From assembly GCA_963514005.1 (NCBI GenBank), contig OY740789.1:59706001-59770000 (forward strand): a DNA stretch of 64,000 bases, written 5' to 3'. The notes under the pieces were generated by a model. The model saw only the letters and a program-made list of their open reading frames with translations, was not told where the DNA came from and made no database searches. Each line of letters starts with the position of its first letter. The first letter of the stretch is position 1. Position numbers and translations under genes: made by a program. This document shows positions 1 through 64,000 of the stretch, in pieces. The DNA is from Raja brachyura (Eukaryota).

Positions 1-354
1 AGATAAGGATGCTGGTCAGATTTCATTTTCTTTGACATCATTATGATGTGTATTGCAGTTTCATATCTTTCTTGAATCAACTGTATTAGACACAAATAAA
101 CAACAGAAAAGAATAAATCAATTTTATCCAACACAATTTTTTCACTAATACATACGAAGTTGACAATATTTGTTGTAAGGATTGGAAATATTTTTAATCC
201 TAAATCCAATTTTAAACTGTTAACAAATAATAAATAATTCTGTTATAAGGTGTTATAAATTCAATGTGTGGTATTGGATATTGTACAGGAATTTTCTTAT
301 GAAAAATTGTATCTTTGGTTTGTGAAACTAAAAAAGTTATGAATCAAGGACCAG

Positions 355-890
355 TTTGTCACATGTGCAGTGAAAAGCATACTATCCAATCTGCAGAAAG
401 ATGATACATGATTAGAATCGAGCTGTCCATGGTGTACCAATACCTATTAATGGGAATAACATTTAGTGCAAGATAAAGTCTGAATATAGATAGTCTGAGG
501 GCCTTCAATGAGATGGATGGTAACTCAGGATGGCTCTCTAGATGTCGGTCGGATGGTTCAGTTGCCTGATAACAGCTGGGAAGAAATCGTCTTTGCATCT
601 GGAAGCATGTGTTTTCACACTTCATGCCTGATGGGAGAGGAGAAGATGGTGCGACCGGGGTGAGATTCATCCTTGTTTCTGCTGGTGGTGTTGCCGAGGC
701 AGCGTGAAGTATAGATGGAGTGAATGGAAGGGAGGTTGGTTTTGTGATTGGCTGGGCTGCGTCCACAATTCTCTGCAATTTCTTTTGATCTTGGATGGAA
801 CTGTTCCCAAACCATGCTTTTATGTATCCCGATTAACAAAAATATAAGACGCATCTGTGGAACTTGGTGAGATTTGTTGGTGACCTGTTT
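355..890 (-). mobile_element. Degraded non-LTR retrotransposon 3' fragment (Rex1/Babar-like)
   Basis: Minus-strand LQRIVDAAQPITK...DESHPG-like C-terminal remnant, plus a tail resembling the ttttcactgcacatgtgaca ends seen elsewhere in the window. Confidence 0.6.
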
Positions 891-2267
891 ACTCTATACT
901 CACTTTCTACTGGGTTGTAAATTCAAAGGCTTGGTTTGGTTAATTTTTTTTTTAACATAAATTGAAATAATAAATTATGATTGAATGATTGTTGCTGATG
1001 TGTTTTACAGTTTCAGGCTTGAAATTAGTAATTAGGTTGCGAAAAGTGACTCCAGATGTTGTTCAAAATATAACCTAGGTCAGTTTCCAGTCGTGATGCA
1101 TCTAGCCAAAAATTAGATTGTAAAGTTTATAAAATTAGTTTTGTGTTGCCAGCATATAAAGTTGCTGGTTTGCTGTAAAGGTGATGTCACTAGATTTTGT
1201 GCAACATACCTGAAATATAAGACTCTTGAATATTTTGGATAAATAGAGCTGTGCACATTTTCAGGGCAAATTAAACCATTGGATTATTGTCATTTTATAG
1301 AATTACTGTTGATTTTGGACAATTGTATCCCACTGGCTGTATAGAGAGCTGCAGTGCCTCTAAATGTTGGCCATTATTTTATTCAGGTTGTTTACTTTTA
1401 ATAAAATGCAAATTAATATATTGGTCTGGATGTTTCACTGACCAACAGGTTATCTCGGCTTATTGATTGCCTGTTTAAAGCTTGCTATTACCTGGAACAA
1501 TCTTTTGTAAGGAAATCAGCTGCCAGGTGGCTGTGAACCCTTTGCAGCATTGGGTCTTTCTCGTTTTAAAATAACTGGCAAACCTCAAACACCAAATGAC
1601 TTTTTATTAGCTGTCAAAGCGATTCAACATTTGTGAATATTCCTGACCACAACATTCAAAAGTGGTCAAAATTAAAAAATAGATACTTAAAAATACTTTA
1701 AGGTTAATTAACTAACAAAGCTCAAAAATTCATGGAAACATTAAAAAAACAATTAAATACATTGAAATCAACCCATTAAATAAAAAACAAAAACAAATGA
1801 GGCAGCACTTGTCCTTCCTTCTCCAGCCAATTCTCCTCATTAAATTCAATGATACCTCTGGACTTGTGCCAGATTCAGTGGGCATATTTCCCAGCCTAAG
1901 TGCAAGGAAATGTGCTCCCTCAATGGCTGCACTCGGATGTCCTGTCGACAATGAGCAACTGAAGAGGGGTTGGGGGATGCCACCTTCACCCAGAAATACC
2001 AAATATCCACAATGCTATGTTAGAAAAAGCCAACAGCATTTCGAGCCAAACTACAGGCTTTTATTTAGTAGAGTCTGGCCATTGGCTTTATTATGCAGAA
2101 TTGGTTGGGCAAGTGAAGAATTTCGAATATGGTAAAAATCATGTGAATATTATACACCGGATTTGATTTGAGTCCTGGTTTATTTATGTAAGATGTGTTT
2201 TGTTTTTCCATGCTGAATAATACTGGCACAAATCATTCACACATTACAGACCAGGTACATTGATTAG

Positions 2268-2532
2268 TTCTCCACAGCCAACATGGACCTATGTGGGCTC
2301 CACCTTGTTCATCATTGCTGGCTTTGATTTGTTGTTTTGCATATCTTTCATTCATTTTTTCCTATGTACCTTTTCATATCTCTCATTTCCCTCTCCCGAC
2401 TCTCACTGAAGAACAGTCACGACCCAAGACATCACCCATTCCTTCCTCCAGAGATGCTGTCTGATCCTCTGGCTTACTCAAGCTTTATGTGTCAATCTTC
2501 AGTGTAAACCACCATCTGCAGTTCCTTCCTGC
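2268..2532 (+). mobile_element. Penelope-like element 3'/pLTR fragment with decayed hammerhead
   Basis: Contains ctgaagaacagtcacgacccaagacatc (decayed HHR) and the catctgcagttccttcct tail. Flanked by the 11-bp direct repeat acattgattag (2257-2267 and 2533-2543). Confidence 0.7.
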
Positions 2533-2574
2533 ACATTGATTAGCAAATGTGATGCAGATTGCAGCACTTGGAAC

Positions 2575-2777
2575 TATAATGAGCCGAGTCATAAGCACGT
2601 CAAGGTACAACACACGTTTATTAAAGTTCACTCACAGCATTCATCTGCATGGTGTTACAGTAGGCTAGCAGCTACTCAGACTAATTACAGCAGACTTCTG
2701 ATAATATAAACCACATATTAGGCGGAGCTTCTACTAACAAGCACTACAATTGGTGAGTAAGAAGTAACCAATCTACA
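2575..2777 (-). repeat. 3' LTR of Gypsy element
   Basis: Direct-repeat partner of 4239-4425; tataatgagccgagtc...aaccaatctaca. Confidence 0.9.
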
Positions 2778-3086
2778 TCTTTCCTTGTAGAAACAAAAAT
2801 AAAGCATTGATACATGGTGGCTACACAGTACAGTAGCTGAAACGCTAATAATGCATATGGGGAAGTATAGATGTTTACACAAAATCTCCGTATCTAAGGG
2901 GTGGCCTACTGACCCACATCTCCTCCTTTCATCGGTGAAGTGACCGGGGACGGCACCGGAGACCCGCCGAGTGGAGGTGGTGAAATCGGCGAGATGGGTG
3001 CTGAACGCCGTGGAGAGGCCGCGTGGGACACAGTCTGTTGAGCAGTCGGCCCGGCAGTGGGAGGATATATAAAATGTGAACTCTGG

Positions 3087-4148
3087 TTACGGAGCTGCGG
3101 GACGTGGTTCCTTCACAGGAAAGAGATGTTGACGGTTGCATCTGTAAATGCCCCTGTCCGCACTCTCCAAGCGGGTGCAGAACCTCACCTCCATAATCCC
3201 GCAACTTGACCAAAGCTTTTTCAACATGCTCAGCATTATGTATTCATTTAAATTCAGATAAGGACATGACATAACACTTTGCTCCGGTATCTATCTTAGC
3301 GAGCGCAGTTTTGTTATTAACAATCAGGGTGACTTCAGGGTAGTGTTGCTTGTTAGTGGAAGGGAGGAGGGAGTGAATGTCTGAACTGTTACCTTGACAT
3401 TCAAAGAGGAGAGCAGGGGATGGCGCATCCAGCTCGTGGTTTTCGTTATCAGTAGGTTCATGTTTTAACAGGTGCACATTTGTTCTTGGGACGGATCGAG
3501 TCGCACGAGAATGGCAACATTTTGCGAAGTGGTTAAATTTCTTACAGTAGTTGCAAATTTTACCAGAAGCAACGCAGAATTCCCAACCTGGAGCATGAGA
3601 ACTGTTACAATTAGGGCACTGAGCAGTAGACCTTTGTTGCTGCCAGGGAGGGGAAGGCTGTGAAGGCTTGTTACAACAGGAGGTATCATCGGCTTGATTT
3701 AGTATCAGTTCAGTGTTACGAAGCAGTTTGTCTCTCACTTTGTCACTGAGTAAATCTCCAATGAGTTTGTTGCGGATCAGATCATCACATAAATCACCAA
3801 AGCGACAGAACTGAACTGTCATGTGTTTTAAGTCGCTCAAAAAGCACTCAATGGGTTAGTCCTGCTGTTGGAAACAAGCAAAAAAACTTGGTGCGTTTGA
3901 TTATAGAATTCGACGGGAGGTCAGCACCTGGACAAGATTGTTGTGGTCTAAAACAACAGGCGTGAAAGTAAAATGAGCCGCACACTTCTTTGCCTCAGGG
4001 CCAGCAAGGTTTAAGAGTATGGAAGCATGTGCCTTGTTGTGATGAACAATCCAAATGTAGTGGATGTAATTTGCTTGAACAGGCACCATTGTTCGGCGAT
4101 ATCAGAGTCAAAGATCAGAGGACTAGGACGGCGAGATGAATTTGCCAT
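3087..4148 (-). pseudogene. Disrupted gag-protease fused to an integrase C-terminal remnant
   Basis: ATG at 4148 (MANSSRRPSPLIFD...). Contains CPNCNSSHAPGWEFC and CNYCKKFNHFAKCC knuckles and AKIDTGAKC, with frameshifts and stops; no RT or RNaseH seen. Confidence 0.85.
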
Positions 4149-4220
4149 GATGGAGATAACATGCACATAAAGCAAGTTAGAAAAAAATAAAGCCCTATAA
4201 ACTTAAACGGTGTGGGTAAG

Positions 4221-4238
4221 ATCCCACTTCTGACACCA
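4221..4238 (-). promoter_or_regulatory. Primer binding site (tRNA-Leu type)
   Basis: Minus strand reads TGGTGTCAGAAGTGGGAT immediately inside the 5' LTR, complementary to the recalled tRNA-Leu 3' end ATCCCACTTCTGACACCA. Confidence 0.85.
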
Positions 4239-4425
4239 TGTAATGAGTCGAGTCATACGCACGTCAAGGTACCACACATGTTTAGTAAAGTTCACGCACA
4301 GCATTCATCTGTCTGGTGTAACAGACTAATTACTTAAGCAGACTTCTGATGATATAAACTGCATAGTAAGCGGAGCTTCTACTAACAAGCACTACAATTG
4401 GTTAGTAAAAAGTAACCAATCTACA
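4239..4425 (-). repeat. 5' LTR of Gypsy element
   Basis: tgtaatgagtcgagtc...aaccaatctaca with TG..CA termini, adjacent to the PBS. Confidence 0.9.
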
Positions 4426-5157
4426 GGAACCATCTAGAAACTACAATGCATGCAACACAGCCTTTGTACATTCACGGCACAGAAGGATCCCCATATGACT
4501 CTTGAAAAATATGTTCCAATGGTTTTAATTCTTGACATACTGATAGTTCCTTGGAGCTTTCAGAGTACTGTACTTGTGTTTCCACTATTCCCTTCAAAAA
4601 CAAAACATTTATACATTTATTGCAACTAATATTGTCAAGTAAAATTGGTGGAGATTATAACTTTGTTCCACTTCCCATGCAAGGAACTGCACCTGCTGGA
4701 ATCCTAAACAAAACACAAAGTGCTGGATTAACTAAGTGAGACAGGCAGCAACTGTGGAACCTAAACACCATGTAAAGCTCCGAACAAATAATATGAAAAT
4801 TATTATTAATTATCAAATGTTGTTTATTATCTGGAAAAAACATTGAATTCTGGAAATATCAAGAGACCAACCTATAGCTGCAAAGACAGATGGCACATTG
4901 AACGTGGAGCCATCTTAGATAAATCTTGCTGTGAAAATAATTATTATCAAACTCGAAGTTCACAACTATGCAAGTCTGCGGATATCTACACAAGAGTGTA
5001 GTATTTCTTTTATTGACATTTAAGTGACTACTTTTGCTGAAATTAAAGGTACCTTAGAGAATACATTAATAATAGTACTCAATAATGCCACGTATTACAA
5101 TCACCATCACGAGGAGAAAAGGGATCATGAGAGCGCTGCGGCAAAAACAGACAGTGA

Positions 5158-5727
5158 AGGCCCTGTCCCACTTTGGCGTCATTTGCGCGTCATTTATGCG
5201 ACAGGCCGGTAGTGACTGCCTCGTGAAAATCGTCTAGCAGAACAACAGTCGCGCGCCAAGTGCTCTTGAGGGCCCTGCTTCTTTTGGGTGCCATTTGCCA
5301 TGTCGTTCGTACTTAGTTTGATCTCCGTGGCGAGGATTTCCCCAGGGAAAATCAAAGATATCATGGTAAAAAATGTCAAAACTACGTGCGCTTTATACCC
5401 AGTTGGTCACGTGGTGTGGCGCGCAAATGGTGCGCCAATGGAGTACGGGCAACGCATGGTTACGGACGTTGACGCACGATGATGCATAATAAATTAGCAT
5501 AGGCAATGTTCGTGCGTCACCACGCGCTACACGTATGCCGTCCGAACGTCAGCATATGCCATCAGTATGCCAGCATGTGCAAGGGGTGCGTCACGCAGGT
5601 GGCACGTGAAGATTTTGAGCATTCCAAAATATTGAGGCACCGCGCGCATACTCCACCATGCGCCATGCACGTGTCACAACTAATTTTTAGGATGTCGCGC
5701 AAATGACGCCCAAGTGGGACAGGCCCT
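5158..5727. mobile_element. PIF/Harbinger-type MITE
   Basis: ~32-bp TIRs (aggccctgtcccactttggcgtcatttgcgcg / cgcgcaaatgacgcccaagtgggacaggccct), flanked by tga / taa (TWA-type TSD). CpG-rich non-coding interior. Confidence 0.8.
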
Positions 5728-5779
5728 TAAGAGATTCTATGAGAAAACAACAAGGAAAAAACATTACTACACTAACTGC

Positions 5780-7430
5780 AGGTCCATAAGAAGATGAGAA
5801 TTGGGAATTTTATAATGGGAAATAAGGAAATAGCAGAAGCTTTGAACAAATCAGGATAAAATATACCCAAAGTAACCCCATTATGGCAGAAAGTCCATGA
5901 ACGAAAACAAAATAAACTGGCGAAAAATTAGCATACCAACTAATGGGATTAAATACTGGCAAGCCTCCTGGATATGATGGTGCATCCTATGGTCTTTGGA
6001 GGAATGACTACCGATATATTGTGGATGCATTGATTGAGATCTTGCAAAATTTCCTAACTTCTGGAAAAGTCCCAGTGGACTGAAAAACTACAAATGTAAC
6101 ATTTAGACTTTACATTTTAGAGAAACTGCGCAGAAAAATGCTATTTGGCGCACCGAGTCCATGCCGACCAGCGTCACCCCGTACAACAACAGCATCCTAC
6201 ACACTAGGAGCAAATTTTATTATTTGTACTGAAGACAATTAACCTACATCTTTGGTGTGAGGTAGGAAACTGGAACACCCAGAAGAAACCCACGTGGTCA
6301 CAGGGAAAACAAAGAAACTCCATATAGACAGGACCCTAGGGTGGGAGCAACTCCAGCACTGTGCCACTGTGCCAGCCTTTTCTTGAATGTTTATTCAAAC
6401 AAACAAACAAGAGGCTATTACCTAGTTGGCTTGACTTCTGTCACTGGGAAAGTGTTAAAATCCAACATGAAGAAACATTTAGATGATCATATATGAAAGG
6501 CAATTATGTTTGACAAGTTTCTTGTGTTCTTTGAGGATGTAAGAAGAGTTGGGGGGGGAGATGGAAGTAAAGCGGTAGGTTTTGTGTATTTGGATTTCCA
6601 AGGTGTGAACCTTATTGCACAAGGCTGGAGCTTATGGCATATGAGGTAATGTATATGGATGACTGGAGATAAAAGCAGAAAATATTGGAAATGCTTGCCA
6701 GGTCAGGCATTGTCTATGGGAAGAGTAACAGAATTAATCTTTTGCGTCAAAGATCATTCAGAAATGGATGAACAATGTCAGGATGAAGGGATTATTTTGA
6801 AGTTAGTCATCTCTAGCTAGTGGGGTGGAACAGTAATATGTGGTGGGACCTTTCGTTTACTGTCTGTACCAAGCACCTACACAAAGGAACAGAATGTATC
6901 TTGCCAAATTTGCTGTTGATACCATTATATAAATTAAAAAACAAGTCTCTAGGTTGATTAAGCAAGTGGCCAAAGCTTGAACAAAATGGTATTTAACTTG
7001 GGGGAGTGTGAAGTTATCTACTTCTGTAGGAAGAATAGAAAAGTGAAATATTGTTTAAATGGAGAACACCACAGAATGTAGCAGAACAGTGGAATTTGTG
7101 TGTCATGAAGTTACATGAACATTATGTTGACGGAATGTTATCCTATATTGCAAAGAGAACGAAATATGAAAGACAGGAACTCTTGCTATAATTATTATCA
7201 AACTCAAAGTGTCACTGTGCTAAATAAGGTGTTGGTGAGACCACGACCAAAGTACTGCATGCACTTCTGGTCTCCTTTAATTAGTTCAGTCAAGGTTCAT
7301 TAGATTGATTCCTTGAACAAAGCTATATTGAGGGAAGTTTAAACATGTGGGGCCTGACAAGTGACTTTATTGAAAAATATAAGATTCTAATGGGGCTTGA
7401 CAGTATAAATGCTGTGAGATTGAGCAGTGA
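5780..7430 (+). mobile_element. Highly degraded CR1 LINE ORF2 remnant, interrupted by a SINE and a PLE piece
   Basis: Remnants of the CR1 motifs KSPGPDG, VP.DWK.ANV, YLDFQK, KFA.DT and LVRP.L.YC..FWSP. Confidence 0.7.
6105..6376 (-). mobile_element. HE1-type V-SINE
   Basis: Reverse complement of the V-domain (ggaaactggaacacccagaagaaacccacgtggtcacaggg) and CR1-derived tail. Confidence 0.75.
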
Positions 7431-7439
7431 TGCATTGAG

Positions 7440-7730
7440 ATTTGAGTTTGCCAAACAGCCATACGAATAAAAAACACAATACAGGATAGAGTTTAACATG
7501 AACATCCCCCACAGTGGAATCAATGTTTCCCACTGTGATGGAAGGCAATAAAGTTCATTCATCTTCCTCTTTGTTCACCCGTAGTCGGGGCCTTTGAACC
7601 CTCCGCAGTCGCCGCTACGGATGGCCCGATGTACAGGCCCTCTCGCCGATGATCGAAACTCTGGCGTCGGAACGGATCGGAACACACTCGTGGCTTGGAG
7701 TTCCAGAATCGGCCACTTCTTCAATGGGAA
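7440..7730 (-). mobile_element. Fragment of GC-rich non-autonomous retroelement (related to 11032-11800)
   Basis: Shares the tgtgg..gatgtt.atgtt tail motif in reverse orientation and a CpG-rich body. Confidence 0.5.
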
Positions 7731-10700
7731 TCCAACATTATTATCTATCCTATCTTTTATAGTTTTACCTGCCTCTATTTTGTTGCCTCTCAGCCTCGTT
7801 TTTTTCTTGGGAAATCAGACCCAGCCTATCCAATCTCTCCTTGTACCTCAATCCCTACAATTCAAACAAGTTCCTTGTGAACCTTCTCTGCACCTTCTCT
7901 AAGTTGATATATATTTCCTGTATAATATAAGGCTTTAAAAATGAAGAGAAGATTATAAATTTTAACCATAACTCTAGGAGCCGATGCAGATCTTGGGTGG
8001 TGGAGAAGTGAGTTGGTTTGGTAAATATGTTGTCAACATATGTGGTCAAGAACTGAATTGTGAAAGATTTGGCTCTATTCAAGAGTGAATATATTCTGGA
8101 TTTGATAAGGTAATAAATGTGGTTTCTATATTATGGTCAGGTGGAGGTAATATTCGATTTGGAGAGGGAGGGAGCTGATGGATGCTCAATTCCATGTCCA
8201 ATGGAACATTTGGTTTCATTAATATAGTTCAACAGTGGCTCAGGAGAGGTTGGAGTTGGTGGCAAAAGAATGGAACTATGGCTGGTGCTGAAGACTGTCA
8301 TCTCATTATATCTGGAAAGTTGGATATCTAATTGGTAATCTGCATACAGGCAATGGGGAGGGGAGGGGATTGTGAGAGGACTGCGAGATGAGTGGAGAAA
8401 GGGAAGGATAAAATCAATCTTACACAAACGTCAAGGTGAGAATGAGTTTTCTGGAAATGATTTTGCCAAGAGATAGATGAACTGATCATTATCGTTTAAT
8501 TATAGAAGCATATCCTGATAATTAGACCAAATAATCTTTACCCTTCTCTTTCCTGCTCTGAAAATTGTGTTCTTTTATACCTCACAAGATGGCTGGTCTT
8601 AATAAATGAACTTCATTATGATTACCTGTGGACTATTTCAACAATGTCACAGCAGAAAATAATTCTATCCTCATAAATAGGGGACCATGATTTGACACAA
8701 ATTAGAGAGAGAACTGTGGCTATTTCTCACTTCTTTGACATGACATGATGCCATGAATTTACTAAATTCAATATCTAGAATGCTCTTCAAAATTTAGTGT
8801 TAAAACTATTGTTTGGTTGGTCACAAAACAGACACGTTTAGACTTTGTTACCGATGTTGAATGGTTCATTGTTAACTCTTGTTGTGGAATGACCTAATTG
8901 TTAAACAGCCCAATCTAAACCTTCAGGGCAACAACATTCAAGCAGATTAAATGTAGTAAATAATGCGCATAAATTGGACTAAATTACATGAGCTTCAAGA
9001 GGCAAATTGCCATCCTTGGGAGCTACAGTTTGAACATGTCTGCTTTGTGGCACTCACCGCTAAGATATTGTCCGCCGGTTTAATGGAACTTTATGTGCTG
9101 CCCCTTAATTCATGTGGTGTGCAAAAATATTTGTAAAGGACTTTCAATTTTAATTATTTCTTAGAAATCCCCTTCTCTCATCCAATTCATGGTTGAGATC
9201 AACTTTTAAACATTATTTTTAATTAAACGTGGTTTTAGAAAATGGAAAGGGTGCCAATGCTCAAAGCCGCACTTCTCCTGTAAACTGCGAAGATTGTAGT
9301 AAAGTTCAAGACTTGCTAATATGCTACTGATGCTACAGATTGTTAGATTGCCCCCTGGGATTTCAATTTATGAATACTTTGAATCTGGTTGGGCTGATAA
9401 CCAGCTCACTAAAGAAAGCAAGTCCTGGTTTGGCCAGGGTTCAGTCAGATGCTTTACACATTCAAGCATAATGCTAGTCAAAGCAGGGGATTTATCAATG
9501 GGCACATTGTATACCTTATGCAAGCAACAAAAACTTGTAAGCAGAAGCGTGTTTGCTGGTTAGCAGATGTCATGTCAAAGCTATAGACCAGTTGCTTCAT
9601 AAATTGTACTTATTGAGAAAATCCCATGGTTTTTTTTAATCTCTAACATAAAATGACTCTTATATCCCTTACTAATGAAATTTCCATTTGTTCACTGTGT
9701 TCTTTAAATTAGAACCATTTACAGCTCCAAAATTAACAAGGTCAGACAATGGAAACTGTAACGATGTACAGGCGTCTCGGGTGATTGACAGCTGATGTGG
9801 GACAAGAACTGGTGCTGGGGGTGGGGGAGACATTTGTAGGGGTGGAAAGCTGGACAACTTTGTAGCTTCACAGGGGATCTTTATCCAAGCTGAAATTAAT
9901 TATTTTTTTTAAAGAGGAAAATCTCTTTTTCCAAACTTGTCGTGAAAACTATAAAACTATTTTGTGCACTGGAATCAGACATACTTGTTATGCAGCACCT
10001 ACCCGAGGAATTTGACAATCCTAAAGAAATTGCTTTGTATATGTGTAAGGTCCTAAACTCCATACACTACAAATAAATGGAGTGGTCCGCAATGAATGTG
10101 GGTTAAATTCTCATGACCTACCTTTTGAACCTTTTGTTACTTTTCCATTTTCCAAATTCACATCTATTTGGTTCTCGAATTCCATGTTAACTACTTCCTA
10201 GTGAGATGCTATTTGAAAGCTTGCCAAAAAATCTAGGAAGTCACAGTATTGTGCATTTTTATTTTCCAAAAGACAATTGCATTCTTTGAACTTAAGCTAC
10301 AGTTCTCGATCTGTTATTGAAAAGGTATCAAGGTTTGCAAATTCAAAAATCGTTCTGGTTGCTAGAATTGGCTGAAATATTGACTTATGAGGTAGAGTTA
10401 AAACAAAAGTTAATTCAGTGAAAATAATTATGTTGCAGTGCAGTCAAGTTGTGCTTATGTAGCAAGAGGTTTCCAACATTCTCTTATTGTATTCAGCCTT
10501 CCTGGAGCCAGAAACAGTGTTAACATTTTAAGGAATAGATAGATCTTTCTTCAGGATGGCATGTTTACATTTCAGATTTCAAACAACTGCAATATCTCAC
10601 TTTTAGTTTACATTGAAGCTTCTTCTGTCCCAAAGAAGCAAACATTTATTTATTCCTGCAGCACTCTATTGACCGAGATGCTGCTTTATTTCACTCGGGA

Positions 10701-11031
10701 ATATCACCGATGTATGCCCATCCAGAACTGCTGTATGTTTTGGCATGTTTTGGGAACACCATTTAGCAGAATCCACCACTTCATTGCTTGCAAACTTTAA
10801 AATGTATTTCCCTGCCCAATCTTTAGATTCACTCCACCGTTCCTCACTTGAACTCTCTCTAACTTATGATGCACATTTTATTATAGTATTCCACAGTCAT
10901 TAAACTGCAGAACACAGATTTTCATTCACTGGTACATGTGTTAACTTGTAAATAAATTCTACTGCATCAGTTGAATGAAGGGTCCTGACCCAAAACATCA
11001 CTTATCCATGTTCTCTGACTGCCTGACCTAT

Positions 11032-11800
11032 AAGTTTGACTTGTATCCTCCACCAATTAATTTGCTCTGTTCCATGTCTGGGTGGCGCCACCAATGGCTA
11101 CCTCACCAACAGTCTGCCTGTCCTTTCCTTCTGTGTTGTTTTTTTAGTATGTGTTAAATGTATGTTTTTAGTGTTCTTTAGCTTATTTTTTTTGTGTGGG
11201 GGGGGGGGGTGTTGGGGGAAGGTTTTTCAAATCTCTTATCTCGACGGAGATGCAATATTTTTCCCGTGTCGTATCTCCGAGGAGTTGGCGGCCTTTGCTG
11301 GAGACCGATTTTGAGAGCTCCGCCGCAGTCGCCTGCGGACTTACAATCATGGCACTCGCGATCCCTTTGCCAGGGATCGACCTCGAAGCTCCTACCGCGG
11401 GTACTTGCGGACTTTAACATCGTGAAGTTCGAGGTCTCTGGTTAGAGAGCGACTTTGGGAACTCCAAGCCGCTGGAGTTTTGATCACCCTAACGTGGGAG
11501 TTTTGATCACCCCAACGCGGGAGTTTTGATCACCCTAACGTGGGAGTTTTGATCACCCCAACGCGGGAGTTTTGATCATCCCAACGCGGGAGTTTTGATC
11601 ACCCCGGCGTGGGGGCTTCGACCGACGGTTGCGGGAGCTTTGATCGCCCCGACAGATGGTTCGACTGCCCCTATCGCGAAATGAAGATTGTGGGGAATCC
11701 GCTGTGGTGGATGTTTATGTTCACATGGCTGTATGGTAACTCACATATCACTGTATCTTAATTGGTACATGTGACAATAAAAGATCTTTGAAACCTTTGA
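11032..11800 (+). mobile_element. GC-rich non-autonomous retroelement with Rex/Babar-type tail and internal minisatellite
   Basis: 3' tail cactgtatcttaattggtacatgtgacaataaa with a short repeat end; possible TSD gacctat (11025-11031 / 11801-11807). Confidence 0.6.
11474..11611 (+). repeat. 23-bp minisatellite, 6 copies
   Basis: Unit ggagttttgatcaccc(t/c)aacg(t/c)g, followed by two degenerate copies to ~11655. Confidence 0.9.
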
Positions 11801-11839
11801 GACCTATGAAATGCCCATAATATTTTTCCTACCATCTGG

Positions 11840-12030
11840 CACCTTGCATTCACCGTCAAAGCCCGAAACTTTGGAATTCCATCCCTAATCTTACTATCTA
11901 TCTTTTCTTCCTTAAGATGCCTTGTTCATCTACCCGAGTATCACCTGATATGGCTAAGAGTCAAATGTTAGCACTCTGTGAAATACATTGGGATGTTCTG
12001 CTATATTTTAGGCTATTTAAGTAAAGGCTG
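11840..12030 (+). mobile_element. L2-type LINE 3' end (old)
   Basis: ggaattccatccctaa...ccttaagatgc...ctgtgaaatacattgggatgttctgcta resembles the shark L2 tail. Confidence 0.5.
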
Positions 12031-13569
12031 TATTCTCGGCACTTGTGTGTATAAAACTAAAGAAAACACAGATTTAGAAAAGGCTCCACTGTATCAAGCT
12101 GCTCTCATTAAAGTGTTCTATGGCCACAGTAAAGAAAGACATCAGAAGGGAGAATTTTAAATGACCAATATCTACTCAGGATATTGTCACTGAGAAAAAT
12201 ATTGTGAATATTCCATAGTCTTCACAAATCATAATTCATCAGTCTTTATTTTAAGCATGTTGAATGAAGTGTCAGGCCATAAACAATAATTTATGCTATT
12301 TAATCAATTTAAAAGATCGGCATAACGGTATACTTCAACTACCTCTAGCCAAAATTATTGAGATAAACCTGGCCTGGATACTTTGAAATTAATTTATTTT
12401 TGGTGCAATTGTGTGGTAATCAAAGCACCAACAAGCCTATTCATTTTGCCTCTGCAGTCCAAGCACAGGCACTTATGTCTGCTGCTAAATGGGCTGGTAC
12501 ACCATAGAATAAAAATGATTTTATTATTTTACTGTGTTCTGAAATATTTATTTTTTAATGTTGCTAATTCTTTAATCCCAGGGATTGACCTCGGTGTATT
12601 CTATGGCATTTTTGTAATGAAAGTGATAGCAACATTTAAAATTCAGCCCATTCTCATATCAGCAATTAACAAAGCTATAAATTGCAATTGTGTGTCTTTA
12701 TCATATTTATCAATATGTTCAATGTAACACTTTGGAGTCTTTCAGAAAGATACTGGTTAGAATTTACGATAAAGGATAGTTTATCAGTATTTAGTTTAGC
12801 TCTTTGGTTGTTTTCAGACTGACCATGATTGCATTGATTTCCAATTTGGATTGTACCACTCTGGAAATTAAACAAATCATTTACAGTTTAAAATCCTTTA
12901 TGTTAATTATGTGGTTTTATATTTTCTGATCATGCAATGACAAATTCCCTGTGTAACATCCCTTTACATGCCCAGATAATTAGTTCATATTTTTCTGCGA
13001 TGCTCCTGCTATTCATCTCTCAGAACAACAGTTCTCTCAGAACAACAATATTTAAATAAACACCAATCTGTACAATATTACCCAGAATGGCAACATTAGC
13101 AAAGTCTTACACAAATAAAGAAGCTAAATGCCCCTGAATGGCCACATGAATTCATCCTGTCACAGAAACCCCTTTCGTTTCACACATTCTCCCCTACCTG
13201 CTACCTAAACCAATGTTTCTCTTTTCCAGTTCTGACAAAGGGTCAAATATTAACAATTTATCCTTCCACAGATGCTGCCTAATCGGCTTAGTTCATACAG
13301 TATTTTCTGTTCGTATTATTCATGTTTAATTAGCACTACTTCACGAGCAGATCCCAGTACATGTGGCAGGAAACCTCTCTCAATCTTTCTTTCTGCCATT
13401 TATTATAGCGGTCTTTGTTTCAATTATGTTCCTCATTCTGTACCTCCAATATATTGCTTTGGGTTTCACTGGTCATTATCCAGAAATGTTTCTGTCACTT
13501 TTTAAGTTTGTATGCATTTCCAATTCCCCATACTCTGTATTGGTGCTTCTGAATCAGAATGTCTAGAAA

Positions 13570-13830
13570 GTTCAGGCTAACATAACAGTGCAGTTCTGAG
13601 CCAGTGTGGCACTCTCTGAAGTCTTTCAATTAAACCATGACCCTTGTCTGCCTTCCCAGATGAATGTACAAGATCCTGTGGTGTACCGGCTGTTATTTAC
13701 CAGTCAAACAAAGTCACCAAAACAAATTATTTCATTTTAATCTCATAACCTTTGGTCGCAGCTTGTTGTATATCACTTCCTTACAGTAAATACTGGCTAA
13801 CTTCAAAAGTAGTTTAACAGCAACAAAGCT
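13570..13830 (+). mobile_element. Ancient DeuSINE (SacSINE1-like) remnant
   Basis: cagtgcagttctgag..gtgtggcact...ttaaacc...tgtctgccttcccagatgaatgtacaagatcc resembles the recalled SacSINE1/Deu-domain consensus. Confidence 0.55.
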
Positions 13831-14446
13831 GCCTGCAACCAGAACAAACCTTTGGCAGAAATTCATAGGAATCATGTGGGGTGTAGGGGCAAGGACTGTG
13901 TGAGCAGATGCTTTGGCCGCTGTTCACCCACTGTGAACAATCTCCAGATGTACAACCGAACATGGCCATGCTTATCAACTGATTCAAACACTGTTAAACT
14001 TTGGTCCCCCAGATATTAGAAGAGAACCTCCCTCTCCTCTATTATTCATTGCACTACATTAACCCAACTTACTCAATCCATCATAGTAAATAATGCATGC
14101 CTAGATCCCAGCTCAAAACTCTGTGGCAGAGAGTCCAATCAAACAACTCATTAAGTAGCAAAGAACAGTGGAAGTCTTAATGACACAATGATGAGCTAAG
14201 ACCGTTTCACCATCCTCATAGAGCCAGTTCCCTGAATCAGAACTTCCATGCAATAATTGGACAGCCTTGAAACAAATTTAAATCGGGCAGGGTTAATATA
14301 GTCAACCTTTACCCTGAACATAAATTCAAATCATTCCCAAAGAAACCCAAAAAGTAGATTGCTTTGTCAAATATTGTCTTCCTCGCTTCTTTTTCAGAGT
14401 GTGTAGCTGACATTCACACAATAACACCAAACGGCATCAGTTTCAG

Positions 14447-14750
14447 TTGCTACAGTGGAGGAGTTGTAGAGTTGTAGCTTCTCCGCGTCAGAGATCCGGG
14501 TTCATTTCTGACCTCGGGTGCTACCTGTGCCGAGTTTGCACATTCTTCCTGTGACTGTGTCAGTTTTCACCGGGTGTTCTGATTTCCTCCCACATTCCAA
14601 AGTTGTGCAGGTTTGTAGGTTAACTGGCCTCTATAAAATTGCCCCAAGCAAAAGTGGGACATCCACACAGAGCTAGTGGATGGGTGATGGGTGGTCGGCG
14701 TGGACTGTGTGCGTTGACGGGCCTGCTTCCATGCTGTATCTCTAAACTCT
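14447..14750 (+). mobile_element. HE1-type V-SINE
   Basis: tRNA-like head, V-domain (gggtgttctgatttcctcccacattccaaag) and tail ggcctgcttccatgctgtatctctaaac. Confidence 0.8.
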
Positions 14751-15484
14751 GAACACAATATGAAGCAGATCAGCTGCAAGGTATTTTGGGATGTGGATCA
14801 GAAAAGGTACAAGGTACATGAGACAGATTCCAACTTGATGTTTCTGCATGAAGAATGCTAATTTCACGCTGTAAATATCTGCTATCAATATTGAGATCGA
14901 GGCAATTGGAGAAAAAGGATTAGCATAAAGAAATTGAATTACTACTTTATAATTAGTGAGCCAATTATTTGATTGTGACCAGTTCACATACATTGCATGT
15001 AACTTATTGTAACTGCAATACATGTGATTATGTCGGAATGGAATTTTACAATCTTTAATTTGCTTGATGGAAGTGATATCATAATTCAACTGTTTGAATA
15101 ATGGTTTGCTGTGCAGACAAGCAAATCAATCAACATAATCTCAAGCAGACTCCCAATATTTATAAAATGCAGTAGACTTTTGCAGTTCAGAGAGCAGTTC
15201 CAGTTGATAACCATGTCGCAAGACTTTAAAGCTTCTGCAGGAATGTTTCTCTGGGGCAAAGTTGGAGCTCGGATTCAAATGGAATTATGATGCAAATCTT
15301 TTAAAGAATGTACGTTCTCTAACATGTTCCTTATTTGAACTTCTGTCTGTACAAATTAGAGAAGTCCAGAGTGCTGGATCTCACACGATCGCACAATGTT
15401 CTCCGCACAGTGTTGTTCCAAATGTCCAATGGAACCGTTTTTCTACTGCTGCACTTCATTAAATAAGAAAACATTTTTTTACTG

Positions 15485-15778
15485 CAGCATGTTGGCGCAG
15501 CAATCAAGCTGCTGCCTTACGGCACCAGAGACCCGGGTTCGATTGTTACTACAGGTGCTGTCTGTACAGAGTTTGTACGTTGTCTCTGTCATGGCATGGG
15601 TTTTCTCTGGGTGCTCTGGTTTTTTCCTGCATTCCAAAGACATGCAGGTTTCTAAGTTAATTGGCTCCAGCATATTATGCCTACTGTGAAGGATTGGATA
15701 GAGGGATAACATGAAACTTGTGTGATGGTCAACATATATTTGGTGGCTGAAGGCCCATTTACATGCTATATCTCTGAA
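15485..15778 (+). mobile_element. HE1-type V-SINE
   Basis: Head gctgctgccttacggcaccagagacccgggttcg, V-domain and tail. Confidence 0.8.
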
Positions 15779-15901
15779 CAAATTGTAATCTCTGAACAAA
15801 TTATAACATTTTGTTTTATAACCAACTGAATCACCTCCGTAATTTCTACATTCATAAACAGCTAAAAAATTGGATATTAGGAAACTACCTTCACAATTTG
15901 T

Positions 15902-16280
15902 ATAGAAACATAGAAAATAGGTGCAGGAGTAGGCCATTTGGCCCTTCGAGCCACCACCGCCATTCAACATGTTCATGGCTGATCATCCAAAATCAGTAGC
16001 CCGTTCCTCCTTTCTTCCCATTACCCTTCATTCCGTTAGCCTTAGGAGATATATCTAACTCTCTCTTGAAAACATCCAGTGAATTGGCCTCCACAGCCTT
16101 CTGGGCAGATAATTCCTCAGATTCACAACTCTCTGGGTGAAAACGTTATTCTTCATCTCAGTCCGAAATGGCCTACCCTTTATTCTTACACTGTGACCCC
16201 TGGTTCAGGACTCCACCAACATTGGGAACATCTTTCCTGCATCTAACCTGCCCAATCCCTTAAGAATTTTATATGTTTCA
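15902..16280 (-). mobile_element. CR1 (HER1-like) LINE 3' end
   Basis: tagaaacatagaaaataggtgcaggagtaggcc tail; reverse-complement relative of 50522-50987. Confidence 0.8.
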
Positions 16281-16339
16281 TATGTTTCAGTAATCATGGA
16301 TTGGTATTTCATTTTAGGCACCTAATACTTAAATTACAA

Positions 16340-17465
16340 AGTCTCCACTATTGTCCCTGTACACAAAAATACAAGGATTACTGGTCTTAATGACTGCAGG
16401 TCTGTCGCACAGACCTTCGTAATCATGAAGGCCCTTGAAAGACTTGTGCTGGCCCAGCTGAAAAATATCACAAACCCCTGCAGTTTGAATACTGGGCCAA
16501 CAGATCAGTGGATGACACAGTCAACCTAGGCCTGCACTTCATCCTCCAGCACCTAGACCATCAGGGGACCTATGCAAGGATTTTGTTTGTGGATTTTAGC
16601 CCTGCATTCAACACCATTGTGCCAGAGCTGCTACACTCCAAACTATCCCAGTTGACTGTGCCTGAACTCCTTTGTCAGTGGATCAACTACCTCCTGACAG
16701 ACGGGAAGCAACATGTGAGGATGGGAAAGCACATCTTGGACCCACAGATCCTCAGCATAGGAGCGCTGCAAGGCTGTGTACTCTCCCCTCTCCTTTACTC
16801 TCTCTGCACCAACGACTGTACCTCCACAGACACCTCTATCAAGCTTCTCAAGTTTGCAGATGACAGAACCCTGATTGGACTGATCTAGGATGGGGATGGA
16901 TTTGCCTACAGACAGGAAGTGACACAGCTGCCATCCTGGTGCCTTCGTAACAACCTGGGGCTCAATTTTCTTAAGATAGTGGAATTGATAGTAGACTTTA
17001 GGAGAGCCCCCCTTCGTCTGGTTTGGCTCAGCCACCAAGGACGACATCCAGAGACTGCAGCGAATCGTTCGATCAGCTGAGAAGGTTGGTGGCTGCAACC
17101 TTTCCCCCCCCATTGACAAACTGTACACAGCAAGGGCCAGGAAGTGAGTGGGTAAGATCATCTCTGACCCCTCTCACCCTGGCCACAAACTCTTTGAAGC
17201 ATTTCCTTCTGGAAGGCAACTCTGGACTGTCAAAGCTGCCACGACCAGACACAAAAACAGCTTTTTTGCACCAGCAGTAACGCTACTCAATAATCAAAAC
17301 TCTCCTTTTACTCTGGTATTTTATTTCATTCACATGTTTAAATTCTAATGTTTTATTCTTAATGTTTTATGTTTTATTCTTAATTGTTTACTGTATGTCA
17401 TTTTGTTACTTGCGAGTGGAGCACCAAGGCAAATTCCTTGTATGTGTACATACTTGGCCAATAAA
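16340..17465 (+). mobile_element. Rex1/Babar LINE, 5'-truncated, with RT remnant
   Basis: YARILFVDFSPAFNTI, GALQGCVLSPLLYSL.TNDC, LLKFADD and IISDPSHPGH motifs; 3' tail aattccttgtatgtgtacatacttggccaataaa. Confidence 0.9.
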
Positions 17466-17893
17466 TAATCAAAAAAAGTGTGAGATGTTTCAGATTTTGC
17501 CTTAGAATATTTAAATTTTTGCACCCAAATTATTTTGAAACATTTGGAATGCAATCAATTTTGGTGGTGATTACAAATTTAGACTATTTGTCTAATTGCC
17601 TTTCAAAACCTTAATTGTCAATGATATTATCCTACTTACAGTGAATGGGGTTTTGTTTGCAGGATAAAGGTACTGGGAAGTGAATTGGCTAGCATCACTC
17701 AAGATCTTCAATTCCAATTGCAGAATTGTAGATAAACAAGAATTTCCAAATCAGAAAAGACTTAGTCTATTTGGTCAGTCCAGAGTTCAAAAATAAAGTG
17801 GGATTTCCAACATTCATCCTTCGGGACAACAGTATATCCAGCTGCCTGAAATGATTCATGTTGTCAGCCTTAATCATCTAGATGGATAATCCA

Positions 17894-18110
17894 TCTATAT
17901 ATTATTAAAAGTCTTGTCTGTCTATCTGTGAGATCAAGGAACTACGCCAAAAGAGTACACAACAGCGCATACATTTCTGCATCACCTTACGCGCCTTTGT
18001 CCTGTGGTCGTTCCTGTCAAGTTTCCTTCAGATTTGATGTTATATTTCATGTTATTGATATTTAAACGTTTCAAAACGCCAAATTCTCAGAATAACTGTG
18101 CTATGAGAGG
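17894..18110 (+). mobile_element. Possible non-autonomous Helitron-like 5' portion
   Basis: Begins a|tctatatatattattaaaagtc, a TC-start motif typical of Helitrons. No clear hairpin-CTAG 3' end was seen. Confidence 0.35.
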
Positions 18111-18129
18111 TTTCTGACAGTTGCAGCGA

Positions 18130-18412
18130 TGACCTAGAATGGGGAGACCGCCGTGAAGGACGGTGGGAGAACAAATGGAGACCCGGTGTGGAGGGGGGGG
18201 GGGGGGGGGGGGCACTCTAGAGAATCCTCTGGATAAGCCTGCATTTGTTTGTTTGTTTGTTTGTTTGTTCGTTCTGGTTAAGGCGCTGTGCACACAGTCG
18301 CTTGTCTTTTTTTCACTTTTAATTTTAATTTCAAGTTTTCGTGTACTTTGTGTGTTATGACAATTGGCAGACCAATTTACCTTCGGGGTTGTATAAAGTT
18401 CTATCGTATCGT
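18130..18412 (+). mobile_element. Retroelement 3' fragment with poly-G and (TTTG)n tracts
   Basis: G run at ~18194-18212, (tttg)n at ~18244-18270, and tail ataaagttctatcgtatcgta. Confidence 0.5.
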
Positions 18413-18452
18413 AAGAACCATCTTCTTACATTGTTTATTTTCTATTTTTCAG

Positions 18453-18695
18453 GGGAAGAATCGGGCTGTTCCATTGAGCATTGCCCAATACAGTTTCAAT
18501 CTCTCTGCCCTGAAGATTCTGTACTTGTCAAAGGATACACGGCACCAGACCAATGCTGCCCAACTCCTAGTGTCTGCCAGTGTAATAAAGAAGCCTGCAA
18601 AGAAAAGGACTGTCATCTAGGTCACCAGCAAGTTCTGCTTTCAGAAGCCACGGGAATACCAGGGGAGTGCTGTGATGTGCATGAGTGCAGATCAG
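18453..18695 (+). CDS. CRIM1: CRIM1-like internal exon (homologous to CRIM1 exon 3; Cys-rich module)
   Basis: Acceptor ttttcag| and donor |gtata; 243 bp, phase 1-1. Translates EESGCSIEHCPIQFQSLCPEDSVLVKGYTAPDQCCPTPSVCQCNKEACKEKDCHLGHQQVLLSEATGIPGECCDVHECRS, matching the recalled CRIM1 motifs CPEDSVL..GY..P..CCP.PS.C.CN and PGECCD..EC. May be a paralogue rather than the orthologue. Confidence 0.9.
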
Positions 18696-19779
18696 GTATA
18701 TATTTTTGTAAAGTTGGTATAGTTCAAATTGGAATTATCTTAATTTATAGAATATCGTACTCTGTTGACGTTCAAAGCAATGACATTGTTTGATGATTAA
18801 TCCCTAATGAACCAATGAACAATATCTGAAGGGTCTATTTTCCCCTGTGCTGTGTGTTTTTGGTGCATGAAGAAAATTAAATCAAAGCCATTCACCCCAT
18901 TTATTGTTCATCCATCAAGTGCCTCCACTTGTTTTATTCACCATTCTAGATTCTAGAATATCTATTACCTAGATTATTTAATATCCTGAATAACTATAAA
19001 TGTTTAGCTCCACGTTGTTCTAATAAATAAGCAAAGTAGCAAGAAGCTGTTTATGATAGTTTTGAAATCTCTGTTTGAAATCAGTTGTAGTTGTTCATTA
19101 TATTCCATTTGCAATTCTCTTGTCATTCCTGGATAATTCAAAATCAATAGCAATGGCAGCATTCACAGACTCATCGGTACACCCAGTTGGCTAATCTGCT
19201 AATCTACAATTACTCTTTAAAATTCAAGTTGTGAAAAAGCCATGTCAGATGTTTTCAAGTCGTAACTCTGATCTCATCCTGAACTATTCCATGCAAGTGC
19301 AGGTTTATTGTTGCTATTATAAGATCAAAGTTATGTGGAGTGACTAATTGATGCGAGGTAGCTCTTTGTGTTGGGTGTTGTTTATACATGGTAACAAATG
19401 TAATTACAGTACCCAGCACTTAAACTGTGCACATCCCCGTTGGGCATACAGTCCAATCCAATTTCCATTGCCACAGTCGTCAGACAAGATTGGCACTTGG
19501 AACATGTTAAGGATGCAGGTTATTTTAGGCTGGAACAGGCACATGATATGGGGTTCACACCTCATTAAGCTGTATTTAGTAGATTGTATGACAACTATTC
19601 AATACATTTTGGTATTTTGTAGCCACTGTCTTCGCTTTTGAAGCTTAAGTAGGATTCAAGTACTTTTGTTGCAACTCTGTTGTTCTTTGCCAATCATTAC
19701 GAGAAGAAAGTGTGAGCAATACGGACTGAATTACAATTATTCACAGTCACTGCTAGCAATGTTCATTGCACATCCCCAG

Positions 19780-20490
19780 TTGTCCTTGAAAGGTGGTCGT
19801 CAACTGGCTATCTAAATCATTGCAATCTTTGTGGTAAAGGTACTTTCCTAATGCTCTGGTGTGGAATTAGAGTGACAATGGAACAACGTTCCAAATTGAG
19901 AGGTTCTGTGATCTAGAAAGATGCTGCTGCCCTTGTCCTGGGTGATGAAAGTCAAATATTTCGAAGGGACACAGAAATGTCAATTAAGCAGACTGTTTCG
20001 CCTGAGATAATATTGCGGTTCTGAAGTGTTTTGGAGCTAATTTGATCTAAGCAAATGAAGGGTATTCCATCCAACTCCTGATGGATAATTGAAAGTCTTT
20101 GGGGAGTAATGAAGTTAGTCGCAAACCACAAGATACTCTGCCTCCGACCACAGTGTTCTTGTTGCTGGTTTAGTTATTTCTGAGCATGGATTATCCCCAG
20201 GATGTTCTTAGTGAGAGCTGCAATAGTGACCATTCCAGTATGCATTAAGGATAGGAAGTCAGTCTCTTGTATGAGAGGGTCATTGCCTTGCACTAAGATA
20301 TACTAGGTGTTTGATTCTACTTATCATCCAACCCAGAATATTGCCCAGGTTCTGCATTGTGGGTGCATAAAACTGCTTTCTTAGTGGAGGTGTTGCACTG
20401 GAACTAAGCACTGAACAGTTATAACCAAGTATACTCACTTCTGACATACTGGGGCAGTCATTGAAGCATGAAGACATTTGGTCCATGACT
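19780..20490 (-). mobile_element. Old CR1/L2-clade LINE remnant
   Basis: Decayed LINE-like 3' region (minus-strand QNLGNILGW ~ DL.NI..W). Confidence 0.4.
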
Positions 20491-20705
20491 ATGCAACATA
20501 TCAGTACACAGAATCTCTTGAATTAGTTTTTTTTAATTTACCTCAAAGTTAAATTTGTTTTGTAATGTTTTGACCATTTCAGCTGTCCAGTACACACAGC
20601 AGACAAATTACCTTTGCACAAAGCATCTTTTGTCAGCAGCTTGAACTCGACAAAGATCTAACTCAGAAAAGATGTTATGCACAAGGACAAATATTTAGAA
20701 AACTC

Positions 20706-20830
20706 AAGGAACTGCAGATGCTGGTTTGCAAAGAAAGAGACAAACTGCTGGAATAACTCAGTTGAATAATGGTCGCCTATCCATGTTCTCCAGAGAAGTT
20801 GCCTGCCCTGCTGAGTTACTCCAGCACTTT
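20706..20830. mobile_element. Short PLE foldback
   Basis: aaggaactgcagatgctgg...tgctggaataactcag followed by its inverse ctgagttactccagca. Confidence 0.7.
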
Positions 20831-20964
20831 ATCTTTTTTTTAGATATAATTAATTAATATATGATGAAATGTAGGAAACTCAAGAGGTGTAGAAATCTAA
20901 GTGGTGTCCCTCATTTATTTGTGAAATATAAAACTTCCACATCCATGCAGTAACAATAGTCATG

Positions 20965-21116
20965 TTTTAGAAGCTTTTAAATAGGCGCATGGATGTGAAT
21001 AGAGGGATATGGATAATGTTTAGGCAGATGAGATCATTTTAACTTGGCATCATGTTCAGCACAAACAATGTAGGCTGAAGGGCCCGTTCCTGTGCTGTAC
21101 TGTTCTATGTTCTATG
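20965..21116 (+). mobile_element. CR1 LINE 3' tail
   Basis: gagggatatgga...ggctgaagggcccgttcctgtgctgtactgttctatgttctatg. Confidence 0.75.
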
Positions 21117-22099
21117 AGATGTGTTGGAGGAGGCTAATTTACACCATCTTAAAAACATTAAAAAACTGACAATTGAAGACTATTCGTGAAAACAAGGCCA
21201 ACGGAATATAAAGATGGCTTTTATAGGTATGAATGCTGAAAGGAGAATCAACACCTACTCAAGTGCAATTAGAGATGGTTTACGTATATATTATTTGAAC
21301 AAAACAAACCATTTAAACTAATGAAGCTCCGGAGTGCTGTGACAGCCGACTCCAACATCCGAGGAGCTGTGGCTGCGGGCATCCAGCCGTGGGCGGCGCT
21401 GGATTTAAAACACCGCGGAGCCTGGGATCCGAAATCGCCAGAGTTGGAGCCGTGGTCTCCGGGGAGGAAGAGGCCGCTCCAGACATTCCAAGCCGCTGAT
21501 GGAAGAAACATGATTTAACAACACTATTAAAAGCAATAACTGATGGAACTTGGCAAAATAAGGGAAGAAGGGCTTCAGAATTTGAAATAGTATGGACCAA
21601 ATAGTCTTTTTCATTTATAACCATTGTATTTTGTGATCAACAAAAGGGAGGAAGAGAGAATTAAAGAGGAATTTGCAGATTGAGGATGAGATGGTAAAGA
21701 ACAAAAATGTAAATGGAGTCTTGAAGAAGAATGAGAGAGGCAAAGAGGGAATGGATGTTATCTGTAGGTAAAAAGTGAGAGAAAGATAGAAAAAGTCACA
21801 AACAGGATAGAAGGAAGACGAGAGAGGAGAAATGAGCATTGAGATTTGGAAGCAGTTAAAGAGAATTGAAATAAGGCAAAATAAGATGAGTAAATATCCA
21901 AGGTAAAAAGAGATTGCACAGGAGGAGAAATAAACACCACTTAAGATGAATAATGTATGTGCATGTGTGAGTTTCAAGCATACAAAAACCATTTGATGAA
22001 ATGGGCTTCTAAATGTTTTGCTCATCAAGTATATCATTTAATGCATCGTCTTTAAAACAATTTATAATTTTCCTGCCATGTCAAGCTGCCTAGAGCAAA

Positions 22100-22275
22100 C
22101 TGTTGAATGAACTTGGTGGGTCTGGCAGGACTGAGGTAGGGACCCCTGAACCAAAGAAGTCCCAACCCGAAACATTGACTGCCCATTTATCGCTACAAAT
22201 GTTGCCTGATTGGCTGAGTTCTTCCTGCAGTTTGTCTTTTGCTCCAGATTCCAGCATTTGCACTCTGCTTTTGGC
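22100..22275 (+). mobile_element. PLE 3'/pLTR fragment
   Basis: ctgaaccaaagaagtcccaacccgaaacattgac (decayed HHR) and gattccagcatttgca tail. Confidence 0.6.
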
Positions 22276-23583
22276 TCTCATCTTTAGAGTACATTAGCAG
22301 AATTAATCTTGCTACCCAGGCTGTAAAGCTGCAGTCTTTTCGAGTTCTAACATTGGAGGAGTAATTTTCTTTAAAAAAAAGACTTGCTAATATATATGCA
22401 CACGTCCTTATAAATAACAGCAAATTTTATGATGTGTCGTAGCATGGATTGATTGTGTGGATGGCTACCTTTGGATCTGTTGCAGTGAACTGAAAGATGG
22501 TTTTGATTTGTGGATGAAGAATATTTCAAGGGAAACCAAAATATCACTTTGATTGGAATCTTGAAAAAGTGGAATTTGTTTTCATTTAATAGACTTTACT
22601 GTGTCCCAAATTACTTGTACTCGTTCCTTGGAAAAATGTTCAAAAATATGTTCAAAACTCTTCTTTCTTACTAAAAATAGATGTATTGACACAATGCAGT
22701 GATGTTGCCATTAAACATGTTTTCCTCCTTTCACTGATCTTTAGTTTCACATCCTTGAGTTGTTTGAATATTCGGGCCATTTCTAGAAAAGTTGATGTCC
22801 TTGCACATTGTTGCCCAGGACAAATACTGCTGGTATTTATATACGTGCTGAATCCGCCAGAGTCCAGTTGGTAATCACCCTTCACCCTGTCCTTGTTCAT
22901 CTTTTAATTATGTTATTTACCCGGCAAGTATGAAATATTTGCACCTGCCTTTAATGGATTTGCTCCCTGATCCATATTTAGATCTGGTCTGGGTTAGACA
23001 ACAACAGAAGCTCTCATCAGAAGCAGGTGGAAATTTATTACTCCATTCAAAAGAGGTTTGGTTGTATTTATAACATGACTGCATTTTCTGATTCACAATC
23101 ACTGAGTGCACGCCCAACAAAACTAACCAGAGACTCTCGTAACTCCTGTGATGTTAACATAGCTTAATGTCCATGAGAATTATTCTCACTGTGCAGACAG
23201 ATATTCATCTCTCTTACTCAAAAAAAATTTATTTGGTCTTTTATTAACCTTATGCAGCTTATGTGAGCTTGCTATGAGAACATTGTCTGCTACACCTTTT
23301 ACATTAAAAATTAACCTATAACCCATTGACTAAGGAACATTTTTGGATAATCTGAAAAGGATATCAAAGTTGCTCGATGATTAAATGTTTTCCCTTTACC
23401 CTTGTGCAAACGACTGACTCTTTCATCTCCATCTGGAATATTTAGGAATATTTAGAACATTTTTATGCCCAGTTTCCTGCTTCTTATTAATACAGTCTGT
23501 TTCTTCTAAGATGTTTAGTAATACATAGATTGGCATGAATGCCAAGTGTTTGCATAGTGCCATTCATTCCATGTCAGCCACAT

Positions 23584-23871
23584 GGGCGGCACAGCGGTAG
23601 TGTTGCTGCCTTACAGCGCCCGAGACCCGGGTTCCATCCTGATTACAGGTGCTGTCTGTATGGAGTTTGTACGTTTTCCCTGTGACCATGTGGGTTTTCT
23701 CCGGGTGCTTCAGTATCCCCTCGCATTCCAAAGATGCTGATTTGGCTTCTGTAAATTTCCCCGACTGTGTAGATTTTGAAACTGGCATAACATAGAACTT
23801 GTGATAGCTGGTCGGCACGGACTTGGTGGGCCGAAGGGCCTGCTTCCATGCTGTATCACTAGAGTAAACTA
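23584..23871 (+). mobile_element. HE1-type V-SINE
   Basis: gggcggcacagcggtag head, V-domain gtacgttttccctgtgaccatgtgggttttctccgggtgc and tail. Confidence 0.85.
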
Positions 23872-24310
23872 AGAAGGATCAAGTAACTGCTTTCTTTAGG
23901 GTATTTCAGTTTACAATGAAACCTATGTTCACTGGCCGTGTATTTACCAATTGGCCTGAAATGACTGAAATTATTTGCTGACTGGTTTCGCTAAACAAAT
24001 TCATGAATACATCAATGTATCTGCTAACCTCAGGCATTGGCTATTATCAGTGCAACTTTAAATTCTGCACATTGCGATGTTGTGAGTGTTTCATAAAGGT
24101 TTGTTTTAAACTTTGTAATTAGAATTATTGGCAAAACTGTTGTTTACTAAGAATCGGCTTTGATCATGTAGATAAACTGACCCAAGATACATCACAAGTA
24201 AATAATATCAAATTAAGAAAAATGATTTGAATTTCTTTGCAAATACTGAACATTCCCTTCTTGGATGGGGAAAGGAACTAAAATTTTGTTTTCAGATTTG
24301 ACCACTAAAA

Positions 24311-24540
24311 GGCGGCACGGTGGTGAGCAGTTGAGTTGCTGCCATACAGTTCCAGAGACCCTGGTTTTCTTTGGGTGCTCCGGCTTCCTCCCACTTTCCA
24401 AAGACGTGCAGGTTTATATGTTAATTGGCTTCTGTAAATTGTTCCTTGTATCGGAAACAACTAGAGTACGGGTGATCGCTGTCGGCGTGGACTCGGTGGG
24501 TCAAAGGGCATGTCTCGATGCTGTATCACTAAATCCAAAA
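24311..24540 (+). mobile_element. HE1-type V-SINE (internally deleted)
   Basis: Head, partial V-domain and tail present. Confidence 0.8.
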
Positions 24541-25850
24541 GATTAAATATCATCTTGCTTTTACATCTTTCAGTGTGTCATTTTTAATACTTTGCATGCT
24601 TGTGCAGATTTTTTCTTTGAAATATAAGCATAGAATTGATGTGAAACTTGGGAACAACACAACAAAGCAACAGAGTGAGCCAATGTTACGAAAGCAAGAG
24701 ATTAAGAGCATGCATGTAGCAGCGGGATAGAGTTTTGTAAATTCCATGGACGCTCAGGAGCCTATTTCAAGATCTCAAAATTGATTTAAAATTAAGCAAA
24801 TCCTATTGAAATCAACGTGGAATGGTATGTAGCTGAAGGAGTTGAGTTTAGTTTATTGTCACATGTACTGAGGTACAGTGAAAAGCTTTTGTTGATTTGG
24901 TTGTGCAAATTGGTTTGGGTAAATCAATGCCACACCGTCACTCGAGAAGAACTTTGCAGCTGTAAGTTTGCAGTTGCAGATACTTTGGAATATGAGATCG
25001 CATGGAGCTTCAGTTACTATGGGAGCACAAGGGTAGGAGCACTGAAGCTGGGCAGTAAGTCTGAAGATCAAAGTGATTAGGGATACATGATTGCAGCTTC
25101 ATAATGTTTTCTCTCTGTGGATCTAAATGTATTGACTTGCTGAGCTTTATTAGCTCAGTCACTGTAAAATTGCTTAGACAGTACAAAATATCTTGAAATA
25201 AAGTGCAGTTAAACAGGTTTTTTTGTGTGGTCACATGCTAGAGATGAAAAGTTCAACAGTTCAATGTTGGGAAAGGTTTTAAAATTTTGTTCCATCTGAA
25301 GGGTGAAAAATAATTCCCTTCGGAGCTTGGTACCAGCTTGATTGTGGTTGACAGGAAAGGGATCAGTGTTATGATCGTAAATGTCTGCTGTTCCTTTCTG
25401 ACCAGTGTTGAAGTCTTTTGTTTTGGCCTTTTTGAGGCCATTGCAGATTAAACCCACATGAATGCACTGACAGCAAGCTGACATCAAACGCCACTGGTTT
25501 GGAGAAGATGGGTTTTCAGCCGGAATAGCTTGGGCATTCATCCACAAAAAGCTTTCATTGCCACAAATGTGGTGAGAAAAATCTGAATAGAACAGATTGA
25601 CAGGTTCATCAAACATTTTATATGGAACTGCACAGTTCAAAAGAATTGTGCATTTTCTATCCTGAGAACTGCCTGGAATTTCCACACTAACACTTTATAA
25701 TTAATCTCCACATCTTTTAATATTTCATTGAATTGTGGCGAGTCAGCATTTTGAAGATTTGTGAACTTCCATTTTTTCCCTTCATGCAATGATCAATTTT
25801 TCCACGTGGTTTAGTTTTCTCCCACTTGAAAAGACCCTGGATACACTTTA

Positions 25851-26424
25851 AGGGCCTGTCCCACCAGCATGCAACTCTATGCGATGAGCGCGACCTAACG
25901 TGGTCGCTTGAGCCGTCCGGCGTCGCGGGGCCGGTCCCACTTCGATCGCCGGAGCCGTGCAGAATTGTGCGGAGTTCGTCCCGACAGCACGCGGGGCTCC
26001 GAAAAACTATGTTCAAAAATTCCGCGCGGCAACGGCTTGTCGGCTCGCAGTCGCCTCGACGCATGACACACCGTCTCGACGTCGTGCCTCCGTGACCCTC
26101 TCTGTAGGTGCCTCCGTGACCCTCTCTGTGTGTGGCTCCGTGGCCCTCTCTGTGTGTGCCTCTGTGCCCCTCTCTGTGTGCCCCTCTCTGTCCTGGCGAA
26201 CTTACCTTTAAGACTTTGCTCCAAGTTCGCCTCACTTTGCGCCACGTTGCGCCACTCACCTGACCTCCACGCAGCCCTTGCTGCCGGTTTGGTCGCGCTT
26301 GCCGCATACAGGCGCATGCTGGTGGGAATGGCCCTGTACAGGGATCACCCGACCTCCGCGCGGCCCCTGTTTCTAGTTTGATCGCGCTCATCGCATGGAG
26401 TCGGATGCTGGTAGGACAGGCCCT
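25851..26424. mobile_element. PIF/Harbinger-type MITE
   Basis: ~49-bp imperfect TIRs starting agggcctgtcc; exact TTA TSD (25848-25850 and 26425-26427); CpG-rich interior. Confidence 0.88.
26084..26191 (+). repeat. 24-bp tandem repeat (~4.5 copies) inside the MITE
   Basis: Unit gtgcctccgtgaccctctctgtgt. Confidence 0.85.
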
Positions 26425-28182
26425 TTACTGTCGTGTCTCTACTCCATTCCAGATGCTCAATAACTAAATCAATTTGTATAAACTGATGGCAGTGTTTTAT
26501 TCAGTGTTGTATACTTTCAAAGAAGGGCAAAAATCTGGAACAAAAATAACAGCTTGATTTGCCCAAAATGCCCTTCTTCCTGCAGGCTCAGCTTTGGGCT
26601 TGAAGAGACGACGCAGGCAATCTCTGGATTATCCTGGCGGCCAGTCCTTGCGTGCGGGCGAGTGGTCCCCCATTGTCTGCAGGGCAGCACGAGCTTCTGG
26701 CATCTCAGGCTTGGTCCGGCCATTCAGCCATACCGTCAGGTGGAGGCACTGCTTCTATCGGGCTTCTTTCCCAACAGTCCAGGCTTGGCCACACGGTGGT
26801 GATACTTGTCACGGGCTTGTTCAGTGGCTCCGTCTTCCTCAAACCTGCAATGGGAACACAGCTAGCAGGAAGGCTCCCCACTTTGTCTCCCTTCTTCGCT
26901 CTCTTCTTTCTTCACCGTTTCTTCAGGTCTTGCTGTTCTGCTTCTTTAATTGTCCTCTCCCAGTCTTTCTCCCTCCTTTCTTTGGCTGGAACCCCTAGGT
27001 TAATGAGGAATAGGGCTGACAGTGGAGCAGGTGAGTGGATCCAATAATCACTAATTGGATCCAGCTGTGGTTCATTTGACTGTGGCCTCAGCTCAGCACT
27101 GAGTGCCGCCGTTGTCCGGTAGCCGAGCGCTGTCAGTAAGCTTCTTCTGGCCTGTCTGCCGGTGACAGGGGTTGGAGTGGACTTCACACATACAAATATA
27201 ATGTTCATTTTGCTTGGAGTGACAATTTTGGCATTACAGTTTCATATGTAAAGAGCGGTTACGATATGCGCCCTTGCAATGGTATTCAATTGTAAACAGT
27301 AAATTTGCTTTTCAGAGGACACGAGGCCATCATTAAGTGATATTTAATGATGATTTAATCTTATTTATTACCAGAATAAATGCAAGAATTTCTAAAATGT
27401 ATGAAAACTACCCTTAAGCTTTAGCAACACAGGATCGTTTTAACCTTTACCCCACTCAAAACCTCCATGTGAACATTGTAGATTTTCAATGCTGATTACA
27501 TTAAAAAAAGACTTAAACAGATTGCGATAGTATAAACTTGAGATTGTGGCAGCTGCATTTTCTAAACAGATATGTTCTGTAATCATGTTCAGAAAGTTTG
27601 ACCGTTCTTTTTAATTGTGTTCTGTTCTTTTAATTGTATAGCTGCATGGTAACTCAAATATCACTGTACCTTAATTGGTGCATGTGACAATGAATCTGAA
27701 TCTGAATCAGATATTCATTTCCACATAATCATTAAAGTGTTTGCATTGAGCCGATATACTGGTAAAGAGTGAATCATTTTTCATGACATCAAATCTATTT
27801 TTGGAGAAAACCTTCTTTGGGGAATTTTAAAGTTGGCTGCAATGTCAGAAAGATCTTTCTTGCATGTCTTTTCTATTTAAAATTTATGTCCAGTTAGCTG
27901 CAATAAGTTGCCACAATAGAGCACATAATATAGGAAGGTACTGCAAAATGAACATATTGAGCACTGTTGGCCACTATATTACTGGAGACCTCTGTTGACC
28001 AAATATTATATTTGAAATAAAATTCCCGAGTGCAGGAGATGGTGCCTGAACACAGTTGAGAAAAGACTGCGGAAGTAAACCTTCAGATCAGTTCCGTTTA
28101 GTTTATTGTCACGTGTGCGGAGGTACATAGAAAAGCTTTTGTTGTGTGCTAACCAGTCAGCAGAAAGACAATACATTATTCA

Positions 28183-28462
28183 GGCATGGTGATGCAGCGG
28201 TAGAGTTGCTGCCATACAGCACCAGAGACCCTGGTTCGATCCTGACTACGGCCGCTGTCTGTACGGAGTTTGTACGTTCTCCTCGTGACCACATGGGTTT
28301 TCTCCACACTCCAAAGACGTACTGGTTTGTATGTTAACTGGTTTTGATAAGAATTGCCAATTGTCCCTAGTGTATAGGATAGTGTTGGTGTATGGGGATC
28401 TCTGGTCGGCATGGACTCGGTGGGCCGAAGGGCCTGTTTCCGCACTGTATCTCTAAACTAAA
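28183..28462 (+). mobile_element. HE1-type V-SINE ending ~31 bp before an exon acceptor
   Basis: Full head, V-domain and tail (gggccgaagggcctgtttccgcactgtatctctaaactaaa). Preceded by a minus-strand Rex-type tail at 28097-28176. Confidence 0.88.
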
Positions 28463-28493
28463 TGCTAATAAATATGTTCACTTTTTATTGCAG

Positions 28494-28676
28494 AATCCTC
28501 TCGCAAATGTCTGTTCAATGGCACTGAGTACACAGAAGGCGAGGTGTATCGCATGGAGGCTTGTTGGTTCTGCCGCTGTCGGGGTGGGATCTCATTGTGC
28601 TCCAAAGTAGAATGTGGAGAGCTGAAATGTGAGAACTATTACATCCCTGAGGGAGAGTGCTGTCCAGTTTGTCAGG
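28494..28676 (+). CDS. CRIM1: CRIM1-like exon, first VWC (chordin-type CR) domain (CRIM1 exon 6 homologue)
   Basis: Acceptor ttattgcag| and donor |gtaagt; 183 bp, phase 1-1. Translates (E)SSRKCLFNGTEYTEGEVYRMEACWFCRCRGGISLCSKVECGELKCENYYIPEGECCPVCQ, a frame absent from the ORF track. Confidence 0.92.
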
Positions 28677-30153
28677 GTAAGTTTCCATGGACAGGAATGA
28701 CGGTCTAGATTATAAACTGGTGCCTCCAGCTAAAGAAAAATTAAGCAATCACCCGGTGTGTATGTTGCATTTAAATTGCATTGTTCATATATGATATAAG
28801 TCTTTGTCTTGCTCTTGCAGTGATTTATGAGATGCCCACTGGCTATAGTTTTAGAAAATGCACAGATGGTATAATTCATAACGAACTTGAAATAATTCTA
28901 CATTAATATGTAACCAATGAAACAGCCATGAGGTAAACCTTGATACTGCATACTGTTGATAAAAGAAAGACATCTTTAAATAGAAAGGCGGTGTGTTTTC
29001 CTTTGGAAATGTGGAAAGGTTATACAAGAAAGAGCAGAAGTTGGTTCCCGTGTAGCTGTCATCTGTTTTTGTGGCACTTGGAATGTATTAAATACAGTTG
29101 AATACCCTACAGCAATAACACAGATGGATAGAATTTGCCTCAACCTTAAACTAGAAATGGATCACTTGTGACACTTTATAGTGTTAAGTTTTGAAAAGGA
29201 ACAGCCATGGATTAAAACCTGGCATTTCAATGTCCATGCATGCAAAAAAAAATCAAAACCTGCCCAGTAACCTTTATTGTCTTTACACATCAAATTAATT
29301 TGGGGAACTGTGTTTGTAGCACATATATTTGTGAAAATGTTGCTTCACACAAAAAGAAATCGAACATTTCTGTCTTATTATGGTGGCATGAATATGTAGT
29401 TTACAATTTTGTAAGACACCTGGATGGCAAAAGTAATTTGCATGTAGATCAATTAATAATTTGCAGAGCTTTTCTCTTTAAAAATCGGACCATTTTAAAA
29501 TTTATCATTTTGGAAACATTTTTCTTGCAGCATTTTTTATTTTTACCATATATTACACCTACTGAGCATTTCAGAATAATGTAGCCAGAGTACTTAACCT
29601 GGTGCAGGATTAATTCCAGTTAAATTTCTAAACATTTTGCATTTATACTGGCAATCTAGCAATGTTTTTGCTACCAAGCATGTTACTTGAACTGCTGAGC
29701 TTTTCCACCATTGTTTTTCTTTTGTTCCAGACTCCAGAATCTGTAGTCTCTTTTCATTTATTTTTGATTTTATGGACAGGTTATATTTGTGAACACATTA
29801 AGTTTTTGTAAATATTCCCATTCTTTGCATTTCTACAATAACTAACAAATCTAAGCATTCAGATTTATTCAGGAATGAAACAACTATGCATAAATTCCTT
29901 AAAAATCACCAAATGTAGGGCAACTGTAAGAATAAAACATATGGAAAGCAACATAGATTTTGTGGAGCCCAGGCCATTGTGTGGATGCTTTTCATGTCAA
30001 TCAATGTACAAAAGTCATAAATTATGCTAAGTTAGTGTCCCCCCCTTTAAATGTTAACTAAACAACATTAGTGTAACAAAATTATGAAGTTTCTTTTGCA
30101 TGTAAGAAAGTTTCTTATGACGTTTTTTTTACTAGGCTAAAATAATCACAAAG

Positions 30154-30340
30154 TGTGTAGGAAAGAACTGCAGATGCTGGTTTAAAATGAAGATAGACAC
30201 AAAACGGTGGAGTATTTCAGCGGGACAGACAGCATCTCTGGAGAGAAGGAATGTGTGACGTTTTAACCCGAAAAGTCACCTATTCCTTCTCTCCAGAGAT
30301 GCTGCCTGGCCCGCTAAGTTACTCCAGCATTTTGTGTATC
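30154..30340. mobile_element. PLE foldback element
   Basis: Inverted arms (cagcatctctggagagaaggaat / attccttctctccagagatgctg) centred on a collapsed hammerhead region. Confidence 0.8.
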
Positions 30341-30764
30341 TGATGAAGTGTGCCAGACACAAAAAGTCACCTCTTCCTCTTCCACAGATGCTGCCTGATC
30401 TGAATGTTTTCAGCATTTCTCCCTTTGATTTCCACACATGAGCTATTCCTCTTCATCCTAGATTCCTTGCTTGAAATCTGCCTTGGTCATGAACAGCACA
30501 TGTCAGACATCACTCCCTAATCTATAGTCTTTCTACAATCCCTCCTATTTCATACATGGCCAAAGTAATGTACAGAGGGATTTGGGGGTCCAAGTCCATA
30601 ACTTCCTGAAAGTAACAACATAAGAAGAGAGAATGGCAAAGAAGGCAAATGATATCCTTTCCTTGTTAAAGAAGGAACTGCAGATGCTGGAGAATCGAGG
30701 GTTACACAAAAAGCTGGAGAAACTCAGCGGGTGCAGCAGCATCTAAGGAGCGAAGGAGATAGGC

Positions 30765-30792
30765 GACGTTTCGGGTCGAGACCCTTCTTCAG
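30765..30792 (-). ncRNA. Minimal (short stem III) hammerhead ribozyme motif
   Basis: Minus strand CUGAAGA-A-GGGUCUCGACCC-GAAAC-GUC: intact CUGANGA and GAAA cores, stem II GGGU/ACCC, palindromic ACGU and a GUC cleavage triplet. Confidence 0.75.
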
Positions 30793-31023
30793 ACTGGTCA
30801 GGGATCAGGGAAACGAGAGATATAAACAGTGATATGGAGAGATAAAGCAAGAACAATGAGTGAAAGATATGCAAAAAAGTATTGGTGATAAGGGAAGCAA
30901 GCCTCCCTTAATGGCTTGCTTCCCTTATCACCAATACTTTTTTGCATATCTTTCACTCATTGTTCTTGCTTTATCTCTCCATATCACTGTTTATATCTCT
31001 CGTTTCCCTGATCCCTGACCAGT

Positions 31024-31051
31024 CTGAAGAAGGGTCTCGACCCGAAACGTC
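31024..31051 (+). ncRNA. Minimal (short stem III) hammerhead ribozyme motif
   Basis: ctgaagaagggtctcgacccgaaacgtc, intact core, sense to the host gene. Confidence 0.75.
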
Positions 31052-32883
31052 GCCTATCTCCTTCGCTCCTTAGATGCTGCTGCACCCGCTGAGTTTCTCC
31101 AGCTTTTTGTGATATCCTTTCCTTGATCATTTGGGGCATTGAGGGTGAGAGTCAGGAAGCCATGTTGCAGCTTTAAAATACTTTGGTTAGGCCACATTTG
31201 GAGTATTTTATGGCATTCTGGTCACCCCATTACAGGAAAGATATGCAGGTTTTGAAGAGGATGCAGAAGATGTTAAGATATTTTCATGAGCTGTAAGGAG
31301 AGGTTAGACCAACTTGGATTCTTTTCACTGGAGCGTTGGAAGTTGATTGAGTGTATAAAATTATAAAAGCCATTGATAGGTTGATAGGGTAGAACCTTTC
31401 CCAGGGCAGATATGTCAAAGACCAGAGGGCGTAGTTTTAGTGGGCGGGGGGAGGATGGGTTTCAAGGAGATGCGCAGGGCAATTTTTTTTACACAATTGG
31501 TGGTAGGTGCCTGGGTCATTATGACAGTGGCATTTAAGAGGTTTGTAGAAAGGTAAATGAATATGCAGGGAATGGAGGGATATGGATCAAGGATCTTAGT
31601 TTAACTTAGCATCAAGCTCAGCACAGGCAGGTGGGCTGTGGGCTGAAGGGCCTGTTACTGTGTTCTGTACTCTTTCATATTCCATGTTATCTACAGTCTC
31701 CTCTTTCTGTTCTTTCAACAATCACAGAGCTTTTGGCTCCCTTCTACCATCAGTCTGAAGTTCTCTCTGTGTTTGATCATTTCACAATTTAGAAAGAAAA
31801 ATGGTCAAATTCATCTCCTCGATGTGCCTTAAATGATGTGTGGATTTGTCCACCATTTGAAATCTTTCAGAATCTTTTGTAAAATGTTATAAATTATCAC
31901 TTGAGGGATCAGACACTGACGGTTGACTACAATGACACAAATAATCAATTCAAGAATTTAAGCCCTGAGTTTCAAGGCTGTAACCGGATAAAAGGAATTT
32001 CAGAAACAAGGTGTTAGGTGAGGGACTCGCCTAAACTAAATAAATATTGCAACTGAATGTTCAATATCAGATTTTAGTCTCCATCTGATGCTGGAACAGT
32101 TTTTAAACTTGACCATTTTGAAGTTCATGATGATAAAAAACAAAGCAAGATGTTTTCTGCAAAGATTTGATCTGATAAGAGATGAAAAATCCTGTTTACT
32201 GTTCCAGTTAATTAATATAAAACATGTATCTTGAATACCGCAAAATACATGATCTGCCTTTTGTGGTTGGAACCAATGCACTACAGAGATGACAAATGCT
32301 GGGATTTTTTTCCCCTGAAACTTGGAGTGAAATGTAAAAACCTTGGAGTGTATTTTCATGCAGTGAGACCACAATCCAGAAGGACTAACAGCTCAATCAG
32401 CAATCATTGGGCATCAAAAAACTCCAAAAATGTTATTACTTGATTGAAAACCTTTGCCATTGGTTTTACTTATTTCAATGCAGCAAAATACCTATAATCC
32501 AAGACATTCTGGACTGGTGCAGTCAGAATAGCAGATTTTTTTTGCATTATGGAGTGTTATTCTTATAAATATGATAACACAATTTTAATTCTTTTCTTTT
32601 AATGTTACATGGTTTTTTAAAATAAAAATTCCCAGTGGTCCTGGTAAATGTAACGAGTGCAGGTGCTAGGGCCCTAGTGAGTAGGAGGGAGCACAGAAAT
32701 AGGGGATGATTGTGAGTCAGAGAAACAAGGGAACAAGGAACAAGAATCCTGGTGAGTCAGAGGAAACATCATCCAGTGACTCATTTGCCAAACAATCAGG
32801 ATTTCTGAATAATCAGATAGCAACATAACATAATTTTATTAAAATTAAACTTTGGCCGATGCTTTAGCTTGTTAAAACTACAG

Positions 32884-33175
32884 GGGTGGCGCAGTGATGC
32901 AGCAGTAGAGCTGCTGCCTCACAGCGTCGGAGATCCAGGTTCGATCCTGACTAAGGGTGCTGTCTGTGTTGGGTTTGTATGTTCTCCCTCTGGTTTCCTT
33001 GGGTGCTCCAGTTTCCTCCCACATCCTCAAGACGTGCAGGTTTATAGGCTAAGTAGCTTCTATAAATTGCCCTAGTTTGTAGGATGCGAAACTGGGATAA
33101 CATAGAACTGGTGATTGATGGTGCCGTGGCTTCGGAGGGCCTAAGGACCTATTTTACACACTGTATCTGAAAACT
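32884..33175 (+). mobile_element. HE1-type V-SINE
   Basis: Head, V-domain gggtgctccagtttcctcccacatcctcaagacgtgcagg and tail. Confidence 0.82.
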
Positions 33176-33239
33176 AGAAGCCTAAAAAGTGTTAATGAAC
33201 AAAAATTGAGCTAATTGAAAGGAAGACTGAGAATACTAA

Positions 33240-33600
33240 GTGTGATGTCTAAGAATATGGCTTTGAATGGAAGCATATATACAGAAGATCTATGAAAGAA
33301 AGTTAATATCCCAGTGAACCTGGTAAGTGTAAAGAGTGCAAGAGCCAGAGCTCCAGTGAGTTGGAGAGAGCTAATAATAGAGGGAGCTAACGAGGGAACT
33401 AATAATAGTTTGGATGCCTTAAAACAAAAAAAAAGTGGAAATAGCTTTTGTCGTCCTGTACCTGGAACAAGAAGCTGAGGAAGAACAGAAGAGGACTGGT
33501 TAGACGATATTAAGTGTATTGCTGAAGAGGATGACTGAAGTATCCTGAGTAACCCAGGACAGACAATGGCGTGGACTCATTCAGTCCCTTTATTATTGCT
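33240..33600 (+). mobile_element. Old RTE-like LINE 3' remnant
   Basis: Decayed R.R..W.DDI....AQDR.WR-type C-terminal pattern (gaggactggttagacgatatt...caggacagacaatggcg). Confidence 0.4.
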
Positions 33601-35737
33601 GAGCTGACAGATGGAATCTTAGCACGAGTAGTAGTAACCGTATCGGAGCTTCGAGGAGTAGCTCAGAGAAGACTTTTGAAATACGTCAAGTAAAAATAAT
33701 GAGCCAGAACTTGTTGTCTGGGCGAGTTGTCTTGCCCGCTCCCACCGTGTGACTTGCATACCAGTTACAGACTTGACTTGTCCAGATGTCAGTCCGCTGC
33801 CTGAGGCTGTCTTGAACTAGAATGGCAGAGCTCTTCAAGGCAGCAGCGGCTTGAGCTGCATGATGCCATCAGGGGGCAGATCAAAACCTGCCCACTGAAC
33901 AGCTGAAGACATTTGGCAGCCCCCAAACCTGCCCACCCGTGTTATGTCAGCTGTCAAGTACTCTGAACATTTCAAAACACCTTCACTATTCAGAAGCAGT
34001 CAAACACGTGAGACAACCACTTCAAGCTTGAGATTCTGATAGGTTTCATTAATCAAAGGGAGTAATGCAATGGCACCATCAATATGTCATCAGGATCAAG
34101 ACCAAACAGAGTTATCATCATACTGAAGAAGTGCTTCAGAATCTTAAAAAGATCTGGAGCTTGACCAGCCAGGGTCAACCAGACACAGACCTGAAGGGGG
34201 ATCGCGGTGAAGTTCAGATAATGCAAAGGAGGAAGATGTTGAGGATGAAGGAAAACTAGCTGTTCTGATGCCCGCTTGAGATACCAAGGATATCCTCCTT
34301 ACTGCAAGGTTTATTTGGGTATCACCAGAAGATTCATGTCACAAGGAAACCCAAGAGCTATTCATCTCAGAGCCTCATAGCATCAACCAACTTGTCCAAG
34401 AGTTGGCTTCACTTTTCTCTCAGCATTCATGCACAGTGGACCTTTCAGTGCTTCACATGTCAATGTTTCCCAGAATTCAGCATCTATGTCCAGCTGAGCA
34501 GAGATTGAAAGTGAACTCTTCCCTCTTGCCCCTGTAACCATCTGTCCTTCTATCACTGGTTAGTGAAGTCACCAGCTGAAACCCAATTGATGTGAGATTC
34601 CACCATTTTCCAAATTTCTGAGCTGGTGAAAGGCAAAGTGCATCCTCAGGGCTTTCAGTTCCTAATATGAATCATTATTGACCATGTGTGTGTGATGAGT
34701 CTAAATGATGTGAAAGGCATGCAATAGACCTGGAAGCGAATATTATGAATTATCCTGACAATAATTATACTATAATAGAATAATAGAAACAATGGAAACC
34801 GTTTCATCTTGAGTGCCATATTATGTGAATGGCTGTTATTTAATTTTGTCACCAAGTAGATGGGAGGTTCTTGCTTTCATTGGCCAGAGTCAATGAAACA
34901 CCATCAATCTTCAGTGCTGCCTCATCTCAGTTCAAATGGGAAATGTGTCCAACAATTCTTTCCCTCTCCATGAGGTTCTATGCTCTCTTTTGCAATAAAG
35001 AATAAAGGAAAATAATAAAGAATTTTGCGTTCACCTGATTTCACCTGAGTAAAATTACTTGGATGAGGATAAAAATGAGCAAAAGTTAAATCATTGAGGA
35101 TGAGTGGGAATTGATTGGTTTGTTAAGATATCAGGAAATGCACAGCGAGAGAAGAATGTCTGCAGCTTCTAGATAAGTAGCTAAAGGATATGAGAGGAAA
35201 AAGTGTGGGTCTAGGGTGATGTATGCAGCAGGATGTATCACTGAACAGAGAGGCGTGCAAAACAGCATTATTCTTTTTTCAAAGATTGCAGATTTTATTA
35301 TGTTTGCCCCTCTGTTTAACATTAAAAATCTTGTGAAAGTTGGCATTTTTAAAGCTTTAATCACAAATAACTTGTGAAATTTAGGATCAAATCTTAAGTG
35401 AACCTGATCACTGCCAGGGCGGGAAAAATGTCCACCGGAATATGTAAAAATGTTATCGTTACCGGGTAGTTTTTTCGCGAAGATGTAAAGACACCCACAT
35501 ATACACAGACACGTACAAGATACACGTACAAGATATAAGTATATATGATGTAAAAAAAGTCTAACAATTTCTGCTTGCATCTCAGTTCACAGTGGCAAAA
35601 AATTGCAATCACTCTGCCAACCCCATTCATGACACCCCTCCATCATTTTGTTATTTCTTTGCCCTTTTTAGAATTTGCCTACAAGTGTCATATTATTTCA
35701 ATGTTAAATTATTCCTGTTGTCCACCCTATCATAGAC

Positions 35738-36112
35738 ACTCATAAGATCATAAGTGATAGTAGTAGAATTAAACCATTCAGCCCATCAAGCCTACTCCGC
35801 CATTCAATCATGGCTGATCTATCTCTCCCTCCTAACCCCATTCTCCTGCCTTCTCCCCACAACCCCTGACACCCCAACTAATCAGGAATCTGTTAATTAT
35901 TTCCTTAAAAACATCCATCGACTTGACTTCCGCATACATCTGTAGCAATGAATTCCACCGATTCACCATCCTCTGACTAAAGACATTCCTCGTCATCTCC
36001 TTTGTAAAAGATACTACCCTTAATTCTGAGTCCATGGCCTCTGGTTCTAGACTCTCCCACTAGCGGAAACATCCTCTCCACATAACCGCTCTATTCAGGC
36101 CTTTCACTATTC
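35738..36112 (-). mobile_element. CR1 LINE 3' end
   Basis: Minus-strand EMTRNVFSQRMVNRWNSL motif and tail cataagatcataag. Confidence 0.8.
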
Positions 36113-36129
36113 TGGCAGTTAAGTGCAGC

Positions 36130-37130
36130 TTTGTACAGTGTGGGCTTAGCATCGGGAAGTGGAAAACTACATCCGTCAACTGAAAGAGTGAACATTTCTA
36201 ATTTCAAACTACGTGTTGTTCTTATCACCCCTGTACTCACTGACCATCCACCGCATGAAGACTATCCTACCCCTGCACTTAAAACCTGTCACACATCTAC
36301 CATCTTACAATTCTGATGAACAATTCTGAAGCTACAACTCCGGTGAGTTGCCAAAAACGATGAAGAAAATATTTCTGAGCCAATCAAATCACACTCTGGT
36401 TCAGCAGTCTTTCAAGGATGTGAGAATATCGAAAAAAAATACTACAAAATATTTAATCCTTTTTATATATACAAGACTACTACAACTCAAAGAAAGCTAA
36501 AAGTAGTACCACATCCTTTAATCCCTCGGGATTTATCTGCCCTTTAGGTAGGGACTATCTGTGCCATTTCCAAACTGGCACAGTTTCTTCAAGTGGATAA
36601 CTGTTCCACTGCTTGGTTTCATGATGATGCCATGACTCATGCACTGTTAAGAAACTGGTAGTAAACAGCTGCCGGCATGTTTTGTGCACACGTGCGTGAT
36701 CATCCTATCACCAAATATGGGGAATTGTTGAATTATTCCCCAGATCAGACCCATGGTTGCTCCCTCTTAATCTATTGAGCATTTCCTCCATTTTCTATTT
36801 GCTTAATTTTAATTCTATTTGCTTAATCTTTAATTCTATTGCTTGTGCAACTATTACCGCCTTTGCTTGGGACCGCCATCCTTTTTGTCCCTTGCGCACT
36901 CCTACTATAGAACATTTCGCTCATCTTCCCATTTGTTCTTTCTTACCTCTGCCTTGTCTCCTATCGCCCAAAACCTACGCTCCCCATCCTTGTTCTCGTA
37001 TAGATCTGTGACACCGCTAACATCCTCCTGACACTGACGTGAAAATTAACGCTTTGTTTCCCTCTCCCTCGCCCACCCCCAGCATGGATGCTATTAAACC
37101 TCCTGGGTATGTCCAACATGGTTGATGTTT
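36130..37130 (+). mobile_element. Old Penelope-like element ORF/3' remnant
   Basis: RV.L..T.HP-like linker remnant at ~36210-36260 and a decayed ctgacgtgaaaattaac pLTR end near 37030-37130. Confidence 0.4.
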
Positions 37131-37264
37131 TCCTGAAATGTTATTTTAGTCTTGGTTTATATTCGCAGTTTCTTGCAACTTTTAGTTTTTCCCAAAATTA
37201 TTTTTAGGAAAATAATGAAATGGAATTTTTCCCATTCATAAAAACGCAGCAATCTCTCTTTTCA

Positions 37265-37525
37265 GGCAACTGAACGATCCTACCAACAACTCGAGAACAT
37301 TCCCGAGTTACTATTTACCTAATTCGAGACCCTCGGCCCCTTTTTGATCGGCCTTTACTAGACTTTATCTTGCACTAAACTTTATTCAAGTTATTCCCTT
37401 TATCATGTAGCTATACACTGTGGATGACTCGATTGGAATCATGGATTGTCTTTCGGCTGACTGGTTAGCACGTAACAAAAGCTTTTCACTGTACCTCGGT
37501 ACACGTGACAATAAACTAAACTCAA
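37265..37525 (+). mobile_element. Rex1/Babar-type 3' tail
   Basis: gcttttcactgtacctcggtacacgtgacaataaactaaact. Confidence 0.75.
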
Positions 37526-37554
37526 ACCTTCCAAACGGCACGAAAAGCATTTGG

Positions 37555-37820
37555 GTTTAGTTTAGTTTACCCATTAAGATCACGCTGAATGGCGATCCCC
37601 GTACTCTATAATACTATCTTACACACTAGAAACAATTTACAATTTTTACCAAAGCTAATTAGCTTCCAAGCCTGTACATCTTTGGAGTGTGGGAGGAAAC
37701 TGGAGCACCCGGGCAAAACCCACGCAGTCACAGGGAAAACGTACAAACGCCATACAGATAGCGCTCAAACCCGGGTCTCTGGTGCTGTATGGCAGCAACT
37801 GTACTGCTGCACCACCATAT
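37555..37820 (-). mobile_element. HE1-type V-SINE
   Basis: Reverse V-domain tttggagtgtgggaggaaactggagcacccgggcaaaacccacgcagtcacaggg. Confidence 0.85.
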
Positions 37821-37892
37821 CACCCCTGTTATTATTTTATTCTGAATTTATCATTTAACTTAATTCAATCACTCTAACTCTGTCCTGTGCAG

Positions 37893-38090
37893 ATCCAGTT
37901 TTCCCAGCCATCGGTGGAGTAGGATGTTTGGCGAGAGATCAGATTCGAGCACATGGCGATCACTGGCGAGAAGATGACTGTACTTTCTGCCATTGCGTCA
38001 ACGGAGAACATCACTGCGTTGCCATGGCTTGCAAACAGACCTGTCAGAATCCAGTCAAAATACCAGGGGAATGCTGCCCTTTCTGTGAAG
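37893..38090 (+). CDS. CRIM1: CRIM1-like exon, second VWC domain (CRIM1 exon 7 homologue)
   Basis: Acceptor ctgtgcag| and donor |gtaaga; 198 bp, phase 1-1. Translates (D)PVFPAIGGVGCLARDQIRAHGDHWREDDCTFCHCVNGEHHCVAMACKQTCQNPVKIPGECCPFCE; AHGD.WREDDCTFC is characteristic of CRIM1. Confidence 0.95.
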
Positions 38091-38625
38091 GTAAGACTGA
38101 AAAATGGGCAATTTGCAGTCTTTATGAGATATGTTTCTCATTTTCCAGTGAAGGTTGCCCTCACACAACAGTACCATAAAAATCTCTGACATTTAGCAAT
38201 ATAATGTCATTAAGGTTCAATAATTACATTGAAATCACCCCTAAACCAACAAGCTAGGAAATTAATTTTCAACTCTTAAATATATTGCAAAGGATGAAAC
38301 AGGCTTGATATCACACATGAACTCTGCTGTAGTAGTGGAAGTCTGTAGCATGGAAAGAAGCCACAGCCTTCATCTTATATATTGTAGTCAAAAATCAACT
38401 TTAAATTATCCTCATTTCCCCTATCCTGCTTCTGAGCCCTGCAGGTTATGTCTTCAGAATTGCTGATCTCGATAAATTTTAACTATGATGAGAGTATTTG
38501 CGTTGTCTGTCCTTTGAAGCAATTAATTCCTGACCCCTACCACTGATTTGCTGATTTTCATACTGGTCAAAAAAATTATACACATTAGGTTTTTATCTAA
38601 AGGAAATGTCAAGTCCGTACTAGCC

Positions 38626-38805
38626 TGTGTAGGAAGGAACTGCAGATGCTGGTTTACACGAAGGTAGACACAAAATGTTAGTGTAACTCAGCGGGAATGA
38701 GTCTAACTGAGTAAGTCTGAAGAAGGGTTTTGACCCAAAATGTCACATATTCCTTTTCTCCAGAGATGTGCCTGACCCACTGCGTTACTCCAGCATTTTG
38801 TGTCT
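38626..38805. mobile_element. PLE foldback element with decayed hammerhead
   Basis: Inverted tail arm followed by gtctgaagaagggttttgacccaaaatgtc...tactccagcattttgtgtct. Confidence 0.8.
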
Positions 38806-38967
38806 GTTAGTCATTACTAGTGACTGTTTTTGTTCAACAGTTATTCAGGTTTACTATGCCATGCAAGTCTCCCAAACATCGAGCAAGAAAGTGGTCCACT
38901 TTCAGGAGTCTTTTTTAAAAACTCAAAACCAGCGATGCCCCAGTCATCTAATTTTAGCGTTTTAGTG

Positions 38968-39082
38968 GTCTGAAGCAGGGTCTCGACCTGAAACGTCACC
39001 CATTCCTTTTCTCCAGAGATGTTGCCTGTCCCGCTGAGTTACTCCAGCATTTTGTGCCTATATCTTAATTTTGGTGTTAACC
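38968..39082 (+). mobile_element. PLE end beginning at the hammerhead
   Basis: gtctgaagcagggtctcgacctgaaacgtcacccattcc... Confidence 0.8.
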
Positions 39083-39269
39083 TGTTGAGGAGCCTTGAAT
39101 TGCTGACACCAAATTCTGGTTTTCACAATTAATGTCGAGACTGTGCTTTTGTATTGTAACATAATACAGCACAGTAGCAGCACATTTTGTCCAAGCCAAT
39201 GATCATGCCCATCTATTTTAATCCCATTTACCAGCACTTGGTTAAGAGCTTTCAATGCAGTAATGGTTC

Positions 39270-39750
39270 AGGTACTCATGTATATGATTAAATGGTGCAA
39301 GAGTACTGGTTCCCCCCCCTCTCCCTCACAGGCAATAGCTCCAGACGGCAACCGTCCTCCAGAAGGAAGCCTTCTTCACAGATCGCCTTCCAAGCATTGT
39401 ATCCTTGCCCTAACTCTAGAATCTCTAGTTTTAAATTATTTTACTATGGGGTGGGGGGGGGGGGGGGGGGGGGGGGGAAATGCCCCACTAACTACACTAC
39501 CTATGCCATTCCTATTGGGCAGGTCACCCCTCTGTCTCCTCTGCTCCCAGGTAAACAAATCCAGCCTATGCAGTCTCTCCTCATCACTGAAGCCCTTCAT
39601 CCAAAGGCAACATCCTGGCGTATCTCTGAACCCACTCCAGGGCAGTCACATCATTCCAGAGTGAGAACCAGAACTATAAACTGAACTCCAAATGTGGCCA
39701 AACCAATGTTTTGTAAAGATCGCATCAAAGCCTCCCTGCTATGTCCTCCC
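39270..39750 (-). mobile_element. CR1 LINE fragment with internal G run
   Basis: Reverse of LVWPHLEF..QFWS and ERLHRLDLF motifs; poly-G at ~39453-39477. Confidence 0.65.
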
Positions 39751-40476
39751 TATTCTATGCTTTAGACTTTAGAGGGACAGGCCCTTCGACCTACCGAGTC
39801 ACTGCGACCGGTGATCACACCATGCACTAAATTTTCTTCTTCAGAAGAAACTTTAATAACATACAGTGAATTAGTGTTAAGAAGTAGTACACTTTGCATT
39901 TCTTTCTGGATGAAAATTGCATTTCGCACAGTAATATCTCCTTTGAATGAATATCCACATGTGAAAATGCTGCATTTTTGTTCTGAAAGCAACGGTGCAA
40001 ATTTGTTGACCATTAAAGGTGGAATGAACCATTCCAATCTGTACACATGTCACCATGACTAGGCTATTATATTTTGTTCCTGGATAGTGAGTGGTTTTAA
40101 TCAGTTAAATGTTCCCCATAACAGTAAGCATGTGAAGGCTTTGGAGAAGGTATAGAAGAGGTTTATCAAAATCAAGCCTGGATTAGAGATATTAGCTATC
40201 AGGAGAGCAGGATAAACTTGGATAGTTTTATCTAGAATACAGGAAGTTGAAGGGATACCTAATAAAAGTATATAAAATGATGAGAAGCATAGAAGAAGTA
40301 GGGTAGACAGTCAGACTGGAGGACATAGCTTTAAGGTCAGAGGGGAAAGTTTAAAGGAGATGTGTGGGTTCATTTTTTTAATTTTTCTTTGGACAGAGTA
40401 GTGAATGCCTGGAGCATGCTGCCAGGAGTGGTGATGGAAGCAGATACGACAGGCTTGAGAGGCTTTTAGGAATAGG

Positions 40477-41520
40477 AATACTTTATTGTCGCATGTGGCT
40501 GGGCACAGTGAGATTCTTTGCTTGCATCCACAACTTTATACAAAAGCAGCCACCTACGGCGCTGACAAAGTTACGAAGCACGCCGGCTCTTTCCTTTTGT
40601 CGTCCATTATTCCCTGCCCTCCTCACTCACAGCGGTCCACCCACGCCGGGTCCTCTATTGTTCTTCCCCTTCCTCCCTCACGGTGGTCTTCCACACTCAA
40701 GGCCGTCTTAACGCATGGACACACTGGTCAGTTGCCTGGGGTCCCACCAGCATAGGGGCCCCATGCTGATCTATGAATGTTGTGACTTGCTATCAATAAA
40801 TAAATACTGGATTGCAAGCACGGGTTCATCAACTGAATGAGTTTGTCATCTATGTCCCCTGTGCTGGACACAGCCTGAACATGATGGGTGTAAAAGCAGC
40901 AGAGTGTTGTTTACAGACTGTAAAATTCTTTGACTTTGTTCAATGTCTCTATTCCTTTTTCTCTGCTTCTTGAGTCTCTGAAAACCTATCATCAGGAAAT
41001 TAGAGACAAATTTAGCGAATATGAATTGAAAGCCAGGTGTCCAGATTCAGATTATAGCAATGTGAAAAAACAGGAACGAAAGCGAAGTGTGCATCTTACT
41101 AGATATGACGGATCAGAAGAAGAGGATCAAAATAATTTCGGACAACTTGAAATCTATGTTTCCCAATGTTGAAATTGTACTCAGAGTGTTCATGTGCATG
41201 ATGGCGACCAACTGTGCAGGAGAATGTTCATTTTCAAGACTGAAACATAAAAAAAAATCAGCTTTGCAGCACAATGGGGCAGCAGCGTTTGAACTGGCTT
41301 TAATTTTATTGACCATTTACATTTTTATTCCTGTGAGTGGTTGTGTGGGTAGGGGCCCCAATGCGCTGCTTTGCCCGGGGGCCTATAATGCTGTTAAGAC
41401 AGACCTGTTCGCGCTCTCTACGATCCTCGACTGCGGGTCGACTCACGAGGCTTTGCCGCCGCACGAGGCTTCACCACCGCCGAGGCCTCATCGTCGCGAA
41501 GCTTCACCGCTGCCGCCATT
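40477..41520 (-). mobile_element. GC-rich non-autonomous retroelement inserted in CR1
   Basis: Reverse tail tactttattgtcgcatgtggctgggcacagtgag at the left; minus-strand start aatggcggc at the right. Confidence 0.6.
40698..41407 (+). mobile_element. Internally deleted hAT DNA transposon
   Basis: 15-bp TIRs caaggccgtcttaac / gttaagacagacctg. Transposase remnants YVPCAGHSLNMMG and FPNVEIVLRVFMCMMATNCAGECSFSRLK (hAT dimerisation domain). Decayed 8-bp TSD tccacact / ttcgcgct. Confidence 0.85.
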
Positions 41521-42199
41521 TTTTAGATAGGCACACGGATATGAAATGAATGAATGGAAGGATATGGATCATGTGCAGGCAGAGGAGATTAACTTGGCAT
41601 CATGTTTGGCACAGACATCGTGGGCTGAAGGGCCTATTCTTGTGCTGTGTTGTTCTATGTTTAAGTGTGTCTGTTTTTCTACTCTGTCCAATTTGAATTT
41701 GCAGCTTCATGTTAGGTAGGTGGTAATAATGATAATAGGAACAAAGAATGCTTTTAACTAAAAGATTTGCTCGTCAAAGTAATCAATTTTGCTTTAACAT
41801 GATAATTAAGCAACTATGTTATGTTGAGGAAGATTTTTAATGATAGAAATTGCAAATGTTTTCGCGTAGTTAGAGTAACTGTGCCGATCTTGTGGACCCA
41901 GCCTTCTATCTAGAATCACTGCCTATAATATATGTTAGATATCCAACCTTGCCGGGGACCAATGCAGGGTGCTGATTTTGCAAGTGGTGACGTGAAGATG
42001 GTAGCTTGGCCTTGGGTAGGTTGTCGAGACCCAACATCCTACTACTCGATTGCAGAATAATTCTCTGAACTGTCATCAATGTGGAAATCTGCGACTCCCA
42101 TCCATGGAGCTAGTGGTTCTCTTTGGGACTGCTGACCGTAGCCAACAGGATTTGGCCAAATACACTAGAGCCGATATATTGAAGGTAGTCTAATGTACA

Positions 42200-43050
42200 G
42201 ATCCAAAGTCATATCCACTACAGGCCAATTACAGAAAGATTTTGGGGAGATTGTAGATTTCTTTGCAAAGAACCATTTTCTACATCTTCACGATCCTCCG
42301 AGATTAAATGCGTTTACATCGAAATGTACCTCAGCAAGACAATGGTCAGGATTAGAATGTGATCTCTTGCAGGTAGATTACTGGGTGTCTTGAAGGAGAA
42401 GAAATACTGGGGACAGCAAGATAGTATGTTTGCCCTCGGGGTTAATGTTTCGACATGAGGTCATTTTTTCTTATCTACATAAAGCCATATTACTGCTCAA
42501 GAGGTGAGGCAGCATCTACATGGGACCCTCACATCCACTGCAGCAAGGGGCTCCGTCCTCCACAAGGTATACATGGGATGGGTACTCCTTGACACTGACC
42601 AGTTTTGGGGAAGGGAAGAAAATAATGGTTGGTGTATCAGTTACATCTCCCAGCTCTGACCACACAGCAGGAAGGATGACTGCTAAAGAATGAAACCCAT
42701 ATGGTTTGCTTTCTGAATTGAAGAGAGTGAGGAGGTAGTGCAAGGAAAACCCCAGGAAGAAAAATTGAAATTTTCAACGGAATGCTGAAGAGACCATTAA
42801 AGATTTACCTGAAGCTAATGACTGGTATGAACCACATCAGACGCAACTTGGCAAAATTAAGCACTAGATGAAAATTCTACATCGATAGTACCTCTTTCGT
42901 CAGAAGCAATTTCCCAAAGTAAATACCTAATTTTTCTGTCAATTTATCCAAACGGAACACAGGGTACCAATCAGGAAAATATCACTTCCACTGGCAGTGT
43001 CCACACATGATGGTAACTATTATCACCTGGCAGCTTGGAACACAAACCGA
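42200..43050 (-). mobile_element. Old RTE-like LINE remnant
   Basis: Weak minus-strand similarity to YLG.LL...TID.E and AV..P.L motifs. Confidence 0.35.
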
Positions 43051-43579
43051 GACAATGAGCTGTAAAGGTCACACCAAGATTTACATTTAAACCACAAACA
43101 GTATGGATATTATTGTTTTAATATTATTTTCTGTAAGATTCAAAGAAATCAATAGAATGCTTTAACATTACCCAAGGTGAAGATGCAGCAACATATGTGA
43201 AATTAGGACTGATTGTTCACTAATTTAATGTACAATTACTTCTCTTTGGAATTAAAATAATGCATCTAATTTATTATATATTTAATCTTCTACCAGAAAT
43301 ATTGTTCCCAAAATGCTTCTGAAAGTATTCCAGCATTTAAAAAATATTTTAAACTTGTTTTCTTCTTCAAAGAAGAGGTCAGGAGTTGTAATCTGGATTA
43401 TTCCTGTCACTGCTGGGAAACAGAGTGATCGATGGTCGATGTAGATTAATTTGTTGGAATTGTGAATCAATAATTGATCTTGAATACAGATCTTTTAGGA
43501 GCAAAATCACTGTATTTGGTGGGTCAAAGATACAGCATGGAAAGATCAATACTGCAACTTTCCATCAATCAAAAATACT

Positions 43580-43716
43580 TGTGTTAAAGAAGGAACTGCA
43601 GATGCTGGAAAATCGAGGGTACACAAAAAAAAAGATGGAGAAACTCAGCGGGTGCAGCAGCATCTAAGGAGCGAAGGAGATAGGTGACGTTTCGGGTCGA
43701 GACCCTTCTTCAGACT
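43580..43716 (-). mobile_element. Solo PLE end (same subfamily as the 30666-31109 element)
   Basis: Near-identical to the left arm of the 30.7 kb palindrome; stops just beyond the hammerhead. Confidence 0.85.
43686..43713 (-). ncRNA. Minimal hammerhead ribozyme motif
   Basis: Reverse complement ctgaagaagggtctcgacccgaaacgtc, intact. Confidence 0.75.
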
Positions 43717-43767
43717 CAGAATCATCATCAGTGCTCCCAAAATCACTCTATTCGAAATGAATTAAAT

Positions 43768-43892
43768 TCTAAATTGTAAATTGTCCCTAGTGTGTAGTAG
43801 AGTGCCAGTGTACGGGGATTACTGACCAGAGTGGTCTCGGTGGGCCGAAGGGCCTGTTTTTGTGCTGTATCTCTAAACCAAATTAAACTAAA
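43768..43892 (+). mobile_element. HE1 SINE 3' half
   Basis: aattgtccctagtgtgtag...gggccgaagggcctg...tgtatctctaaac. Confidence 0.75.
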
Positions 43893-44829
43893 GCACAACT
43901 TCATTGGTTAGCTGTTGAATGGATACTGCAACTAAGCCAATTATAATTAGTTGCCTTCCCTTGCTGCAGATGAAACAACACACAAATTACCCACAAGAAG
44001 CAGTCAAAGCAGCCCAATAGGTTGAATTATCTTGTTCAAGTTGCTAGAGGTATGAGATGCAGATATGCAGCAGTGGTGATTTGATTGAAATCGGTATGGA
44101 AAATGAAATTCCTTGAGCTATGGCAGTATCTTCTTAAATTCTGTTGCCAAATATATGAACTGCATTTTCAACCAGTCGTCATTGCTAGCCTTCCTTTTCA
44201 AGCCTGGTTCTGCAGAGAGAATGTCACTGGTTGTTTCTCCGCAATGTCCCACACACCAGTTTAGACCAACTGGACAGAATTAATCAAGCATTAAATTGAT
44301 TGCATGTTCTTTAATCGGATGGCAAAATAAAATTAGTCTGGTTTATTGGAGTACAAATCTCTAAGCATGTAGTGAAACACAAGTGTTTTAATCTACAAAC
44401 TATATTAGATATTGTACATTTTTGGATGTTGAGCTAGGTGCTACTGCCATGAAAATCAATTTTTTTCTCATAAAACCTTAACCCTTTTGAATGAAATCTG
44501 TTGAAATTTTATTTTTTCAACCATTTCCACATGGTTCATTCAAATGATGTCCACTTCAACTAAATCATACCTAAAAAGGAAAAATATCTTTTGGAATGGC
44601 CAGTATCAATAAACTATGAAGTGCACTCTCTTTTACTGTAGGACATTTAAACTACTTTAGGAACCAATAAATTCTTCATTTTACATCATTATATTTTGGA
44701 TGTTATTTGGGTTTTTTTCAATACCTCATCTTTCTTCCTTTGTCTATTCTTTGTATTTTTTTGTCTTGGTTCAGTTAGTTCTCGTGATTTTTTTTGTCTT
44801 TTATTGCCGCTTAGATTTCAGTTCAGTCC

Positions 44830-45045
44830 TGATAACTCCCAGCTAACAATAATCTATTCTACATTCTCCTTGAGCTCTATCACCTTTGTCCTATTTTCAC
44901 ACCCTACACTTCCTTATCTAGGTATCTCCCTCTCCCCTGACATCAGTCTGAAGAAGGGTCTCGACCCAAAACATCATCCATTCCTTCTCTCCAGAGATGC
45001 TGCTTGTCCCGCTGAGTTACTCCAGCATTTTTTGTCAATCGTTGG
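44830..45045 (+). mobile_element. PLE 3'/pLTR fragment with decayed hammerhead
   Basis: cagtctgaagaagggtctcgacccaaaacatc at ~44944-44975. Confidence 0.75.
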
Positions 45046-45979
45046 CTTTTATTAGGGTCTCTTTAAGCACCCAAGAAAATAATGTATTTGTCCTATCTTT
45101 CCTTCAGCCTTGTGACAATCAATATCATGCTTTTCCTTTTGGATATATTCTGCTCCTTTCCCATTCATGTGTAATGTTCTCCTTTCCAAAATCAACTTGT
45201 TAGTCCGAATGTATTACACAATACTTTAGAACATATTCTAACACTTTAAAGTACATTTACACTCTATTGGGATATTGATTTTCTATGAAATTGTATGTCT
45301 TTCACTTTCCTTTGTTTAGTGTATTATTGATCACGAATACTGAGCTAGAGTAAACAGCATTTTGTTACGATATCCAGTCAGCGAAAAGACTATACATGAT
45401 AACAATTAATATCAACAGGTTTTCAATTAATCTTCTGGTTTAAGTAATATCTTGTTTTTAATTTTTTTAATTTCTGTGATGTTGTATCTCTTTTTGTGTC
45501 ATCCTAAATCGGACCTTTGAATGCCCTCAAAGTAACAGCTAACCCCTGCAACTGTATTACCAGTGAGCAAATGAGTCACCAGTCCAGAGATCTTAAGAGA
45601 AGAATAATGCGTTAGTTTAATTAATTAACTCTTAAGATTAATTAGTTTGCTTTTTTTTCCCTTTGGTATGCTAAGTATGAAGAAGCCAATGAAGAAGAGA
45701 TCTTGTAGAAGGAGCACAGAGGGAAAGTTGGTTAAAACGTGTCCTGGAGGTGTGGAGAAAATTATATTTAGTCACGTAAATTAGTCGGCAATAACAGATG
45801 ATTCTTACTGGTATACCCTCAAGTCTTGCCTCTTGCTCATTATCGACTGTTGTTCAATAAGCTGCTGCCTCCTAGCATCATACATCCACACAATTTCTGT
45901 ACTCATGTTCTGCTAACTCTGGAACAAAAGCTCTGCATTGTCTTCAAATGCAGTAGTATATGCACCAAGTGAACTGAGT

Positions 45980-46283
45980 AGCACAGTGCTAATGCTGGGA
46001 CGCAGCAAGCAGAGCTGCTGCCTCAGAGCTCCAGCTGCCTGGGTTCATCACCAACCTCAGGTGCGAATCTGTGTGAATTTTGTATAATCTCCCTGGTGTC
46101 CTCCCAAAAATGCAGGGGTTGGTTTGTTAATCGGCCGTGGTAAATTGCCCCGATTGTGTCACTGTTTGTTGGAATCTTGGGGTGGGTAAAAATTATGACA
46201 AGGTGAGTAAGTGAGGGGTTAATTTTAAAAAGGATGGTTTATGGTTGGAGTAGACTCGATGGGCTCCATCAGCACTGTATCTC
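45980..46283 (+). mobile_element. Older V-SINE copy
   Basis: Degenerate head (gagctgctgcctcagagctccag), V-domain remnant and tail. Confidence 0.6.
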
Positions 46284-47054
46284 TTCATAGCTCTCTCCGA
46301 GTCTATGAACAGTGAATTTGAAAGAGCAAACCAATTATTGTAAATATGGGAAGTACAAGATTCTGGGGACACCTCTGTGCTATCAGAACTAAGGCAGTGC
46401 AAACCTGTTCCCTGCCTCAAGGTCATGGTGCTACCTGATTGGGTTAGAAGATGATGAGTGTGTGCAAATGAGAGCATGTGTGTGCGTGTGTGAGAGTGTG
46501 TGGGGAGGTAGTGTGGTAAAAATATATCCAGAGAGAGAGTCTAAATTAATGGTAACAGGTTACAGAGAACATTGAAACAGCTAAGGGAACATCACCTGCC
46601 TGATGAATGCTAGAGCCAAATGTGGCAGCAGCTTTTAAAGCTCACTTAAAGCACTGCAGGAAGCAACCAAGTACAAGAGTGGCAGTCAGGTCTCAGAAGC
46701 AAACAACAAATCCAAGGGGTTGTCATATTTCCATCTGATGGGGTGATTGAACATTCTGTGATGAAAGTAGCCAGGCTTGTTATTACATATTACTGTCCCT
46801 AACCCTCACCTTTTCTCTTTGATATTGGGTAAAAAGCTTGAGTACAACCCTCAACACCTTCTGACAGTGCTACGATCAAAAGAGACTGCTAGATTTTGTT
46901 GCAATAGTGGACTGAGAAGTACACAACATTTTTACATGACTCCCAGAGACAGATGATGAAATGCAAATTTACCAGCATTGCTCTCGACCCAAGAACAAAT
47001 AATCTCAAAATTACTAATCACAGTGTTGGCAGTTGTTGGTACTATATTGAAAAT

Positions 47055-48483
47055 ACATAGAGTCATAGAGTGTGAAAACAGCCCTTTGGCCCAACTTGCC
47101 CACACCGACCATCATCTCCCAGCTGCATTAGTCCTACCTGCCTGTGCTTAGTCCATATCCCTCCAAACCTGTCCTATCCATGTACCTGTTTCTTAAACAT
47201 TGGGATGTTCCAAGCCTCAACTACACCCTCTGGCAGCTTGTTCCATACACCCACCACCCATTGTGTGAAAACATTACCCCTTAGATTCCTATTCCTATCT
47301 TTTCCCCTTCACCTTGAACCTATGTCCTCTGGTCCTCGATTCCCCTACTCTGGGCAAGAGACTGTGCATCTACCCGATCTAGTCCTCTCATGATTTTATA
47401 CACCTCTATCAGAACGCCCCTCATCCTCCTGTGCTCCAAGGAATATAGACCCCGCCTACTCAACCTCTCCCTATAGCTCACACGCTCTAGTCCTGGCAAC
47501 ATCCTCGTAAATCTTTGCTGAGCCCTTTCAAGCTTGACAATATATTTCCTATAACATTGTGGCCAGAACTGAACACAATATTCTAAATGTGGTCTTGCCA
47601 ACACCTTATATAACTGCATCATGACCTCCCAACTTATATATTCAATACTCTGACTGATGAAGGCCAATGTCCAATAGCCGTTTTGACCAGCTTATCTACC
47701 TGCGACTCGACTTTCAAGGAACCACGCACCCGCACTCCTAGATCCTTCTGCTGTACAATGCTACCCAGAGGCCTATCATTTACTGTGTAGGTCCTGCCCT
47801 TGTTAGATGTCCCAAAATGCAGCACCTCACACTTCTCTGTATTAAATTCCATCAACCATTTCTTACACAACCATCTTCACTATCTGCAAAACCACTAACT
47901 TTTGTATCATCAGCAAACTTGCTAATCTTGCCATGTATGTTCTCATCCAAATCATTGATGTAGATGACCATCAGTAACAGGCTCAGCACCAAACCCTGAG
48001 GCACACCACTAGTCACAGGCCTCCGGTCCGAGAAGCAACCTTCCACCATCACCCTCTACTTCCGTCTATGGAGCGAATTTGCTATCCATTCAGCTATCTC
48101 TCCTTGGATTCGATGCGATCTAACCTTCCAGAGTGGCCTACCTTGTCAAATGCCTTACTGAGATCCATGTATACAACATCTACAGCTCTGCCCTCATCGG
48201 CCTTTTTGATCACGTCTTCAAAAAAATCAGATTTGTGAGACACGACCTCCCATGTACAAAACCATGCTGATTGTCCCTAATCAGCCCCTGCCCATCCAAA
48301 TGCCTGTATAACCTATCCCTCAGAACACTCTCTAGGAAGTTTCTGACTACAAATGTTAAGCTCATCGACCTATAGTTCCCAGCATTTTCCCTGCAGCCCT
48401 TCTTGAAAAGAGGCACAACATTTGCCACCCTCCAGTCTTCCGGCACCTCTCCTGTTTTGAAGGATGATTTATAAATTTCAACC
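47055..48483 (-). mobile_element. CR1 (HER1-like) LINE, 5'-truncated, with RT
   Basis: VPEDWRVANVVPLFKKG, QHGFVHGRSCLTNL, VTSGVPQG, ISKFADDTK and LARPHLEYCVQFW motifs. Confidence 0.92.
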
Positions 48484-48994
48484 AAATTACTTATGAATTT
48501 GCAATTTTGTTCAGGGTATTAGTGAATATTCATCTGCGAAATAACTTTACATGTTTTCATTTTTCCAACAGAGCCAACTTACGGGACGGTCAGTCCAACA
48601 CTATGCAAGAGGTTGATAAACTGCACCTTAACAGAGAAGGATTGCCCGTATGGCTTTGTGCAAGATCAGAAGGGATGCTTGATGTGCCAGTGTCTACCTA
48701 GTAAGTGATCCAATCATCTTAAAACACCAGAAAATAATAAGTAACTGGTTACTGAAACCACGGCACAGTAAATGATATTTTCTCATAGTTTTTGTAGGCT
48801 TAGACTGATTATTTCCCTGGAAAAACTCCAGATAAATGCTGGGGAATTTTCCTGGCCAATTGTTCTACAACTCCCTATTTATATTGGTGTGAACCCATTG
48901 GTTTGGGCATTATTCACCAACATTGGTATGTGCTGTGCACCCAAGTCTAAATGTACGTAAGTATAATTAACGACAAATTATGGTGAACTCACCT

Positions 48995-49302
48995 GGGTGG
49001 CACAGTGGCGCTGCTAGGGGAGCTGTGACATCCCAGCACCAGAGACCAGGGTTTGATCCTCCATTTAGGCACTGTTTGTGTGGAGTTTGCACGTTCTCCC
49101 TGTGACCGTGTGGGTTTCTTCTTGGGTGGTGTGGTTTCCTCCCACATCCCAGAGATATGCGGGTTTCTATGTTAGTTGGCCTCTATAAATTTCCCCTAGT
49201 GTGTAGGGACTGTGTAAAACTATTATGTGAATGCATGATTGATGGTTTGCATGGACACGGTGGGCCAAAGGGCCTGTTTCCATGCTGCATCTCTAAACTA
49301 AA
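48995..49302 (+). mobile_element. HE1-type V-SINE
   Basis: V-domain gcacgttctccctgtgaccgtgtgggttt and tail gctgcatctctaaactaaa. Confidence 0.85.
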
Positions 49303-50521
49303 TCCCATGTGGATTTCCCTTCATCCGATACCGAGCAACATTGTTCACACTTGTTGCTGAGTATCCCACAGGAACGCTGAGGGAGTTATAAGGGCCAGTT
49401 CAACTGTGCCTCAGTAGCAGATCAAAGTCAGTCTTTCCCCCTGTGCCTTCAAATAAATGCTCAGCAGTCCATCTGAAACTAAAAGTCACCTCAAACAAGA
49501 AAAATAACCTGTCAAGATTATTCCTCATAGTGAATGCATCCGTTCAACGAAAGTTGTACTGAAGCATTCCCAAGGAGGCATTTTCTTTATTGATAAGAAG
49601 TGAAGCAAGTTAACGAAGGTTATTGATATCTATTGCAGCACCAAGAATTTCCTTGGCTTCTCCAGTGGCTGGAGGAGAAATTTGGCTGTTTATACAACTG
49701 AGAAAGTGGGTGAAAACCCAAGAAAATTCCCTGATTATAGTCCTTGTTATTGTTTGTATGATTGTTTGATCCTTAGAATAGGAATTCCCTGTCTGTGGTG
49801 TTGGAGTGTTTAATGTTTCATAAATGTTTTAGGACATTGAAACAAGTAACAGAATAGAAGTATGAAGTGAAAACTGTAACCCTTCACTCGCCACCTCCTG
49901 CCACATTCATTCCACATAAAGCAGAACGGAATATGCTTCTACTTTTAGGAAAGGGCAGCAGAACAACGATAGCACAGATGGTAAATCTTTCTTGGAAACT
50001 ACAGTTCATAATCTAAGGTTGACGTAAGCTCATTGGTCAGTTGAGAACCTTTGTTACCTCTTTCCAGGAAACATCAGCAGTGTGATCAGTTTCTGCGCTT
50101 GCCTCCAAGTTTCTGTTTGTCTGCCAATTTTTAATATAAGACTTGCCCATTTTGTTAACTGCCTGCATTCCCCAAATGTAATCCTCTGCATCATAGAGAA
50201 TATAGTTCATGGAGGGTGAGGGAATTCTGTGGACAGACTTAACCAGGATTATGCTTAAACTAAATTCGGCATACCAGCCTATTAGCGGACATCTGAGTTT
50301 TCCAACCTTCGTAGAAATTGTGATCCACAAGTTATAACTTTAACAAACAAATAAGTGCAATACTGCTTACATATTCACCGCCCCCTGATCCCCATTCCTC
50401 ACCTACTCCAGTTGACAGCATATTCCTTCTTCCCCCCCCCCCACCTCGCCCCACCACAAACAGTCAAATTAAAGAAAACTTCCCACTTGGTCAAACATAC
50501 ATAAATACTAAACCCTACTGC

Positions 50522-50987
50522 ATCCCTGGGATGGCGGGACTGTCATATGAGGAAAGATTGAAAAGACTAGGCTTGTATTCACTGGAGTTTAGAAGGATGA
50601 GGGGGATCTTATAGAAACATATAAAATTATAAAAGGACTGGACAAGCTAGATGCTTCCCAATGTTGGGCAAATCCAGAACTAGGGGCTACAGTCTTCGAA
50701 TAAAGGGGAGGCTATTTAAGAGGTGAGAAGCAACGTTTTCACCCAGAGAGTTGTGAATTTGTGGAATTCCCTGCCACAAAGGGCAGTGGAGGCCAAGTCA
50801 CTGGATGGATTTAAGAGAGAGTTAGATAGAGCTCTAGCGGCTGGTGGAATCAAGGGATATGGGAAGAAGGCAGGCACAGGTTATTGATTGGGGACAATCA
50901 GCCATGATCGCAATGAATGGTGGTGCTGGCTCGAAGAGCCGAATGGCCTCCTCCTGCACCTATTTTCTAGGTTTCTATGTTTCTATG
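50522..50987 (+). mobile_element. CR1 LINE 3' end (relatively young)
   Basis: PGMAGLSYEERLKRLGLYSLEFRRMRG and FTQRVVNLWNSLP motifs; tail tttctatgtttctatg. Confidence 0.88.
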
Positions 50988-51967
50988 CATCTTCCATTGT
51001 ATCCTTCTTGCATAATACTAGCTCTGAAACACAAAAGAGGGAGCATAAGCAGCTGCAAAATACATATTTACATTTTATTGTGACTAAACACAGGAACAAT
51101 CTTGCCATCTGTCAAGCATATTTAAAAATAAGCTAGTACTGTAACCTTCCTTTGCCAAGCAGTGCATTTCCATGTAGAAAAATCAGTTTTTTTAATCATA
51201 AGTTTGTAAGCTATTAACTTATCTTTATTAGTGAAGTACATTCTTTGGTGTATATGATCCATAATTCGTCTCCTTGTCACATCCACAATTCCCATTGTTC
51301 TGGTCAGAACAACTGCTACTAATTTCCGAGTTCGTAGAAACAAAAGGCTCCACACGCAATGTCTACATTCCAGAAGCCTGGAGTCAATAGCTGGAACAGG
51401 AACATATACAGTAATAAGGTGGAAACAGAAGTTGGTCTGTTTGCTGCTCATTCAGAGAACACTGTTTTATTGCCATGATGCTTCATACTGTTGTCATCTC
51501 TCAGGAGAAGTGGACTCGTGATAAGCAAAATACTTTTCACATGATTTCTTGTGTTCTTTGGTATTAGTGGTTTGAAAAATAACATGCTATTTTACAAATT
51601 AGCTGTAAATAAGCAATTTGATTTGCTGCAACACCAAGTCAATTAATCTACAATGTAGAGTAATAATTTGTGGGTTTGCTTGGGTGATTTGCATTGGCTC
51701 AGCTTTGCCATTAGCTGGAGCTGTTGACCAGGAGCCAAGTGCTTACAATTCATCCAAACCACTTTTGTACACATTTTACAAAGCTTGGCCCAGCAATAGG
51801 CAGCTTGGCCAATTGCCTTTCCAAATGAAGAATGATACAAGAATATTGAATGAGAAGCAAGGATGTAAGCCACACTGTTTTGGTCGACAGAGATGTATTG
51901 TTTTGCATATTAGTACATTTTGTACCAAGTTGTAACCAATAGTAAATAACATAAATATCTCTTCCAG

Positions 51968-52121
51968 AGGAACCGTGTCCAGCTTTGACATCGTATTGCT
52001 CCTTAGATTGCCCCCATGGTTTCCTGACTGATTTAGATGACTGCATCATCTGTGAGTGTCGGCCACAGGCACACAAATGCCGAAAGCTTTCCTGCAATAA
52101 ACATTGTCCTTATGGTTATAT
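51968..52121 (+). CDS. CRIM1: CRIM1-like exon, antistasin-like repeats (CRIM1 exon 9 homologue)
   Basis: Acceptor cttccag| and donor |gtaagt; 154 bp, phase 1-2. Translates (E)EPCPALTSYCSLDCPHGFLTDLDDCIICECRPQAHKCRKLSCNKHCPYGY(M). Confidence 0.92.
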
Positions 52122-52423
52122 GTAAGTACAGCTGGTCAGTGCCAAGTGATTTAATAAGTTGTCTGGCCTTTGCCATTTAGAGTGCAGGAATGGATGGTTC
52201 CTTCTGATAATATAGCCAGGATTCATCACATTCTGAATCGTTTAAACAATCCTTTACTTAGTCAAGAAGCAGAGCACTTTATTAAAAAAACAATAACAAT
52301 TGGGCATTCTGACAATTTGTGCCCAGTTTCCAATGCTGGGTTAATGAAATATAAAGAGACTATTATCACTATTTATGTATCACCAGGTGGCCGCTAATAA
52401 GGTACATGAACAGGTACATAGAT

Positions 52424-52556
52424 TGTTTAAGAAAGAGCTGCAGATGCTGGAAAAATCGAAGGTAGACAAAAGTGCTGGAGAAACTTAGTGGGTGAGGCAG
52501 CATCTATGGAGAGAAGGAATAGGCAACGTTTTGGGTCGAGACCCTTCTTCAGACTG
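52424..52556 (-). mobile_element. Solo PLE end inserted in a CR1 tail
   Basis: gagctgcagatgctgg...aacgttttgggtcgagacccttcttcagactg; the CR1 tail continues at 52561-52680. Confidence 0.8.
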
Positions 52557-53634
52557 CACAGATAGGAAAGGTTTAGAGGGATATGGGCCAAATGCGTCAG
52601 GTGGGATTAATGTGGATGGGGCATCTTGATCAACATGGGCAGGTTGAGCCAAAGTGCCTGCTTTCGTGCAGTACAATTGTAAGATATAGAATTATTTTTT
52701 CAAATGTTCTATGCCACACACCATTCATCCCTCACATCATTTATTAACCTCCAAGAAACAAAGATTGTTCTCCAATGGGCAATCCAGGGAAATGTTCATC
52801 AGGAGAAAGGAAAAACTTTGTTTTATTTTCTCACTCTTTATTTCATTAGTTATATATTTGGAAAAATTATTTGCAGAAGGGGAGTAAGGCAGTTTGATTA
52901 AAGTGAAAATTATCTCATATTTCTCACTACTTAGAAGTCCATTTGACTCATCAAGTTCTGGCAAGCTCTCGGAACAATCCCATTCATCCACATGTTTCCC
53001 GATTATCTATTCTTCCCCTCATGCCCATTTACTCAATTGAATACACTGCTCTCCTGTTGGATTGGGAATCCAGTGGTGGGTCAGCCTATGAGAGAATCAA
53101 TTGCGGGAGCACATAAAGATTTCAAAGTGTTATATGTGAAAATCAACTCCAGATATTCAGCATCAAAAGAAATGACTATGTCTTATGATGATGTTTTCAT
53201 TGCTGCTGCTTCTGTATCATCGGAGCCTATAGGTTTGCAATTGGCCTCTGTAGAGAGAGCTGCAGCGCTGGCATTGTTGAATCATAAATATTGTCCCACA
53301 TTGTTTACTGGCTGTATTTACCATAGCAACACTTATGGCTGCCACATAAACAGAGCTGCAATCATATAATACTAGCAAGTAGGAGGACTAGCAAGTTAGC
53401 CTTTGCTGATATCTAAACATTAATCTTTTTTCAAGTTTACTTAATACTGTTTTGTCTTATACTGCAGCTAGTTTAAACCCGATGCCCTTCATAATGCTGT
53501 TTTACAACAAAATAAAGTGAGGTACAACTTCAGTATCGTGAACAAGTATATTGATATCCTTTGCACGAACACAAAAAATCACTGTGTGTCAACTTCTCTG
53601 TCAGAGGCATTTGCCCCTACATCTAAAACGCTGA

Positions 53635-53930
53635 AGCCCACTCCAGAATGTAATTACCATTACTGTAATTACCATTACTATACAATACAGTACTGAGAGA
53701 ATTTCGCATTGCCACCTGTATGATCTTTCAAAGGAACCATTCTACTTGAATGGCAGTTTATTGGGGATTAAATATCTTGTGATATTATTTTAAGGATTTC
53801 TCTAGTATTGTTCTGGATGGTATTCTACCTTCAGCTAATCTGGCTGAATTACTGCTCCTTGAGGGAACTTGATGATTGTCAACATTGGAACAATGTTTTG
53901 AAATGTTATGGTAGACATTGCAGGGCTTTA
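53635..53930 (+). mobile_element. Ancient DeuSINE-like remnant
   Basis: cagtactgagaga...gcattg motif, similar to 13570-13830. Confidence 0.4.
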
Positions 53931-54150
53931 AAAGTTAAAAATGCAATCTGCTGTTCATGGTGAAAATCTAAAATAAAAAAAAGTGAAATGGTGGAAATAC
54001 CCAGCAGTTCAGACCGCATCCAGAAAACAGACAAAATGTTTTAAATTGATAACCTTCTATTAATATATAAACATGCCTATAATTAATGAAAATGCCCTGC
54101 ACAAGATCAGATTCATCTGGAATTTTTCTTTTTTGATGTCTTGTTTTTAG

Positions 54151-54272
54151 GAGAAACAAACATGGTTGTGAGATGTGCCGTTGTGTAAAATGCCCACCAT
54201 TTACCTGTGACAAGTATTGCCCAGAAGGTTTCGAAAAGAATAAGAAAGGATGCTCCATGTGTAAATGCAAAG
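54151..54272 (+). CDS. CRIM1: CRIM1-like exon, antistasin-like repeats (CRIM1 exon 10 homologue)
   Basis: Acceptor tgtttttag| and donor |gtacca; 122 bp, phase 2-1, completing the ATG split from the previous exon. Translates RNKHGCEMCRCVKCPPFTCDKYCPEGFEKNKKGCSMCKCK. Confidence 0.92.
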
Positions 54273-54884
54273 GTACCACAACATTAACTCATTTAAGGAT
54301 ATGTTTCATCAATATTTGGGAACAGATTATACAGTCAGGAATGTCAACAATGCATCATATTTTTGCACTGTTATTTGCTTTTGGTTAAGGGCCATTAAAA
54401 AAAATACTGCTTAACACCTTTAGATTTGTCTTCATTAAAGTTATGGATATGTCTTTTATAAATGCATGTCACAGATTGTAATCTCAAAAATAGCAACGGC
54501 AGATATTTTTCTTGTTTCCAATTTGCATCCAATCAATTAGCAAACAAAGAAAAAGTACAAGAGAAAGTAACTTGCATGAAATACTCAGCTATCTTCTGAA
54601 GTCTTTGGCATAGTTTTAATAAACAACATTTCTGTCCTCCCCCTGCTATGTGTAGGGAATGCTGCCTATAGTGCCGATATTTACGCCAGAAGAATAGATT
54701 TCTTTCGATCAAATTCTTTGGTCCATACTTGGGAGAAGCATTGATAGAATTTGAACAGCCAGTCTGAAGGATGAACAGTCTTGATCATTGGTTGCTTTGG
54801 TTCCTGAGAGATGCTCTGGGACTAACAGGGTTCTCCAAAATTCATAATCTTTTGATTGTCCATGGTAACAATATAAACAACTGT

Positions 54885-55045
54885 AAAATGTTGAAGATAG
54901 ACACAAAGATAGACCCTACTTCAGAATAAGTCCCGACCCGAAATTTCACCTATCCATTTTCTCCAGAGATGCTGCCTGACCTGCTGAGTTACTCCAGGAT
55001 GTTGTGTCTATCATTGGTGTAAACCAGCATCTGCAGTTCCTTGTT
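54885..55045. mobile_element. PLE end with short inverted arm
   Basis: gatagacaca / tgtgtctatc inversion, cccgacccgaaatttcacc and the ccagcatctgcagttcctt tail. Confidence 0.7.
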
Positions 55046-55117
55046 ATTACGTTGTATGATCTTGAACCTGAGTTGGATTATATGGCAATGAAAAGATTGG
55101 CCCAATTAATTGTGTAA

Positions 55118-55350
55118 TTTAGAGATACATATTGACTACAAGTCTTCCAGCCCAACAAGTCAACGCTAACCATCAGTCACCCGTTCACACTAATTCTATG
55201 TTAACTAGTTCTGTGTTATCCCACTTTCTCCTCCATTTCCTACACACTTGGGGGTAATTTTATAGATGCCAATTAACCTACAAACCTGAATGTCTTTGGG
55301 ATGTCGGAGGAAACTGGAGCACCTGGAGGAAATCAACATGGTCAATGGGA
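55118..55350 (-). mobile_element. HE1-type V-SINE (5'-truncated)
   Basis: Reverse V-domain tctttgggatgtcggaggaaactggagcacctggagg. Confidence 0.75.
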
Positions 55351-55800
55351 GGATCCCTCTCAGGATAAGAAAATTCCACATCAAATCCACTATAAATTTC
55401 CAATTCCTTATCTTAAACCCATGCTCTCTATTCATAGACACCTCTGCAAAGGGAGATGTCTCTTACTGACTACGCTATCGATGTCATTCATCATTCAGTA
55501 TAGCCCAGTTAGGTTTGTCCCTCGGTCTTCCCACTCTAAAGAAAACAAACCCAGCTTACCCATTCTTTCTTAGCTCAAACACTCCATCCCAGACAATATC
55601 CTGGTGAATCTCCTCTGCAGTTCCTCCAATGGAATGACATTCCTCCTATGTTATGGGAACCAGAAATGCACACAGTACTCCAGCTGTGGCCGAACCAATA
55701 TTTTAAATAGATGTACCCATAACCCCTCTTCTTATATGCTATGCCCTAACTAATGAAGGCATGTATCCATTATGCCTCGTAACAGCCTTATCTACCTTCG
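55350..55800 (-). mobile_element. CR1 LINE fragment
   Basis: Reverse of L.RPQLEYCVHFW and E.LQRRFTR motifs. Confidence 0.7.
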
Positions 55801-56196
55801 CTCATTTGAAGAACTAAGGAAATCCTTCCATCTTACTGCAGTAAGAAATTCCTTCATTATCATTGCAATGCCACCTTCTCTTTTATATCCACCTTTATTC
55901 TGCGTGAAGATTCTATGCCCTGGAATGCATATTGCCTGCCTTGTACATCTTTCAACCGTGTTTATGTAATATTTTTTTGGCTGCCATGAGATATTACTGC
56001 TCCATGTATACACACCATAAATCTTTTTTGAATATTCACTATTTCTAGCTTTTCAACTTTAGACATTCCCTCGTTCTATCCCTTTTTGGGTAAAAATTGT
56101 TCACACTTGCTTAGGATGAATTATATTTACCACAGCCATTGCAAAGACCCACAATCTAATTGTTAGATGGTCTCAATAATTAATAGTCTCTTAATA

Positions 56197-56271
56197 ATTA
56201 TAAACAGCATGAATGGAAGCATACATTTACACACTTATTAAATTTATGCTTCCATTCATGCTGTTTATAAT
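56197..56271. repeat. 75-nt hairpin (27-bp perfect stem, 33 bp with one mismatch)
   Basis: attataaacagcatgaatggaagcata / tatgcttccattcatgctgtttataat, with a 9-nt loop. Confidence 0.9.
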
Positions 56272-56381
56272 GCAACCTATCCTAAATCACTAGACCTAGA
56301 TAAGAGAGCATCTATCCCACTTTCTGACTCATATTGAATTTGATGGAAAATTGTGATTTCAAAACCAATCCCTGATTGTTT

Positions 56382-56559
56382 GTGTTAAAGAAGGAACTGC
56401 AGATGCTGGAGAATCGAGGGTACACAAAAGGCTGGAGAAACTCAGCGGGTGCAGCAGCATCTAAGGAGCGAAGGAGAAGGTCTTGACCCGAAACGTCGCC
56501 TATCTCCTTCGCTCCTTAGATGCTGCTGCACCCGCTGAGTTTCTCCAGCCTTTTGTGTA
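56382..56559. mobile_element. Young PLE foldback element
   Basis: ~60-bp perfect arms (agggtacacaaaaggctggagaaactcagcggg...gcgaaggaga and its inverse); 12-bp TSD ccctgattgttt (56370-56381, 56560-56571). Confidence 0.88.
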
Positions 56560-59500
56560 CCCTGATTGTTTATCATGGATTGTTTACCCATTACAAATCT
56601 TTGCTAATTTCTCTGGTCAGCTAAAAAAATTATAAGATGTTTATTGACTGTCTTTAATTCTAGTAATTTCCAGACAAAATATGAGTCTAACTAGTTTATA
56701 ATTCCCAAGTTAACCCCTCTAATTTTTTATATAAAAGGCAGTGATATCCACCATTTTTATTCTAGAATCTTTTCCGATTTAAAGCAGCTTGTGATGACTG
56801 TATTTCCTCTTGGCCAATCCCGTAGAATTGAGGATTATTCTAGTTTTGTGGATTTTGAGTCGGCTATTGAGGATCCAGCTATACTCATACCCATGTTCCT
56901 AGTCCCAAGCAAGGCCTATAGGTCTCCTCAGCCCCAATATTACATTGGAAGGATGAAGACTGCAAAACTCTTATCTACAGAAACCTAAGCCATTTATCTG
57001 CTCTTGGCAATTTGGCACTCTGTGGTGTTATTTTCAATCATCATTTTTTGTTTTGTTTCTGTTCATTTTAGCAAATCCCAGTCCCAGATTCAGTATTAGC
57101 CTCTTTTTCAGTTCTCTGGCCTGTTGTTCCCTTTTCCTATTGTAAATAGTAACGCACTTAATTATTTGTCTGATAATTCCCTAATTTCATTCATAATATC
57201 ATCGTTATTAGTTAGTAAGGGAAGTGCCAAGTATCTTTCCCTTCAGATATTTATCAATCATCCAGAACCCTTGCATCAATAATGTTTTTTTTCCATGGAG
57301 TCGATGGTCTCGGTATTGCTGGGTGTGTTTCGTTGCAATCTGACCACTCAGTATTTGACTCTTCCCCTCAGACAAGCCTTCCAGGCCATACAACTGGTGG
57401 TGTTCGACATAAATGTTACAAAACTGGTCATGGTGACCTTCCACAAGCTTTTCACCACTTCAAGTTAGGCATTGAGCCAATCTGATGATAGTCGCATGCC
57501 AAGTTCAAGCATAATGTCAATGCTTGGTCTACAAGGCAACCTGCCAGACCTGAAAGACTTGCCACTACCATCAATGGAGGCTGGTTGGTTGCCAAAACAT
57601 TTCTTTGGGTTCTAGCTTTTATATCTCTCACTGATGAGTCTCTCTGCTACGTCTGTGATCAGAAGAAAGTGTAATAGAAGTTTGGGTGATCTTTGTGGGA
57701 GATCTTTAGCAGGAAAAATGTCTGTATTTTGCAAGTTGGGATTATCTTCCATGTCATTCCATTGGAATGAAAATAGTGATTCTAGGGAAATCCTCCTTTC
57801 TCAGCCAAATGTGGAACTGAATTCAGTGCTTGGGTATCTAATGGTGCTCTGGAATGATCATGGAAAATATTATTTTCAATTTTGATTCTGGGTGAATGAA
57901 TTTGATATAAATGTTTTTATGAAAATCCTATCACTCCTCTTAGAAACTTTTGAAAACTTAGGAAGACTCATTGTGGTTATATACACTCTGAAAAATGTTT
58001 CTTCCTTCCTCTGTCTTTTCTATCAAAAAGCTCCTTCGCTGTCTCTTTTAATTATCTACTTTTCTGTTTCTGTATTTCTGTGATGAAAACAAGCAGTCTG
58101 TCTTTCTGCCATGAGGCTTCTGAATGGTCCTTGCATTAGCTAGAGTGCTGTCTGATTCATCTCTATCGCATTGTGGACATTTAACCACCTCTGGAACTGT
58201 TGCACTACAATGCTGAGAACTATTTTCTGCATTCAGTATCTTTTGCTTTGCTCTACCGATTTAACTTGATTGTATCTATGTATAGTATTATCTGATTGAT
58301 TGGAAAGCATGCACAAGACAATAATAAACCTAACTTAAACCTCAACTATAAAGTAATCACTGCCACTTAAGTTAATTTAAATTAAGTGTATAAATGGGTG
58401 AAAGTCAATCATAATCATAACAGAATGCCTTAATGGTGTGCATCATTTACCATGCAAAATAGATATGAAGACAGAGTACCCACAAGCTTGAATTGCACTC
58501 CATTCTTATATTGCGAATGCCTTACCTGCTTTAAGCAAACTCTGCATTCTTTTATTCAGTTTATTTCAGACAAATGGAAATATGTATTATTAGATATAGA
58601 GTACATTTAATTGTAGATAGCTTTCTTATTGTGTACAAAATTGAATTTATATTACTCTGTTATTTAAAATTGCTGCTATGGTGATTATATTACACTGGTA
58701 TTTAAAATTGCTTCTGTAATTCATTAAAATAGTTAGCTTTCCCAGTAAGATCATGGAAGATCTCTGTCCGATTAGGTTATGTAAATACCCATTACAGTCT
58801 GTATCTGAGCTGCTTAAATTATAATGTGTAAATACAAAGCAAAAAAAAAAATCTTACATAAAATAAATGTTGATCAAGCTGAATTTCTGTCTGTCTCTGT
58901 GTTTGTGTGTTTATCTTTGTCCTTCAATGTCCACCAGTGTATGAAAAGTGAGTCCTGCTGCTGTTTTGAATAAGCTGCATAATAATAACATTGCCTACTT
59001 GAATGTAACTTGTTGGGATGTGTGAATGTGTGTCAATCTTTCAAAATGGGAGCGATGAGAGTCAATTACCCAAATCTGCTGCTAACATCTCTGGGACTAT
59101 GAGACCATAATATGAGCAAAAGAGGTGATATTGAAAATGATACAAAATATAAAATATGACTATCACACAGACATCAATGTCAATTTGTTTAACGCTCTTC
59201 GGATTTCCTGTATAATTATTCACCTTGCATTTTGTGTGAAAGTTTTTTGATGCTTTTTGACTATGTTCAGAGATGGACATATTTTATTAAATTATGGATT
59301 TGTCAACATTTCTCTCTCTATTAACTGCACTTCAGCATTCATAGCGACCGAGAGAGTAGAAAAGCAACGTTTTCGCAGTCTCATTATCATCCACTTTGTA
59401 AAACGGTGGATGTCCAGGGTAATTAAATATCTTTCCCTGTGAAAAAACTGTTGCCACTTACAATGCTTTCTCTTGTCACACTGTGCTAAGAAAATGGCAA

Positions 59501-60089
59501 ATACATATCCACATTCCAGCATCTTCCAGTCAATGCATCTGTTTTGTATAATGGTAACATCTACAGAAAACATCAAAGTTCTTTTCAGTCAAACAGAAGA
59601 CTATCAAGGGAATAGATATTGCGGTACAGTAGCACACTGATCTTACCCTGCTTCCTACTTTTATATCTGACCCTAAACTGATCAAGTGAAAGTGGACTTT
59701 ATTTGTTTTGACAGGATAGATCCTATGCAATGTGTTTTCTGGTTTGACTCCAGTTCCTACTGAAGATAGCTCAGAGCAGCTAATAATCCCACTTCTAGAG
59801 ATCTGGAAATGCTGCTGCAAGTTATGGGAAATATTACAGTGGAATCTTTGGACGTGTGGCTGAGATAAATTGACAGAGTGGAGATGTTCGCATTGTGTAA
59901 CTAACCATTGTTATACCCAACTTGGGATTTGACCTTCTAATATCGGGATTGAGATCAATTGATGGAGATGAGCTGTTTGTACTCTGTAACCAACTGCCAT
60001 TGTTACCATGGTATTCTCGATATGGAAGTCATCCATTTCCTGGTAGTGTTATCCCATCTTGAAAAATATATATTTTTAATAAGAACTAT

Positions 60090-60265
60090 AAACAGAAAAT
60101 GCTGGAAGATATTCAGCAAGTCAGGATTAATCTGTGGAGGGAGACGCAGAGTTAATGTTTCAGCTTTCTGATAAAAGGTCTTCAACCTGAAATGCTAACT
60201 CTGTTTCTCACTCTCATGGATGGCGCCTGACCTGCTGTTGAATATCCCTAGCATTGCTGTTTTCC
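60090..60265. mobile_element. Old PLE foldback
   Basis: aacagaaaatgctggaagatattca / tgaatatccctagcattgctgttt arms around ctgataaaaggtcttcaacctgaaatg. Confidence 0.6.
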
Positions 60266-60417
60266 GTCCAGTATCTGAAGCATCATGCTTTTCCATATTT
60301 TCAGAAAGTTGATTTGGAGAACTTTGCAACTTGACCGACAAGATTTAAGCCTTCAATGAAAATTGTGTTGAGTGAATTAAAATGTTCTAACATTTTCACA
60401 CTTTGTTACTTTTGCAG

Positions 60418-60636
60418 AAGCCGATGTACATCTCAGCACTACCACTCCTCCACTTCCTACCAGTTTCTGCTTGACTGCTAATGGCCATCGCTATGAAGAA
60501 GGAGAAGGCTGGCATGATGGCTGTAGGGACTGTTATTGTTATGGTGGAAGGGAGATGTGTGTGTTAATTACATGCCCAGTTCCAAACTGCCTCAATCCAT
60601 TGGTCAGACCTGGGCAGTGTTGCCCCACCTGTCAAG
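60418..60636 (+). CDS. CRIM1: CRIM1-like exon, third VWC domain (CRIM1 exon 11 homologue)
   Basis: Acceptor ttttgcag| and donor |gtgagt; 219 bp, phase 1-1. Translates (E)ADVHLSTTTPPLPTSFCLTANGHRYEEGEGWHDGCRDCYCYGGREMCVLITCPVPNCLNPLVRPGQCCPTCQ. Confidence 0.94.
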
Positions 60637-62907
60637 GTGAGTCACACCTTAATCTGATTAGGTGCACAGTAAATGTTTTCTGTGTTGGGTATGCCAGTGA
60701 GCACAATATGTCTGTCTTAAATAATATGGTCATGAGCATAAAACTCTTTAAACATATAAAAATAATTAAAGGATCAATTTTTAATATGCTTCACTCTCTG
60801 CGCGGCAAGGAGTTTTTCTTGATAGGAGAGTGACGCAGGAGATCCGATACCAGAGGTCGGGGTAATTTTATCCGTGAAAAATGAAGGAGTACCCCCCGCA
60901 AAGTCCAGTTCTCTAATTTAAACCAAAAAAGTATAGTTTTCTAACTAATTGGAATAGTAAGTGACACTGTTCCTCCACACCCGATATCTAGATTCTTCTT
61001 GAGCAGATATAAAGGCAATGGAGTAGCCATGTTTTCAATGAATGGCCATCATGTATGATTGCTGCAAAATCGTATCAGATAGAAAGGTTATAAGGCTGGC
61101 AGGCACTCGGAGGGGAAATGTTACATGGAAGCTATGGATGATGTTCTCAACTTTTTAAAGAAAGATATTACTGGTATAAAACAACTTTTACTTTTGGCTT
61201 TGCCTCTAACACTGCATGATACTGTACTGAAAAATGTAGGAGAACACTTGTGTTCTATTCCCTTGATGTAAATACAATTTTAATAGCGCTGTCAAGAGAA
61301 TTATAGTGAAAGGAAAGCTTAGGAGGAAGTATAATCTTGAGCATAACTTCAAAGGTAAATGGAAATTTATTTCTGGACATTCAGTTCCGAAACTTGATTT
61401 TCCACAAATGAATGTAACATGTTAGGACTCCTACCATCTTTAATCTCTGACGTTAGTTCCAGAATAACCTTGCGTGTCCCAAAACATCTGCATTCACTTA
61501 ACATTTCATCGGTGCTTTGCATTGACCTCTACGATGTTGTGCAAGTGCTCAGCATAAGTTTTTTCAGCCTGTTATAAACTTGTTACTCTTGGGTCCCATC
61601 TAATAAGAATCTATGCCAGACTAATCTGGATGTTAATTTATAACAACATGTCTGCTCCACCTGCTTTATTTTTATGACTTTAGGTCCACAAAGGCAGTTT
61701 TTAAATACATAATGTTGAATTGAATTGCTAGCATCTGAGGGTCAGTAACTTTGTATATAATAGTAACCCATTAATATCCCACAGATTTGCCTACTCAATT
61801 TATATTACAGGACATCGTGCTAACCACCAGTGTACAGATATTTAGTGTAGGTTTTCTAAGCCTAATCCAACAATGTCAACAATTTCCTGATATTTGCCAT
61901 TAAGACTCACAAATAATAAATTGCCTCATGATTTCTTTTAAAAAAGATAAATTTCACGGATTTCATAATTTTATCTGGCTCCTAAATTGGGCAATTGGGC
62001 AAAGCGCAGTAACAGTTTACCTTGAAATTCTTGGTAAAATCAAATTTCTAAATTTCCACATAAATTAGAACTAACTATTAAGCTTGATATAGACATCTGG
62101 TTTTTTTTTCAGTAACTTAATTTAGCTTAGTTTCAATAGTTCAGTTTAATTTGTTTTCTTAATCCTTGAAGGGTTTACAGGTTTCCTTCTCTTCCATTCT
62201 CCAGTATGTTTATCTCTGAATTCTTCTCAAGTTTCTCCCAACATCACAAACTTGAGCAACATCTCATCATCTCAGCTGCGGTCTTAAGTTCCCATCTACC
62301 ATTAATTGTGCTTGATACCTTCCCGACCACTTGACTTGTCCTGGACTTCAGTATGAAGGCATTCAACTGCGGAAATATCAAGGGTCCTGAAGATCTGATA
62401 CCAGTGTTTCTGATTGTCTGTTCAATTAGAGCACTGGCCATTGCACCCAGCCGTGGAGTGGAGCAGAGACTCCCTGACTACAGAGTCCAAAGCACCTAGC
62501 ATCTCTCAACTTTATTCCAGGGAGTGTTGGTGTTGGAAGGGCATTCCCATACACTGGAATATAATGCAGGGAAACAAAATACATGCACAAAGTCAAAACT
62601 TATTATATGCTATTTTAATGTTTTTAATCACCTTAATAAGTTCAATGCCTTTAACTTTTTTGGGTTATTTAAAGTCATTTTAATTGATTAGCACCTCACA
62701 ACTTTTGACCGCCAGTGAGCCTTCAGGATATGATCCCTTCGGCCTTCCCTGCGGCTTGGAGCCGACTCTTTTTCACCAGACAATTGTTAGATACCAAAGG
62801 TTGTCTAATTCAGCCCTCCACAACCGTAAAATGGAACTTCAGGTAGAGGGGGATTGCAAGCAGTTGGCTGCTCAGCAGACTGCTACTGGAAGAATATAGC
62901 TTGTGAA

Positions 62908-63316
62908 GATTGCTTTTAGTCATCCCCTTATCTGTCGTCTGGAGACCACCATGCTGTGATACTCTCAAATCCCTTTTGGTTTTATTTGAGACATATAGAC
63001 AGGAAATGCTGGAAAAACTGAGTAGGTCAAGTGTCACCTGTGGACAGAGTCAGTTTCCAGTAGGGGGGGGAAGGTGGAAGAGGGTTAAGTAGAACAAAGG
63101 AAATGCCTGTGCAAGGGGGTTGCTATGGCTTATTGGCAGTAGATACCAGCACAGTTAGTTTCTTGGCCTATGCTATGGGTTGTTCATGGTAAAGTGGTTG
63201 GGAGGCCAGGCATGTTGCACAGAGTCTATATGTTTCAAATAAAAACAAAAGGAATTTGAGAGTATCACGGCATGGTGGTCTCCAGACTACAGATAAGGGG
63301 ATGACTAAAAGCAATC
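62908..63316. repeat. 93-bp inverted repeat with 223-bp spacer
   Basis: 62908-63000 versus 63224-63316, about five mismatches by eye. The duplicated peptide RVS.HGGLQTTDKGMTKSN appears on both strands in the ORF track. Confidence 0.9.
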
Positions 63317-64000
63317 AACACCACAGGTCAGGAATGACCCCGGGTCAATGGAGCAGGGAGGCAGCAGCTCAACCAGCTGCACTATGCTATCCCATTTTCA
63401 ATGCAAGATCAGGCTGGCCAGTTGCTGATGAAGCACTGACATTATTTCAGATACAATATTTGTTGCTGTCTCCTGCCTGACACTGCCTGAGTGAACGGGC
63501 AATCCTTTCTGTGAGAATCATTAATGCTCAGTGATAAATCTTGCTGTTATGCCATCAACCTGCAAATTGCTCAGGTCTGAACATTTTGTTTCTGTTTCCC
63601 ATTAAAACTGCATAATTGTGTTAAACCTTGAATCCATTAAAAACATTTGAGACAATCTAAATTTACAGATCTTACTTTTATGTTCTATGATTTCTATTCA
63701 TCAAATTGGACGAGATCTTGCTGATGTGGACTCTCTGTACCCAGTTGTCACGCACACTGTGCAGAACTAGTCCAGCTGCCAGTGCCCCCAATGCATGCGA
63801 GACCTTAGCAGCATTATCTCATCGTGGATCAAATAAAGCCCTGCTTCCCACAGCAAACCCGTGGAAAGCCTGAAGGCCGGCAGAGATCATCTACCTTCCC
63901 CATCTCCACCATCAAGGCTTTGAGGGGTTTTAAATGACTCTGGCATTCAGAAAAATAATGTAAAATTGAATTAATATTCTAAAATGGTAAAATAAATTCA

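Follow-up and report, generated by a model that had tools for sequence, protein, structure and literature searches.

Introduction

An inverted, 5′-truncated copy accompanied by a tail of 30–40 bp is typical of Penelope-like elements (PLEs), as described in the available parts of two reports (PMC8557442, PMC3846280). For PAc, the Poseidon PLE of Anolis carolinensis, the accessible text of a biochemical study describes a protein that nicks and extends both strands, reverse transcription that starts at two RNA sites bounding the tail, and a hammerhead ribozyme that cleaves only with protein and without which insertion of the element still proceeds in vitro (PMC11167929). According to the part of PMC4209133 available to us, one metazoan minimal hammerhead on its own showed no cleavage in vitro.

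Here we describe an insert at positions 30650–31125 of a 64-kb stretch of DNA (the window, to which all coordinates refer), which carries the features of endonuclease-positive (EN+) PLE insertions: a head-to-head, 5′-truncated copy, a one-sided tail of 39 nt, a target-site duplication (TSD) and a hammerhead in the terminal repeat. In every structural test the insert works like the inverted-pLTR plus tail insertion of these elements as presented in the accessible literature, and its kind has therefore already been described. We consider it probable that this 444-nt head-to-head double stub is a young, 5′-truncated insertion of a very abundant PLE, in which reverse transcription started from both nicked target strands and the resulting cDNAs were joined centrally.

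Structure of the insert

The initial annotation of this DNA, made from its letters, had read two fully complementary arms around a 9-nt loop, a 16-bp TSD, an unpaired extension of about 39 bp on one side and an intact hammerhead motif in each arm, and all of these elements were recovered. The arms (30705–30903 and 30913–31111) are complementary at 199/199 nt around the loop TCCCTTAAT (30904–30912), an inverted-repeat search with the extension included returned 206 nt at 99%, the extension occupies 30666–30704, and the hammerhead cores lie on the plus strand at 31024–31051 and on the minus strand at 30792–30765, each with a helix I of only 2 bp. The direct repeat TGATATCCTTTCCTTG occurs at 30650–30665 and 31110–31125; by a rough estimate, a 16-nt repeat would arise by chance between two fixed 40-nt windows with a probability of 5e-7. 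The insertion added 444 nt, the TSD not counted. Each outer junction holds 2 nt which fit both target and element: on the right, the TSD copy shares 2 nt with arm 2, and on the left, the final 2 nt of the TSD copy match the end of the family's tail as well. The features of the insert are as follows.

30650..30665, plus strand: left TSD copy, 16 nt; its last 2 nt are a candidate 2-nt primer-template pairing with the family's tail end
30666..30704, minus strand: 39-nt unpaired tail, family sequence beyond the stop point of arm 2; the same tail end is found in 8 of 16 aligned window copies
30705..30903, minus strand: arm 1, tail-bearing; 5′-truncated, pLTR-like element end, sense on the minus strand
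30765..30792, minus strand: minimal hammerhead core of arm 1, antisense to the host pre-mRNA
30904..30909, plus strand: centre insert native to neither arm; these six bases and the one after them repeat a 7-mer at 30921–30927, likely locally templated
30910..30912, plus strand: three loop bases native to arm 2, on which loose contig ends of runs X3 and X18 agree
30913..31111, plus strand: arm 2, tail-less; sense to the host gene, identical to arm 1 at 199/199
30996..31022, plus strand: pyrimidine tract and CAG, candidate 3′ splice acceptor, immediately before helix I; paired in the predicted duplex
31024..31051, plus strand: minimal hammerhead core of arm 2; C3 = 31024, C17 = 31051, helix II 4 bp, palindromic ACGU, helix I 2 bp
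31110..31125, plus strand: right TSD copy; its first 2 nt are common to the end of arm 2

This structure (inverted copy, tail, TSD, hammerhead in the terminal repeat) supports the Penelope-like identity first proposed for the insert, which we hold to be very probable, the label being assigned from the architecture and the hammerhead motif. None of the 27 window ORFs of at least 120 aa is a PLE reverse transcriptase/GIY-YIG ORF. Set against the EN+ PLE insertions in the available parts of PMC3846280 and PMC8557442, the insert is alike in its inverted copy, in its TSD and in having landed in another retroelement, and its one-arm tail is 39 nt long where that of Pen2a_Av is 31 nt; it differs in having only two stubs of ~200 nt and no ORF body, in a TSD of 16 nt compared with 8–10 nt in the Adineta examples, and in the 6–7-nt templated piece added at its centre. 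The PAc ORF, in the accessible text, begins at helix II, whereas the insert's family has no conserved frame through the pLTR. An ORF start at the ATG at 30742 was rejected as unsupported, as frames are not kept across eight copies, and a 42-aa query from this ATG scored none of eight homolog candidates. In metagenome and viral contigs, a 29-nt core pattern matched no locus and a 20-nt tail pattern matched six, each over only 20–23 nt, which we take to be chance matches and not family members.

Host gene, target site and age

Six Cys-rich exon candidates lie on the plus strand, five of which have Pfam matches, in the order VWC, VWC, antistasin, antistasin, VWC, with none for the first; this order we take to be CRIM1-like. 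The insert's intron lies between two phase-matched VWC exons, which together with the domain order supports its earlier placement in a CRIM1-like intron, and as this intron is on the plus strand, arm 2 is sense to the pre-mRNA.

28494..28676, plus strand: upstream host exon, VWC domain, ends in phase 1
28677..37892, plus strand: host intron holding the insert, GT..AG, 9.2 kb
37893..38090, plus strand: downstream host exon, VWC domain, starts in phase 1
30545..30665, plus strand: LINE relic (the target), left part; frame ends KKANDILSL, depth at repeat level from 30545, left boundary approximate
31110..31431, plus strand: LINE relic, right part; frame starts DILSLIIWGIEG, tblastn E 9.5e-12 to a relic at 47323–47691

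The LINE reading frame is continuous across the TSD. Both flanks thus belong to one interrupted relic, presumably CR1-like, which shows the 16-mer to be a true duplication of target DNA.

Contigs of four of the 21 sequencing runs listed for this stretch, X1 and X18 from organism A, X3 from organism B and X7 from organism C, were aligned to 29600–30945. X1 exhibited no differences over 865 flank letters, X3 differed at 7/956 and X7 at 13/965, with five gaps, which places B and C at 0.7% and 1.3% divergence in the flanks. In each of B and C, one contig aligned over 30575–30665, stopped at the last TSD base and continued for 87 and 70 letters, respectively, that do not match the tail and have the same depth as the unique flank. 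From these stop points, both organisms appear to hold the empty site, which supports the original reading of a very recent insertion: with the site likely empty in B and C, the insert would be younger than the 0.7% split, and identical arms are expected.

Perfect arm identity would also be produced by a foldback artefact of sequencing or assembly, or by polishing that equalised the arms. Among the pieces listed for organism A (X1, X18), none covers 30598–30665, the junctions or the centre, a gap which in itself proves nothing, and no listed read piece shows the filled allele in this organism. Against an artefact, the correct right flank resumes after the inversion, with a TSD of 16 nt and a continuous LINE frame, the tail offset matches the two end points of the family, the centre contains a templated insert, and old, decayed copies share the design. 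We therefore give an artefact the lowest probability of all explanations considered, and conclude that the insert is real and, judging by the relatives, young; it is likely neutral.

The family in the window

Using six window copies as queries, we recovered 22 fragments, which were merged into 16 loci (12/16 inspected by eye). Six of the 16 are head-to-head pairs (20.7k, 30.2k, the 30650–31125 insert, 38.6k, 54.9k and 56.4k) and ten are single-armed. The 54.9k pair carries an internal deletion. The 3′ ends of the 16 aligned window copies fall at reference positions 195–201 (seven copies), 211 (one) and 232–241 (eight), giving the family two end points ~40 nt apart, at both of which the insert's arms end. 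Loose ends followed by unrelated letters, from ~450–535 contigs per run, cluster at these same two points of the older copy at 30.2k (30154 and 30337) in three runs. Two further foldbacks bear on the argument.

56383..56567, unstranded: second young foldback, of the insert's subfamily; 97/98 and 91/93 identical to the insert, with a different centre and a 12-nt TSD
30154..30338, unstranded: older, decayed foldback, 310 nt upstream of the insert; arms 61/71 identical

In the decayed pairs, arm identity has fallen to 24/28, 61/71 and 25/30. The 43.6k copy is 128/131 identical to the insert and single-armed. That copies 97–98% identical (the insert, 56.4k and 43.6k) have different centres or none implies that the mirror half is made at each insertion. 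The same observation bears on the possibility that the insert transposes ready-made, as a finished non-autonomous palindrome of MITE-like or retrozyme-like type, a view to which its terminal-looking inverted arms and TSD would lend themselves. In near-identical copies, however, centres, arm lengths and ends all vary, 10/16 loci have one arm, the 39-nt tail sits on one arm only, the clear TSDs in the family are 12 and 16 nt long, and tandem units are absent from the window; we find a finished unit very improbable. A MITE or foldback DNA transposon in particular was rejected, as centres and extents vary among copies 97–98% identical. Non-LTR retrozymes, in the part of bioRxiv 10.64898/2026.07.22.740005 available, share a hammerhead (type I) and an origin from PLE pLTRs, and are reported from one chondrichthyan genome, but they consist of head-to-tail tandem units, unlike the head-to-head insert with its tail; a series of two or more head-to-tail units, each with a hammerhead, was not found, and the insert is not a retrozyme.

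The great abundance of the family is seen in run X1, of which 150,857 contigs align to 1,346 nt; neither this count nor the summed depth over the element is a copy number. The head-to-head design is the norm for the family and is not peculiar to the 30650–31125 insert. The repeats suggest that the host is a cartilaginous fish. Our literature search, which did not extend to subscription papers or Repbase, found no paper on this family or its hairpins in cartilaginous fishes.

Centre of the hairpin and origin of the two arms

The native upstream sequence is given by loose ends of X3 behind 30903 (seven contigs) and of X18 before 30910 (one contig), which agree and assign the final three bases of the loop to arm 2 and the initial six to neither arm. 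The 7-mer that begins at 30904 occurs at four places on the plus strand of the 64 kb, including 30904 and 30921, and the 6–7-nt centre insert is likely to have been locally templated. Short, locally templated inserts are typical of annealing-based end joining. Across the six pairs, the tail-less arm extends further 5′ in five (by 40, 64, 25, 5 and 3 nt), 54.9k being a tie within alignment error. This asymmetry is large in three pairs only (3/3, sign test p = 0.25) and 3–5 nt in the others, and we treat it as a lead.

Two explanations of the second arm were weighed. In the first, self-priming, one cDNA or antisense RNA folds back at the centre and copies itself, after which the hairpin is resolved by the endonuclease and only one side keeps the tail. 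This is the published reading of head-to-head palindromes in Adineta, preferred by Arkhipova et al. 2013 in the accessible part of their paper (PMC3846280). Arms ending within 3 nt of each other are what self-priming predicts and independent truncation does not. The insert's arms do end within this distance and are identical at every position, the two arms of the 56.4k copy have a common variant which the 30650–31125 insert lacks, and the templated 6–7-mer in the centre is compatible as well. Yet in 5/6 pairs the unpaired bases of the centre are those of the tail-less arm, and such an arm cannot template the tail, so that a second priming on RNA is needed; snap-back of the tail-bearing cDNA alone cannot yield a tail-less arm that reaches further 5′. 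Both outer junctions, moreover, are end points of the family, with a 2-nt primer-template match in the insert, and both strands were extended in vitro in the experiments accessible in PMC11167929. We regard self-priming as unlikely, though by some way the most serious of the rivals.

The second explanation, double priming, follows the geometry of the junctions: on the plus strand, the left TSD copy leads into antisense tail and arm, and on the minus strand the right TSD copy leads into antisense arm. In PAc, as far as the available text goes, the hammerhead likewise lies upstream of two tail-bounding end points, and nicking and extension of both strands would give the insert's geometry, though no head-to-head products are reported there (PMC11167929). 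Since the family's two end points parallel the RT start sites of PAc, where both strands are also extended, double priming is favoured, and in a direct choice between the two we lean towards it over self-priming with reasonable confidence.

Under double priming, the element's endonuclease would have nicked both strands, 16 nt apart, within the old LINE relic. The left 3′-OH would then have primed at the tail end and the right 3′-OH 39 nt further in, at the 2-nt matches observed at each junction. Synthesis would have halted ~200 nt into the pLTR, after which the ends may have annealed, with the 6–7-nt templated insert that is observed in the centre, one arm possibly being filled in from the other. 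A hybrid route, with fold-back of the internal cDNA and annealing of the tail cDNA to the folded strand, would fit all of the data. Twin priming by L1, in the available part of PMC11702581, resembles this proposal in that both target 3′ ends prime on RNA, the TSD is 12–18 bp and the inner junction is end-joined; L1 cDNAs, by contrast, copy mostly adjacent, non-overlapping parts and produce an inversion, whereas here both would have copied the same 199 nt, with the tail as offset, and produced a palindrome.

Hammerhead motif, candidate splice acceptor and predicted fold

The core CTGAAGA-A-GGGT-CTCG-ACCC-GAA-ACGT-C is read in both arms, and intact cores identified by pattern number only three in the window, the third being on the minus strand at 43713–43686; one of the three is on the host strand. 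Any single transcript of the insert carries one hammerhead in sense and the other as its antisense copy. Compared with the minimal hammerheads (min-HHRs) of metazoan PLEs in the accessible part of PMC4209133, the insert has the same CUGANGA...GAAA...UH core, with an extra nucleotide after A9 (between 9 and 10.1), G10.1–C11.1, palindromic 15.2–16.2 and no loop 3. Opposite-strand min-HHR pairs 100–700 bp apart have already been noted in that text, and the insert's two cores are 232 nt apart. Its helix II is 4 bp, against 7–8 bp in Schistosoma, and its helix I is 2 bp, as in D. virilis and against 4–5 bp in Schistosoma (PMC4209133, same portion); this helix I consists of U.G and G-C, followed by A.C and C.U mismatches, and so falls short of the 4–5 bp expected of a min-HHR.

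A covariance-model search returned no hammerhead: Rfam gave no match in the whole window at gathering score, and at E ≤ 10 none of the 49 matches in 30100–31200 was to a hammerhead family. The best miRNA candidate, MIR8562, scored 126 bits against a gathering score of 211, and a miRNA precursor was rejected, these matches reflecting generic hairpin pairing; sub-threshold snoRNA matches were dismissed as generic hairpin matches too.

Predicted folds place helix II at a probability of ~3% in a lone arm, and helices I and II both at zero in the whole insert, where forcing the hammerhead helices costs ~70 kcal/mol (−373.7 vs. −444.2). A predicted dimer held only by helices II and the ACGU helix reaches −12.7 kcal/mol, compared with −26.6 for the best dimer. 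With a helix I of 2 bp, the core buried in a duplex and no second intact core in host sense, the hammerhead is likely inert here, by these models a passenger that does not cut. It had been suggested that ~200 bp of double-stranded RNA (dsRNA) would mask the ribozyme; the predicted duplex does remove the hammerhead helices, whilst the low helix II probability of the lone arm and its short helix I leave probably little activity to mask.

The tract before helix I (30996–31022) holds 19/25 pyrimidines, compared with 13–21 in six host acceptors, and 10 of 273 YAG sites in the host intron have at least 19. Together with its CAG, it is a candidate cryptic acceptor in host sense, which the modelled duplex would hide. 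In a D. virilis PLE, the 3′ end of an intron also lies at helix I (PMC4209133, available part). During transcription, the host pre-mRNA is predicted to present arm 1 first, with arm 2 pairing at once, so that hammerhead and candidate acceptor would both be buried in the 199-bp duplex, which would likely be edited by ADAR.

Possible fate of the double-stranded RNA

Precedents exist for both fates that such a hairpin might meet. In the available text of PMC5625713, lizard Penelope is a heavily hyper-edited repeat, palindromic repeats rank as top targets of ADAR in frog, and 200,171 unique editing sites are given for elephant shark; in transgenic Drosophila, siRNAs map to inverted regions of Penelope and silence it inefficiently, in that of PMC3681739. 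By analogy, ADAR editing of the hairpin is plausible, and likely if the intron is transcribed. The A>G differences seen in aligned contigs are no evidence of editing, as the runs are not on record as RNA. Production of siRNAs has a precedent in the fly, whereas silencing by them here would be speculative; given the great abundance of the family and the frequency of its foldbacks, with five further pairs in the 64 kb, the insert would not be a special source against the whole family.

These precedents, in lizard, frog, elephant shark and fly, together with a predicted perfect duplex of 199 bp, a 9-nt loop and 107 adenosines in host sense, might suggest a co-opted regulatory hairpin, dedicated as a substrate to ADAR or Dicer and serving to silence the family or to gate ribozyme or splicing. 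However, the insert is likely absent in relatives 0.7–1.3% away, the five other window pairs decay freely (down to the arm identities given above), the siRNAs of the fly achieved little silencing, and the hammerhead fold is predicted to be disfavoured even in the lone arm. Co-option thus has only a very slight probability, and double priming that left a likely neutral copy is the reading which we retain.

Conclusions

The locus itself, a single young copy among the very many of its repeat family, is of small importance. It is a clean specimen, in which both priming junctions, the tail, the TSD, the templated centre and the likely empty site in relatives can all be read. The insert is usable as a presence/absence marker among close relatives, and as a single locus it is well suited to measuring how ADAR edits PLE hairpins.

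A bolder proposal, which we put forward tentatively and think unlikely, is that in this family a single PLE complex primes from both target nicks on one RNA and makes the hairpin as its primary product, the tail-less cDNA being the leading one in every case; the second arm would bury acceptor and hammerhead, so that intronic head-to-head copies would be tolerated and would form the main class of perfect dsRNA for ADAR in these genomes. If true, a loop native to the tail-less arm and a templated centre would be a readable rule that settles the origin of PLE inverted copies. Many copies of this kind could separate double priming from self-priming, a step of PLE insertion that was left open by a 2024 in vitro study.

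Other copies of the family and neighbouring repeats

Besides the young foldback in the CRIM1-like intron (the main insert), the putative Penelope-like family forms five further head-to-head pairs in the window, and the stage of decay varies from pair to pair:

20705-20830, head-to-head family pair
30154-30338, head-to-head family pair (30.2k)
38626-38805, head-to-head family pair
54892-55050, head-to-head family pair (54.9k)
56383-56567, head-to-head family pair (56.4k)

The tail lies on the left side, that is, antisense to the host, in five of the six pairs in the window, and in the 54.9k pair the antisense arm lacks ~70 nt. Directly after the 30.2k foldback lies a third, direct and decayed family fragment (30353-30418). 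An older, single-armed copy with a tail occupies 2256-2543, where an 11-nt TSD is apparent.

Two other inverted repeats were observed: an AT-rich hairpin at 56197-56271 (33-nt arms, 97%; 9-nt loop), which is separated by 110 nt from the 56.4k pair, and a MITE-like repeat at 62903-63321 (98-nt arms, 93%; 223 nt between them), which family queries did not match. Remains of other retroelements comprise an RVT_1 fragment in an upstream intron (16439-16885, E 3.3e-12), from a different retroelement with no link to the family, and a Gag-like ORF with a CCHC-type motif, read by eye at 3244-3855 (-), which is probably an LTR-retrotransposon relic.

Joints and copy starts

In up to 45 contigs per sequencing run, joints from 30337 to 30663-30672 connected a sense end that lacks the tail with the start of an antisense tail, as if foldback units stood in tandem or new copies had inserted at the ends of old ones.

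In the window alignment, 5 of the 16 family copies start at reference position 103-111, which coincides with the candidate splice acceptor and immediately precedes the hammerhead core:

38714, copy start
38968, copy start
43716, copy start
52561, copy start
54921, copy start

Loose (unaligned) contig ends also accumulate at 30794-30796 in all four runs, part of them with a purine-rich consensus, which is pyrimidine-rich in the element sense. Together, these copy starts and loose ends could reflect either spliced templates or subfamily divergence.
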